A DNA stretch of 64,000 nt. Origin: Cystobasidiomycetes sp. EMM_F5 (lineage: Eukaryota). The position numbers were made by a program, and so were the translations under genes. Where the stretch lies: positions 310,001 to 374,000 of the forward strand of contig JBPGPT010000014.1 of the NCBI GenBank assembly GCA_051047955.1, written 5' to 3'. The notes beneath the pieces were generated by a model that was not told the DNA's origin, searched no databases, and saw only the letters and a program-made list of their open reading frames with translations. Below are positions 1 to 64,000 of this stretch, one piece after another (within the stretch, counting starts at the first letter, position 1; every line of letters starts with the position of its first letter).

Positions 1-41
1 GCCGCCCAGCAGATCGGTTACTGAGCGTTACCCTTGAACAG

Positions 42-426
42 CTTGTACAAACTATTCTTGACCAGTCCCACTTGGCACCATTGCCGTTGTCTGTCAGACC
101 CGTTCTGTGGGAGTTTGACCAAGCCCTACGACTCTTTCCCTTGCCAACGGCGGTACGCAAATACTGGCTGAGCCTTATGTCACTAGACTGAACTTGTGAC
201 ATAATGCCATGTGAACAGATCATCTTGGCAGACAAGTATTTGCCATACGAGGTGACGTACGAAGATTGCCACGTCTTCAACCCTGGTGGTTTCGCCGGCT
301 CAAATTACACTTGGTCAGCATGTACGTGTCGGATTGTGTCACCGTCGCTGCTGCATGGAAACTGATCTGCTAGAATGATCAGATCTCACTGAGAAGCGCA
401 GGTCAGAACAGAGTGGATTTGAATAG
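42..426 (+). CDS. DPB2: DNA polymerase epsilon subunit B, 3' end (5'-partial, 3 exons visible)
   Basis: Spliced translation [85 protein letters not shown] matches the Dpb2/POLE2 C-terminus. GT-AG introns; stop at 424-426. Confidence 0.85.
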
Positions 427-642
427 TACTTGACTGCTTGTCATGTAGAGAAAATGCAGAAATGTGTCAGTATGTTGTTGTATAAGGAAGCTTGCGTGAC
501 TCGAAACCGCAAAGTCCGTCCTGTAGAGCCTGACGTCGTAATTCCGCATAGCGATGGACTGCAACGTCTGTCCGTCTCAAGAGATTACTCCATACTGGGA
601 ACGCGCATTTGTTTACACGGTTGTATAACGATTTGCAGATTA

Positions 643-1390
643 TCACTCCAGCTGACCGGGGAAGAATTGCGAAAACAAAGTCAGAAGCCGTTCAATATTA
701 CTAATTAAAAATTTGACATAACTGACCTCTTCCAACTTATTTGTGGATGTTGGTGCTGCTTGGCTGCCATCTTTGCTTTCGTCAACCTCGAATGTATCGA
801 CCAGAGCCTTAGCGCGGGAGACCGTCAGATTGGTAAATGGACACGACGCAGTGAATATCATCTCACGGGAACATCATCGTCATCTGGCTCCTTTTCTTTG
901 CCAGTGTTACGCCCAGCGTTGGCATTGTACTGTTCTGCCATCCGCCTTAGCGAAGCCAGACTGTCTGGACCCAATTGCGATAAGATGCCGGGCACGAGCT
1001 CCGTTAGATCTTTTTGTTGCCCGTTGCCATAGATAGCGTAGGTGTTGGCGTTGACCGCAGCATGCACTGTATGCAGGGATTTACGTTTCACAGTCGATTA
1101 TAGTGGTCGAAGCGTTTTGTATCAGCAACGCTGCAACTAAAGGTCGTACGCTGCAACAGCGACTGACCTTTAGGCGCAGAGAAGTGCAGCACTGTGCCGT
1201 CCTCCTGGAACATGTTGACCTCCTCGAGGCCGGCAATAGGCTGAACACCCAATTTCTTGAGCGAGGCAGATAGTTTCTTGTCGTCGCCCGATCCTGCGGC
1301 CGCTGCCCGCACTGGCTTACGGTGCACGGACGAGCCCTTCTTCGCAGCCGACGCTTGCGCTTGTAGCCGTTTGATCTTTTCGAGATCCAT
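643..1390 (-). CDS. EGD1: Nascent polypeptide-associated complex beta subunit (BTF3)
   Basis: [84 protein letters not shown] is the NAC domain. The last exon is predicted to be a 9-nt CTGGAGTGA. Confidence 0.92.
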
Positions 1391-1530
1391 GGTGAGTAGT
1401 CAATTTGTCAACAGCCAAGGGCCGACTCATGAGCATGACGTTGATTTTCTCGGACGACAGTACAAGACTCCAGGCTCTCCTCTACTCTACCCACATGAAT
1501 CTAAAGTTTTCGTTTGCCTACACTTTTCTA

Positions 1531-2950
1531 TTACAGATTCCCCATTTTTGACTTCACATCGTCCACATCTTGCGTACTCTTCTCGCCTCGATGCAATGCG
1601 CTCTGGCCAGCTTCAGACTCTTTGACGTCCGCATACTTTGGACGCGGTATTTCTGTAGCAGATTTACTGTTAGCCTGAGGAATACGACGGGATGTTCCAG
1701 CAGACGAATACGCCATACCATAGCTTTCGGTTGTACGCCCGTACGAAATGCCGCCAACCCTCGAGACTGGTCGAAAGCGACCTATATCTATTCCTCCTCG
1801 GGGGTTGATGATGTCTTTGCGGACGTGGAACAGCTTGACACGGCCTGGCAGCATTCGCTTTAGCGGATTTCCCCAAATTGCGGAAGATACAGAGCAAGAC
1901 ACACCAAGAACGACTGTTCCTGTTACTTTCTCAGGCTCCGAATCGGAGTGAACCTGTTTCGCCAATCAGTCAGGCTACCAGGGGGAAAATGAACCGCCTA
2001 TCTGACATCGTAGAAATGTTCTGATAGGCACGGGTGAAGACTCTCAGCCGTTGTCCAGTATTCACTGTACACCCTTGCACTGACCTAGTACACATTCCAT
2101 ATTATACGCGGACTCCGCAACTCGAGGCGGCTTGATTGTCCGGCTCGGTGTTTGAGTCAGTCCAGACAGAGACCATTCTGATATGTCATCAGGCGCGTCA
2201 ATGGCAGTATAGCTAATACGCCTATGTTAGCCGGGGTTCGTCACTATGCGGCCCGAACGCACTTGGCTGCCTCTACGAAAGGCTCGGAAATTATATTGAC
2301 CGTAAACTCCTTGGTGGCCTTTATATTCGCACAGCTATCTTTTCTCGACCTGGAAGTAGCAGACGAGCGTATAGTGATAAACTTATTGCGAGAGCATTGC
2401 GCTGTGGCCGCTCACCCAATCGTAAAGAATAGGAAAATCACTGTGAATATCGTCGTGGTTGAGCATGACGTTCGACTTCAGAGTGTGCGCCTTACTGGGA
2501 GGCTGATGACCACATGCGTTGAAGTACGAGAAGGGAGCGAGGTTGCATACACCCTTTGCATCAACACTCGAGACGAAGCCGATAGGGCGGGGAATTATTC
2601 CGCCAATCATTAGTTTATCTTCTTGTAGATTTCAGCGACGATACCGCATAGGCCAAATGTTCGCTCTTACAAAGATCGTTTGGTGCAGTCTCAGCTGGAT
2701 CTATCCGTTTGAAGAGTTCCTCTTGCCCGGTTGCCGACCGGCTCCTATCGAACTGCTCATACAGCTCCGGATCCAGCTGGAGAATGTCATTGCTAGTCAT
2801 GCCATCACCAGCCTTCCATGCTTCATTCGGCGGCTTCGAAGCTGTTAAAGGCTTCGCCCAATCTAGCTTCCTGTTGACGCAAGTCGCACATCGCTCCGTA
2901 TATCAGCTTCATCGCCGGCCTTCGCATATCGCGGCTCACGACGTCGACAT
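1531..2950 (-). CDS. Flavin reductase-like, FMN-binding split-barrel protein (DIM6/NTAB family), multi-exon
   Basis: Motifs PPNEAWKAGDG, GGIIPRPIGFVSS...NLAPFSYFN, KDSCANIKATKEFTVNIISE, KPPRVAESAYNMEC, GRVKLFHVRKD and RPVSRVGGISYGR are typical of this family. Confidence 0.8.
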
Positions 2951-3377
2951 GATAAGCAGCAATCGTGCTGGGTAGAAGCAGAACCGCACCGTGCCTGGGA
3001 TGGCACCACTAGCTACTGCTTCTCGAGTTGGCCGTACCGCAATTCTCGGCCGAACCCAGATAATATTTCGCGGAGACTTTGGCACCTCTCATCCATACCA
3101 ACGCAGTATATGCAAACTGAATCGAATGTTTACTGTTCTCACACACTTGTGCAGGCGGACACGTCTGGAAAAGCTCGAAGGATTTCACGCCTACTCTCCA
3201 TACGGGGACCTACCCTGCCCGTCACAGCAACATTTAACGAATTCTGCGAACAGCATCTATTCTGGTCCCGCGTAAAATAGGCTTGAGTGCCGATAGTCGT
3301 TAATTGACATGCAAACGTTGAACGGCTTTATTGGCCAGCCATCAAGTCCTTCCTGCATTCAAAGTAGCAGGCACCTC

Positions 3378-4524
3378 TCAAGCGACATGCAACTCGAAAG
3401 GCAAGCCTCTTTCGGCACAAATGCATTCCACCTCTTCTACTTCGTCGAGCCATAGTTCCACTTCTTCTTCCAGTTCTTTGTCTCTGAACAGTGCTAGGTG
3501 TCGCAAATCACGAAGCCATGCTGAGTTTTCGAGCAGCTCTGCCAAACGGAGGAGATGGTCTTCTTTGTACTCTGAGATCTGTAGATGGCGCAGCGTCTTC
3601 AGTTGTGGTAGAGCATGCGACAGCGATTCATGAAATTTTGTACTAAGATCACATAGTTTGGGAAGCAAGCCCGATATATTTGAGGCGAGATCAGCGGGCC
3701 AGACGAGTTCTACGCGATTTCCGAGTATACCGAGGACGCTCAGGGTTGGACCGCAGAGGCGAAGGATTTGTGCGAGCATTGTCCATGTCAGAGCGACATC
3801 GGCGAGATAGAGAATTGAAATGTTTGCGGTTTCCATCATCACGGAAGTGCACAAACTGCTGCGGAGAGGGTTCTCCATACTGACAAAGCTGATCTCAGCG
3901 AGAAGCGGGAAGGAGACTCTCATCGGGTCACATCGGTAGGATACGTCATCACCGTTGAACTGCAGTTCGCGTACAGTAGACGAGCAGGCCGTGATACAGG
4001 GGCGGAAGACATCGTGAATGTCGATGCAGAAAGGAAAGCTGAGTCGGAGGCGTTTGACCTTTGTACAGTCTACGAAGTACATGGCTCCGCATACCGCAGC
4101 TGAGTTCATAACGTGAGACAAACTCAGCTGAAGATACCGGGGAGTCGTAACTGGCGGAGAGGTATTGAGTAGGGGTAGCGTAAGAGGGAGTCTTGCAAAG
4201 TCGTCAGGCAAGATGCAAAGGTTGATCAGGCTGCCGAAGAGGGCACGGATCCGAGTGACTTCGGACGAGCGTATTGCTAGTTCTTGCAGTCTCTCGGGAG
4301 TTAAGCGGGTATGACACCGTAACCCAACATGTGTGACCACTGCGCATACGCGCGAACACGTAGTTGCATAAGCTAGATTCCGCTATTAGCTCGTCACTGT
4401 ATTGGTTGCTCTTTGTCGACTGACCAAGATGCTCATGGCGCGTAGTCAGGTGCGCAAAGATGTTGACCAGGACTTCGAAAGGGAGATCTAGTAGGTTGAT
4501 TCTAGGAGCAGACAGTGGCGACAT
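3378..4524 (-). CDS. F-box / RNI-like (LRR) protein, paralog 1
   Basis: N-terminal F-box-like LLDLPFEVLVNIFAHL. A 52-nt intron (4373-4424, gtcagt..gctaat..tag) joins the two ORFs in frame, followed by LxxLxL repeats. Confidence 0.7.
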
Positions 4525-4956
4525 GCTTAGAGCGCGCGCGGGACAGAGTCTGGTAATGCTTGTCGTTGTTGCACAGATTTATGAGGGTTTTTACGAGTTT
4601 GGATTCCCCCGCAACTGGATGATTTGCTGCGAAGAGGGTGGACGGTACGAGCGAGTCACAAGTGTCGTCGCTAGACCATACCGCTGCAGAGGATCATTTC
4701 ATATTAGCATTCAATCATTAGTGCGGTCATGGAGGCGGAAGTGGGCAAGATTCAACTAGAAGCTCGAGCAATTGTAAAAGATGGATTTATATCCCTAAAC
4801 CGTCTGAGACACGCTGTAGCAAACTCCTACGATACAATTACTGTTCTTCTTAGTCGCTCATAGCAACGTACACCGAGAGCGAAAAGCAACGCGGTGATCC
4901 GGCAGTACATCCCCGCTACCACCCATGAAATATCTCTTCATTGACAACGCAACTCC

Positions 4957-6096
4957 TCAGTAGTCTTTCTTTCTAAGTGCGACCTTTCTTGCAGTGCGCA
5001 GAGGCCGAAGTTTTCGCTCCGCTTGGTTCCTTTGCGGCGACGGTTCTCTGTAGAGTGTTACTTTTCGCAGTGTTGGAAGCCACTCGAGGTCTGCAAGAGC
5101 TTCGGCAAGCCCATCTAGCTCCTCTATATCGGTATAATCGAATTCGATATGTCGCAGGGACATGAGCATATGCAGAGCTTGCTTCGGGAATGCATCCAAT
5201 CGTAATTTAATTTCCGTCAAATTGCGGAGTAAGTTTGCATTTTCCGCGACGTGCGTGTTGTCCCATATATCTTTATCCTCGTCATTGTACCCATAGATCC
5301 CGAGTGACGTGAGCCTGGGACCACAGGCCCGCAGAACTGTAAGAGAGTCGGTCTCACTGAGTGTAACATCCCAGAAAACGAGCTCTACTAGGTTGAGCGA
5401 GTTGGAAAGTAGATGAAGGACGACTCCACTTTGCAACGGTCGTAAGCTGTCGCAGATACGGATGTATTCGAGCTTCGGAAATGTTGTTTCTCGCATGTTA
5501 TGGTGATATTGGTCCGCATGAGTTTGGAGGTCGAGTCGTTCTATTGTAGCGCAGCAGCGCAGGAGCAGCTGGATACGTGCTTCGTTACCAGTGCTGACAT
5601 GGCCAAAATAAATCGTCAGATTATCTACTGTCCGGCAATCAACGAATTGTAAATATTGGGCGACTGTTTTGTCGTCCGCGTCTAAGTCGATGTCCAGATC
5701 TAGAGACCTAGCAGCTAGAAGAGGCTGCATCGGGATCATCATGCAACTCTTGATGGCAGGGAGCTTCTCGGGGTGCCTAGTAACGTGCGACAAGTCGGCT
5801 ATCTCGATGCCTGCGATAAGCTGACGTAAACGCGCGTTCGAAGTACACATTGCAGCGAACGCCTCGAGCCGTACAAGCGAGAGCAGGATTTTGCCATGCA
5901 AGCCGATTCGCGTGACAATTTCGCATAGGGAAGTGCAAGTCGTAGCGTAGACTGGAATAATAGTCAGCTCGTATCTCTGCATCGACATCTTGCACGCACT
6001 GAGGTGATCGTTGCCAGGTAAGTACGCAAAAATGTTTGTCAGAACCTCGACGGGTAAGTCGAGTAGACTGATTCTGGAAGAAGACGGCGATGCCAT
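4957..6096 (-). CDS. F-box / RNI-like (LRR) protein, paralog 2
   Basis: LLDLPVEVLTNIFAYLP F-box motif and LRR-like repeats. A probable 48-nt in-frame intron (5952-5999) sits at the same position as in paralog 1. Confidence 0.7.
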   Translation of the reverse strand: MASPSSSRISLLDLPVEVLTNIFAYLPGNDHLSACKMSMQRYELTIIPVYATTCTSLCEIVTRIGLHGKILLSLVRLEAFAAMCTSNARLRQLIAGIEIADLSHVTRHPEKLPAIKSCMMIPMQPLLAARSLDLDIDLDADDKTVAQYLQFVDCRTVDNLTIYFGHVSTGNEARIQLLLRCCATIERLDLQTHADQYHHNMRETTFPKLEYIRICDSLRPLQSGVVLHLLSNSLNLVELVFWDVTLSETDSLTVLRACGPRLTSLGIYGYNDEDKDIWDNTHVAENANLLRNLTEIKLRLDAFPKQALHMLMSLRHIEFDYTDIEELDGLAEALADLEWLPTLRKVTLYREPSPQRNQAERKLRPLRTARKVALRKKDY

Positions 6097-6292
6097 GCTG
6101 TCAATGGACCGGGACGTGTGGGCTACAATGTATGCCGATGTTTATGTTTCGTGCTGGCGAGTGAGCTGGCTTGCAATCCCACCCGCAACTGTTTGACCTG
6201 CGTACGAGGGACGGTCAAAGCGAGTCACGGCGGTTGTTGGCGGACCATTCCGTCGCAGAGTATCAATTCCATGTTGGCATCTGAACATCAAT

Positions 6293-9241
6293 ATGGCAGA
6301 CGTGGATGGAGATGCAGAAGCGCGTCAGCTGTTGTCGTCCCTGTACGGCTTTGGTGACGATGATAAAACGCTGGCAAAGCTGCTGCGGCACACTGACCAC
6401 AATGTAACAACGGCTGATGGAGCAACGTCAACGATAACATCATGGAAGATGCAAGATTATGCCTACAAGCGAGATCCATGCCCATACCCCACGCGTGCTC
6501 GAGGCTTGTTTACGTCTGGAGCAGACCGCATTGTGGCAAGAGCGTACGACAAGTTTTTCAACGTCGACGAAGTCAGCTGGACAAAAGTAGGCTGTATATG
6601 TTTCCTGAACACGCTTAGATGCTGACACGCTGCCATCACGCTGCTCTGGATGCTTGTACTGAAATCAGTGGGGAAAATTACCGGACCTGACGACAGCACC
6701 CTACTACTTGACTCTCAAGTCAAATGGATGCCTCATTCTAGTCGCAGCGCTATCACCCAATGAGCTTCTCGTGACATCTAAGCATGCCATTGGCCAGGCC
6801 AAAGAGCCAGGAGCGCGCTCGCATGCCGAAGTCGGAGAAGAGTGGTTAAACACAGGCTTGAAAAATTCTGGCAAGACTCGGCAAGACCTAGCGGCAAGAC
6901 TGTGGAAGGAACGTCTCACTTGCGTAGCCGAGGTGGGTGCAAGCCAAAGTGGTTGCGGAAGAGGGGATCTAATCAGGACGTCGAAATATTTGCATTGGTA
7001 GCTTTGTGACGACTCATTTGAGGAACATATCCTGCCGTACGCCGCTGAGAAGTCTGGACTACATCTACACGGCCTCGTCGTCAACCACCCAACTCTACTC
7101 ACCCTTTCCCCACCTGAAGTCAATGCATTCGCAAACGCGTTTGGCTTCATCGAAACTCCGTATGTGACGCTGCAAAGCGTCGAAGAAGTACGCGACTTTA
7201 CTATGCAGGTCACAAACAACAACGGCATGTGGCAGAACGAGCACGTGGAAGGCTTCGTCGTCCGCGCCGGCTTAAAGGCAGGCTCGCTTAGTTCGCAGCC
7301 ACACCCAAACGATCTGACCGAGGAAAATTGGAATGATCCTCGCCGCGTATTCATGTGGAAGATCAAATTCGACCAGCCTTACTTGATGTGGCGCGAGTGG
7401 AGAGAAACGACAAATAAGATCCTTAGTCTCAAGAAGAAACAGAATCATGACGTGGCTGCGATAGGCAGGCGTAAGCTAGGCCAACAAAGCAACTCTGACG
7501 CTCCGAAGGAGACATCTACATTGAACAAAGGCAAAGGCAGAGCGCTCATTATCGAAGGTGAAGATGATGCATCTCTTGAAGATGATGGTAGCCGGCGCAC
7601 AGCGTGCGAGGACAGAGACGAAGTCGCAGATTTCAACCCCAAAAAACTACGAAACCCAGAAACGAGAGTCTACGCTGTTTGGGTAGTGAAGCGTATGGAG
7701 ACGCATCCGGAAGACTTTGCCTATTATTCCAGTAATCGTGGTATTATCGCTGTACGAAACGAATATTTGGCTTGGCGCGAAACACAAGAAGGACAGGCTC
7801 AAGCAAAGAAAACAATGGGCAAGGACAGCGTTCTGCCTGATGCCGAAAATGTAACTGTACCCACCAATTTCGAGAGGACCCTGCTGGTTCCAGTGGCTGT
7901 TCCGGGTTGCGGTAAGCTATCTTTGATCTCCACAAGACCGGACCTGACAATAAAATACGTTTCAGGCAAGACACAACTTGGAGTCGCTCTTTCTGCGCTT
8001 TATGGTGTCGCGCACACCCAGTCCGACGACATTACATTCAAGAAAGCAGCCGCCCATTTCGAGAAAAATGTTGCTGATTTGCTCAAGGAATATCCGGTTG
8101 TCTTCGCCGACAAGTGAGTGTCGGTCATGCTAATTGCGGTGTAGTCAGTACTGATTGTTCAGCCAGAAACAATCACCTCAAGCAGCATCGAAAGGCCATG
8201 GCGGAGATTGCATCTAAAAGCAAGCATAGTACGCGCCTAGTTGCACTCGTCTGGTCCCTCAAAGATCTTCCTCACAACGAGCTGCACCGAATCTGCAGCG
8301 ATCGTATCGTAGAACGCGGGCAAAATCACCAGTCTCTGCGGCCGGTCGAGACAGGAGAGCACGATATCATCCTCATGAGGTTCTTCTCCCAGATAGAATC
8401 ATTCGACCCTGTCTTCAATACAGACAGTGACGCTTACTTCAATAATATCGTTGAGATGAAGATTACTTGGTCTTTCGAGGACGCTCTGAAGCACGTTGTC
8501 AGAAGCCTAGCGGACATTGGAGTGCTTCCAACGGGAACTGCCCTGACGCCAGCTGAGATCGAAACCGCAACAGAGCGGGTCGGAGAATACAAGCCGAAGA
8601 TCATCAAAGAGATGAAGTTGGACAGTATCGATACTTCAGCGAAAGGCGGCGGGAAATTCAAAGGAGCGCGATACTATGCCGTCGCAGCAGAGATCGATCT
8701 CACTGAAATTCTCGACGACTTCCTCGTTGAGCATCGGAACTCATTGTCCAGTGCAGATGTGGCCTTTTTCGACAAACTGCGGAAAGCGGGGCGCATCGAA
8801 AAGAAACCTCATGTTACGCTAGTTCACGAAGCTGAACTGACTTTGAAGGAGGATAAGTCAAACGCGGCAGAAGTCGATAGAGCGATGAATTTATGGGGAA
8901 AATGCAACAAGGCGTCCCGTCTCTCTGGCGACGAAGCTGTGACGGCTACGCTGACGCTCGGACCGCTTCTGGCATGGGACGGGCGGGCCGCTACGGTTCA
9001 AGTCAGTCAATTGACGTATTCTGGTACCAACGTGGACCCGGCTGCTATGCCAGACGATGATCAGAAGCATTTGTACCATATTACGATTGGTACGCTCAAC
9101 GATACCATAAGACCGATAGAAGGCCGTTGGCTCTTAGACGATGCCATCAAGGGATGCGTGAAGAGTAGAGCAGGGGAGATCATATCAAAGTACGCCATCA
9201 AAACTAGCGAATGTGTTGGACGGATTAAGGGGCATTTCTGA
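6293..9241 (+). CDS. TRL1: Fungal trifunctional tRNA ligase (adenylyltransferase, polynucleotide kinase, cyclic phosphodiesterase)
   Basis: RARGLF...RAYDKFFNVDE, ligase motif I TLKSNG, ELCDDSFEEHIL, EGFVVR, kinase P-loop VAVPGCGKT, and the two CPD HxT motifs (PHVTL, YHITIG). Confidence 0.95.
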
Positions 9242-9389
9242 TGCTGTCGAACGTATGAAGCATTGATATTGTTTAATGTCGTTTGTCTATGCTACATACT
9301 AGTGGAGTGAATAAAGTGTAGTGTAAGGGTAGTGGTAACAAACCGTCAACAGAGTGGAGTTGTGTGCATACACAGTTAGGTGAGTTCAG

Positions 9390-10248
9390 CTAGCTGCGAA
9401 AGCTCGACACAAGCAGAAACAGGAGGAGCTGTGCAGAAGGCGCAGTACAGAGATCAGTTGTTTTGCACTTCATCGGTCAAATGAGCAATGTACGCACCAC
9501 TACAACGAGACCGGTCAGGCCGATGAGTTTGGAGTTGCGCCACCACATCTTGCGTCTCAGCGCCTGACTTCGTTTCCGGAATGCTCTAGCGTTGTGAGAC
9601 ATTTGGTCCGTCTTGTCAACGAGCAGCTCTATCCGCTCTCCTCGTGACAGGATCGCTTCGATGTTCTGCACCATGATCTGTTTTGTTCCGTTGATTTCGT
9701 CTTGTGCTTGTCGGACCGGGTCCACAGGCGGGTCGTCGATGAATTGCTTCATGAGACGGGATATTTGAGAGTTGAAAGATGACATCCCGTGCGGTTCTGC
9801 ATCGGATATCGCTTCTGCTGGAAAAGAGGCTTTGAACTGCTCGTAACGAGTTAGTGAAATAGTAAGCTTAGCCATTCAGATTCAAGGCGTTCAAACGCAC
9901 TCTTTTCAAAAGCTCGCCAAGGAAACCGAAGGCTACACGACGCGGCAACTCCTGTTCTGCCATACAGAGGACCGTCACATTGCCTTGACGGATGTAATGG
10001 AACAGATAGTCTTCTGCAGCGTAAGACAGCTAGCAACCATTTTTCACAATCATTAGTACATCAGGCTATACAATTCGAAAATGTCCAGCCTGTATGCTTA
10101 CCTTGCTGTCGCCCGGAGGGATCTTGCCTAGTATGGTTGACGTTGCACTCTGGAAAGCCGAACCAGCTTCAATGTCCCTGCTACTGCCGCCATCGCTCTC
10201 TGCGAGTATTGTGGTGCCTCGTGCGACTATCGCATGCAGCAGTGACAT
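9390..10248 (-). CDS. Longin-domain R-SNARE (VAMP7/Nyv1-like synaptobrevin)
   Basis: Longin N-terminus MSLLHAIVARGTTILAE, synaptobrevin coil IMVQNIEAILSRGERIELLVDKTD..RRKMWWRN, and a C-terminal transmembrane segment. Confidence 0.9.
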
Positions 10249-10861
10249 GGTTGCGACACTGAATACTCGATATAAAGCTCGGACTCTTTAGGCCACCGGA
10301 TGACGACAATCAGGCGGTCCAGATGGATGTTGGTGGAGGCAGGATGATGCAGTGCACTGAGCAGACTGAGACGACGCAGGATTGAAACAGTAATGACTTG
10401 GTGTCAGTGTGACGATCAGCCTGTCAAACTGCTCCTCGCTTGGCGAACGAGTTGCAAAAAGGCAGTTTGAGTGGGCAAGGCAGAACAATTACACCAGTAG
10501 ACAAGGGGCGCATATGGCACCGGTATTGTATTGAGGCATGAAGCTACATTTCTAAGCAGACTCTGACGGTTTACAACGGACAGTTCCCGTGCAGAGGCTA
10601 CCGCCAACTCGTCGAAGAGTGCGAGGTCGTTGTTGACAACATGTGCATTCTGCTAGACTAAAATACTAGTTGGATGGAGTTCAGAGTATGGATGTTTGTG
10701 TGTGAAAAGCCGAAGGGGTGCCGCAGTACGAGACAAGGTCACAACCGGCGGACCGAGAGCCTGTTCGAAGTCGGTGGGAGAAAGACGTAGACTGACGTCG
10801 ATGGGAATGTTCCCAACCGACGGCGGAGTCTAGCCATCGTAGAAGCCTAGATGAGAAGCAT

Positions 10862-11699
<838 letters not shown>

Positions 11700-12346
11700 T
11701 GTTTACCTGTTCTCAACGGAAGTGAATGGAACGGAACCAAGAGGCAGCAGTTTGTTTTTGAAATGTTTTGCGGATTTGAAATCGCCCAGCACGCCCCAAT
11801 CGAGGATTTGGGTGGGAGGTGATCGAGCTTTTTGGCCTGCCAGATGGGCCTCGTAAGTTGGCGAGCCAGACGGGAGGGTAGCCATGCAACTCAGTAAGAG
11901 TGCACGATATAAAAATTTGGAGCTGATAGATGAGTTCTATACATCTCAAGCATCGTTCTGAGCTCTCCTATGCTCGTTTAGCATAAATATTGGCCATTTT
12001 GTGCTTGCCCGGTCAGTGCTTGTTTTCGAGCCTGTTGACAGTGCTTCCCATTCCAGCTGAATCGATTTCGGACTCTGACACTTTGTCATATCGCGTCACA
12101 GTGGCTTGCTACAGCAGCTGTGTGGCATACCTCTGCTTGATTTACCCTTCTCGCTCCCGGCGTACCTTCATCGCTCTGGCTGGCCGACTGCCTGCAGCCT
12201 TCTATAGTGGATGTGGCAAATTTGCTTGATCAAGTCACTCCCAAGTCGCAAAACACCGTAGTCCAACTGACCCGCTAATCGAGCCATGACTAGGTAGCGC
12301 ACCACACTGACTGGCCAGGTCTCCGCACTCCTCCCGCCTTCCTCGA

Positions 12347-14093
12347 ATGTCTGACGAACAAGATGAGAACCCGCTGGCCGGGAGAGCAGCAGAGTCGGGA
12401 ATAGCAAACACGGATGGCGAAGTTGACGATGTCCCGGACTGGCTGGCATTCGCTTCATTTGCAAAGTACCCTCTCGTCCTGTTTGCCAGCTGAATTGCGA
12501 GCTAACGGCTAGACAATGCAGGACAGCAACGAAAGACGCAGACAAATCTCCTGCAAATGGGTCGATAAACGATCCAATCATTCCTAAGCGGGGAGAGAAG
12601 GATTTCGAACCAGCTACAGAAGCCAGTCACGTCTATCTACAACAATCTCTGCTCGATGCCTCCAGAGACGCCCTATTCAACGCTATCGGCTCGGGCGTGC
12701 GGTCGCACTCGTCAAAGTCGCATAATCGGGCTGTATGGGACCAAGCTAACCAGAAAGCATACATGATACATGCACCTCGCCCAGACTTGCCGCCTCAAGC
12801 TCCCGAGAATGCTGCAGCAAATTATGACGGCGAGAATGGGAAACGGACAACACGCCCAGCGCCCGCTCACGGCATACATTTTCAGACCATGGGATCGTAC
12901 AACAATGTCAAGAAGAGGCTAGAGTTGCTGCCCGAGGAAGTATTGTACCTTATCGAGCGCGGAACAGTCGAGTGTTGGACTAGCGAAGCCGAATCGGCCG
13001 TGCCAATGTCTTTTCAGCACGCCTGGGGCACCTTTATCTCAACGAGATTCCTTACTGCCGAGCGTTACCAGGTATGTCGCTTTGACTGCCCAACGACGAG
13101 CAAAGATAGCTGATTTGTGCTGCATCGTCAGGTCTATGCTTATTTGCGTCGGCTAGGCTACACTGTCATGCGCGACGGCTCATTCCCGCGACCCAACACT
13201 AGCATTTTAAATCATCGAAAAGAGTCTCTGGTTCAGCGTATCCGAGCGTACTTTGTCCACCCTCTTGAACGATTTGCGATATTGTGCTTTCGCAGCTGGA
13301 GCGTCGCCTACAATTGGACGTTTAGACCGCTAGTAACTACGCCCATCGCCAATTTGGGTCTGATATCGGTCGGAAAGGTTCAATCTCTTCTGAATGGACA
13401 AAGGTGGGCTACGTTCGGTAAGTACAGCTTAGCTCACGATGTCGTCTTTAAATTGCTCATCATTCGCATTTGCTGTTGTAGACCAAATATTTACGGCTTT
13501 GCAGGTTGTACCCGCAGGCTGGGTCCGCGGTTCAGGCACCCATAACAAGCGGCAAACCAATCCATACAGAGTCGTGTGGAAGGTGTATAAACCGATAACA
13601 AAGATCAAAAAGTCAGACCCGCCCGAACCAGACTTTCGCATCTCCGTAATCAAGTATGTACCCAGACGTACAAAGACTTTGCAGATACTCATATTTTATA
13701 CCTTTATTTGGCAGCGCAAGCGAACTGGCAATTCCCGACTTGTTCGATTTCGAAAACATCTTTGCGGAATTGCCATTCCCTGCCGTCGCAACAGTCATAC
13801 CTTACGACAAGACACGCGCACATTCAGGCAACAACAGGCCGCGGGTGGTAGCCAACGATCTTTGGAGTAAAGTCTTGCACTATCTCCCATCTTTCATCCA
13901 CGTTAGCTCCGCTGGCAAGTGGAAAGTCTCGCTTACTCGCCCGTCGCCATACGCCAATTTGAAGACGGGATACAGATCAGCTATCATTGCAGTCGTCGAT
14001 AACGGGACAATCAGCTTTCAACGCTTTGGCCAGACGGATTTTTCAGAGTATCCATGGGTAGGCGACGGACATCGTCCGTTGTCCTCTATATGA
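12347..14093 (+). CDS. SEN54: tRNA-splicing endonuclease subunit Sen54
   Basis: IPKRGEKDFEP, HFQTMG..LELLPEEVLYLIERG, ERYQVYAYLRRLGY, VYKP..KKSDPPEPDFRI and NLKTGYRSAIIAVVDNGTISF match fungal Sen54 signatures. Confidence 0.88.
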
Positions 14094-14252
14094 ACCACAG
14101 CCAGCGCCGCGTGGTTTTGATAGTGCTTGAGCGCCCACTCATCTGTTGTTGCACCGGTAATGCCGTTCCCATGATACACCGTCCCACTTGGCAGACTCGG
14201 ATTGAAGAGCGAATCTATCGTACATATTGTCGCTAAACACTACCGCTGTCTA

Positions 14253-17450
<3,198 letters not shown>

Positions 17451-17644
17451 GGCATAAACGAGACCTCAGTGGGAGGTTACGGGGCAGTTGTAATCAGATT
17501 CTCGCAGTAGTAATGTAGCGAAAAGAGGCAGAAAACCAAAGTCTGGCCAAGTCACGCTTTTTGCGGCGGACGACCAAGCCGTGGCTCAGACTTCTCGCAA
17601 GCCAACAAATCTGCAAAGTGTTACAGCCTCAGGCTGTTGCAAGT

Positions 17645-18206
17645 ATGACTAGAGTCTCGAGATCCCGTACAAAAGGTTCAGCCAAGGTAGCCTCGACATC
17701 AGCTTGGCCGTTGATAAACTCTGAAACGCATGGTGTTGGAAATTAACACTCTGCAGAATCAAGCAAAGTCAACGAAAACCAAGCGATATGGCAAGGATAT
17801 CGACCAGGTGCATGAAGAGATACAGCGTCAGGCGGCTGGATTGACAAGGACAAGCAAGTTGGACACGACGGTTCAGGAAGCCGAAGCTGAAGAATTGCCT
17901 GGTGCGAGGATGGCATTGACCCGTTCGCTAGGTCGTCTGCGACTGACTTCGTCGTATCGTACAGGCGCTGGAGACTATCCCTGCGTAGCGTGTTCTCGGC
18001 ATTTCATCTCGACAGAAGCGCTCGCAACACATACAAAGACTAAAGTGCATAAACGGCGAATGAAGGCGCTCAAAGATGAGCCATACTCCCAAAAGGAAGC
18101 GGAACTCGCTGCTGGCTTGGGAACCGACAATAAGAGGCGGCCTAAAGATAACAACGACGAAAACATGTCGGTGGCTACTGATGCAAATCAATTAGAAGCG
18201 CACTGA
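17645..18206 (+). CDS. BUD20: Pre-60S ribosome biogenesis C2H2 zinc-finger protein (ZNF593)
   Basis: KTKRYGKDIDQVHEE...ELPG|AGDYPCVACSRHF..LATHTKTKVHKRRMKALKDEPYSQKEAELAAGLG. Confidence 0.9.
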
Positions 18207-18331
18207 GGGAGTACTGCTCGTGGAAGCTGGTCAGTCGCCTAATCGGAGTTGAGTAGTCTGTTTATGTCGTTGTCTACAATATCGCACCAACATATACCGG
18301 CTGTATGGAAGACGTCCGTACAATGGTAGGA

Positions 18332-20691
18332 TTAACAACCCAATCTACCCATGAGAATGGCTTCTACAACATCGCCCTTCTTGACGTCTTGAGCGCCAGG
18401 CTCTTTGCTACTGGGTAGACAGATGAGACCATTGGCAGATGCCAAGCTGACTGTCCTGCTACTCCGCTGACCGCCTGTGCTCCTTGCAATCAAACCACAG
18501 CCGCCGAACTGAGTATCACGGTCAGGTTCAATCCATACGCGATGAAACTCTGGTCTTGGGTCGAGCCGCATATCCGAAGTGACGCGCACTCGCACTCGAG
18601 GCAAATGCCAACCTCTTTGTGTCGGCTCGTCCAGTATCGGAAATCCAGACATTTTGTGCAGACAAGGCAGCACGAAAAGATGAAAGGTGACAAGCGCTGA
18701 CGCAGGATTGCCCGGTAGTGCAAATACCAGTGTTGGAGGTGCATCTATCCGAGAGGCTGAAGGAAAGGTGGCAAAAGTCGTCGGTTTGCCCGGTTTCATG
18801 GCCACCCGACCAAAGATGACGCTTCCTTGCAGGTCTCGCTCGATGACTGGCTTAAGCATATCTGCTTCGCCCATGCTAGTACCTCCAGTCGCAATAACCA
18901 TATCTGCCTTCTGTGAGCCGAGACGGAGAGCTTCTGCCGTAGCAAGCGCTGTGTCCGGCACGATACCCAGATCAACGACCTTGTAGCCATGTGATCGTAA
19001 CATAAGAGACAGAGACGGCCTGTTGCTGTCGTATATGACAGTCAGGGCGTCGGATGGAGTGCCAGGGGCGTGTAATCCAGTAAGCTCATTGCCTGTCGAC
19101 ATGATTGCCACGACAGGTTTGTCGTACACCGAAACCTAAATATTGACGTATTAGCAGCATGGTTGTACTGGGACAAGTGACTTACATCTTTCTTCCCGAC
19201 AAATGCCAGTGTGCCAATCTCACCTCCGATCTCGGAGATCCGCGTCCACTTTTCCAGTACCGTCTCGCCTGCTTTGACATCACTACCTGGTTGTCGGACA
19301 TTCTCGCCCCGATCGACGCCAGCTAGAAGCCTTACTTGCAGCTCTTCCCCGGTGGCTCGATCCGATTGAACGAGTTCCGTATCTTCGACCATGATGACAG
19401 AGTCTGTACCCAAAGGTAGTGGCGCACCTGTGTTGATGCGGTATATAGCGCCATCCGGTAAAGATGTATTCAGAATTGTCGCTGCCGCTTGTCCCACAGG
19501 GGTAGTATCTGTAAGGCCCGGGTATGTAGCGCTTGTGATGACAGGATAGACCCCCGCTGGTGTAGAAGTAGAAGCAATTGCATAGCCATCAACGTTTGTC
19601 GTGGCGGCCTGAGGTAGATTGGACGGTGCCACAATGTCTTCAGCAATGACATATCCCAGCAGCTCGTCCGTCACTGGTCGGATGTGTGTACCGAGAACTG
19701 GCGTGTTTGCAAATATCGACGCAAACGCTTCCTTCATGCTAATGATCGGATAAGGTGAGACGCGATGTCGCGCAGAAGCTGAAAAGATCCGCTCAGTAGG
19801 ACATGGTACACTCAGCGTCTTGTCACTCACCGCCTTTGGACAAATCGGCAGACTGCATCGTGCGGGGCTTTGGGACATGGTGAGAGTGAGCGTGAGAGTG
19901 AGCGTGCGTATGGGTAGTGGAGCCAGAGCTGTGATCGTGGTGGTGGCCGTGATGATGGTGGTGTGGTGTGCTCAAAGTTGATAGTCCAGCAATACCGTTC
20001 TGGCTTGTGATGTTGGAAAGCCGATCTGGCATGCCCATACTATTGTGTACTACTTTCCCGCTACCTCCACTGGCGAGATCCAGCGCATGCTGAACGATAC
20101 CCAGTAGAGCCTGTACATTCTCCTTTGCTCCCTTCGGACTACCTGGAACGGTCGCAATCACCATCCCTTCTTTCGTAACTCCGCAAACGGGTCGACTTAG
20201 AGCAGCCATCGGCGTCTTGGTGAGCGAAGTAGCTAGCAACAGATGCTGCAAGCCAGTTGCTTCCCTGGCGAGCAAAGGGCGTACTGCTTCTGGCGTGACA
20301 TCACGCGCTGAGAATCCAGTTCCGCCAGTGGTGATTGCAAGATTGACACCAACAGCAGCCCACTGATTCAGTGCTGCTTGTATTGCGGGAATCTCGTCCG
20401 GCACTGCCGACCGCACAACGGGCTGTTGATATGCTGGATCTGAGAATAGCTCTGCAAGAGCGGGCCCTGTAAGATCGGTCGAGGGGTCTCTAGACGAGGT
20501 GTCGCTGACTTGGAGAATGAGTATGTGAATGTCAATTCAGCTGCATCACTCATTGCCAACTAAACAGTAGCTGACCGGTCAGTATGCCAACTCGGTAAGG
20601 AGCTGTGTCGGGCAAGCCGCAGCAATTAGAATACGTCAGATAGTCAGCGCATGTTAGTTCTCATATCACGCAGAGCTTCCTCACGCGGCAT
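18332..20691 (-). CDS. cnxE: Molybdenum cofactor insertase (gephyrin/CnxE; MogA G-domain + MoeA E-domain)
   Basis: VGILTVSD, TTGGTGFSARDVTPEA, PGSPKGAKEN (G domain); His-rich linker; NVDGYA, RINTGAPLP, STGNEL, DSNRPSL, TGGTSMGEAD, MKPGKP, ALPGNPASA, TGGQRSSR (E domain). Confidence 0.93.
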
Positions 20692-21074
20692 TGCATCGGT
20701 CTTGACAGGCTCATCAGTTGATCACTTTGCAAGCTTCGGCAATAGCTGCTGCTTTTCGACTTTCCGACAGCCGCTGCAAACGGCTTTCGTATCTGATAAC
20801 ACAATTATGCCAGCCCTTGACCTGCACATAAGACGGTGTAATGCCGTCGTATTGCTCGCAAAAAGCTACAGAAACTCGAAAGCTATGTCGCGGCCAACGA
20901 TGCATGATCAAAGCCCCGCGACCGTTGCGGAGTTGGACCAGCCAGCCATTCGCGACGGCGGGCTGAAGGCTGTTGTTCGAGTTTGACCACGCTCTGACTG
21001 ATGTTGTGACGACTGACACATGTACATATGCGCTGACTGCGACTGAATACCTCTATCGGCTGTCTGGCTTCGAA

Positions 21075-24000
21075 ATGACGGCTTTGCGACCCGAGCAGGC
21101 ACTTCCGCCAAACACTGTATCGAGGCACGAACACGTCAAGCTTACTATCCGGCCGTCGAATGCAATCCACGTCGCGGGTGACAGAGTCTCTGGAATCGTT
21201 GAACTCGCGTGCTCTTCAGAACAGATTGCCCTGGGCCGGATCGCCGTAGAACTGACAGGCCAAGAACGTACGCTGGCGGAACTCTTCAGTATTGAGAGAA
21301 TAGGTGCTGATATCTTCCTGCTATTGACTCAGACCTACAATCGTCCAACAACACCGCCTCTCACACCCTTTTCAGCGCTCGCGTCGTTTTCCAAGCTGCA
21401 AACTTGCCTCCATCAAATGCCGTACATGCATCGCATACGCCAGTCTCTGGGTGCTGGCCGGCGAAAACTGGTGTTACTCGGTTTCCATTCTCCTTCTTGC
21501 TTCCCGACAATATACCATCGACTTGCGTTTTCAAGAAAACGGCCTCAGCTTCGGTTTCCTACGTGCTATGTGCGACTTGCCAAATCCTGTCCAGTGGTCA
21601 GCGATACATCCTCACCAAGTTTTTGGAAGTGCATGTAGTGGAACGATGGTCAGATTGGGCGAATGATGAGTATCGCACAGACGACGCGCGCAAGCAAGTG
21701 AAACACAGATTTGCCGATGGATCTTCTGCCGTTGTGGACGCTTACATCTCTGCACCTCTACTCTTGCATGGAGCACGTCCGCGGGACCATCGTGAACAGG
21801 ACTCGTCCGCAGCGGAAGGAAAGGTTGTCGTCGGCGTGACAGTCAAGCACACTCTGACCCGCACGCTGGCCGGCGGAGTCAATGTAGCACTTTTAAAGAC
21901 ATTGCGGACAGTCAACGCACAAGCCAGGCCTGCAAGTCCTCCTATCGGACAGGAGGAAACAGTTGCGCAGCACATTTTCCAAGGCATCGATTACGAATTT
22001 CCGCCGAGCGATGCTGAGCGCACCGTGATGTGCTGTGTGGAACTACCATCCTTCGAACTGTTTGGTACAATACGAAAGACGAGTCTGTTTGATATTTCCA
22101 CGAGCTTGCAGATAAGCTTGAATCTAGATACTACAAAGTAAGCCTCTGTTTCGGTATGCGCATACGTATTGTGTCTGACTGGATGTGCATAACAGATCTG
22201 TATCTATGACAATTCCAGTATTCATAGCGCATTGGGCATCCATGCCGCCGGAAGCGGTAGCATACAGACAAGACATTGTTCCCCTTGGTACCCGTGCACT
22301 CTCTCCGTTTCTTATTTACTACAATAACGCGGTTTCTCCTTCCTTCGCACATCGAACTTCGCCGTTCGATCCGCCTGCAAACATTCCGCATCAGTACATG
22401 TCCAGTCCGGTACCATCTAGACCGTCGAACACGTCTCGAAACGCTTCGCCGGTCTTTTCTGAGTGGTCGCCAGCTATATCACAAACTCCTCTACCTATGT
22501 ACACTATGCCCGATCCGTGGACGGGACCCAATATGAGTAAGTCTCCTGCTCTTGATCAGCCTGGAGCTTGGAATTCCCCGTACGAAGGTGCAGCCAGCCC
22601 ATCATACCAGTCTTTCCAGTCACCGGCCAACAGCCCTCTACTATTGAATATGCTGAGCTCCCCGGTCGTGCCAAACGGCAGTAACGCTATTGTGCAAACA
22701 CCCGGCATGCTGTCGACAAACGGCCAGTTCGGCACTAATCTGTACATACCATCTTTCATGTCACCAGGACCAGCTGCCAATAATGCTACTGTGCTGCGCA
22801 CATCGCAGTCGTTGCAATCTTTCCCTCAACGCACGCTATCACCCGAGTTACAATCGTACCTGACCCCGCAAGATCAAGCTCGCTTCGTTGCAAATGCCGC
22901 GCCCGCCAGCTACGACGTTGTGCAACGAGCTCATATTCTGTCCCTTAGTCAGCAGATCCAGCAGACCATGCCGGGATACACCGTTGATTCATCTGGCCGA
23001 GCGAGACGGCGGAGCTTACCTACGCCTACGCCGCCGGTCACTCAGACGGGGAAGATCGGTGCGCTCATTCAGGATCATCAAGCTCAGGCGCGGATCCCTC
23101 AGAAGCCGCTTCGCCCACAACGCTCGCAGTCTGCTCAACCGAATGGGTTCTTGGACACCATTGGAGAGGATGGCGAATCGCAGGCCGGAACTTTGAGACT
23201 ACGCGATCTACCAAGATCAAGCTCTTCAGATGCCGTCCGGAGCGTCAAGGCTATCCGCGCCGCAACAGTCGATGAAGAGGGCAATACATCGGCCACGCTA
23301 CTAGAGGACTTGGTGGATGCGCAGGAGCGGACGAAGGAGTACGAGCGGAGTAAAGCGAGAACATCAGGCTTGAGGCGGTCCACCGAACCAGACTTGACTC
23401 ATTTGTCTAGTACGGAAAACATGGCGAGCCCTTCTGTCGATAAAATCTTACCTCAACCGCCATCACCAAACGTGAAGAACAATAAAAGATGGTCACGACC
23501 GAACCTTGTGCAGATTTTTGCCCAAATATCGCCTAGGTCCAAGCGAAAGGCGACCGCACCAGAGGTCGATAAGACAAATACGCCCGAGAAACCTGTTACG
23601 AAGTTGGCTGAGCCACGCACGAGTATGGAAAACAGCATAAGCCCTAGAAAGTCGGCGGAATGCATTCGACCTGCGGCGAAGACGTCTCAATCGGACTCCT
23701 TGCTAGCATTGGAAAAGCGACTGTCACGACCATCATCGCCTAATGTCCGGGCGAAGCAATGTTCCGATCTATGACACTGTCACCGCCTCTGGCATCATCT
23801 GAAGCCTTTCAACCGATACACTCACCTGTCCTGCGTGCAATCTCGCCGGTCGGCGCTCACACCGGCAATGCTGGAGCCTTGCGCAAGAAAAGCAGTGTTA
23901 TCTCACTCAACAAGCAAGCGGCTCGAGAGCGTCCATCGTCACTACCAGCAGCGGAAGCAATAGCGGTCAAGTCACCTTCGCCTAACAGCGTTGCAAATGT

Positions 24001-24706
24001 TTCAAGCGCGAAAGCAGGACGAGCGGAAGGTGTTTCGAGTGCACAAAGTCCGATGGCTCGACCTCTGCAACAAATTCCTCCTGATCGCGGGATGAGCGAA
24101 GTTCACGACAGCAAGCAGCGCGTAGCAAAAGCTACACAGTCTCGGCAAGTTGTGCCAGAGCGCTCGCTTCCCGCCTCGCTTATCGGCAATGTCCCCCCAT
24201 CGAATGAAGCTAAATCGCCAGCAATCCTGATGGACTTGAAGGCGGGAAGGCCCGTTGTTTTGCGGAATATTGTCGATGCATCGCCTGGCCCAGCATCATC
24301 GTCTGAGTCTGATGCACACAATATGGCATCAGCGAGAGGAGGGCGTGGAGGGGTCGTTACAAGCGTGAAATCCGTGTGGACGGAAATGATTGCTGCGCAA
24401 CAACAAGCGGCGAGCAGCTCTAATCGATCAGCCAAGTCTGCGGGATTCGGAAACAGTGAAAGAATGCAAGCTGACTCCGCGCGATCGTTGCAAGGACCAC
24501 CGAAGATCCTACCAACGAAGACTGTTCCAGCCAAGATGTTCTTGAACACTACCTCCGGTAAACAGCCAGTCTTTGCCAAAGCTACGCCTGCATCGTTCCC
24601 CGCTTCCTCTAGCGCTTCAAAATCTGCTGCAATGTCTTTAACGCAACAAGCTAATCAAGAAATGCAGTCTCAGAAGTTCGAGTCCCTTATCGACAGATTC
24701 ACTTGA
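21075..24706 (+). CDS. Arrestin-N-like domain protein with long S/P-rich disordered tail; reading frame broken near 23745-23774
   Basis: HVKLTIRP..VAGDRVSGIVEL..IAVELTGQE..LPPSNAV..GVTRFPFSFLLPDNIPST..VSYVL is arrestin-like. Two canonical introns, then a frame change with no clear intron. Confidence 0.6.
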
Positions 24707-25580
24707 GGCAAAGAGTACTGAAGGCTTGTTCACCGGGATAATTCCACTGAGCCCATAAGGCATTGGGCGAAGTCAACGGGCGAAGTGCGGCCACATCTCA
24801 AGCTTCGCACATACAGGCTGCATCGCGAAGCTCGAATCGGCATACCTGATGTGCCATCACGAATGCAGTGCACCCGACCAACTTGGGTAGAAATGCTACT
24901 ATCCGCCAGCACTCGCACGCATTCAAGCGTAAGTGAATCAGCGGAACTGATGCTCATTGGATGGCATTGATGTCACTTCTGCACGCAGAGAGCTCGAACG
25001 AGAGGCGATAGCCGCGTGAAGCCAAAGATCCAGCCACGACAGCTGCCTAGAGTGATGAAGTTATACCACGAGTTGCACGCAAGGCTTCAGTGCAATCCCG
25101 AGCCACTTATTTGGCTTGTCTCTGCACCTTGTGAATACGCAAAAGCTGTCGTCAATCGACCACGTTCTCATCGGCCGAGAAAAGCCAGCCATAAAGCTTT
25201 TGATAAAACCCAAACCCAATCAACGAGCTGAAGAATTGACAAAACACCTCGGCAACCTGTGACTGTCTCAGCGCTGGGCCGCCGTTGTTCCAGCGTATCA
25301 CGCTGCAGCGTGATCGCTACGTTCTCAGCAGAATCTGAAACAGTAACACTGCACATCATCTCTGCTCGTATATTAAATAAGGCTAGCCGCATTCACGTTG
25401 CTGCGCATCGGCTTGGCTCCAGAAGACATACATGAGTCCCCTGTGACAACACCGCCCGAATTGCTTTTTGAACGGGAAGGCGATGAATGGCAGCGATGAT
25501 CGCCCGCAGTATATCTTCGACAACTTGGTCGGCTACCGCACATGCCGTTCACTTTTATCTGACTCCCGCTTTCCTAAATT

Positions 25581-26483
25581 ATGTCTGTCAACACCTCCCG
25601 TCATCGCCGCACCCAGTCAGTACACCCTAACTTCAAGCTAAATATTGGATACACAAGGCCTCCCACAGCATCAGACAGACTGCCTGCTAGCCGTTCTTCA
25701 TTCACGGGTAAAGAGGTAGTAAATAAGCAGGCACAGCGGATATTGCCCATCAAGACAATCCCGTCGAATCTACTCTGCAAGCACTGCAAGCAGTGGTATC
25801 CGAAAAGCGGATGTGACTACTGTCACAATGCCCAGTGCGTTGCGTTATATCCAAAGACTGGCACAGCAACCCAAATTGGGATTCCCAGTGCCAATTTTCC
25901 CAAAGCTTACAAGGGAGTATACCGATGCACTTCATCCACCTGTACCATCTGTTCAGTCGGTCATTGCACGTTATGCCAGCGGAGGCGCAGGTCGCCGGAA
26001 TGTGACCTCTGCTTTCATCCGAAATGCAAAAAGGTACAGGCCGCTTCCTATGCACCCTACAAGTGTAAATCAGCAAAATGCAAGCCTTGCAAGAGCCGTG
26101 TGCGATGTCTGCACTGTTCGAATCTGGCCGAAGAGGGTTGCGCAATGTGCCATCGCGCAGAGTGTATAAAGGGATTCAGGAACGACCGTAACAAGTGCGG
26201 TCCGATCCGCTCTCTGCCATATCGCTGCGGTTTGCTTTCCTGCCAAAGATGCGACCAGACGCGATGCCAGTATTGCCCGAGGCCACATCAGCCAGGATGC
26301 CAGCTCTGCTTCGCCGGCAAATGCATGCAAGACATCGCAGACAGGGCGGAGCGCTTCAAAGTACACATACCGTATCTATGCGAGCTTGCGACATGTCCGT
26401 CGTGCAAGGATCCCCCAAAGCTGTCAAAGGACGAGACGTCTAGATTGAAGCGAATGGGATTACAAGTTCTGGACGGCTTGTAA
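25581..26483 (+). CDS. Intronless orphan with four 8-cysteine repeats (putative multi-zinc-binding protein)
   Basis: 300-aa ATG-initiated ORF with a regular C-x2-C-x7/8-C-x2-C-x4-C-xn-Y-x-C-x4-C-x2-C pattern repeated four times. Confidence 0.75.
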   Translation: MSVNTSRHRRTQSVHPNFKLNIGYTRPPTASDRLPASRSSFTGKEVVNKQAQRILPIKTIPSNLLCKHCKQWYPKSGCDYCHNAQCVALYPKTGTATQIGIPSANFPKAYKGVYRCTSSTCTICSVGHCTLCQRRRRSPECDLCFHPKCKKVQAASYAPYKCKSAKCKPCKSRVRCLHCSNLAEEGCAMCHRAECIKGFRNDRNKCGPIRSLPYRCGLLSCQRCDQTRCQYCPRPHQPGCQLCFAGKCMQDIADRAERFKVHIPYLCELATCPSCKDPPKLSKDETSRLKRMGLQVLDGL

Positions 26484-26668
26484 AGGTTCCTGTACGCAAT
26501 ACAGCATACCAGTGTAGCCAGTATCTCCACAGTATTCGTCTGTCGCGCTGTATCGATGTCAACGTCATTTTGCGTTATTTTCCCCGACCAATTTTTGGCG
26601 GCCCTTGACCGAGTTTGGTGTCAGCTCAACCTGCCCGCCACTTGAACATTTTACGGAGCCAGCAGCCA

Positions 26669-29123
26669 ATGCCCACACTCTTCAGGCGGTCATCGTCGTC
26701 GAGCAGCAGCAGTAAGACCGGAGCAGCTACGCCAGCCTCACCTGGCGCCGTCGGGCGAGCCACACCACCGCTGCCCCCGACGTCGCCGTCCCCATCGCGG
26801 AGCCTGCTCGGAGTCCGAAAGTCGTCGTCGGGAGCAGGCAACGCAGCGTCAAAGATGGCTGCAACGGCCAGTGGAGCGCAGGCCTACCTGGCTGCGTTTG
26901 CTGCAAAGGCGACGAGTTCAAACAAGTCGATGCTGTCGCCGAGCAAGCAGCACCACAAGGACTATCTCGACGGCGCGAGCGTCTACGGCGACTATGACAG
27001 CGCCAGCATCGCCAGCACCGACACGTCGAGTTCGATATTCTCGCGAGCCAGCTCCATCGCCTCGAGCGTTACGAGCGTATCGTCCAGCGGCAGCAGCTCG
27101 AGCCTGCTCCGCCGTCACAAGGACAAGGAAAATGGAGTATCGCTCTCAATCGTCGGCGAGGAGACTGTACGAAGCAACGACTACGGTATAGAGATGCCTC
27201 GTCGGGAGGCAGAGCTGCATCTATCCAAGGATCCACCAAAGGACGCTTCAAAGCTGCTCCCAGCTAGACATTTTGATCGAGACCCGCACTTTGTTCCTCC
27301 AGCGTTGCGAAACGACAGACACGCGCTCAAGCATGCAGAGTTTGGCTACCAAGAAGAGCCTTTTGAGTATACGAGTCGGTTCCGGGAACATACTGGCACG
27401 GGAGGAGAGGAGATCGAAGAGCCATCTATGCTCGTCTACCTCACAACATACATGTCATATCTAATGCTCATCGTGGTTGGTCACATCCGCGATTTCATCG
27501 GCAAACGCACGCATCGCAAGTCGTACCAACATCTAATGCCCTACGACGTGAGTTTGTGTATGGTTTCTTTTTGAGTGTCACTAACGATGTGCCGGACGCA
27601 CAGGGCTACGCCGCACTCAATTCCGACTTTGACTCCTTCTATACTCGTCGATTGAAGGCACGTATTGAAGATCTCTTTGCAAGACCTGTTACCGGTGTCG
27701 CTGGCCGGACGATAACTTGTCTTGACCGGATTACCGCCGATCACTACGCTACTTTCCGCTTCACTGGTTTGACCACCCAGGCGCTAAACATCTCGTCCTA
27801 CAACTATCTCGGCTTCAATCAGTCTCGCGGAGGATGTGCTGATGCCGTCGAAGAGATTATTCGGCAATACGGTGTCTCTGCACTCGGCAACCGCGAAGTC
27901 AGCGGTACACTAGATTTGCACGTCCACACAGAAAGACTACTGGCACGATTTCTGGGCGTTGAAGACGCTCTTTTGATCTCTCAAGGTTTTGCGACAAACT
28001 CTGCTACTCTGCCAACATTGGTCAGCAAAGGCTGTCTGGTCATTTCTGATGAATTCAATCATTCCTCTATTCGCTTTGGAGTACGCTTGTCTGGTGCTAC
28101 AGTCAGGCAGTACAAGCACAACGATATGAAGGCGCTTGAAACTCTACTTCGCGATTCCATCTCTCAGGGCCAGCCTCGAACGCACAGACCCTGGAAGAAG
28201 ATTCTACTGGTTGTCGAAGGGTTGTACTCTATGGAGGGTACCCTTGTTGACCTGCCAAGGATAATGCAATTGAAGGAGCTGTATAAGGTATGTCAACACC
28301 AGCATTGCTCTTTTCGACAGCGTACTAAACGGGATTTGCAGTTCTATTTGTACGTCGATGAAGCTCACTCGATCGGTGCGATGGGACCTCGTGGACGAGG
28401 CGTGTGCGACTATTTCGGCATCAACCCCAACGCGGTAGATATCATGATGGGTACCCTGACGAAGTCCTTTGGTGCGGCCGGTGGCTATATCGGAGGCAGC
28501 GCAGCAATGATCTCCATGCTCCGCAAAACAAATCACTCCAACGTGTACGGCGAGGCTCACTCGCCTGCCGTTCTTGTGCAGATTATGGCTGCAATCATCT
28601 CTATTATGGGCGAAGAAGCTACAGATCTGATTCCTCCGTTCTTGAGGACACTGCCTACCAAAATGCTGGATGGAAGTGAAGGCCTATCGCGCCTGCGGCG
28701 CTTGGCCTTCAATTCGCGATACCTCAGTACTGGTCTGCGCAAGGTGAGCAATCGAGGCTGTTGCAAGCACTGAGCGCTTCTGATGAAATTATACAGCTCG
28801 GATTTATCGTTTACGGTCATCGAGATTCGCCCATCGTACCGCTACTCATGTTCTCACCCGGCAAGATGGGCACCTTTTCTCGATTGATGCTCGAGAAATT
28901 CAATATTGTGGTCGTCGTTGTTGCCTATCCAGCGACGCCACTCGTCTCGTCCCGCGTCCGCTTCTGCACGTCTGCTGCACATACAAAAGAAGATATCGAC
29001 AGGGTACTCATCGCTTGCGATATCGTAGGCGATGTACTGGGACTCAAGCTGTGCACTCATGGCACTAGGATGTCAATTGCGGACATCATTGCCAACGCTA
29101 GAAACCTTGTCGAGAGTGATTAG
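26669..29123 (+). CDS. LCB2: Serine palmitoyltransferase catalytic subunit 2
   Basis: NISSYNYLGF, SDEFNHSSI, VEGLYSMEG, YVDEAHSIGAMG, PLP-lysine motif GTLTKSFG, YPATPLVSSRVRFC. Confidence 0.95.
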
Positions 29124-29442
29124 GATTCACTTCTCTGACACGGATGCGACGTTCAGAACGCAAACGACATCTAATTCACGTTATGACATTCGGTTATACC
29201 TCTCTTCGCTCTTCTGTTTCAGCTTGGTGTCACTTTCGCTAATGGGGATGTTTTCAATATCAGCTCAACGAGTCCTTTGGTGGTTTGCAGGATATCCAGT
29301 GGCAGGGCGTCGTTACGACAGTGGTTGTATACCCTCAGCATCTATTCCAATGCAGCACTAGCACCTCATGACATTAGGAGACCTAGGAGTCTAATCTGCC
29401 GCTTGTCTGTACCCACTACACACCAGATTATGCTGTAGAGCC

Positions 29443-30830
29443 TCACAAGCGCTTCTCACACGCCTCCATCAGCCTCTTGTGCGTGTCCATGCTTCGCTTT
29501 GTCCATCTCGCGGGCACGTCTTTATCGTCTTTGGACATGTCTGCGCCGTAGAATATCTTCAGATGCTGTCATCAGCCCGCACTTTAAATCACAATATTCA
29601 GAATATTCAGACTTACTTCATAGCTAAATGGTCCTCTGTAGCCAGTCCTGAGAACCGCCGCCGTGCATTCTGAGGCAACCCCGTCAGACCCTTTGATTCC
29701 TTTTCCGTTGCAATAAACTTACCTTCGACCGGCAAATACGCACCCTTATCCGTCTCATACGGTAAGGGTCTATAATCATGGCTCCACAAACAGCGAGGTG
29801 GATCCTGACCGTTCCAAGCGGGATGGCTTTCATTGATAGGCGGATCCATTTTCTGAGCGTCCGAAATCTGAAAGTAGAAGATCTTGTCGGCCGGTATCGT
29901 GCGAGCGAGTTCATCGAGAGAGCGAGTAAGTGACGCATCCCGCTCGTCATCGCTCGAGAATCCTGCTAGCAGGCCACTCGGCTGTGAAGGGTCTGCCCAT
30001 TCTCGTCCCGTAATCTGGAAGGTGTCGAGACATAAGCCAAAATTGGGACGATTTACTGCTCGGACAGAGTAAGTCGGAATTACGTCAAACCCATAAGGCA
30101 TACTTACCTGCTTTGCAAATATCCCAAATATCCCGCCAGGTGTCATTGTATGCAGCCCAACACCACATCTGAGTATAATAAGCCGACTTTGTAGAACGCA
30201 AGGGAACGCGTCGTATGCTCACCTCATAGCCTATGCGCATACTACGGGTAGCAGCCATATCTGCCAACTCTTGCAAATCTTTGACGACAATGCTGCGGTC
30301 ACTTGTCGAGGATTTGTCATCCGTGCTCCCGACTTGCAGCATATCGCTACCGACGGCCTCCATGACATCCATCCAGACTTTGGCTTTCGCAAACTTGCCT
30401 TTGCGCTTCTGCTCGTCCGTGTAGCCCTCAAACTGGCTAAACGGCTGCAAGCACAAGACCTTCAGTCTTAGCTTGTCCAGTAGGCTTTTGACTTGTGAGG
30501 CGATTTTGAGTAGACTTTCGAGGTCGCCGGATCCATCATCGTCCGAGAGTCCCTTGTAGCTATCACCTAATTCTTGCTTGGCATAGTCTTCAAGATCCGG
30601 CATCCCCAACTCGATGGATTCAAAGCCTGCATCTGCTATTGCCTGTAGCTTTAGAGCTGTCGCGCAGCATTATTATTAGTAGACCATTAGTAGGAGAACA
30701 AGGTGGCTGGTGCATACGAAGAGTGTGAGATTTGTGCATGCCTACGAAACGCTCAGACTAGCAGTGACCACCGCCCAGAGCTTGACTTACCTGCACTAGG
30801 GGTAGCGTAACATAATGGAACTTGGATCAT
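29443..30830 (-). CDS. 3-dehydroshikimate dehydratase-like (Qa-4/QutC family, xylose-isomerase-like TIM barrel)
   Basis: HTLPLKLQAIADAGFESIEL, LQPFSQFEG, MLQVGS, RIGYE|MWCW, VNRPNFGLCLDTFQI, KIFYFQISDA, WSHDYRPLP, GYRGPFSYE. Confidence 0.75.
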
Positions 30831-31215
30831 CTTTTCAGAGCGCAGATTGAATGTCGGCAGTGCAATGAAGGCAACGAAGACAAAGAGGGGCACTTGTCGC
30901 GGATCGTCATCGTTTTCGCCACCATATATTTTGACAGCGCGACATTGTAAGAGAGCTCAATTGCATGATGACAGTAGAAATCGGCTTTCCATGCAACGAT
31001 TATATGCCTTCAGGTTGCAGTGTTACGAGTTCGCATATTTCATTGCAGCATAGCAAAAGGCTGCACTTCGCTAGTATAACACGTTGCAATACTGAAGGGC
31101 GAGACTGCGGGAAACAACTTGACATCTCACAACATGACCGAGTAGAATTGAGCCCGGGTGCCCACCATAATCCGTCTAGCGCTGAGCGAGCCGGATTCAA
31201 CCAATCGCCTTGTTA

Positions 31216-33567
31216 TCATAAATGGGCGTGCTGTGTAGACTTGTGCGAGCCAGACAGCGGTTCGTACATATGACTGATGATATGCGATTTTAGTTGGTCT
31301 TCGGACATATTTCGCAAGTCGGACGCTCTATCAATATTTAGCTTTTGGCATTGCTTGATGACTCGGTAAGCGACTGCAGCGAGAAATTCGCATCAGTTTA
31401 GTATGAAAGTATTCTAATGGACTGGTACCCACTCGTAGCTGAGACTTCTCTGATCCTTTCAAGTCCCGGGTACAGCAAACCTGCAGACTGCTCTGCAGCA
31501 TTCAGCGAGTCCGCGAGAGCATTGGCAGCTGTGTGAATGAGAGACTCGGGTATCGTTTGACATTTCGCCAGGATTGTTCCAAGGCCTAGTCCCGGAAATA
31601 TGAAGACGTTGTTGCCTTGTTGGTTGACCATTCCTTTCCCTTGATAATGCACATCCGGGAACGGACTTCCACTGGCAAAGAGGACACGTCCTTCTGTCCA
31701 TTGCACAGCCTGCTCAAAAGTACATTCGGCTTGAGTAAGTGGATTGCTCAATGCGAATACTATCGGCCTCTTGTTGGTCTTGGCAAGGTGCTGCAAGATT
31801 CGCTCATCGAAGGCGGATCTGACGGTTGACAGACCCAGCAGGCATGTCGGGTTGTAATGCTCCACCACTTGCTGCAGACTGCGCAATTTGGGTGCATCTG
31901 GCGAAGTCTTACTGAAATAAACCTTGTGCGCAGGCAGCTTGTCTCCTCTGTTGTTCGCGACCAAACCTTTGCTGTCGACGAGTGTAATCATGTCCTTGGC
32001 TTGCTGCTCAGACACACCCTGCTGCACGAACCACTCGGCAATCTGGTCCAGATAAGTCTTAGTTTGCTGGTCGATGACACTCTGCTCCACGACGAGCTAC
32101 CTACCAATCTCGCAATCCCTACACCGGCAGAACCAGCTCCGAAGAATACTATGCGGTGTTCGGCTATCGGCGTCTCGCTGATCTTAATCGCGTTAATGAG
32201 ACCGGCTAATGAGACGGCTGCCGTCCCTTGGATGTCGTCGTTGAAGGTGGGATAATTTTCTCTGTGCTCCGCTAGAAGATCGAACGCCAACTCTGTCGAG
32301 AACTGCGAGAACAACGCGGCATGTCAGTCGAGAGGAACGCTGAAAAATTGACAGATTTGCGCTCACATCTTCGAATTGAACGACGACACCCGGCCAGCGC
32401 TGTTGTGTCGCGAGCATAAACTCCTTCACAAATTCCTTCTCTTCTAGCGGGGTTACTCTGTTTTGTCTCAAGCCCATGTATAGCGGATCTTGCAGCTTCT
32501 CGGCATTGTTTGTGCCAACGTCCAGGACGACTGGCAAGGTTTTGGTCGGGTGAATGCCTGCGCATGCCGAGTACAGCGCGAGTTTGCCCATAGGGATGCC
32601 GACACCGTCATTCCCAAGGTCTCCGAGACTAAATCGTCTCATCAGCTATTGCTCTTGCACCAATTCCAGCAGCATAACCAACCCAAGAATACGTGATCCA
32701 TCTGTGACGACGATGATACTGACGTCGCCAGACACTTGCGAGAGTATCTTGCTTAGATTGCCCTTTTGATTGTGATTTAAAAATAGGGCATTTGAAGTGA
32801 AGGAGAAGACATGGCTGTATGGGGCGAGAGATGCTTTCAGATGACCGTTTTATATTTTACTTGTCTGTCCCTCACCTGTATCTGATGCACGCTTCGCCAA
32901 TCGTTGGAGTGTAGACGAATGGCATCAACTCGCGTACATTGTCGATAACTGTCCGGTAGAACAGATCTTGGTTTGCGGCTTGGAGGGAGACAAGATACTG
33001 CAGTCATAGGCATGAACACATCGGTAAAAGTCATTCACATCGCTTGAAGAGCCAAGACTCACCTCGTATCTATCTAGATCTGTCGCCTTTTCTCTCAGTC
33101 TCTTGAGCACGCGCTCTTTCTGAACCTCGACATCTCCGACAGAGGGCGGAAGCGAGCGAAGAGCAACCATTTTGTCGTTGTTAGATGTAATGGAAACCGG
33201 AACTGCGTACACAAGCCTGTCAGAACACGCCGAAAATATTTTGCCACTGTAACAGCTCGAGCTCCATCACCTCGAGACTTGTTGTCGCTTGGCTGAAAGT
33301 AGAACGGGACTTTGTAGGCAGCAGAGGTAGCTTCAATATCGTCGCCTGTGAGGAGGCAGACGGGAAAGAAACGCTCCGTCGTCAGCTTTTCGACATTCCA
33401 AAAAAACTTGTTCCGACGAGGTTCGGAAAAGGCCGCCCGGGTTTTTGCTCCTTACTCGTGACTGCCTTGTTGCGCGCAGACGACGCGATTAATCTCAGAG
33501 CTTGACTAGTGTTTATAAGGCTTCGTCGCAGTGCAATGCTGGCAGCTTGCCTTGACGACGCGAGCAT
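31216..33567 (-). CDS. MAE1: Malic enzyme (malate dehydrogenase, decarboxylating)
   Basis: [96 protein letters not shown]. Confidence 0.92.
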
Positions 33568-34145
33568 GGGAGAACGGTGTTTGCAGCTCGCCAAACTTTT
33601 GCGACGGTCAGATGACCGGACCACCTCGAGAGACGCCTTGGACTTCGCCTAATAAACGCTGTGGACCGAGCTATTCCCAACCGGAGCTGTATAATCCTTA
33701 CCACAGGTTCACATTCGTTCTTTCCAAAAAGCAATGAAGCATGCCCACCATGGCTCTCATTCGAGAACGCCCTCCGTTGTTGCCCTGCCTTGACTCGCAG
33801 TGTACCTGACACCGGGATTATGGGACAACACGTCTGCAATGGAGGGTAACGAAGAAGAGCCACTGCGTGTACGGTTTATAAGACAGCGTGTTATGCTCAA
33901 AGCCTTGTTTCGATTAGACCGTTTACAACTCTTGTGCCTCGCAGTCTCGCGTACAGTGCTCGTCTTTGTACGCAACACAGCCAGCCGACCATACGAGCTG
34001 AGCGAGACTAGGATGTTTACTGCGCCTGAATAGCAACAACGAGGGCTGGAGGGCAACACTGCACGGCTCTGACTCTGGCAGCATCGATAGTTACGTTCGA
34101 CCAGCCTGACAGTACATCGCTGGTACCGTCTTCGTCGTCTTCAGC

Positions 34146-35594
34146 ATGGAGGCTGCCCAGGCGGAGAATGATCGCATTATGCGTGCATATAGTCAGCGGG
34201 TGTCCTTGCTTGCTCGCTGTCCACAGCTAACACGAAAGACAGCCAAAGACCGCAAGATTGGAGAGGGAACATGTATGTCATATTTGTAGGCAAATCACGC
34301 CTATAGACGCTAATGCCTGTCGACAGATGCTGTTGTATATTTGGGTAGGCTAGCATCTGGGAAGTTCTACGGCAACACGTCTGAGGGATCCATGCAGGAC
34401 GCCAAATAGCCACCGGTCGAAAGATTGCTATCAAAAAGCTCAAGGTTGGGCAGTTCAAGGGTGAGCGGCTACTGCAAGTAGTCGTCGCTTTTCAAGTCTG
34501 ACTAATCAGATATTCTTGCAGACGGACTTGACATGTCTGCTATTCGGGAGGTCAAGTTTCTGCAAGAACTACGACATCCGAACATTATTGAGGTGACTAG
34601 CGTCAAGCACTGTGCCGAGACTAAAGTCTGACCATTCATGCTCCCTGCAGCTTCTCGACGTTTTCTCCAACAAGACCAATCTAAATCTCGTGCTGGAATA
34701 CCTAGATACAGATCTGGAGGCAGTCATTAAGGATAGGTCACTTGTCTTTCAAGCAGCAGACATAAAGTCATGGATGGCAATGACGTTCAAAGGACTCGAA
34801 TTCTGCCATCGGAACTGGGTGCTTCATCGAGTACGCCTAGCTTATTGAAACTCGGGCAGTGCTAAACAGCAATAGCTAACTATGCTGTTTTTGCGCCTGT
34901 GCAGGATCTCAAGCCGAATAACTTACTGATAGCGTCAGATGGTCGCCTGAAGCTGGCCGATTTCGGTCTCGCTCGAGAGTATGCAAATGCCGACGCAAAG
35001 ATGACGCACCTCGTCGTTACGCGGTGGTATCGTGCACCAGAGCTGCTTTACGGCGCGCGGTCATACACGGACGGGGTGGATAATTGGGCAGCGGGCTGCA
35101 TCTTTGCCGAACTCATGCTTCGACTACCCTACCTGGCTGGAGAGAGCGATTTCGACCAGATGGCAATCATCTTTCGTGCATTGGGCACTCCTACCGAAGA
35201 GGAATGGCCTCAGTTCAAGACGCTCAACGACTATGTCGACTTCAAACCTCAGCCCAAGCAGGATCTACGAGCGCTCTTCACAGCGGCACCGCCAAATGCC
35301 ATCGATCTGCTACAAAAGCTCCTAGTCTTCAATCCGCGCAAACGAATATCGGCTCTTAATGCTCTCAAACACTCATACTTTCATTCAGCACCCCTGCCCA
35401 CGCACCCTGCCAAGTTGCCTAAGCCCACAGCTGAACTTGTCCCACGAGCTATTCCTCCGTCAGAAGTGGAGAAGCCGCAGATTGCAGAGGTCAACAAGAA
35501 GCGCAAACCCGAGGCAGCGGCAGATGGAGACGCAAAAGATCCGCCAATACCAAGCTTTAAGATCAAGCTAGCGAGGAAGCTCACGTATGATTGA
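34146..35594 (+). CDS. KIN28: TFIIH/CAK cyclin-dependent kinase CDK7
   Basis: IGEGTY|AVVYLG, IAIKKLKVGQFK|DGLDMSAIREVKFLQEL, HR|DLKPNNLL, DFGLAR, MTHLVVTRWYRAPELL. Confidence 0.95.
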
Positions 35595-35780
35595 GCCTGG
35601 GGCGGAAGGAGAATATCGCATATCTCAGGCGTGATTTAGCATACAGTACTGTCGTTGTACAACTACCGCTGCTCTTACTGCTACTTCTTCTACTACGGCA
35701 TTCTGAATGCGGTATGCATCATCGTACTGACTGCGTACGAAGAGGGTGAAAAGGTGTTCATGGTGTGCTCGTCGTACAGA

Positions 35781-36461
35781 TTACTCTGGCGACGGTGAGT
35801 CGGTCACTCTAGCACCCGCTTTCTCCTTGACATATCTGCCCATCTGGACGGCCTTTACAACATGTCCGCACTTCTCGTAGAAGCCTGGTGCGCTAGTCAG
35901 CGGGGTTGGCAAGAAGGAATATGCACAAATTGGACTCGCCAGTGTTTTCCTTGTTGCAGTCCAGAATGCACTTGTAGTTACCCAGCTTCTCCGACAAGTG
36001 ATTGAGAGCCTGAATGAGGTATAGACCAATGCGCTTCCCCTGCATGCTCTTGCTGACTGCGATATCTTCGATGTGGCCAATGGAGCTGCCACCGCGAATA
36101 AACTTGAGCTCGTTAACGACGGAACCTGTCGCAACAATCCTATCTGTCTTCTGATCCACTACGACGAGCATGTAGTATGTGTTTGGGATGGAACGCATCT
36201 GGTCAAATAGCTTGACCCATGCCTCTTCGCCAATGTCGGACGTGAACGTCAGGTCAGCCAGTGGTTCCAGGTGCCCCCTAGCATAATCTGTACGGGCCAG
36301 TGGGCGTAACTGTCGTGCAGCTAATCAGCCCAAATCCGACAATTTTGGTCCCACGTCCAGCACACCTCCAGACCGCGCTCAGCTAGTGCGGCAGCGTCTT
36401 CGGGCGATACGAGCGATACATCAAACTGAAGATCGAGTTCCGAAGTGGGAGTGAGCGGCAT
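35781..36461 (-). CDS. GNA1: Glucosamine-6-phosphate N-acetyltransferase
   Basis: LRPLARTDY, IVATGSVVNELKFIRG..GHIEDIAVSKSMQGKRIG..YKCILDC..GFYEKCG. Confidence 0.93.
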
Positions 36462-36764
36462 GTCGATAGTTGTCGAGGGGCGTGCTATATGTTTGGATTG
36501 TGACGGTTTATACCAAGTATCGGGAATCCGTCAGACAGACAGCAGACACAGGTTCAGATTCAGATTCAGGTTGGGCTTGGACACAGTCAAGGATGGAGCC
36601 GACTGGCCAAGCAGAACCAGCGTCCAACGACAGCTCGTCGTCCAAACTTGCTCACGTGCTTCAGCACTTTTGACACGTGTGACCGTTTTCCGAGCGCTCC
36701 GACTGCTGCAGCTGAGCTGACCTGCTCCATATGAGCACTGAAATGCCACGGAGATTGTCTGAAC

Positions 36765-37980
36765 ATGACTGGGCTGAGGTTGGCCGATCTCCGCTACATA
36801 GCGGCCCCGATGGTGAGCACCAATTGCGAGATCGCAAAGGTTGTATTACGGTCCGTAGCTAATGCAGCATGAGCCAGGTTGATGCATCAGACCTCCCCTT
36901 CCGGGCGATGTGCATGGCTAATGGAGCCACCGCGACTTACACCCAGATGTACATTCCCGAAAAGCTATTCAACGATGTCCAATATCGGGAAAGAGCTCTT
37001 AAAGATTTGGAGTACGAACGCGACTTCTTCAATCCGGCAACAAAGCCACCTACTATGGTACAACTAGGAGGCCGAGACATCGAGGAACTCGTCCGTGCTG
37101 CAAAACTGTTCGAACCGCTATGCCAGGGCATTGGTACGTTTGACTGAAGGAAGACAGCTGCCTTTATCGTTTACTGATGTAATAGCTTCCAGATATTAAT
37201 GCCGGTTGCCCTCAGACCCGAGCTATTACGGCCGGCTACGGTAGTGCTCTGCTCGCCCAATCGCAGTGGTCACATCTTGCACAATGTAGTAGGTGCGGCT
37301 TCACTCACAAGGAGCGATGCATCCATTGTGTAACATTTGGATACAGTCTCTTCACTTCGCAGCAATGTTGCCGTTCCCGTATCCGTCAAAATTCGCTTGT
37401 GCAACCCTGTGAACGAGACCGTTACCCTTGCCCGATTGCTTGAGCAGGCTGGCGCATCGTATATTACTCTTCACGCGCGCTTCCCGTCAGCGAACCGGAG
37501 ACGACATGGTCCTGCACAGCTCGAGTACGTGTCAGCGCTGAAGGGTGCCGTGCAGATTCCGGTCGTCAGTAATGGAAACGTTAGAGCCGTGAAGGACATC
37601 AGTGCAAATCTCCTCAGTACGGGCGCAGACGGCATCATGGTTGCAGAAGAGCTGTTGAGAAATCCACAGTGCGTACTTGCGCGATCACTTATCAATCTTG
37701 CGAGACTGACTACCTCCACAGCCTGTTTGCGGAGGAACAACCTGACCCATTTGAGCTGGTCGATAAATATCTTGAAAACTGTCAACGCTTCTCGGGATCT
37801 GCCACCATTACAACAATTCAGCAGCATGTCCACTATTTCTTTGAGCAGGATCTACTCCCGAAAGCTTGGTCGTCAATTATTCGGAAAGGCATCGCGTCAT
37901 GCGATAGTGTGCAGTCTCTTCAGAACAAAATCAAGATCTTGAAGCCATCCCTTCATGTGCATAAGCATCAAGCGACATGA
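36765..37980 (+). CDS. tRNA-dihydrouridine synthase family (Dus1-like)
   Basis: IAAPMV..SDLPFR, VQLGG, DINAGCPQ (catalytic Cys), VSVKIRL, ITLHAR, PVVSNGNV, ADGIMVAEELLRNP. Confidence 0.88.
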
Positions 37981-38157
37981 GGTTCGCGTGGGGGAGTGCT
38001 GTATAACGTCTCGCATGTGCAACGGCGCGCCGAACGGTCGGAGAAGGTGGGTTCGGCAGTCTGAACTCTATGCACGAATTGGGCTCTGCAATGATCCGCC
38101 TGCTGCCTCGTGCACAGACACCTACTGAATGCAAGATTGTCGTTCATTACGGCCAAC

Positions 38158-40063
38158 ATGGACAAATTCGACGACAAGCAGGATTATGTTGAACTGCAGG
38201 GGCTTTTAGCCGACTCACCCGACACGCCACTGCACACTGCAGACGCTTTCCAGACTATCAAGTCGAGCAGACATGCACCCATCACACCTTTGCCATGGCT
38301 ACAATTGGGCTTCGTAGCACTCTGGCGGTCGTCTCAGCCGCTGGTCTTTGCGGTCATTTCGCCGTATATCAATCAATTCCTAGTACAAGAGATCCATGTC
38401 TCTGACGAGGCATGTACATCCGCAAGCCAGTACGCTCATCGTAGCTTACTTTCGTTCTGCTCGACAGGTTCATGTCGGCCACTACTCCGGCTTGTAAGTT
38501 TTCTTCCGTTCAATTCGCTGTCGCCTGTTGATCGTCGAGGTTGCAGCGTAACGAGCGCAACAGCCGTAGGCATGTGCCTCGGACTGTTTGTATCTGCCAG
38601 CTTGAGTGATAAGTATGGGAGAAAACCTGTCGCTCTCATTGGCATAACGTCGAGCAGTATATTGTGCATCCTGCTTGGTACAGCAAAGCAATATTGGCAG
38701 CTCGTAGTGATCAGATTCTTTATGGGATTGACTGGAAGCGCTCAAGCAGCGTAAGTGATCCAGTAGCTGCTGCTCATTCTAGCCTGACGGCCTTTGTCGC
38801 AAAGTACTGCAAAAGTCATGGTCTCGGAGGTCAGTCAGGTCGCTTCATGTATTATGCATTGTGCTTACCCTGCTGTAGTTCTGTGACAGCACAAATGTCG
38901 CAAAGGGTTACGCCTTTGTCGGTAAGTGAAAGATTTCGTACTTGATATGCGGCCGCTGAGCGTGGGCTTCCGTAGGTTTGGGCTGGCAGATAGGCTGTCT
39001 CATAGCTCCGATTCTGGGTGGAGTACTGAGTGAGCCTGCTAGAACATGGCCAGGAATTTTTGCGGGAACATGGTTCGAACGCTACCCTTTCGCATTGCCG
39101 GGCATGGTTGTTGGAGCAATACCCTTGATCGGTGTCGTCTTTGCCATCTTCCTGGCTGAGGAATCGCATCCTGAGCTACGCAAACCCAAGGTCGGTTCTC
39201 TCAAAGGCTTCGATAAGTCCCATCAAATCGAGCGAATGCAAGTCAAATCAGGGTCGACAAACAGCATCCTGCAGAGGATACGTGACACGATACGACCATC
39301 GGACGGGTCGCCCAACATTTTCTCGTGTGGTGTAGCATTTATTCTCCTCCTCTTTGCTCTGCTTATCATGAACATAGTGGGATCGGCAGTGTCCGAACTT
39401 CTTCTCTTCTTCTCCTCTCCTGCGATCGGCGGTTTAGGCTTGGACAAGGGGCAAATGAGCATCATACTTTCCGTTCGCCCTTTATTACTGTGCTTCTACG
39501 AGTGGGTTGAGTGCTCAATGTCAAGCACGTCTACTTCAACTGAGATGACCGCTTTCAGAATCAATTGTTTCCCGCGCCTTGTGCGAAAGTTTGGTACTGA
39601 GCGCTTAATGCGCATTCTGGTCTGCATATGGCCAATCTATATCGGCGTATACTTCTGCCTGGCTTCCGCATCTTTGGCGGGTTTTGCGACTCCCGCCGTC
39701 GAAGTCTGTGCGCTCGGGCTGGCACTGCTTCTGCAGATGTTAGGCAATCCAGCGTTCATCTGCGGCGATGTACTCATTCCGGCCCGCGCGCCAATTTCAA
39801 GGCAATTGACGCTGTGCGTGACCTTTGGCGAATTTCTCGGTCAAGTCGCAGTCACAATTGGTGCAAGCGGTGGAAGTACACTTTTCGCCCATGGTGCCGC
39901 GTTGCCAGATGGAGACTGGCTGAAGGCTAAACTCGTATGGCTCGTTCTCATCGCGACGACAAGCTTCAGCGCACTTCTCACCCAGCGCCTGACTCACATC
40001 GATGGATGGCGGGAAAAAGAGGAAAAATTTGGTGACAGCCTAGATACCCATTTGACCGATTGA
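38158..40063 (+). CDS. MFS transporter (ZIFL/YCR023C-like), paralog 1
   Basis: TPLPWLQL, ISPYINQF, MFS motif A LSDKYGRKPV, IAPILGGVLSEPA..FERYPFALP, GGLGLD; multiple hydrophobic segments. Confidence 0.85.
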
Positions 40064-40406
40064 CGAGTTCGTTCGCGATGGCTGCAGCCGTTGTAATCCC
40101 TTCTTGCGAACCCAGAACCCTTTCTACATACTGATTATCACTGCTCTGACTCGCACCTTTCAGTGACGGTACTGTCGCATAGAGGTCTCTGTTAATTGAC
40201 AGGTAGACCGGAAGTCTGCCGTACTTGATATGCCACAAAGTACACGCACAGGACTCACCGGCATCAGTCCGCGCAATCCATTCACTCTCGTGTTACGTCC
40301 ACTGAGCGACCGCTACACTGCACCTCGCATAGCTGCTAAGCTCTCTACCCGCAGATCTGTTTCACTCGCCTCAGCAAAAAAATCGATTCTCCCCACTATA
40401 CCAAAT

Positions 40407-42306
40407 ATGCTGAAAAGTTCGCCAGAGCGGCAACCTCTACTGTCCCCCTCAACCATCCACCGCTTTTACACTCAGGAAACAGAGTCGCTTGTGCCCTATG
40501 GGAGGGATGAACGCCGTGAAGCAAAATCTGCGCAAGTGCCCTGGCTGCAACTGTCTTTCGTAGCGATATTTAGAGCAACTCAGGTGAGCGCACCGATGCT
40601 GGGGTTACATGGTTGGAGGTGACTTTGACCTGTGCAGCCCCTCTATTTCGGCGTCGTCTTGCCATTCCTGAACGCTATGCTCGTCAACGAGCTTCAAGTA
40701 TCAGATGAGGTTCGTAAAACATTATTTACAGTATGTGCGAATGAAGCAAGCTGATTACCTTTACGTAGGCCAATGTCGGTTATTGGTCAGGCCCGTAAGT
40801 CATAGCATGTCCCGTAAATTAAGTCCGAGCCTGAAGCGGGACATTTCGCAGACTCGAGGGCGCCATGCCCATCGCAATGATGCTGGGACTATTTCTGTTT
40901 GCTGCAATGTCCGACAAATATGGGAGGAAATGGGTCACACTTATCGGCGTCGGTACAAGCAGTCTCTTCTGCATTGCATTTGGCTTCACCAGGAACTACA
41001 ACCAGCTGCTGTTACTGCGCTTCGCTATCGGTTTTGCCAATAGTGCACAAGGAGCGTGAGTACCAGTCGAGGACACTCCACCCGCAGAGTCGTGAATTTT
41101 CCTGTTCACCAGAACAAGCAAGACTATGGTGTCTGAAATTTGCAATAAAGACACTTTGGCACGCGGATACACTGTTACTTGTGAGCAAGAAACGCAGTTG
41201 CGATAACACATGATGATTATTGATTTTTGATTCTGGCAGCTCTCGCATGGCAGATTGGCAGTTTCGTTGCACCGCTGATAGGCGGCATCGCAGCTCATCC
41301 CGCCATGGTCTGGCCATACGCTTTCAAGGGCACAATCTTCGAAAAATACCCTTACGCACTGCCGGGCGTGATGGTCGCTGCCCTGCCGTGTGTCGCGGTA
41401 ATCTGTGGTATTTTCTGGTTTGAGGAGACGCATCCGGGATTAAAGCTGAAGAGATTCTTGAGCTTGCATGATCTCCAAGACAAGGCCAAAACAGAGGTTT
41501 CAGTGTGCGACACGACTGTTACGCGTGCACCACGATCGGTGCTTTGCAATCTGCGAAGCGGTCCGCAAGCAGCGACGGAAGAGCCCGGTCTCTTCTCATG
41601 TGGTCTCGGTTTCATACTCATGATCTGGATTCTTCTGGTTCTCAACATTTGTGGCTGTGGAGTATCTGAGATCTTGCTGTTTTTCTCATCACCAAAAGTG
41701 GGTGGACTCGGGTTCAATCATCAGCAGTTAAGCGAGATTTTGGCGATTAGACCACTCATGCTCTGCTTCTACGAGTCGGTCTAAACATCTTCTGCCTCGA
41801 GTTTGCTAGGCTGATTGTACTCTTGTGACAGGTCGACAGTCTTCCCAAAGCTGGCAAAGCGCTTCGGTCCTGAAAGGCTTTTGCGGATGCTTATATGCAT
41901 TTGGCCATTCCACGTCGGGTGCTACATGGCCCTGGCGTGCATCGTGACAGCGGGTGTGACATCGCAGACTCTAATCTACGGTCTGCTCGGCACGGCACTG
42001 GTTCTGCAGATGCTGGCCAACCCATCCTTCATCGCAGGAGATTTGCTAATTTCTGCCAGAGCCCCGTCATCGAAGCAGCTTGCGATGAGTGTGACGATGG
42101 GAGAATTCGTAGCGCAAATCTCTTGGTTTGTCGGTGCAAGCGGAGGAAGCGCACTCTTCGCCAAAGGAATCACCTTGTCTGACGATAACTTCATGAAAGG
42201 TAAGATCATTTGGGTAGTCGCGCTGGTGTCGACGACCTTCACAGCGATAGTGACGCAACGGCTCACCAAGAAGAATGGATGGCGCGAAAAGGAAGAAGAA
42301 AATTAA
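40407..42306 (+). CDS. MFS transporter (ZIFL/YCR023C-like), paralog 2
   Basis: VPWLQL, MSDKYGRKWV, VAPLIGG..FEKYPYALP; collinear with paralog 1 to the C-terminal TQRLT..GWREKEE. Confidence 0.85.
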
Positions 42307-42724
42307 AGAAACAATCCAGCGGTTGAGCACAACTAGTTCGAGAAACCGAGCTTACGTCTCATCTGACGTTCTAGAAAACTACACTTAGAAGTGCCTGTTT
42401 GCATTCTACTTACGCGATAGATACGATAGATCCAGCAAAATCACAAACCAACTCTTGCACGCCCCATGCCAGCAGTGTTGCTTTTCAATTGCGATATCGC
42501 CATTAGCTCCTCTGGCTTTTAGCGTGTGACGAGATCGTCAGCGTTGCGTGACGGGCAGTGAATGCGAAGTGCCAACGCATTGTCACATGTAGTCAATCGT
42601 CAGCCTAGACTCTCCCAGTTGTGTGCATGGCCGGACAGTACGAATGAACGAAATGACCTCCCAAAAAAAAGTGTCGGAAATGCTACGACAAAGATGCCAC
42701 AGACTACAACGAAGGATGTGGTGT

Positions 42725-43660
42725 TTACTTGCCCTTCTTGGCTGGCTCGGCACCTGTAAAGGAGGGCACAAAGGTTCATCAGCCAGCTGAACGGGCAAAC
42801 AATTGTGAAATGCGCCAAAGTCTCCACGCCTAGGAATGCGGAACGGATCGTTCTGCGCGACGGCAACACATGGCGATGATGACGCATGCTGTCGTCCGTA
42901 GCTGCTGATCGTAACTGATCTCGTATGCCAATCTGGCTTTGGAGACGGACCCGGCGCAATTCCAGTCAACCATAGGTAGCTCACCCTTGACCTTTGCAAT
43001 ACCGCGGAACTTCTTTGACCTGTTCTTGCGCTCCTTTCGAGTTTTCCTGTTGGGCTTCTTGACCTTCTCCGCCATGCCAAACTGAGATTGCGGTGTGCAC
43101 AAGGTTGGAAGGGCTCAAGTTAGATGGGATGCTTTGTCGAGGCTTAGGATGCGGCCGTTCACTGACCTTGACTAATCTGTACTTTGGCTCAAACTTGAGC
43201 GCTTCCTTTGTATCGTAGACGAGGGCGAAGCCTGTGCTCTTTCCACCACCGAACTGGGTCCGGAAGCCAAAGACGATGACTTGGTCCTTGGGCGCCTTGT
43301 ACATGGCCGCTAGCTTATCCCTCAATTCATCCTTGCTGACGTTTGGTCGCGTTGGGTGCAACACATCGACAACGAATTGCTTGCGCGCCAATAGGCGGTT
43401 TGTGATCTATCAAAGCAATTGACGGCATTAGCGTGAGTCTTGAAGCTAGCGGTTTGCCGGGACGGGGACGTGGGCGGCGTGTATCGGTCGTATGCATGAT
43501 ATGGCAGTGTCATTCGTGCAGAGCTGTCTGGCGACTTGGTGATGCTGTCGATGCATGAATGTTCCGGCATGCGACCTCCGCTGGCCCCCAAATCCCATCC
43601 CGGCTAGAAATTCCAACGTACGAATTTGCGTGTGCGGATGGTTACTGCTCCTTCAGACAT
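42725..43660 (-). CDS. RPS24: 40S ribosomal protein eS24
   Basis: [90 protein letters not shown]. Confidence 0.96.
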
Positions 43661-43852
43661 GATTGCAGGGATGTGGTAGCAGCAGCAGCGACTCAGGAGG
43701 GTCAGCGACCTTCAGCGGTTCCGGGAAAAAGGACTTCTGAAATTTTCGATCAGAAAGGAAGGCTGCAGACCCTGCAAGGGAGAGGGAGAGGAGGGAGAGA
43801 GCCATCCCCGAGAAGTGGTAGTCTGTCACCACACCCAGGACACATACTCAAG
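43661..43852. promoter_or_regulatory. Bidirectional promoter region shared by RPS24 and RPL38
   Basis: Only 192 bp separate the two divergent start codons; contains a purine-rich tract GGGGAGAGGGAGAGGAGGGAGAG. Confidence 0.65.
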
Positions 43853-44421
43853 ATGGTCAGTATAACGCACAACTATGCCGTATTATGCTGGGCTCGCTAG
43901 CCGGGATCCTGTCAACAAACCGCAGAAACGCTGATCGATAATTGTGTGAACGCATGCAGCCCCAGGAGATTAAGGACATCAAGCGATTCCTCGAGGTAGC
44001 GAGAAGGAAGGATGCAAAATGTTAGTCGGGGATGCTACAAGTGCTGCTGGACCGGGCCAGTCCAAATTTGCCCAGTCCACCGGCAGCCACTTCGAGGAAG
44101 AGAATCACGTTCTGATGTGTTGCAATTCTGCATTTGCCAAACAGCCGCGAGGATCAAGGTATCCAAGAAGATTCGCAGAAATCCAAACACTGGCTTGACA
44201 TCCACCGTCACTCAAACAAAGTTCAAGCTGAGATGCTCACGGTTCCTGTACACTCTGGTCATGGATGACGCGACAAAGGCCGAGAAGCTCAGGCAATCAT
44301 TACCGCCTAGTCAGTGGAAGCGACGCTGTGGAACGGCGTACGAATGCTGACCATGTCTTCTATTGCAACAGCTTTGACGGTGCAAGACGTGGAGAAGGAG
44401 TCAAAGAAGTCAAAGAAGTAG
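43853..44421 (+). CDS. RPL38: 60S ribosomal protein eL38
   Basis: [73 protein letters not shown]. Confidence 0.95.
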
Positions 44422-45311
44422 AGAGGAGCAATACCGTAGCTTTTCTTTCATCGCATCCCTCTCAACTTCTTCGTTTCCCACCCATGCTCGCATGTTGTCG
44501 TTTTCTGCTGTTCGGGAAAGCGTCGGGGTGTAGTCATGTCGACTTCGATTCGACAATCACACTAACGGGCCAGCGTTGGCATGAACACACGACATGGCTG
44601 ACAGACGCGCTTATTTTCCTGACCTATGTTGACTTCTAATGACAGCTGCAGCGTCGCCGAAGCGCACCTTTGGTACATGTCCGATCATGTTTGGTTGTAA
44701 GCTTTGTCACATCCTTCGGTCAAGGCCCCTGCAGTGAAATCGAATCAACCCCAAACAGCACAACAAAGGTCGGTTCGACCCACAACTTCGTTGATTAAGG
44801 CGGCACGCGCCGCGGGGTGGAAGCCTTTCTCTGTATGCCGAGATTGTGAAGTGCTCTGCGCAGTACATACCCTTTCACATCTGAAGTCGTGTATATCATT
44901 CTCCGTCTCCAATCTCACCATCATGTATCTCAAAGAATTGACGCCTGTACAACAATGACCCAATCTGAACTCTGACAATCTACCACATACTGTAACTATA
45001 CGACTTAACGACGCGGAGTACTACTGCCTACGAAGTACGACCTCACATACCAAGTACAATAGGAGGGCGCCTTTCAAGGCTAAAAAAATTGCAAGGACCG
45101 CTTTGCTGTTCGGAGGCGCTGCAGTAACAAACCCACAACACAGAGCGATACTGCACGCCAGCAACACCCGCTGTATCACTCACACCAAAGCTCTGATTGC
45201 GCAAAGGGTAATATCAGCTTGTCGTGTACCCATATTTGGTGGCCTCGGCAGAGAGCCGCTCCGCAGTCGACATTTCAAGCACATCGTAGCCATTAACGAA
45301 CGCCCGAATGA

Positions 45312-46568
45312 ATGGGGGCAGGGTGTTCCTCAGACGCGGGAGGTGGAGGTGGAGGGTATGGCGAGCAGAGCGGTAATCCCCGGAACAAATCTAGGTCGCA
45401 AGGCGCAGCATCCCAAGGGTACCGTAGACAACCGCCAATGCAGTATCCTGCAGCAGGCGTGTCTATGGGGAGGCCAGGTCCGCACGCCGAAGGCTCGCCA
45501 ATTTGCATAGTGAGTATTGAACGTGGATCTAGATGCTGCGGCCGCTCAGCTCCGCTTAATCGGGAGTCAACAGAGGTGCCCTGCGCGTGCTGTACCAACG
45601 CGCTCGCTGTGTAGGCCATGCATTGAGGCAGGTTGGCGGGTGTGCGCATACCCTGACAATACCAAAGAAAAGGTCAGTGAGACAGCAAGATTTTTTAAAT
45701 GTGGCTCACAGGTCTCGTTCTCTCAGCCCTACCATCTTCTCCCACACCCAGCTACGGCATATCTGCAGAATATATACAACTTGAAGACATTGCTCGAAGT
45801 GAAGCCGGGCGAGAAATGTAATCTTATGGATGCGACCTGCGGGATACGACACTACGTAGGTTTATCTCTCGTACGCAATGAATTCGCTATCAGTCGCGTC
45901 TGATCTGCGAGGCTTTCAGAATGCAGCATTAGAAGATCCGCACTTGAAACAAATGCTGAAGGGCAAGACAAAACGAGCAAGCGAAGCTGTCTCCAGACTC
46001 CGAAATCCAGTGCTGCCCAAGCCGACTTTGGCTCAACTTCTGGATTTACTTGACGGAGGCACCACAATGCAGAATATGCAGGTAATGTCATTGCGTGATC
46101 GATCTGACACGCTCCGTGTCCTGATAGTCAAGAAAATCAGCAGGCACCGTCAATGAACCCTAGCCGCACACAGGTCATCGCTCAGCCTCCTGCATCTGTT
46201 ACATCCTCAAGTCACCACGGTCACCGCAAGGGATCCGTAGTAGGTTTCGCAATATTGCCAAAGACCGGTTTCTAACGCTTTGAGCGCAAACTCAGGCTGC
46301 TAAATCGACCGCATATTCGCAAACGCAACCTTTTGATCAGCAACCTTATAGCATGAAGAATGACTCTGGAGTAGCACTCAGTTCGTACGGCGGCAGTAAT
46401 GGACGTAAAGGATCCGTGGCGAGCAGTGCTGGCACTATGCATATGGGCAACCGGCGCTTTAATGGAAACTCAAGCCAGAGCTCAGTCACACTTGTGGCCA
46501 ATAGTATGAAAGGTGCCAACTACAACGCGAAACAGCTGCCCGCACCTCCGCAGGCGCGCCTGCGCTGA
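45312..46568 (+). CDS. Hypothetical multi-exon protein with predicted N-terminal lipidation (MGAGCSS); 3' end uncertain
   Basis: A series of short open exons bounded by GT..AG that can be joined in frame. No recognisable domain. Confidence 0.45.
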
Positions 46569-48471
46569 TGCTGAAATGTTAGGGCGAAAGAGCCGAATCG
46601 GGCACATCTTGTATATCACATCCTATGGGCTAATAGAGACTGTTGTAGATCTGCATCAATCTCCGGTATGGAATGAGCTTGATGATTACGCAAGTTTTGC
46701 ACCCCCCTTGCGCCACTCGCGGAAAGTGACCAAAGCGCAATAATGCACTAAGTTGAGGGGATGAGGTAGCCTTATGCCTTGCATGCATCAGTGGTTGGCC
46801 TTTCTCCAACTTCGCCTTGTCTGACGAAGCCGGACACGGTGTTGATATGGCAGTCTCAAGCAGCCCCTCCCAAAGCGCCAGGCGAAAACATTCCAAAAGC
46901 CATCGAACCACAGTATCAGCCAAAGGTTGCCGGACTTTCGACGAAACTTCGCGCCATTCAGCTGAGTTCCTTTATGAATAGCGGGCTTGCTGTTTCCCGT
47001 GATGCGGGTCAAGCGGCAGATGAAGGCCGTGAGAGGCAGCCAGCTGTACGAAAGATATGACAATTGTTGACGTTAACATAGCATACCAAAAGCAAGCGCA
47101 TCGGCACTGGTGCTGCTGGTAAGCTCCTACAGTCAAACTTGGTGACGAGAATCGCATCAACGGTCGATTGAACTATCAAATACAGTGTACCTCGCTGCAG
47201 TTTTAGAGTGTAAGGCAATCAAAGTACGCGTGGACGATGAATATGACAAGTCTTGTGAGCAGATCTGTGCGCCGAGATACTGGAGCTATCAGGAAATGCC
47301 GCACGTCAGAATCATGCCAAACGGATAGGGTGGGTAAAGGCATGTTCGAGAGACGATAAGACACTGAGAGAGTCAAGAGATATAGACCACGTCATCTCGT
47401 TCTAGCCATCAGAACAGATAAAGAATTCGACCAGCTCGTCGGCGCGGCGGTCATCAGAGAAGGTGGTAGGTGAACATTTGCTTTGCGCTTGTACTGCCAA
47501 TGTGACAGGAACATATGCGTGACAGGCATTCTGCCGCAGTGAGCATTTCGAAGAGACTCTGCCTGGCTGTGAACTGAAATTGTCACTGCCCACAGCATTC
47601 ATCCCATTCTGCTGCCAAAGAGGGACGATGCATAATGAACAGACTAATCTCACAATTCGTACGGGCAAGGCTGAGTGTGTTGCTGGATCGTGGACCTAGA
47701 TCAGTCAGAATGTGAGCGGGACCCACGTAACGGGAGGATGGGCATGATGGAGACCAGAGACCAGAGCGCGACGGAATTGTGTAAATGCACACATGTTACG
47801 AGAGCTTACGGGCGTGCAGTATCTTACCCAGCGGAACTCTGGCACTTCGAACCATCCCCCATGTCATTTAGAGACTCGGAGGTCCTTGAAGCTTGGGCTT
47901 GAGTTGACAAGCAAAACTGCGGTTCACATATCAATGCCAGTGCGGGCAGCAGCGTGCAAGACTTGACGCGTGCTCCGCGCTCCAGATGGCTTCGCGTACA
48001 TTCGTTGTCAAGGCCATCCCGAAGAAGCGAATCCCAGCTCCATACAATGGGCGACGCAACCAGCGTGAACTGACACCAAGCAGTGCTTGAGTGCTGCGGC
48101 CACCTTGGCGACTGGCACTTTGGCTCGTCCAGGGTTGTGATGCGTCCAGCTGTCCAGCATGCCTTGACGCGTCGAAAAGCCACAAAAGCTGGCATGTGGC
48201 TGCGAGCCTCACAAAATAGATAACTTAGCAGGGAACTCTTGAATGCCAAAACAATTCCGAAGGACCACTAACGTGCAGCAGGACTGCATCTGATTGCTAA
48301 TCTACCAACTCCCACCTTTCGCTGCTGTACTTTCTGCCAATCTGAAAATACTCGGTCTGTGACGCAGGTAGTCGCAGCTGAAAAGCACTCTCCTTCTGGT
48401 AGCATTACAAGCTTGGCGAATCACACTCTTTCAATCAGTATCCGACTGCCACCCACTTTTACGTATTCGGA

Positions 48472-49959
48472 ATGCTATCGGCAGCCATTGTCGTTTTGAG
48501 TCTTCTCGCCACTACAGAAGCCTTCAGCGGTGGCAGCGCTCATCATGCTCGAATGTCAAGGGAGAAGCGCGCAGGAGCCGCTGGAGACAATGCAGGAAAC
48601 CCTTGCAGACGCTTGGATGGCTCATCGTCATCCCTCTCCTCTCGCGGAATCACCATTGTCTCGAGCGACCGCATTCCCCTCAAATGGTCATCCTCATCCT
48701 CATCATCCTCCTCCAGCAGCGGAAGCAGCAGTAATGGCAAAATTGTAGTCCTCGACAGTTCTTCCTCCAACGTTTCTCCAGTCTTTTCTGCCAACCTCGC
48801 ATCGTCTGTTTCATCCACGTCGTCTTCCGCGCCAGCAGCGCCTAGCTTCGCAGCAGCCTATATCGCCCCTGGCTCCAGCAGTGGCATGAAAGCCGTACAG
48901 TCTTGGTCTGGAAATGATGTGCGTAGCTAGTACCTGTGATTTGACCCGTATAGGTTGACCCAAAGGTTACAGTTCCTGAGCTGGACTTTCTTTCATTATG
49001 CCGATCCCACACATGGGAACGTGAATTACGTGTCCAAAGACGTGGCACAATCCTCAAACCTGGTCGGTCTCAATAACGGACAATTCCAGATGTCGATAGC
49101 TGGCGGGGCTCCCGTCAACGGCAGTCGGAATTCTGTCAGAATAAGTTCGCCAGCGAACTGGAAGAAAGGCCAACTTCTCGTTGGAGACTTTGCACATCTT
49201 CCAGAAGGCTGTGGTACTTGGCCAGCATTTTGGTCAATTGGCGCCAAGCGCGCGTGGCCAGCTGGCGGCGAGATTGATATTCTGGAAGGAGTTAATAGCT
49301 CTCCAGGTAACACTTATACCCTGCACACTACAGCGGGATGCTCAGCTACAAATTCGGCCGGCGCATCTACCATGCTCTTGACCAAGGATTGCCAGTATCA
49401 GCCCGGCTGCTCTTACAAGGACACAGACGCAAAGTCGTATGGACCTGTATGTATCTTGCGCTTCTTATATAACGACGGCTTTGCTTAACCTCCGTGACCA
49501 GTCATTCAACCAAGCAGGCGGCGGAGTATACGCTGCATTCTTTGATGATTCTGGCATTAAGGTGGGAGGCTTTGCTCTATTCAACAAGGAGGAAGCGCTA
49601 ATGTATATGGTTGTAGATTTGGTTCTGGAGTCGCGCAAACGTACCTGCAAGCGTCAGTGCTGGCTCACCAGACATGTCAACTTTCGGCAATCCCAAAGCT
49701 GCATGGTCTTCCTCCTCATGCACACTTGATCAATTCTTCGATGCTGAGCAAATGATTATGTAAGTCACTACCCTGCGACCGCGTACACCTATGCTGACTG
49801 CAATATTCATTCAGTATCAATACTACGTTGATGGGTGATTGGGCTGGTGCAACCTTCTGGGACAACGGCTGCACAGGGACGTTAGCCGATGCCATGAACA
49901 ATGCCAACAATGTAGCCAATGCGTACTGGCTCATCAATTCTGTCAAGATTTACCAATAG
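48472..49959 (+). CDS. Secreted GH16 endo-1,3(4)-beta-glucanase (fungal laminarinase-like)
   Basis: Signal peptide MLSAAIVVLSLLATTEA, Ser-rich linker, DPTHGNVNYV, RNSVRISS, GCGTWPAFW, catalytic GEIDILEG, FNQAGGGVYA, AYWLINSVKIYQ*. Confidence 0.92.
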
Positions 49960-50127
49960 ACTTGTCAACCCGTATCGGCCATTTGTCTTAGAGACTGTAT
50001 GTAGCAGCAGACCTTAATCTTCTTCCTTGAAAGACGCTCAGATTGCACATGCTTTACTTTGGTTGCTAATTTTGCTAGAGAATCTGCTACACTTCGTGTC
50101 TATGTATAGTTTATGTACATTGACAAC

Positions 50128-52583
50128 CTAGGCGCTCGGAGCCGCTTTTTTACCGCGATGTTCTCTCGAAATATCGGCCAAGGTCGTTTCAGAGTTGGAT
50201 CGGTCAGGCGCAGTCGACTCTGGCGGCGGGAAATCGTCCACTTCGTGCATTGCGTTCTCTCGCGTAATCTCTGCGTCCGAGGGTTGTGCACCTTCCTTCG
50301 TAGCTGCAGTCTCCTTCTCCGCTCCGCCACCTGACATCTGCGCCATGAGCTCGTCCGCCTTCCGAGTATATTTGCACTTGCTGCGGACTGCAGCACCATA
50401 CTTGTAGAATACAAAGGGGAATGGTAGGCAAGCCAGAGCCAGGAATCCGGGGACGGCTGCACCCCAGTGAATGCCTAGATTGTGAAACAGTGCAGGCGTA
50501 AACAGAGGAAAGGCGGCGCCAAAAAGGGATCTGAGGACGGAATTTGAGGCGAGCACGCTAGCTGCATATACCGTATAGCCTAATGAAAATGATTTTAGCA
50601 TGGGCGTCAATAGATAGACACTCATACTTACAATCAATGAGGTAATTCATCATGGATAAGAACACCAGCAGCATGCCGAATCCAAACGGAGCGCCGGCCA
50701 TTATAGACACTATCCAGTGCACAGACGGTCCGTCACTAGCGGCAACTGTGAACACGTGTCAGGTGATTTGACTACTATCCAATTGATTGCTCTTTGCTTA
50801 CACCAAGCCAGACCAATCACTAGCATGACAGCTCCGAGCATCGAAGGCGGCAGCCGCGCCTCCGCTGGTGCCTTTCCACCGTGACGATCGACTGCTTTTA
50901 TGTACCGAGGATTATCGTAGAAGCTGTGTTGCCCTACTGTCAGTAATTGAAGACCGGCCTGCACGTGCGTCTGACTACTTGCATCGTATATGAGACACCT
51001 AGCAGCACTGTGAATGTCGCTCTATCAGTTTGCAGAGATGCTCAAACAGTCTTCAAGACTCACTACCAACTAAAACACCCAAGAATGCTAACCCTCCAAC
51101 CCCGGCGTTCCAGCCGCGGCCTTGCTGATATACGACTGCACGATATCACATTATGGTCAGCTGCATCACTTCTTGGCCGGATGACACGTACTAGGGAATG
51201 CGCTAAAAAGCATGTACAGAGTGCCATAGACTATGGCCATGTACAGTGAAATGATTATGACTATAGGTTCCTGAAATAGTAGAACCCAAGGCCGGCTTAG
51301 GCTTGTTTTGAATAGCTGCTTGATAACCAAGGGCTTCTGGGCGTCCATGACGGCACGATAATTCTTCCCAGTAACAGTGCTGAGATGTTTAGCTCGATCA
51401 CGAAGCAGTGCTGGAGCATACGTTTCCGGCTGAAGAAAATAGCATTAGATGCTATACATTTGGCTCAAGCCGCATAAATGCGATAACACATACCACTGGA
51501 GGACGCGATAGAAGCAAAATAAGGCTCAGCAGAAGTATATATACGTTGTCAAGGGTTTGCTCACCGAAGAGAAAAGCGGCCACTGTGAGAACGCCAGAAA
51601 ACAGCGCCAAGAAGCCCTGAACCCATCTCCAGCCTCCGCTGATGCCGAGGAAGCCTCCCGAGATTGGTCCGACTCCATAGAGGGCAAGAAACAGAAAGAG
51701 GAAAAGGGCGATGTCAGAGAAAACGCTACCATCACGCTGAAACGAGCCCGAGTGGTGCTGCGGAAGGCTAGGAATACGGAGGCTCACGAGAAGGTCCAAG
51801 GAAGGGCGCTGCGGCGAAAATGGCAACTGCCAGTCCTCTTTGCTTCGCTGAAAACATGTCACTGATAGTTCCTCCAGAATTCGTCAATGGCGAGCTGCCG
51901 AACGCGCCAGCGAGAAAGCGGAATACGATTAAGCTAGCCATGTTGGGACTAGCGCAGGCAACGCCGTTCCAGAGAGTAAACATGGCATATGAGACCAGCA
52001 GAACTGGTCTCCGCCCGTAGATTTCGGAGATTGGCGCCCAGCCCAGAGGTCCTAGAGCGAAGCCCAGTACAAATAGAGATACACCCAGAGTCGCTACAAT
52101 CGTTGATGGTGCGAAATCTTCTTCGATTGATTCGATAGCCCCGGAATACGCGCTACTAGCCAATGCGACAGCCTATCGTCAAGTGATGTAAATTCAATTA
52201 ACACAGCAAGCAGCGAGGCAGTGCTACAGCCTACCAGAGTGATTACAGCAACAAGCATAGTAACGGTCCACTTGTATGCATTGCCAAACGTTTGAGGATT
52301 TGCGGGGTCGTCTGGAAGCCAGGTCACAACGAACGGCTTTTCGGGCGTTCCTTCACCGCGATAGTCCTGTGAGTAGTTATGATGAACACATAAGCAATCG
52401 TTTCCAGCCAGAAAGCCAGACCGTCCGGCTCACCTGCATCAAGTATGCTGAGAACGGCACCGAGCGAATTCGCCAGGGTCTTCTCTTCTTGGTGTGTCTG
52501 TCAGGATCCTCGATAGTAGCTGCTACTGCCATAGACGTGGTGCGGCGGGGGAGCCTGCCTCCAGCTCGCTTTTCCGGATCCAT
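50128..52583 (-). CDS. MFS drug:H+ antiporter, DHA1 family (Tpo/Flu1-like)
   Basis: WLPDDPANPQTF..KW, ATLGVSLFVLGFALGPLGWAPISEIYGRRPV, FRFLAGAFGSSPLTNSGGTISDMF, PETY, EPIV, PAEARLPP, YAASVLASNSVLRSLFGAAFPLF. Confidence 0.92.
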
Positions 52584-52906
52584 GACCGGCGTATTGCACA
52601 AGGAGAAGATGCCGAATCAAAGCGGGTGGCGAATTGAAAGAGGGCGTATAAAGTGGATGGGCAGCAGGCAGAGGTAAGAGAGGGAAAGCAGAGTTCGAAT
52701 GATAGTCGGCAAAGGATTCGGTGAGCTTTCAAGAGGCGCGAGCGCGAGGCGAATCAATTTTAGCGTACTCCCATCTGATGACCGACGGCCGATTTGTCAA
52801 AGCCCGTCGGATATAGGCACCGAGGTAACGACGAGTGAGGAGGTAAGATGGGTTACACGCCGAGAGTATTGTAACGACAAAGACAGTATGGATTACAACA
52901 CAATCA

Positions 52907-54332
52907 TCATGCCTGGAAAGCTAAGCCGAATCGCTTGGCTTCTGCCATTCCTCCACCTGCGTAGCCTGTTCCTTCTCGTTGCAGAGCAATTATGGGGTGT
53001 TTGGCAGTAGGAACCAGCTTGACTTCGCAGTGTGCGCATTGCATAGGACTGCTGGGACGCACGAGGGTATCAATGCAAGTTCCCTGCGCATTGCCGTCAG
53101 CACGAGTGTAGTATCGCTCGCGTGTGGGCAACCTACACATAAAACGTGTCCACAAGGTTTCAATGCTTCAAAGTTGCTGAATTAGCTGGTTTGCTTCTGA
53201 GCGTCAACGACCTGACTTACCGTAGCTTAGGACGTTATTTGACAGAGTCCTTCGGCAGGTGGGACAAGTATACTCGACATCAGAGGTAGCCGGGGTCGCT
53301 GCGGTGCCTGTAGCTTCGTTTGTTCGATGGAAGTTGATGATCGTCAAGCTTTTGAGACTGCAAGTATCCAGGTATATTAGTAGCACGTTTACGGTTACTA
53401 CAGACAGACCCGCTCACCTGACAGGATGGGCTGGATCGCTAGCGTGGCACAAAGTCTGAAGCTTGACCTCTGTCAACTTAGTTGGTGCCGCATCTGGAGT
53501 CAAGCTTGGCTGTTCACAGACGCATATGTCAAGAAGGAGGGACGCGACCACTTCTCGGTCAGAATAAACAGACGCACTAGCCAGAAATTTGGCAATTTTG
53601 CCTTGCGCTTTTCGGCCTGTTCCCGCTCGATGTCACGCACTGCCTGCTCTTCTTGCTCGTCCGCTAGCCTATTAATCTCGTCGTCGTCCAGCTCAAACTT
53701 TCGCTTCCTTCCTCGGTCGGTCACGGCGGCGGAGACTGTGGCAGAGCCTGCGCCACGAATGGCATTGTTTGAGACGGCTTTGGCAGACAGCGCCGTACCA
53801 GATTGTAGACGCTCGAAGTCTTGTAAGACACGTTCTCTTGCCTTTTGCTTGACGAGCTGCCTCTCTTGCTCCTCCTCCTCTCGCATCTTGTCGAGCAGTA
53901 TTTGCTGCCGTTTGATCTCCTTCTTTTGCGCGAGCAGGGACTTTACGATACACTCCTGGTCATAGTCATCCGTCAGTAATCCACATATCATATGATAGTC
54001 AGGACTTGTCAACATACTTGACAGAAAATGTGGCCGTCATCACACATCCTCGCATCCCTTGCTTTTTGCAGACACAGCGCGCATGCGTCGAAGTTGCGCA
54101 TAGAGTCACGACCAAGTCGCTGCTTCTTGCTGCCATACTGAGTAACTTGCCGCTCATGATAGCTGAAGACGGGCTGTGATGTCGCGAAACAAGATCAGTC
54201 TCATCCGGATAGATGGTTTCGACGACTGACAGCCGCAGTCCGATTCTACCCGCAACGGCAACGCAAAGGGTTCAATCAGCGCTAGAAATGACCTCAAGAT
54301 GACAGCATTCGCACCTTGCTATGTTTAGTCAT
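52907..54332 (-). CDS. NOSIP-like RING/U-box spliceosome-associated protein
   Basis: MTKHSK|NRTAA|PVFSYHER..YGSKKQRLGRDSMRNFDACALCLQ..GHIFC|ECI, LPNFWL|PSLTP, YTCPTCRRTLSN, LKPCGHVLC..C..C..C, REGTGYAGGG. Confidence 0.85.
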
Positions 54333-54682
54333 CGCGGTTGGCGACCTGGCTACCGGCAAACGCTATTCAGGGCGTATGAAATCCCCAGTTCATGCACAAA
54401 AGCTCAGCACGCTTGTGTATATGTTCCGTGTGAACATTTCTCGCGCTATAAACAACAACAAGAAACATCGAAAGCTGTTGCACTCCGCCCGTGCTCCCCC
54501 ATTGCGGAGGAGCGCCTCCATGCACATCAGACACATTTACGGTGTCTAGAGTCGGCCGACGAACACGACGGAGCATTTTCTAACTCGTCTGCATCGTACT
54601 GATGGCCCATTGACTGATGAGGCCGTGTGTCGACCTCCCTACTGCTAGCTTGCATACTATATGTAAATTGAGCACTTCCCCC

Positions 54683-57000
54683 TTAGCCAGTATGCGTAAC
54701 ATCAATATCGCTACAACCGATGCAATTGACACCGTCACAGCCGGGTACGTGCGATAACCTACGGCCCTTTGCAGGGCGAGGCTTTATAGTCGACGCGGTC
54801 GAACTTTGAGGAGGATCGGGATGCGCAGCAGGCTGATATTCGCGGACAATTCGAGGCACTCAGCCTACGTTAATACTATTCGCTCAAAGTGGAGTCTCAC
54901 CTCGACTGCTGCGAGCTTGGATTGTTTGACGTGTATTTTTTGGTGCCGGCGAAGGTTAGATGCAACCGTGAATGGTCGCCCGCATTGATCGCCTGTGAGG
55001 TATTAAACGCAGTTCAGGACAAGTACATACATTTTACGCATCACCGCACAAATGAACGGTTTCTCGCCGGAGTGTATGCGTTCGTGGACAGTCAATGCCG
55101 AAGGTCGTGGGAACTCTTCAGATCAATCCCAGTAGTCAGCACAAATCACTCAGGCTGTACCGGATTTGCGACAGCGAACTTACTTCTACTGCAAAGTTTA
55201 CATTCGTACAGCCTTTTCGTTGAATCCATAGAGCTCGTACTTGATGTCGAAGGAAGGGGTGGATCTTCTTCACCAAGGTCCGCTGGGCTGGAGGCAATAC
55301 TCAACATTTCTTCGCTGTCTTGAAACAATGGCGACGATCCTGCCGAAGCAGGTGGCGGATCCACCCTGACATTGCTTGGATCAGTATTGAAGTATTCCAT
55401 GTGAGCGGACTGCCACTGTGCAATATCGTATGTGACGGCTTGACTCGGTAGACTGGACTTTAGGGCTTGTGAAGGCTGTGCGCTCAGTATTTGAGAAGCT
55501 TGACCTGATGCATTTGTCGGGCCTTCGGTGATTTCGAAAGAGGTACCTCTTCCATCGGTGGCGGAGACGAGGCCACCTTGTTGTTCATAAAGAGAATGAT
55601 CGCCCACGTCGCGATGCTTGATGGTACTGAAAGCCTCGTGCGCAAAGCGTGTGGGACTGACCTGGAAGTCCCACCCATGCTGATCGTCGTTGTATACAGC
55701 CCCTAAACCGCCGTGTGAAGCATGATCGATAGGAGGATGTATTATAGTCTCCAGTTGGCCCGTTGTCTGCTTTGCGGAAAAGTGAAGTATGCAAATCAGT
55801 TATCAGCATGTACAACACGAGGTAGCCACTCACTACACCGTGTCTGTAGCTGGATGGTCCAGGTGGATTCGAATAGCGCCGAGGCGGACTTGACAATCTG
55901 TGAGTGTGAACTCGGTTCGTTGGCTCGCTGTCAGACTGCTTTCGTGAATGTACGTGATTTTCGTTGTATGGTGCAGGTCCAGCAGGGGTCGTCTGTTGTT
56001 GAATGGAATCATCTCTCTGAGCAGGAAGCTGATGACTGTGATTTCGAGCATAGCTTTGAGCATCTGTGGATTCCCACATGGCTGGCGAGAATTGGACGTA
56101 GGTTTGGTAGTAGTATGGCCCAGACGCGGAAGAGTCCATCGTCTGCGGAAGAAGAGTAGGCTGATGCATGCGGCGATCGGAGGAGGGATGGGAATCTGTA
56201 GAAATACCCATATCTTTACTTCGAGCCCTACTTGAAGCAGATGCGGAAGAACCACCCGAAAGTTGAGCGGTCGATGGGCCAGCGAACTGCTGCCATGGGT
56301 AGGCTTGTGCATCATCACTAGCTGTGCCAACCTGGGTTTTCAAGTACTGCTGGACAAAGTTGCTAGCTTGACTACTAGGTTGGTTGACTGAAGGATAGTC
56401 AAAGTGCGAATCGGGCACGTTTCCCTGTCCGTCTGTACTACTAGTACGACTAAAAGCTGGCGGATAAGCTTGCGCGCCAGGACCATTGGCTTGCATGGAA
56501 AGCCCTGCTTGTAAGGCCAATGTGGAAGATTGGTACTGACGTAGTTGAGCTTGATATACCGCTCCGCCATCGCCCCACCTCGATCCCTGACCGAGTGTAT
56601 CGACTGTAGCTGTCGCATTTTGCGCATCTGAGTGCAGCACCATTGGAAGGTGAGTACGCTGGTCACTGCCATTCCCATCCAAGATTTCCTGCCGTTCGTG
56701 CCCGGGCATCATCATATCGGAGAGTGAAGCGTCGCTCGCCGATAGCGTACGCTCTGTACTGAGTTGACGACCAGAAGCCAGCATGCTGAAGTAGATGTCT
56801 CCACTATCGCTCGAAGTCGAGCTGAAGTTGCCTGTATGACTTGAATCGTAGTTATTGTCCCATCCGTACTGTCCGTAATTTCCAAATTTGTTGATGTCTT
56901 TGGAGGCGAATGTGACAGAGTCCTCGAAGCACAAAGCTTCTCCCCAAACGCCGCTATCTGACTGAATATTTGGTTGCAAAGGTCTGCCGTAGGACGACAT
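54683..57000 (-). CDS. C2H2 zinc-finger transcription factor (two C-terminal fingers); exact stop uncertain
   Basis: YECKLCSR|KFPRPSALTVHERIHSGEKPFI|CDQCGRPFTVASNLRRHQKIH, preceded by a long S/Q/P-rich region. Confidence 0.85.
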
Positions 57001-57931
57001 GTACTGCAGTCGAGGTATTCGATGTGCTAGTAAAGCCGTCAGAAACCGCTAAACGTCAGACCCGGCGAGAACACTTTGACCTACGACTTGACCGAAGGAA
57101 TCTTGTGCGTGGATCCGTCCAAGCTGCTCAGTACGTCCTCAATCTCCTCAAGGTTGCTACCGCTGTGCTAGCATTCGATTTCCTGTGATTTGTCCAGATT
57201 TGGCGCAACACAAAACACAAGCACCAGCGCAGAGACTATGTCGCAGTGTCCAGGATCGTCTTCGGACCAGGTTGAAGTGCAAGTGTCACTGCTGAACGAG
57301 CGTGACTGCGCTCTCGAAGCTGTGGATTGTCCTTCTCTGCCAGCCTGGGTTGCCGATGCACGTCGAATCTCGGAGCAGCGTGTCGGCAGTATTGCTTTTC
57401 GAACAGAAGGCCGGTCGTATCTGGCTATGTGCTGTAATTCGGTGCGTCTCGTGTTGGCCAGCACCCAAAAGCAGACCAGTTTTGTCGCCCTTTTGCCTTG
57501 GCTGGCTGGAACAAACTGCGATGCCGTGCGACAAGTCTCCGCTTGTCCGCAAGGTACCGGTGCAGCTGATGTGTTGATATCGGAAACGGCGAGCGGCGGA
57601 TAGCCAACGAGTAGCGGTATCTTCCACGGGAAAGCTGAACACCGCGCTCGCAGCTCAATTACGACAAAGCCAGCAGTCTCAAAATCTATGCTAATTGGGG
57701 CGAAAATGCAGAATGGATTCGTCCATTTTTTGCCACTAAATCCGATAAAAACTCTATGATGCTGTCATTGCGGGTGCTTCCCGCCCATGTTGTCCCATTG
57801 TGCGAACGATTCCGCTGCCCCCATAAAACCTGCATCACGGGGAGTGTCGTATACCCAAGGCAGACGGCATACGCGCTACCGAAAAGCAATGACACTACAG
57901 TACTATCGCCGGCGGCATGTAGATTCCCAGA

Positions 57932-60900
57932 TCAATACGCCAACAAAGCACGCTTCTTTAGGGGACTCTTGCAAGCTGCGTCCTCCGAGCCGGTGCTTAT
58001 ACTGCGTTCATGCTTAAATACTGAATCGCAATCTCCGAAGGTGCTGGTCCTCTTTGCTAATGACGGACTGCCGGTCTTAACCGTGTGCTGCGACAGAGTG
58101 GGTCGAATGGCCCGTTGCGTTGGAGTTTGTTCGACAGCAGCTTCGTAGTCAGATCGAACATTGTGTAAACGATGCGCCCGCGGCGGCAATATCAATAGCC
58201 ATCCACGACTGTCGACCAAAGTAAAGAACTTGTCAAGTAATGGCAGCGAAGCTAATGTGCTCCTCGAACCAAAGATGACGAGCTTGCTCTTTGCTCGAGT
58301 GAAGCATACGTTAATGCGCCTCCAGTCCCGTAGGAGGTCCCCAGTGTTCGCTTCCGCATTAGAGCGCACCAGGGAGACCAAAATACACTCCTTATCGCGG
58401 CCTTGAGAACGATCAGCAGTGAGGATTTCGATACCGGGATATTGGTCCAGTCTCTCGGATATCTGCTTAATCTGTTGACGATACAAAGTAATAACACCGA
58501 TTTGGCTTTCGCGGACGCCGCCCGCAACCAGCGCTTTCGCAGTCTTTGACTCCTCGTCAGCGCTGGCGCACTCAATCGCAACGATGTAGCTCACCTGCTG
58601 GACCAAGTCGGCCTCCACAACATTTGACACCAGATGGCCAGCCCTGTTCTCAGGACCGGGTACAGCATCTGTGTCAACGAATACGACTCGACAGCTAAAA
58701 GGAGAGGTCAGCCTTGCGGCATTTTGTCACTTCTAAGCTACCTACATTGGCTCCATGATCTTCTTGAGCCAGCAAACTCCTCGTTCTATGCAGGTCTGGC
58801 ATTTGCATCCGCTTCCGTCTACGCGAGGAATTCTCAATGCACAGTTTGCGACGAGCTCGTTGCCGCACACCAAACGATTGTGGTAGATGAGATGATTGGA
58901 CACTGTCATGATGTCTTCGTTCATTCTGTACTGCCGCGTGAGATATGCAACAGCCGATGGATGAGCCTCCGACAATCGCCTAAAGAGGCTGACTTCCAGA
59001 CCATCCTGTCGAGCTCTGCGGCTGCGGACAAGAGGCGGGAGCTGATTGTGATCCCCGACAAGTACAAACTTGTCTGCGAAGCGGAGTGGGCCTAGGCATG
59101 TTGGTAGCGTAATTTGCGAGGCTTCATCGACTATGCAGTAGTCAAATTTGCGGCGAGAAAAGAGCGGATGGTCGATTGCGAGTGCTGTGGCAGCGACAAC
59201 TTGCGGAGTAAAGTACCGCTGCTCCAGCTGAGCTACCGATGTCGCAGCCTCTAGAGCATCGAGCGTAAGGTGAGCTATTTCCGGCATAACCTGTAAATTT
59301 CCATTCCTTCAGCTGGACATGCATTCACTGTGCTATGGACTTACCTTGGTGGCATGACCCAACCGAAGTATCTTGATGTCAGAGTCTTTCAGTTTCAAGA
59401 GTATATTATCGACAGCAGAATGCGTATAGCTCGTCAAGAGCACGCTTTTGCCTGCAACAGCGAGCGTCTTGATGATTTCTACAATGGTTGTAGTCTTGCC
59501 CGTACCGGGCATGCCAAGTATCAGGGCATAGTCTTCAGCATTCAGCACCTTTCTGACAGCCGCAATCTGATCTTCGTTTAATTCGTTGTTTTTGTCGAGG
59601 AGAGGCGCGAGCGGACTTTCCGCAAAGACAGGCCTGTCCAAATCAACCACCAAGCGGCGCCTCTTCTGATCGCCATTGGCATAGAATAGCTGTGCGAGGT
59701 TGTCGCGAAGGCGACCCATACCTGCTTGAAGCTCATCCTTATCAACGCGGAAGACTGTTTCTTTCGCTGTCTTTCGACCGGGAAAGTGCACGAGCGAATG
59801 ATCCAGACCAAGGAGAGCAGAGTCTGATGTCAATTCCAGGACAAAGCCACGAGCCAGGCCAAGTGTAGCTGGCTCTGCGCTAACCACCACAGGGTCCCCA
59901 ACAGAGATATGCCCACTGGTCAGAGCTTGTGCGGAAGGCGAGGCCGACGAGTGCGATGGCGTCGCATTGTGATCAGAGGACTCGTAGGGCAGAACGGACC
60001 TAGTCATTCGGTACCTGTAACGGTATGTCTGGTCGCCGGAATAGTTGGTACTTTCGCAGCCTAGCGAACTCGACTTATCGATAACCATACTGGCGAAACA
60101 CTTTCCGTGCCGTTGCCTTTCGAGCGCCGACATTGTCCATATTTCCTTCTTGGTACGCATGGATTCGGACTCCTCAAGCGAGATTAGTCTTTCCCACTTC
60201 TCGAAGAACTCTGTATGGGCCGTAGTGAGGTGTGCGGTGCGGTCGTCATAGATTTCCTGCATATCATCGTGCTTGAGGGACTTGACCTTCTCCGCACTGC
60301 GTCTGTACAGCATACACCCATCAGCGGCATAACAACGCTTGCACTGCTTGACATCGTCAATGGCGGGCGGCAATAGGCGCTTTTCAGACAGGGCAGTCGG
60401 CAAATCCTCGATATCAACCAAGTCCAGATCATCCCACAGCGCGTCGTCCGGTTCACTGGAGGCAACAGCTGCTCCTCTATACGGCGAAGCTGCAGGAGCT
60501 GGCTTGACTGGCGAGCTTACGAGACGCGGCGGCTGACTTGGAGGCAAACCTGCAATGTCGTCTGCGCTATCGTTGACGTATGATGCCTTGCCATGGGTCA
60601 AATAGCGGGCAATGTCGTTTCGCGACACTATTAGTCCCCGCAACTCGTTTCTTGTCGCTTGCACGTGAATGACGTCGCTACTTTGTGTGTAGTAAAGTAA
60701 GCCAGATTCAATCGGCTGATCTGAACGCGCCAATGACATTAACAGACGCTGTGTCAGTCAGATGTAACCAACTCACCATATCTGTCGCTCATCATCTGTG
60801 TGTACAGCATTGTCTGTGCGCGATGCGTCAAGACGCCTGTACTTCGCCCAGTCTTGATCTCAAAGGGCAATGTTGCCGTGCCTCCCTGACGTGCAGAGAA

Positions 60901-62515
60901 AACAGCATTCTGTGGTCTTGTTACCACGGTCTGTACAGACGCGTCGACTTTGCCTTTCAACCCAAGTCGTGGCGACCAGATCTCCTCTTCGATGTCGAGC
61001 ACTCCGGGAATAGCCAAACGAAACGCGACGAGCGGATCGGTATCCCGCTGCCGGGGATCAGTCAGGAACGCATCGGGCTGTCAAGCGCACTTAGCAATTC
61101 GGCATGCTCCTAGCCGTTGTCGAACACACCTTGGGCACGGTACCGAGAAACCGCTCTGCAAATTCTGTAAAGCCAGCACTCTTCTCCTTCATGTATTGTC
61201 TCGCCGTGTCGGTCTCGATGCCTAGCATGAATAGTGCGTCCACGTTTTTGGACATCTTGAGCAGCTTATTGATTTGCTCAACGCGCTTGTTGAAGCCGAA
61301 TGCTCGTTCGATTATTTCGGCCTCCGAGAGCGAGTCTGGCAAGGCCACGTCGGGATCGCTAAACTTGGTCATTGTCAACATACACGATTGAAAGATTTCG
61401 TGGAGTAGGTTTCCGTAAACGAGTGCTGGTGTCGAATCTGAGCCGCTGCTCTTCATCTTTTCTTGCACGACAGCTTTGCGTCGACACTGTACTGTATCGC
61501 TGACTCTGGTTGCGGATATGAGGGTATCGGGCAGTACAATGAGGAGATTGTCCGAGGAGTAGCTCATAGTGCAGGTGGGCAAAAGGGTGTCGTGATCAAT
61601 GAGCGAAGTGCCAACATCAGGCGGCTTTTGCTCGACGAAGTCTCCGATGACATTAACAATGTCGCCTACTTCCAGCTCAGTCGTAGCCCACTCGTCTAGC
61701 AATACGAGACGGCGTGCTTCCATGGTAGACTCAACATCGACTATGACAATCTGCGAGGGCGATCCCGTCAGTCGTGTACTAATGGCAGATAATCGTCATT
61801 GTATACCTTTTCACGGCGAAAGTCGCGAAGTATCTTCTCGGAGACATTGTTAACGCTGCACCTTGTGAAGCGTTGAGATAGAGGTACCTAAATGAATGTC
61901 AGTAACCTTTCCTCGCGTATCTTAACATGTACCACATACATATCCCGGTACGTTACGCTTGTCCTCCCAGATGGTATCAGCCTTAGACGCCGGTGTCTGG
62001 TGATACTGCTGAACCGGGCTAGATGGATCTGCAAGCTTTTGTATCTGTGTCGTGGTCGCTCTACTCCGCTTAAACTTCTCGTTCGGCAGCGATGAATGCT
62101 TGCCGTTCCCGCTCGAAGGGATCGACGGGGATGTGATATGCGAGCGAGACAGCGACGGAAGGGAAGTCGGTGTGCTTGAGATTTTGGCGCCCACAACTGG
62201 AACGCATGTTTTGGCAAATGGCTTAGGTCTGTTTGCTAGCTTTGTAGGGCCTTGATTGCCAGTGACGGGACTTAGAGGTGTCCGATATACAGGGTATGGA
62301 CCAGCGCGATTATCAATGCGAGAGGGCGAGCGTGAATGTCGAGCTACAAACGAAGAAAGTTTGCCCTGGGTGCGCGATGACGGCGTCCGACTTGGCTTCG
62401 ACGCAGCTTCGAAGACTTTGCCGGTCGCCTGGCCTTCGAGATTTCGCAAAGCGGCCTCGTCCAGGTCTGCGAATATCGAATCTAGAATATCAAAGTCATC
62501 GCTAGCAGGATTCAT
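57932..62515 (-). CDS. DNA2: Dna2 nuclease/helicase
   Basis: PDTLISATRVSD..CRRKAV, GNLLHEIFQ, DIEEEIWSPRLGLKGKVDASV, PFEIKTG, HRAQTMLY, Fe-S cysteines CKRCYAADGC, Walker A GMPGTGKTT, DEASQ, LVGDHNQLPP, QYRMN, ADRSQGRDK. Confidence 0.96.
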
Positions 62516-62813
62516 GGGGACCAGCAGTAGTCACAGCAGATCTAGACAAGCACAGTTGGGGAAATGCTGTTATCTGACGAGGAGCCAGCACAAGTCAACA
62601 ACGCCACCGTCGCGAAAAACAAGTCGCGTCTGGCGCGAAAGACAAAATAAACGTGCAAAGACGTGTGCATATCAAGCTCAAATTGAAATACCTAATTGCA
62701 CAAAGACATGATCCAAGGTGACTAATGTAACAACAACGCTGCACGGCAAAATTGGTGCCCTTCTGCCAAACAGGCCATCCAAGATTGCTCTCTCAAACCG
62801 AGATTCCCTGACC

Positions 62814-64000
62814 TCAGAACGATTGATCCCAATCACCGTCAAAGATAGATTCATCAAGACCTTCAGCCGCAAGATCTAGCGGCTCAACTTTGGCACAGGC
62901 TAGAGCGGCTCTCGATGCTGCGACCTTTTCTCGAGCCGCATTTGCTTTTGCAGGTTGCACAATCGTCGGACGCTTGAAAGGCTTGATGACTGACACTTCC
63001 CGAGGGAGCTGCTGCTGCTGCTGCTGTTGCTGTGATGACCGTGAAGTGCTCAAACTGCGGCTGCCAGTCCTGCTCAATCCGCAGCGTACAGTCTCCCGTG
63101 AAGTCAAGACGGCTTCTTTTGAAATAGTTTTCATCGGCACTTGCGCGGTTTCGCTGGTCAGATTTCTCGCAGGATTCGGACTTTTTGCAATTTTCGGGGC
63201 TAGTGGCTTGCTACTCAGAGTTCGGCCCGATGTCGCGAGGTCAGATTGCTCTAATGGCCTCGCTACCGCCGCAGAGACTGGTGGAACACCTTGCCCTAGG
63301 GTCTTGGTCTTGGCCTCGCGCTGATCCCTACGAGCGAAGCCGACCCAAGTTTTCGGAGATTCCTGTTTTTCGTTTGTCGATTTCAACACCCTTGATGTGT
63401 CCGACGTGTCCGGCCTTGTCGCTGGCAAACACTTTGCGGGAGAAGCAGGCGCTCCACCTCGTTTGACTCGTTGTGATGGTGCTGGACTGTCATCCTCCCT
63501 AATCTGGCTCAATGCCATTTCAAAACTTGGATCATCCTGCCAGTAGTCCCCTTCAACGTCGAGCGACATGGAGTCATTGTGAGGTTTGTTCGACTTGCTT
63601 TCGACTACATTGCTTTGCGCAAGCCATGATGTCGACGCACTGCGTGGCTGAGAATCAACGACGAAAGCCGTCTCAGACGATTTTGTGGTGTGTGACGACG
63701 ATCTTCGATGCTGAAGAATCGGAGGGTAATCTGCCAATACACATGTATCTGCTTTATTACTCTGTGCTGATTGTTGTTTGCGTGTTTCGTTCGCTGGCTC
63801 TAGTCTCTTTTCCAATGCTGCATTAGGCAACGACTTGATATCAACTGTTGCCGAGCGAAGAATATCTTTAGCTTGGTTCAATGTATGAATTGAAGGTTCT
63901 CACATGTCCTTGTAGCTTCCATTATTTTAGGCCCCTGCGGGGCTGCATGCAACTTTGGCTGGGCATCCCGAACACCCGGTGCCAATTTGATGGCGGCCAA
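62814..64000 (-). CDS. 3' part of a hypothetical low-complexity protein (continues beyond the window)
   Basis: Long S/P/K-rich ORF. An upstream exon stays open to the window edge across a gtgaga..caacag intron. Acidic C-terminal tip DESIFDGDWDQSF*. Confidence 0.6.
63008..63032. repeat. Short CAG/CTG trinucleotide run encoding poly-Gln
   Basis: gctgctgctgctgctgctgttgctg on + strand; the ORF reads SSQQQQQQQQLP. Confidence 0.8.

Follow-up and report, generated by a model that had tools for sequence, protein, structure and literature searches.

An intron-free fungal gene encoding four tandem copies of an undescribed eight-cysteine module that may bind metal

The open reading frame we describe lies between an arrestin-like gene and a class I/II aminotransferase gene in a stretch of 64,000 nucleotides that was analysed as a whole (the window; Table 1). 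Judging by its sequence, the aminotransferase would be serine-palmitoyltransferase-like, and its gene is interrupted by at least three short canonical GT...AG introns (27548-27603, 28288-28341, and one from near 28744). The genes of the window are of fungal type, and domain matches mark two more of them: one combines amino-acid-kinase, NAT and semialdehyde-dehydrogenase domains, which we take to be the fungal ARG5,6-type fusion, and the other is of the MoeA/MoCF type. Neither Rfam at its gathering thresholds nor ARAGORN returned anything in the window.

Table 1. Position of the open reading frame, its parts and its neighbours within the window (aa, residues of P0001; pLDDT, confidence of the AF2 model).
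Feature	Position	Strand	Remarks
Amino-acid-kinase + NAT + semialdehyde-dehydrogenase gene	about 14.4-16.8 kb	-	domain matches
MoeA/MoCF gene	18.3-20.5 kb		domain matches
Arrestin-like gene, upstream	last long frame ends 24706		weak LDB19 match, E 5e-4, below cut-off
TAA in-frame stop	25575..25577	+	two codons 5' of ATG; stop-to-stop frame opens at 25578
Complete CDS of protein P0001	25581..26483	+	300 codons + TAA, one unbroken ATG-to-stop ORF
N-terminal region (aa 1-65)	25581..25775	+	Cys-free, basic, Ser/Thr/Pro-rich; 11 K+R, 2 D+E, 14 S+T, 6 P; AF2 pLDDT 32-42
Module R1 (aa 66-124)	25776..25952	+	8 Cys; longest C5-C6 loop, 29 aa; 55.9 bits vs 10-repeat HMM
Module R2 (aa 129-170)	25965..26090	+	8 Cys; shortest loop, 12 aa; RRRR run; 39.5 bits vs 10-repeat HMM
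Module R3 (aa 176-224)	26106..26252	+	8 Cys + extra C206 in loop; 59.6 bits vs 10-repeat HMM; best conserved with P0002
Module R4 (aa 229-275)	26265..26405	+	8 Cys; 49.5 bits vs 10-repeat HMM; helix-plus-loop half gives sub-significant ferredoxin matches
C-terminal tail (aa 276-300)	26406..26480	+	Cys-free; short predicted helix 283-291, low confidence (AF2)
Class I/II aminotransferase gene, downstream	26669-29123

The frame that encodes the protein, which we call P0001, is uninterrupted from its ATG to its stop codon. Because an in-frame TAA stands just upstream, the ATG at 25581 is the first possible start, and the A at position -3 gives it a good start context. A scan for the GT..branch..AG pattern found no intron-like sites in the frame, which needs no intron to be read. 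The initial annotation had described the gene as intronless, and this description agrees with the uninterrupted frame, which stands beside a downstream gene with introns. Intronless genes of 900 bp are not rare in fungi.

P0001 is a cysteine-rich, basic protein: 33 of its 300 residues (11%) are cysteine, all of them within residues 66-275, and it has 11 tyrosines, seven phenylalanines and a single tryptophan. The pI is 9.46 for the whole protein and 9.11 for its core. There is no hydrophobic stretch (the highest 19-residue Kyte-Doolittle mean is 0.64) and no signal peptide (the highest 10-residue mean on the same scale is -0.08 in the first 40 residues), so that the earlier description of a basic protein that lacks a signal peptide is borne out. 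The one relative that we found, P0002, likewise has neither a signal peptide nor a hydrophobic segment. Because P0001 has no hydrophobic segment, it may well reside inside the cell. The N-terminal region that precedes the cysteines is probably disordered. We considered a mitochondrial presequence and rejected it. The N-termini of P0001 and P0002 are both free of acidic residues early on (the first aspartate or glutamate is at residues 32 and 40), but sequences of their composition would often show the same (P 0.15 and 0.07), and their amphipathicity is ordinary, with the observed value reached by 4,457 of 5,000 and 1,056 of 5,000 shuffles.

Between the two cysteine-free ends the protein consists of four copies of one module, C-x2-C-x7/8-C-x2-C-x4-C-(12-29)-Y-x-C-x4-C-x2-C. 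The gaps between successive cysteines are 2, 8, 2, 4, 29, 4 and 2 in R1; 2, 8, 2, 4, 12, 4 and 2 in R2; 2, 7, 2, 4, 10 + C + 9, 4 and 2 in R3; and 2, 7, 2, 4, 18, 4 and 2 in R4, and the modules are joined by linkers of four, five and four residues. A tyrosine stands two residues ahead of the sixth cysteine in all four modules and is preceded by a proline in three. The initial annotation had reported four eight-cysteine modules with these spacings, and we recover the same four, every detail matching. Chance is excluded as an explanation for the array: among 20,000 composition-preserving shuffles of P0001, three contained one strict module and none contained two, compared with the four observed. 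Similarity among R1-R4 is not detectable at the level of the DNA, which indicates that the duplications are old. A search of the six-frame translation of the window with an HMM built from ten modules (those of P0001 and P0002) revealed no further copies, the next best match scoring 10.9 bits (E 0.032).

Pfam-A covers RING, LIM, PHD, FYVE, MYND, HIT, AN1, B-box, zf-CXXC, Zn2Cys6 and Stc1, as well as the CxC1-6 domains of KDZ transposons and the metallothioneins. No Pfam-A family matched P0001 as a whole at E<=10, and none matched P0002. When the repeats were scanned singly, Fer2 (E 0.038), Toxin-deaminase (0.24) and OAF_C (0.46) each appeared in one of the four, the first two below their printed cut-offs. 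NCBIfam and PHROGs yielded no family for P0001, and the best PHROGs row for P0002 had an E of 0.28. No PDB sequence reached E<0.01 with P0001, with a profile of its four repeats or with a profile of both species. The ESM Atlas gave no usable match for P0001 or for residues 130-480 of P0002. A literature search on the exact cysteine spacing returned only work on archaeal Pol-D and rotavirus NSP1, and judging by the titles and the opening of the abstracts neither deals with a comparable module. A significant match to an existing Pfam family, named beforehand as a refutation, was looked for and not found, and the module remains unrecognised, as first claimed, by Pfam, NCBIfam, PHROGs and the sequences of the PDB.

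Relatives are extremely few. An exhaustive phmmer search with the plain P0001 protein against 1.84 billion representative proteins, which stand for about 15 billion predicted ones, returned two sequences at E<=0.001, P0001 itself and P0002 (E 9.7e-6). A word-seeded search of 5.8 billion protein clusters, in which only proteins of 165-867 residues were candidates, found nothing but the query for P0001 (1 of 219 candidates) and for P0002 (1 of 2,559), and a profile of the two sequences retrieved the two queries only (2 of 3,592 at E<=1). The initial annotation had called the gene an orphan; this was nearly right, except that one distant relative exists. We regard the eight-cysteine module as new, and in the protein data searched its detectable family appears to have two members. 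A family of this size makes functional claims thin, including the metal-binding reading that we propose below.

The narrow phyletic range, together with a frame that has no intron next to a gene that has at least three, could be explained if the gene arose by retroposition, came from a virus or transposon, or was acquired by horizontal transfer, and the initial annotation had allowed for a retro- or horizontally derived origin. However, the composition of the frame is that of its surroundings (GC 0.51-0.53; GC3 0.573, compared with 0.50-0.61 in seven neighbouring exons), and no direct or inverted repeats, target-site duplication or poly-A tract were found flanking it. Searches by cysteine pattern and tblastn also speak against a foreign source: no relative was confirmed among the pattern matches, which numbered 85 for viral contigs, 50 for the genomes of prokaryotes, and 57 and 297 for metagenome contigs, and PHROGs was equally blank for P0001. 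An origin of this kind is unsupported and in our view very improbable.

P0002 is an unnamed protein of 495 residues. BLASTP aligns it to P0001 with an E of 4e-15 and 23% identity over 308 columns, and the identity in a MAFFT alignment is 28%. It has 49 cysteines and six copies of the module, and its architecture is that of P0001, with a cysteine-free N-terminus (136 residues), an array and a short tail. In both proteins the N-terminus is long, basic and probably disordered, and both arrays open with the first cysteine of the module and close with the eighth, which supports the repeat unit chosen in the initial annotation.

In the ten modules of the two proteins all 80 scaffold cysteines are kept. 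The first and second, third and fourth, and seventh and eighth cysteines are separated by two residues and the fourth and fifth by four in every module, and the gap between the sixth and seventh is four residues in nine, the exception being a C-x3-C-x2-C in one module of P0002. The gap between the second and third is slightly elastic (7-9), the loop between the fifth and sixth is free (12-29), and the linkers between modules vary from 4 to 19 residues. Beyond the cysteines, a glycine precedes the third in seven of the ten modules, a hydrophobic residue lies between the third and fourth, a histidine directly follows the fourth in six (two of four in P0001 and four of six in P0002), and a tyrosine, tryptophan or histidine stands two residues before the sixth in all ten. 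This position-specific conservation outside the cysteines is real: the score of the colinear alignment at non-cysteine positions is 13, whereas shuffles that kept the cysteines fixed averaged -122.5 (sd 24.6), and none of 5,000 reached 13. The colinear pairing of R1-R4 with modules of P0002 ranks 64th of 360 possible pairings, and only the two R3 modules are reciprocal best matches; therefore, the age of the array relative to the split of the species cannot be stated module by module.

The retention of every scaffold cysteine at an identity of only about 23-28% points to an old module on which selection acts. The initial annotation had drawn the same conclusion from fixed cysteine spacing among otherwise diverged residues, and it holds and extends to the protein of a second species. 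An alternative explanation is that the frame is a relic or otherwise non-functional, either unexpressed or carried on a long 5' leader of the aminotransferase gene. P0001 and P0002 are both singleton clusters from unannotated assemblies, and the ATG of the aminotransferase gene follows the stop codon of our frame by only 185 bp, a gap that leaves little room for a terminator and a promoter and could mean that the transcription units overlap. The synonymous-codon fit to the neighbouring genes is marginally lower than their own (-0.02, compared with +0.007 to +0.09) in a genome whose codon bias is weak. On the other hand, the frame is intact over 300 codons, its start has the good context described above, and all 32 scaffold cysteines of P0001 are kept; the 48 of P0002, all likewise kept in so diverged a sequence, require long purifying selection on cysteine. 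On this selection, seen in the comparison of the two proteins, we chiefly base the view that the gene has a function or had one for a long time, and we give the relic explanation only a small chance of being correct. We take the frame to be a genuine fungal gene that has no intron and is restricted to its lineage.

In a protein of this kind, pairs of the CxxC type and an even count of eight cysteines per unit usually indicate Cys4 metal sites. The eight invariant thiols of the module form four knuckle-like pairs and have no path to an oxidising compartment, which suggests that each module holds two Cys4 metal sites. Two metals per repeat, with zinc as the metal, is a plausible reading and the most economical one for eight invariant cysteines in a protein that lacks a signal peptide. 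We therefore favour, tentatively and at somewhat less than even confidence, the interpretation that P0001 is an intracellular string of undescribed eight-cysteine modules, each with two Cys4 sites that most likely hold zinc, and that its likeliest role is to bind a polyanion or a partner.

The same cysteines might instead form four disulfides per module in a knotted repeat protein outside the cytosol, for instance an unconventionally secreted effector or a surface protein. The even number of cysteines per module would be expected in this case, and the fast evolution of the residues between them and the small number of known members, two, would fit as well, since fast evolution and few members are common in fungal effectors. 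However, neither P0001 nor P0002 has a signal peptide or hydrophobic segment, both carry the long basic, probably disordered N-terminus, and CxxC-type pairs, of which each module has four, are characteristic of metal knuckles and not of disulfide knots. We judge this explanation to be quite improbable. A metallothionein-like buffer, which would take up variable numbers of zinc, copper or cadmium ions in clusters and have no defined fold, is an even poorer candidate. Such a protein would be rich in cysteine and show no domain recognisable as enzymatic or binding, as is the case here, but metallothioneins have about 30% cysteine in C-C, C-x-C and C-x-x-C clusters and few aromatic residues, whereas the cysteine share of P0001 is only 11% and its gap list includes neither C-C nor C-x-C. 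The loops of the module are long (12-29 residues), and the fixed spacing, the conserved aromatic anchor and the glycine point to a defined fold. A buffer of this type is, in our estimate, most improbable.

If the modules are two-metal units, as we prefer to read them, their closest known counterparts would be cross-braced binuclear fingers. HIT, B-box and ZnF-UBP domains belong to this class and share its opening, as do MYND and AN1. In MYND and AN1 the first five cysteines follow the same spacing logic as in our module (a C-x2-C-x7-12-C-x2-C-x4/5-C start), and eight ligands hold two metals within about 40-50 residues. The AN1 pattern appears in an excerpt of the source as CX2CX9-12CX1-2CX4CX2HX5HXC (PMC3111467), and MYND is described, in the available part of another, as a C4-C2HC domain with cross-brace wiring and C/H-x3-C pairs that close both sites (PMC3555993). 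In contrast, our module has no sixth ligand two to three residues after the fifth cysteine and no histidine ligands, its last three ligands come after a loop of 12-29 residues as Y-x-C-x4-C-x2-C, and it occurs in a tight tandem array of four to six copies, which is unusual for those domains. The Pfam models of the MYND/AN1-type families did not match P0001 at E<=10. Membership in MYND was rejected, as there is no cysteine or histidine three residues after the fifth cysteine and no H-x3-C, and the closing ligands are C-x4-C-x2-C.

Single-zinc fingers resemble parts of the module. In the PDB, the four-repeat profile scored best with a zinc ribbon of the RanBP2 type, the ZRANB2 finger 2k1p, on the first four cysteines, and with an E of 0.1 this match is not significant. 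The likeness consists of two CxxC knuckles round a short hairpin. RanBP2 fingers follow the pattern W-x-C-x2-4-C-x3-N-x6-C-x2-C and are marked by their tryptophan and asparagine; they bind one zinc and, unlike the module, have no second half. Given the E value, a knuckle gap of 7-9 residues where the finger has 10, and the lack of a conserved tryptophan or asparagine, we rejected this assignment. The two-species profile matched the C2H2 fingers of TFIIIA (1un6, 2j7j) on R3, again non-significantly (E 0.016-0.023): C4-x4-C5-x-K-x-F and P-Y-x-C6-x4-C7 align with the cysteine knuckles, the conserved phenylalanine and the linker in a pair of consecutive fingers. However, C2H2 fingers have a period of about 30 residues, compared with 47-60 in the module. 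The match comprises knuckles and linker only, no histidine pair is conserved that would correspond to C-x2-4-C-x12-H-x3-5-H, and no zf-C2H2 Pfam model matched, so that the C2H2 finger was rejected as well. That zinc-finger families match only weakly, with E values of 0.1 for the RanBP2 type and 0.016 at best for TFIIIA, both non-significant, is a point against reading the module as a zinc unit.

Most of the remaining similarity found by the four-repeat profile was to cytochromes c, which account for 17 of its 22 PDB rows (E 0.41-4.9) and are matched through G-C-x-x-C-H alone. Haem attachment was rejected because the histidine of the CxxCH motif is not conserved, being present after C3-x2-C4 in only six of the ten modules; a multi-haem c-type cytochrome is also at odds with the lack of a signal peptide.

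Several proteins that were first annotated as zinc fingers have later proved to bind Fe-S clusters, and parts of our module resemble Fe-S motifs. The plant-type ferredoxin loop P-Y-x-C-x4-C-x2-C is shared almost literally, its C-x4-C-x2-C being present in all four modules of P0001 and in five of six in P0002, with the fourth cysteine having to come from upstream. In this alternative, (P)Y-x-C6-x4-C7-x2-C8 would be a ferredoxin-like [2Fe-2S] loop closed by C5, C1-C4 would form a second site of the Fe-S, rubredoxin-like or zinc kind, and the protein would be a redox or cluster-carrying chain. Fer2 (PF00111) is the best Pfam match of any single repeat (R4, 14.4 bits), a search with the whole of P0001 pairs this piece with the ferredoxin 1pfd (E 0.7), plant-type ferredoxins make up nine of the 14 PDB rows of the two-species profile (E 0.088-0.42), and the ungapped alignment of R4 with ferredoxins starts in the helix and reaches the cluster loop. 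The available portions of two sources give CX4CX2C...C as the signature of [2Fe-2S] ferredoxins (PMC8928951) and CX2CX7CX2C as the M2 motif by which anamorsin binds Fe-S (PMC8251831).

However, every one of the ferredoxin matches is sub-significant, and the nine rows represent one family and are not independent observations. The Fer2 score falls short of the gathering score of 21, the match occurs in one of the four repeats and covers only positions 17-44 of the 77 in the profile, the rest of the ferredoxin domain being unmatched, and the similarity in the helix is confined to R4. The fourth cysteine of ferredoxins lies 22-65 residues downstream, according to the part of PMC8928951 at hand, and R4, the last module, has no cysteine downstream of it. 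Full membership in Fer2 was rejected on the score and on this missing cysteine, and the likeness to ferredoxin is at present a resemblance of motifs and not evidence of membership. The M2 motif of the CIAPIN1 domain of anamorsin/Dre2, C-x2-C-x7-C-x2-C, coincides with C1-C4 of those modules that have the seven-residue gap, but the spacing is all that is common: P0001 has no CIAPIN1 Pfam match, no M1 motif and a different architecture. We consider the Fe-S explanation unlikely, with a chance that is small but not negligible. The more specific proposal that the module is a new eukaryotic Fe-S unit, which combines a ferredoxin-like [2Fe-2S] loop closed by C5 with a rubredoxin/anamorsin-like site and serves to conduct electrons like a wire or to store or carry clusters, is slightly less probable still. 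If it were true, an array of four to six units would amount to a soluble chain with 8-12 metal centres, Fe-S binding would gain a new fold class, and one more 'zinc finger' would prove to be an Fe-S protein.

Under the zinc reading, which we prefer, P0001 would begin with a disordered basic N-terminal region and continue with four mini-domains in tandem, each about 45-60 residues long. Each mini-domain would be built from two rigid pieces, C1-x2-C2-x7-9-C3-x2-C4-x4-C5 and (P)Y-x-C6-x4-C7-x2-C8, joined by the free loop. The eight thiolates would form two tetrahedral Cys4 sites per module and, with zinc as the most likely metal, the protein would carry eight metal ions and resemble a chain of small metal-stapled knots. 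The wiring may be sequential, with one site made of C1-C4 and the other of C5 and C6-C8, as in LIM, or cross-braced, with C1, C2, C5 and C6 in one site and C3, C4, C7 and C8 in the other, as in MYND and RING; either option fits. Cross-bracing in MYND, RING and PHD and sequential wiring in LIM are described in the available part of PMC3555993. The predicted structures are too poor for the wiring to be read from them, both for the whole of P0001 (AF2 pLDDT 37.9) and for R4 modelled with the four repeats as a four-row alignment (48.8). Foldseek found no match in the PDB at E<=10 for the latter model, whose quality is too low for this blank to count.

As to what the array does, the surfaces between the cysteines are basic and fast-evolving, and for this reason binding is favoured over catalysis. 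The likeliest task would be to bind a polyanion, either RNA or DNA, or a partner protein, although we hold the preference for a binding role, be it to nucleic acid or to protein, with low confidence.

If the metal-site reading is right, the module would be a previously undescribed binuclear mini-domain of eight cysteines, divided by a free loop into groups of five and three, that has its own ligand spacing and tends to occur in tight tandem arrays. Its two visible members would then offer a clean, small test case for how new metal-binding folds come into being and then diverge until only the ligands are kept, and the same case may serve the question of whether a Cys4 site holds zinc or an iron-sulfur cluster.

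The third of the four eight-cysteine modules of the Cys-rich protein P0001 (R3) carries a ninth cysteine, Cys206 (window 26196-26198), which lies in the variable loop. The sixth module of P0002, the only relative detected, also has an extra cysteine of its own, located in the loop between C2 and C3, and neither of these additional residues is conserved.

Features of the neighbouring genes are collected in the table. The 54-nt canonical intron of the serine-palmitoyltransferase-like aminotransferase gene is in frame and without stops, and a plain ORF scan passes through it, adding 18 spurious residues to the aminotransferase.

Features in the neighbourhood of the Cys-rich ORF
Feature	Window position	Strand	Description
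Small ORF	17718-18206	+	162 aa; single C2H2-like motif
MoeA/MoCF (gephyrin-like) region	19823-20536	-	His-rich run; ORF translation
Two long frames 3' of arrestin-like frame	22179-24706	+	~850 aa; Ser/Pro/Ala-rich low-complexity
Aminotransferase intron	27548-27603		56 nt
Aminotransferase intron	28288-28341		54 nt; canonical, GTATGT...TACTAAAC...CAG
Aminotransferase intron	begins ~28744		

Read by eye from its translation, the small ORF appears to encode C-x2-C...H-x5-H followed by basic residues. The His-rich run, HHHHHGHHHDH and then HTHAHSHAHSHH, falls between the domains of the MoeA/MoCF gene region. The arrestin-like frame upstream of the Cys-rich ORF has a weak match to LDB19 (E 5e-4) that is under the cut-off, and no Pfam family is found in the two long frames that follow it, which presumably encode a disordered tail belonging to an arrestin-related adaptor.

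On the downstream side, the Cys-rich ORF ends only 185 bp (window 26484-26668), counted from its stop codon, before the ATG of the aminotransferase gene, which is encoded on the same strand. Because this gap is so short, the promoter or 5' leader of the aminotransferase gene must overlap the Cys-rich ORF or its 3' end. Read-through or bicistronic transcription of the two genes is conceivable.
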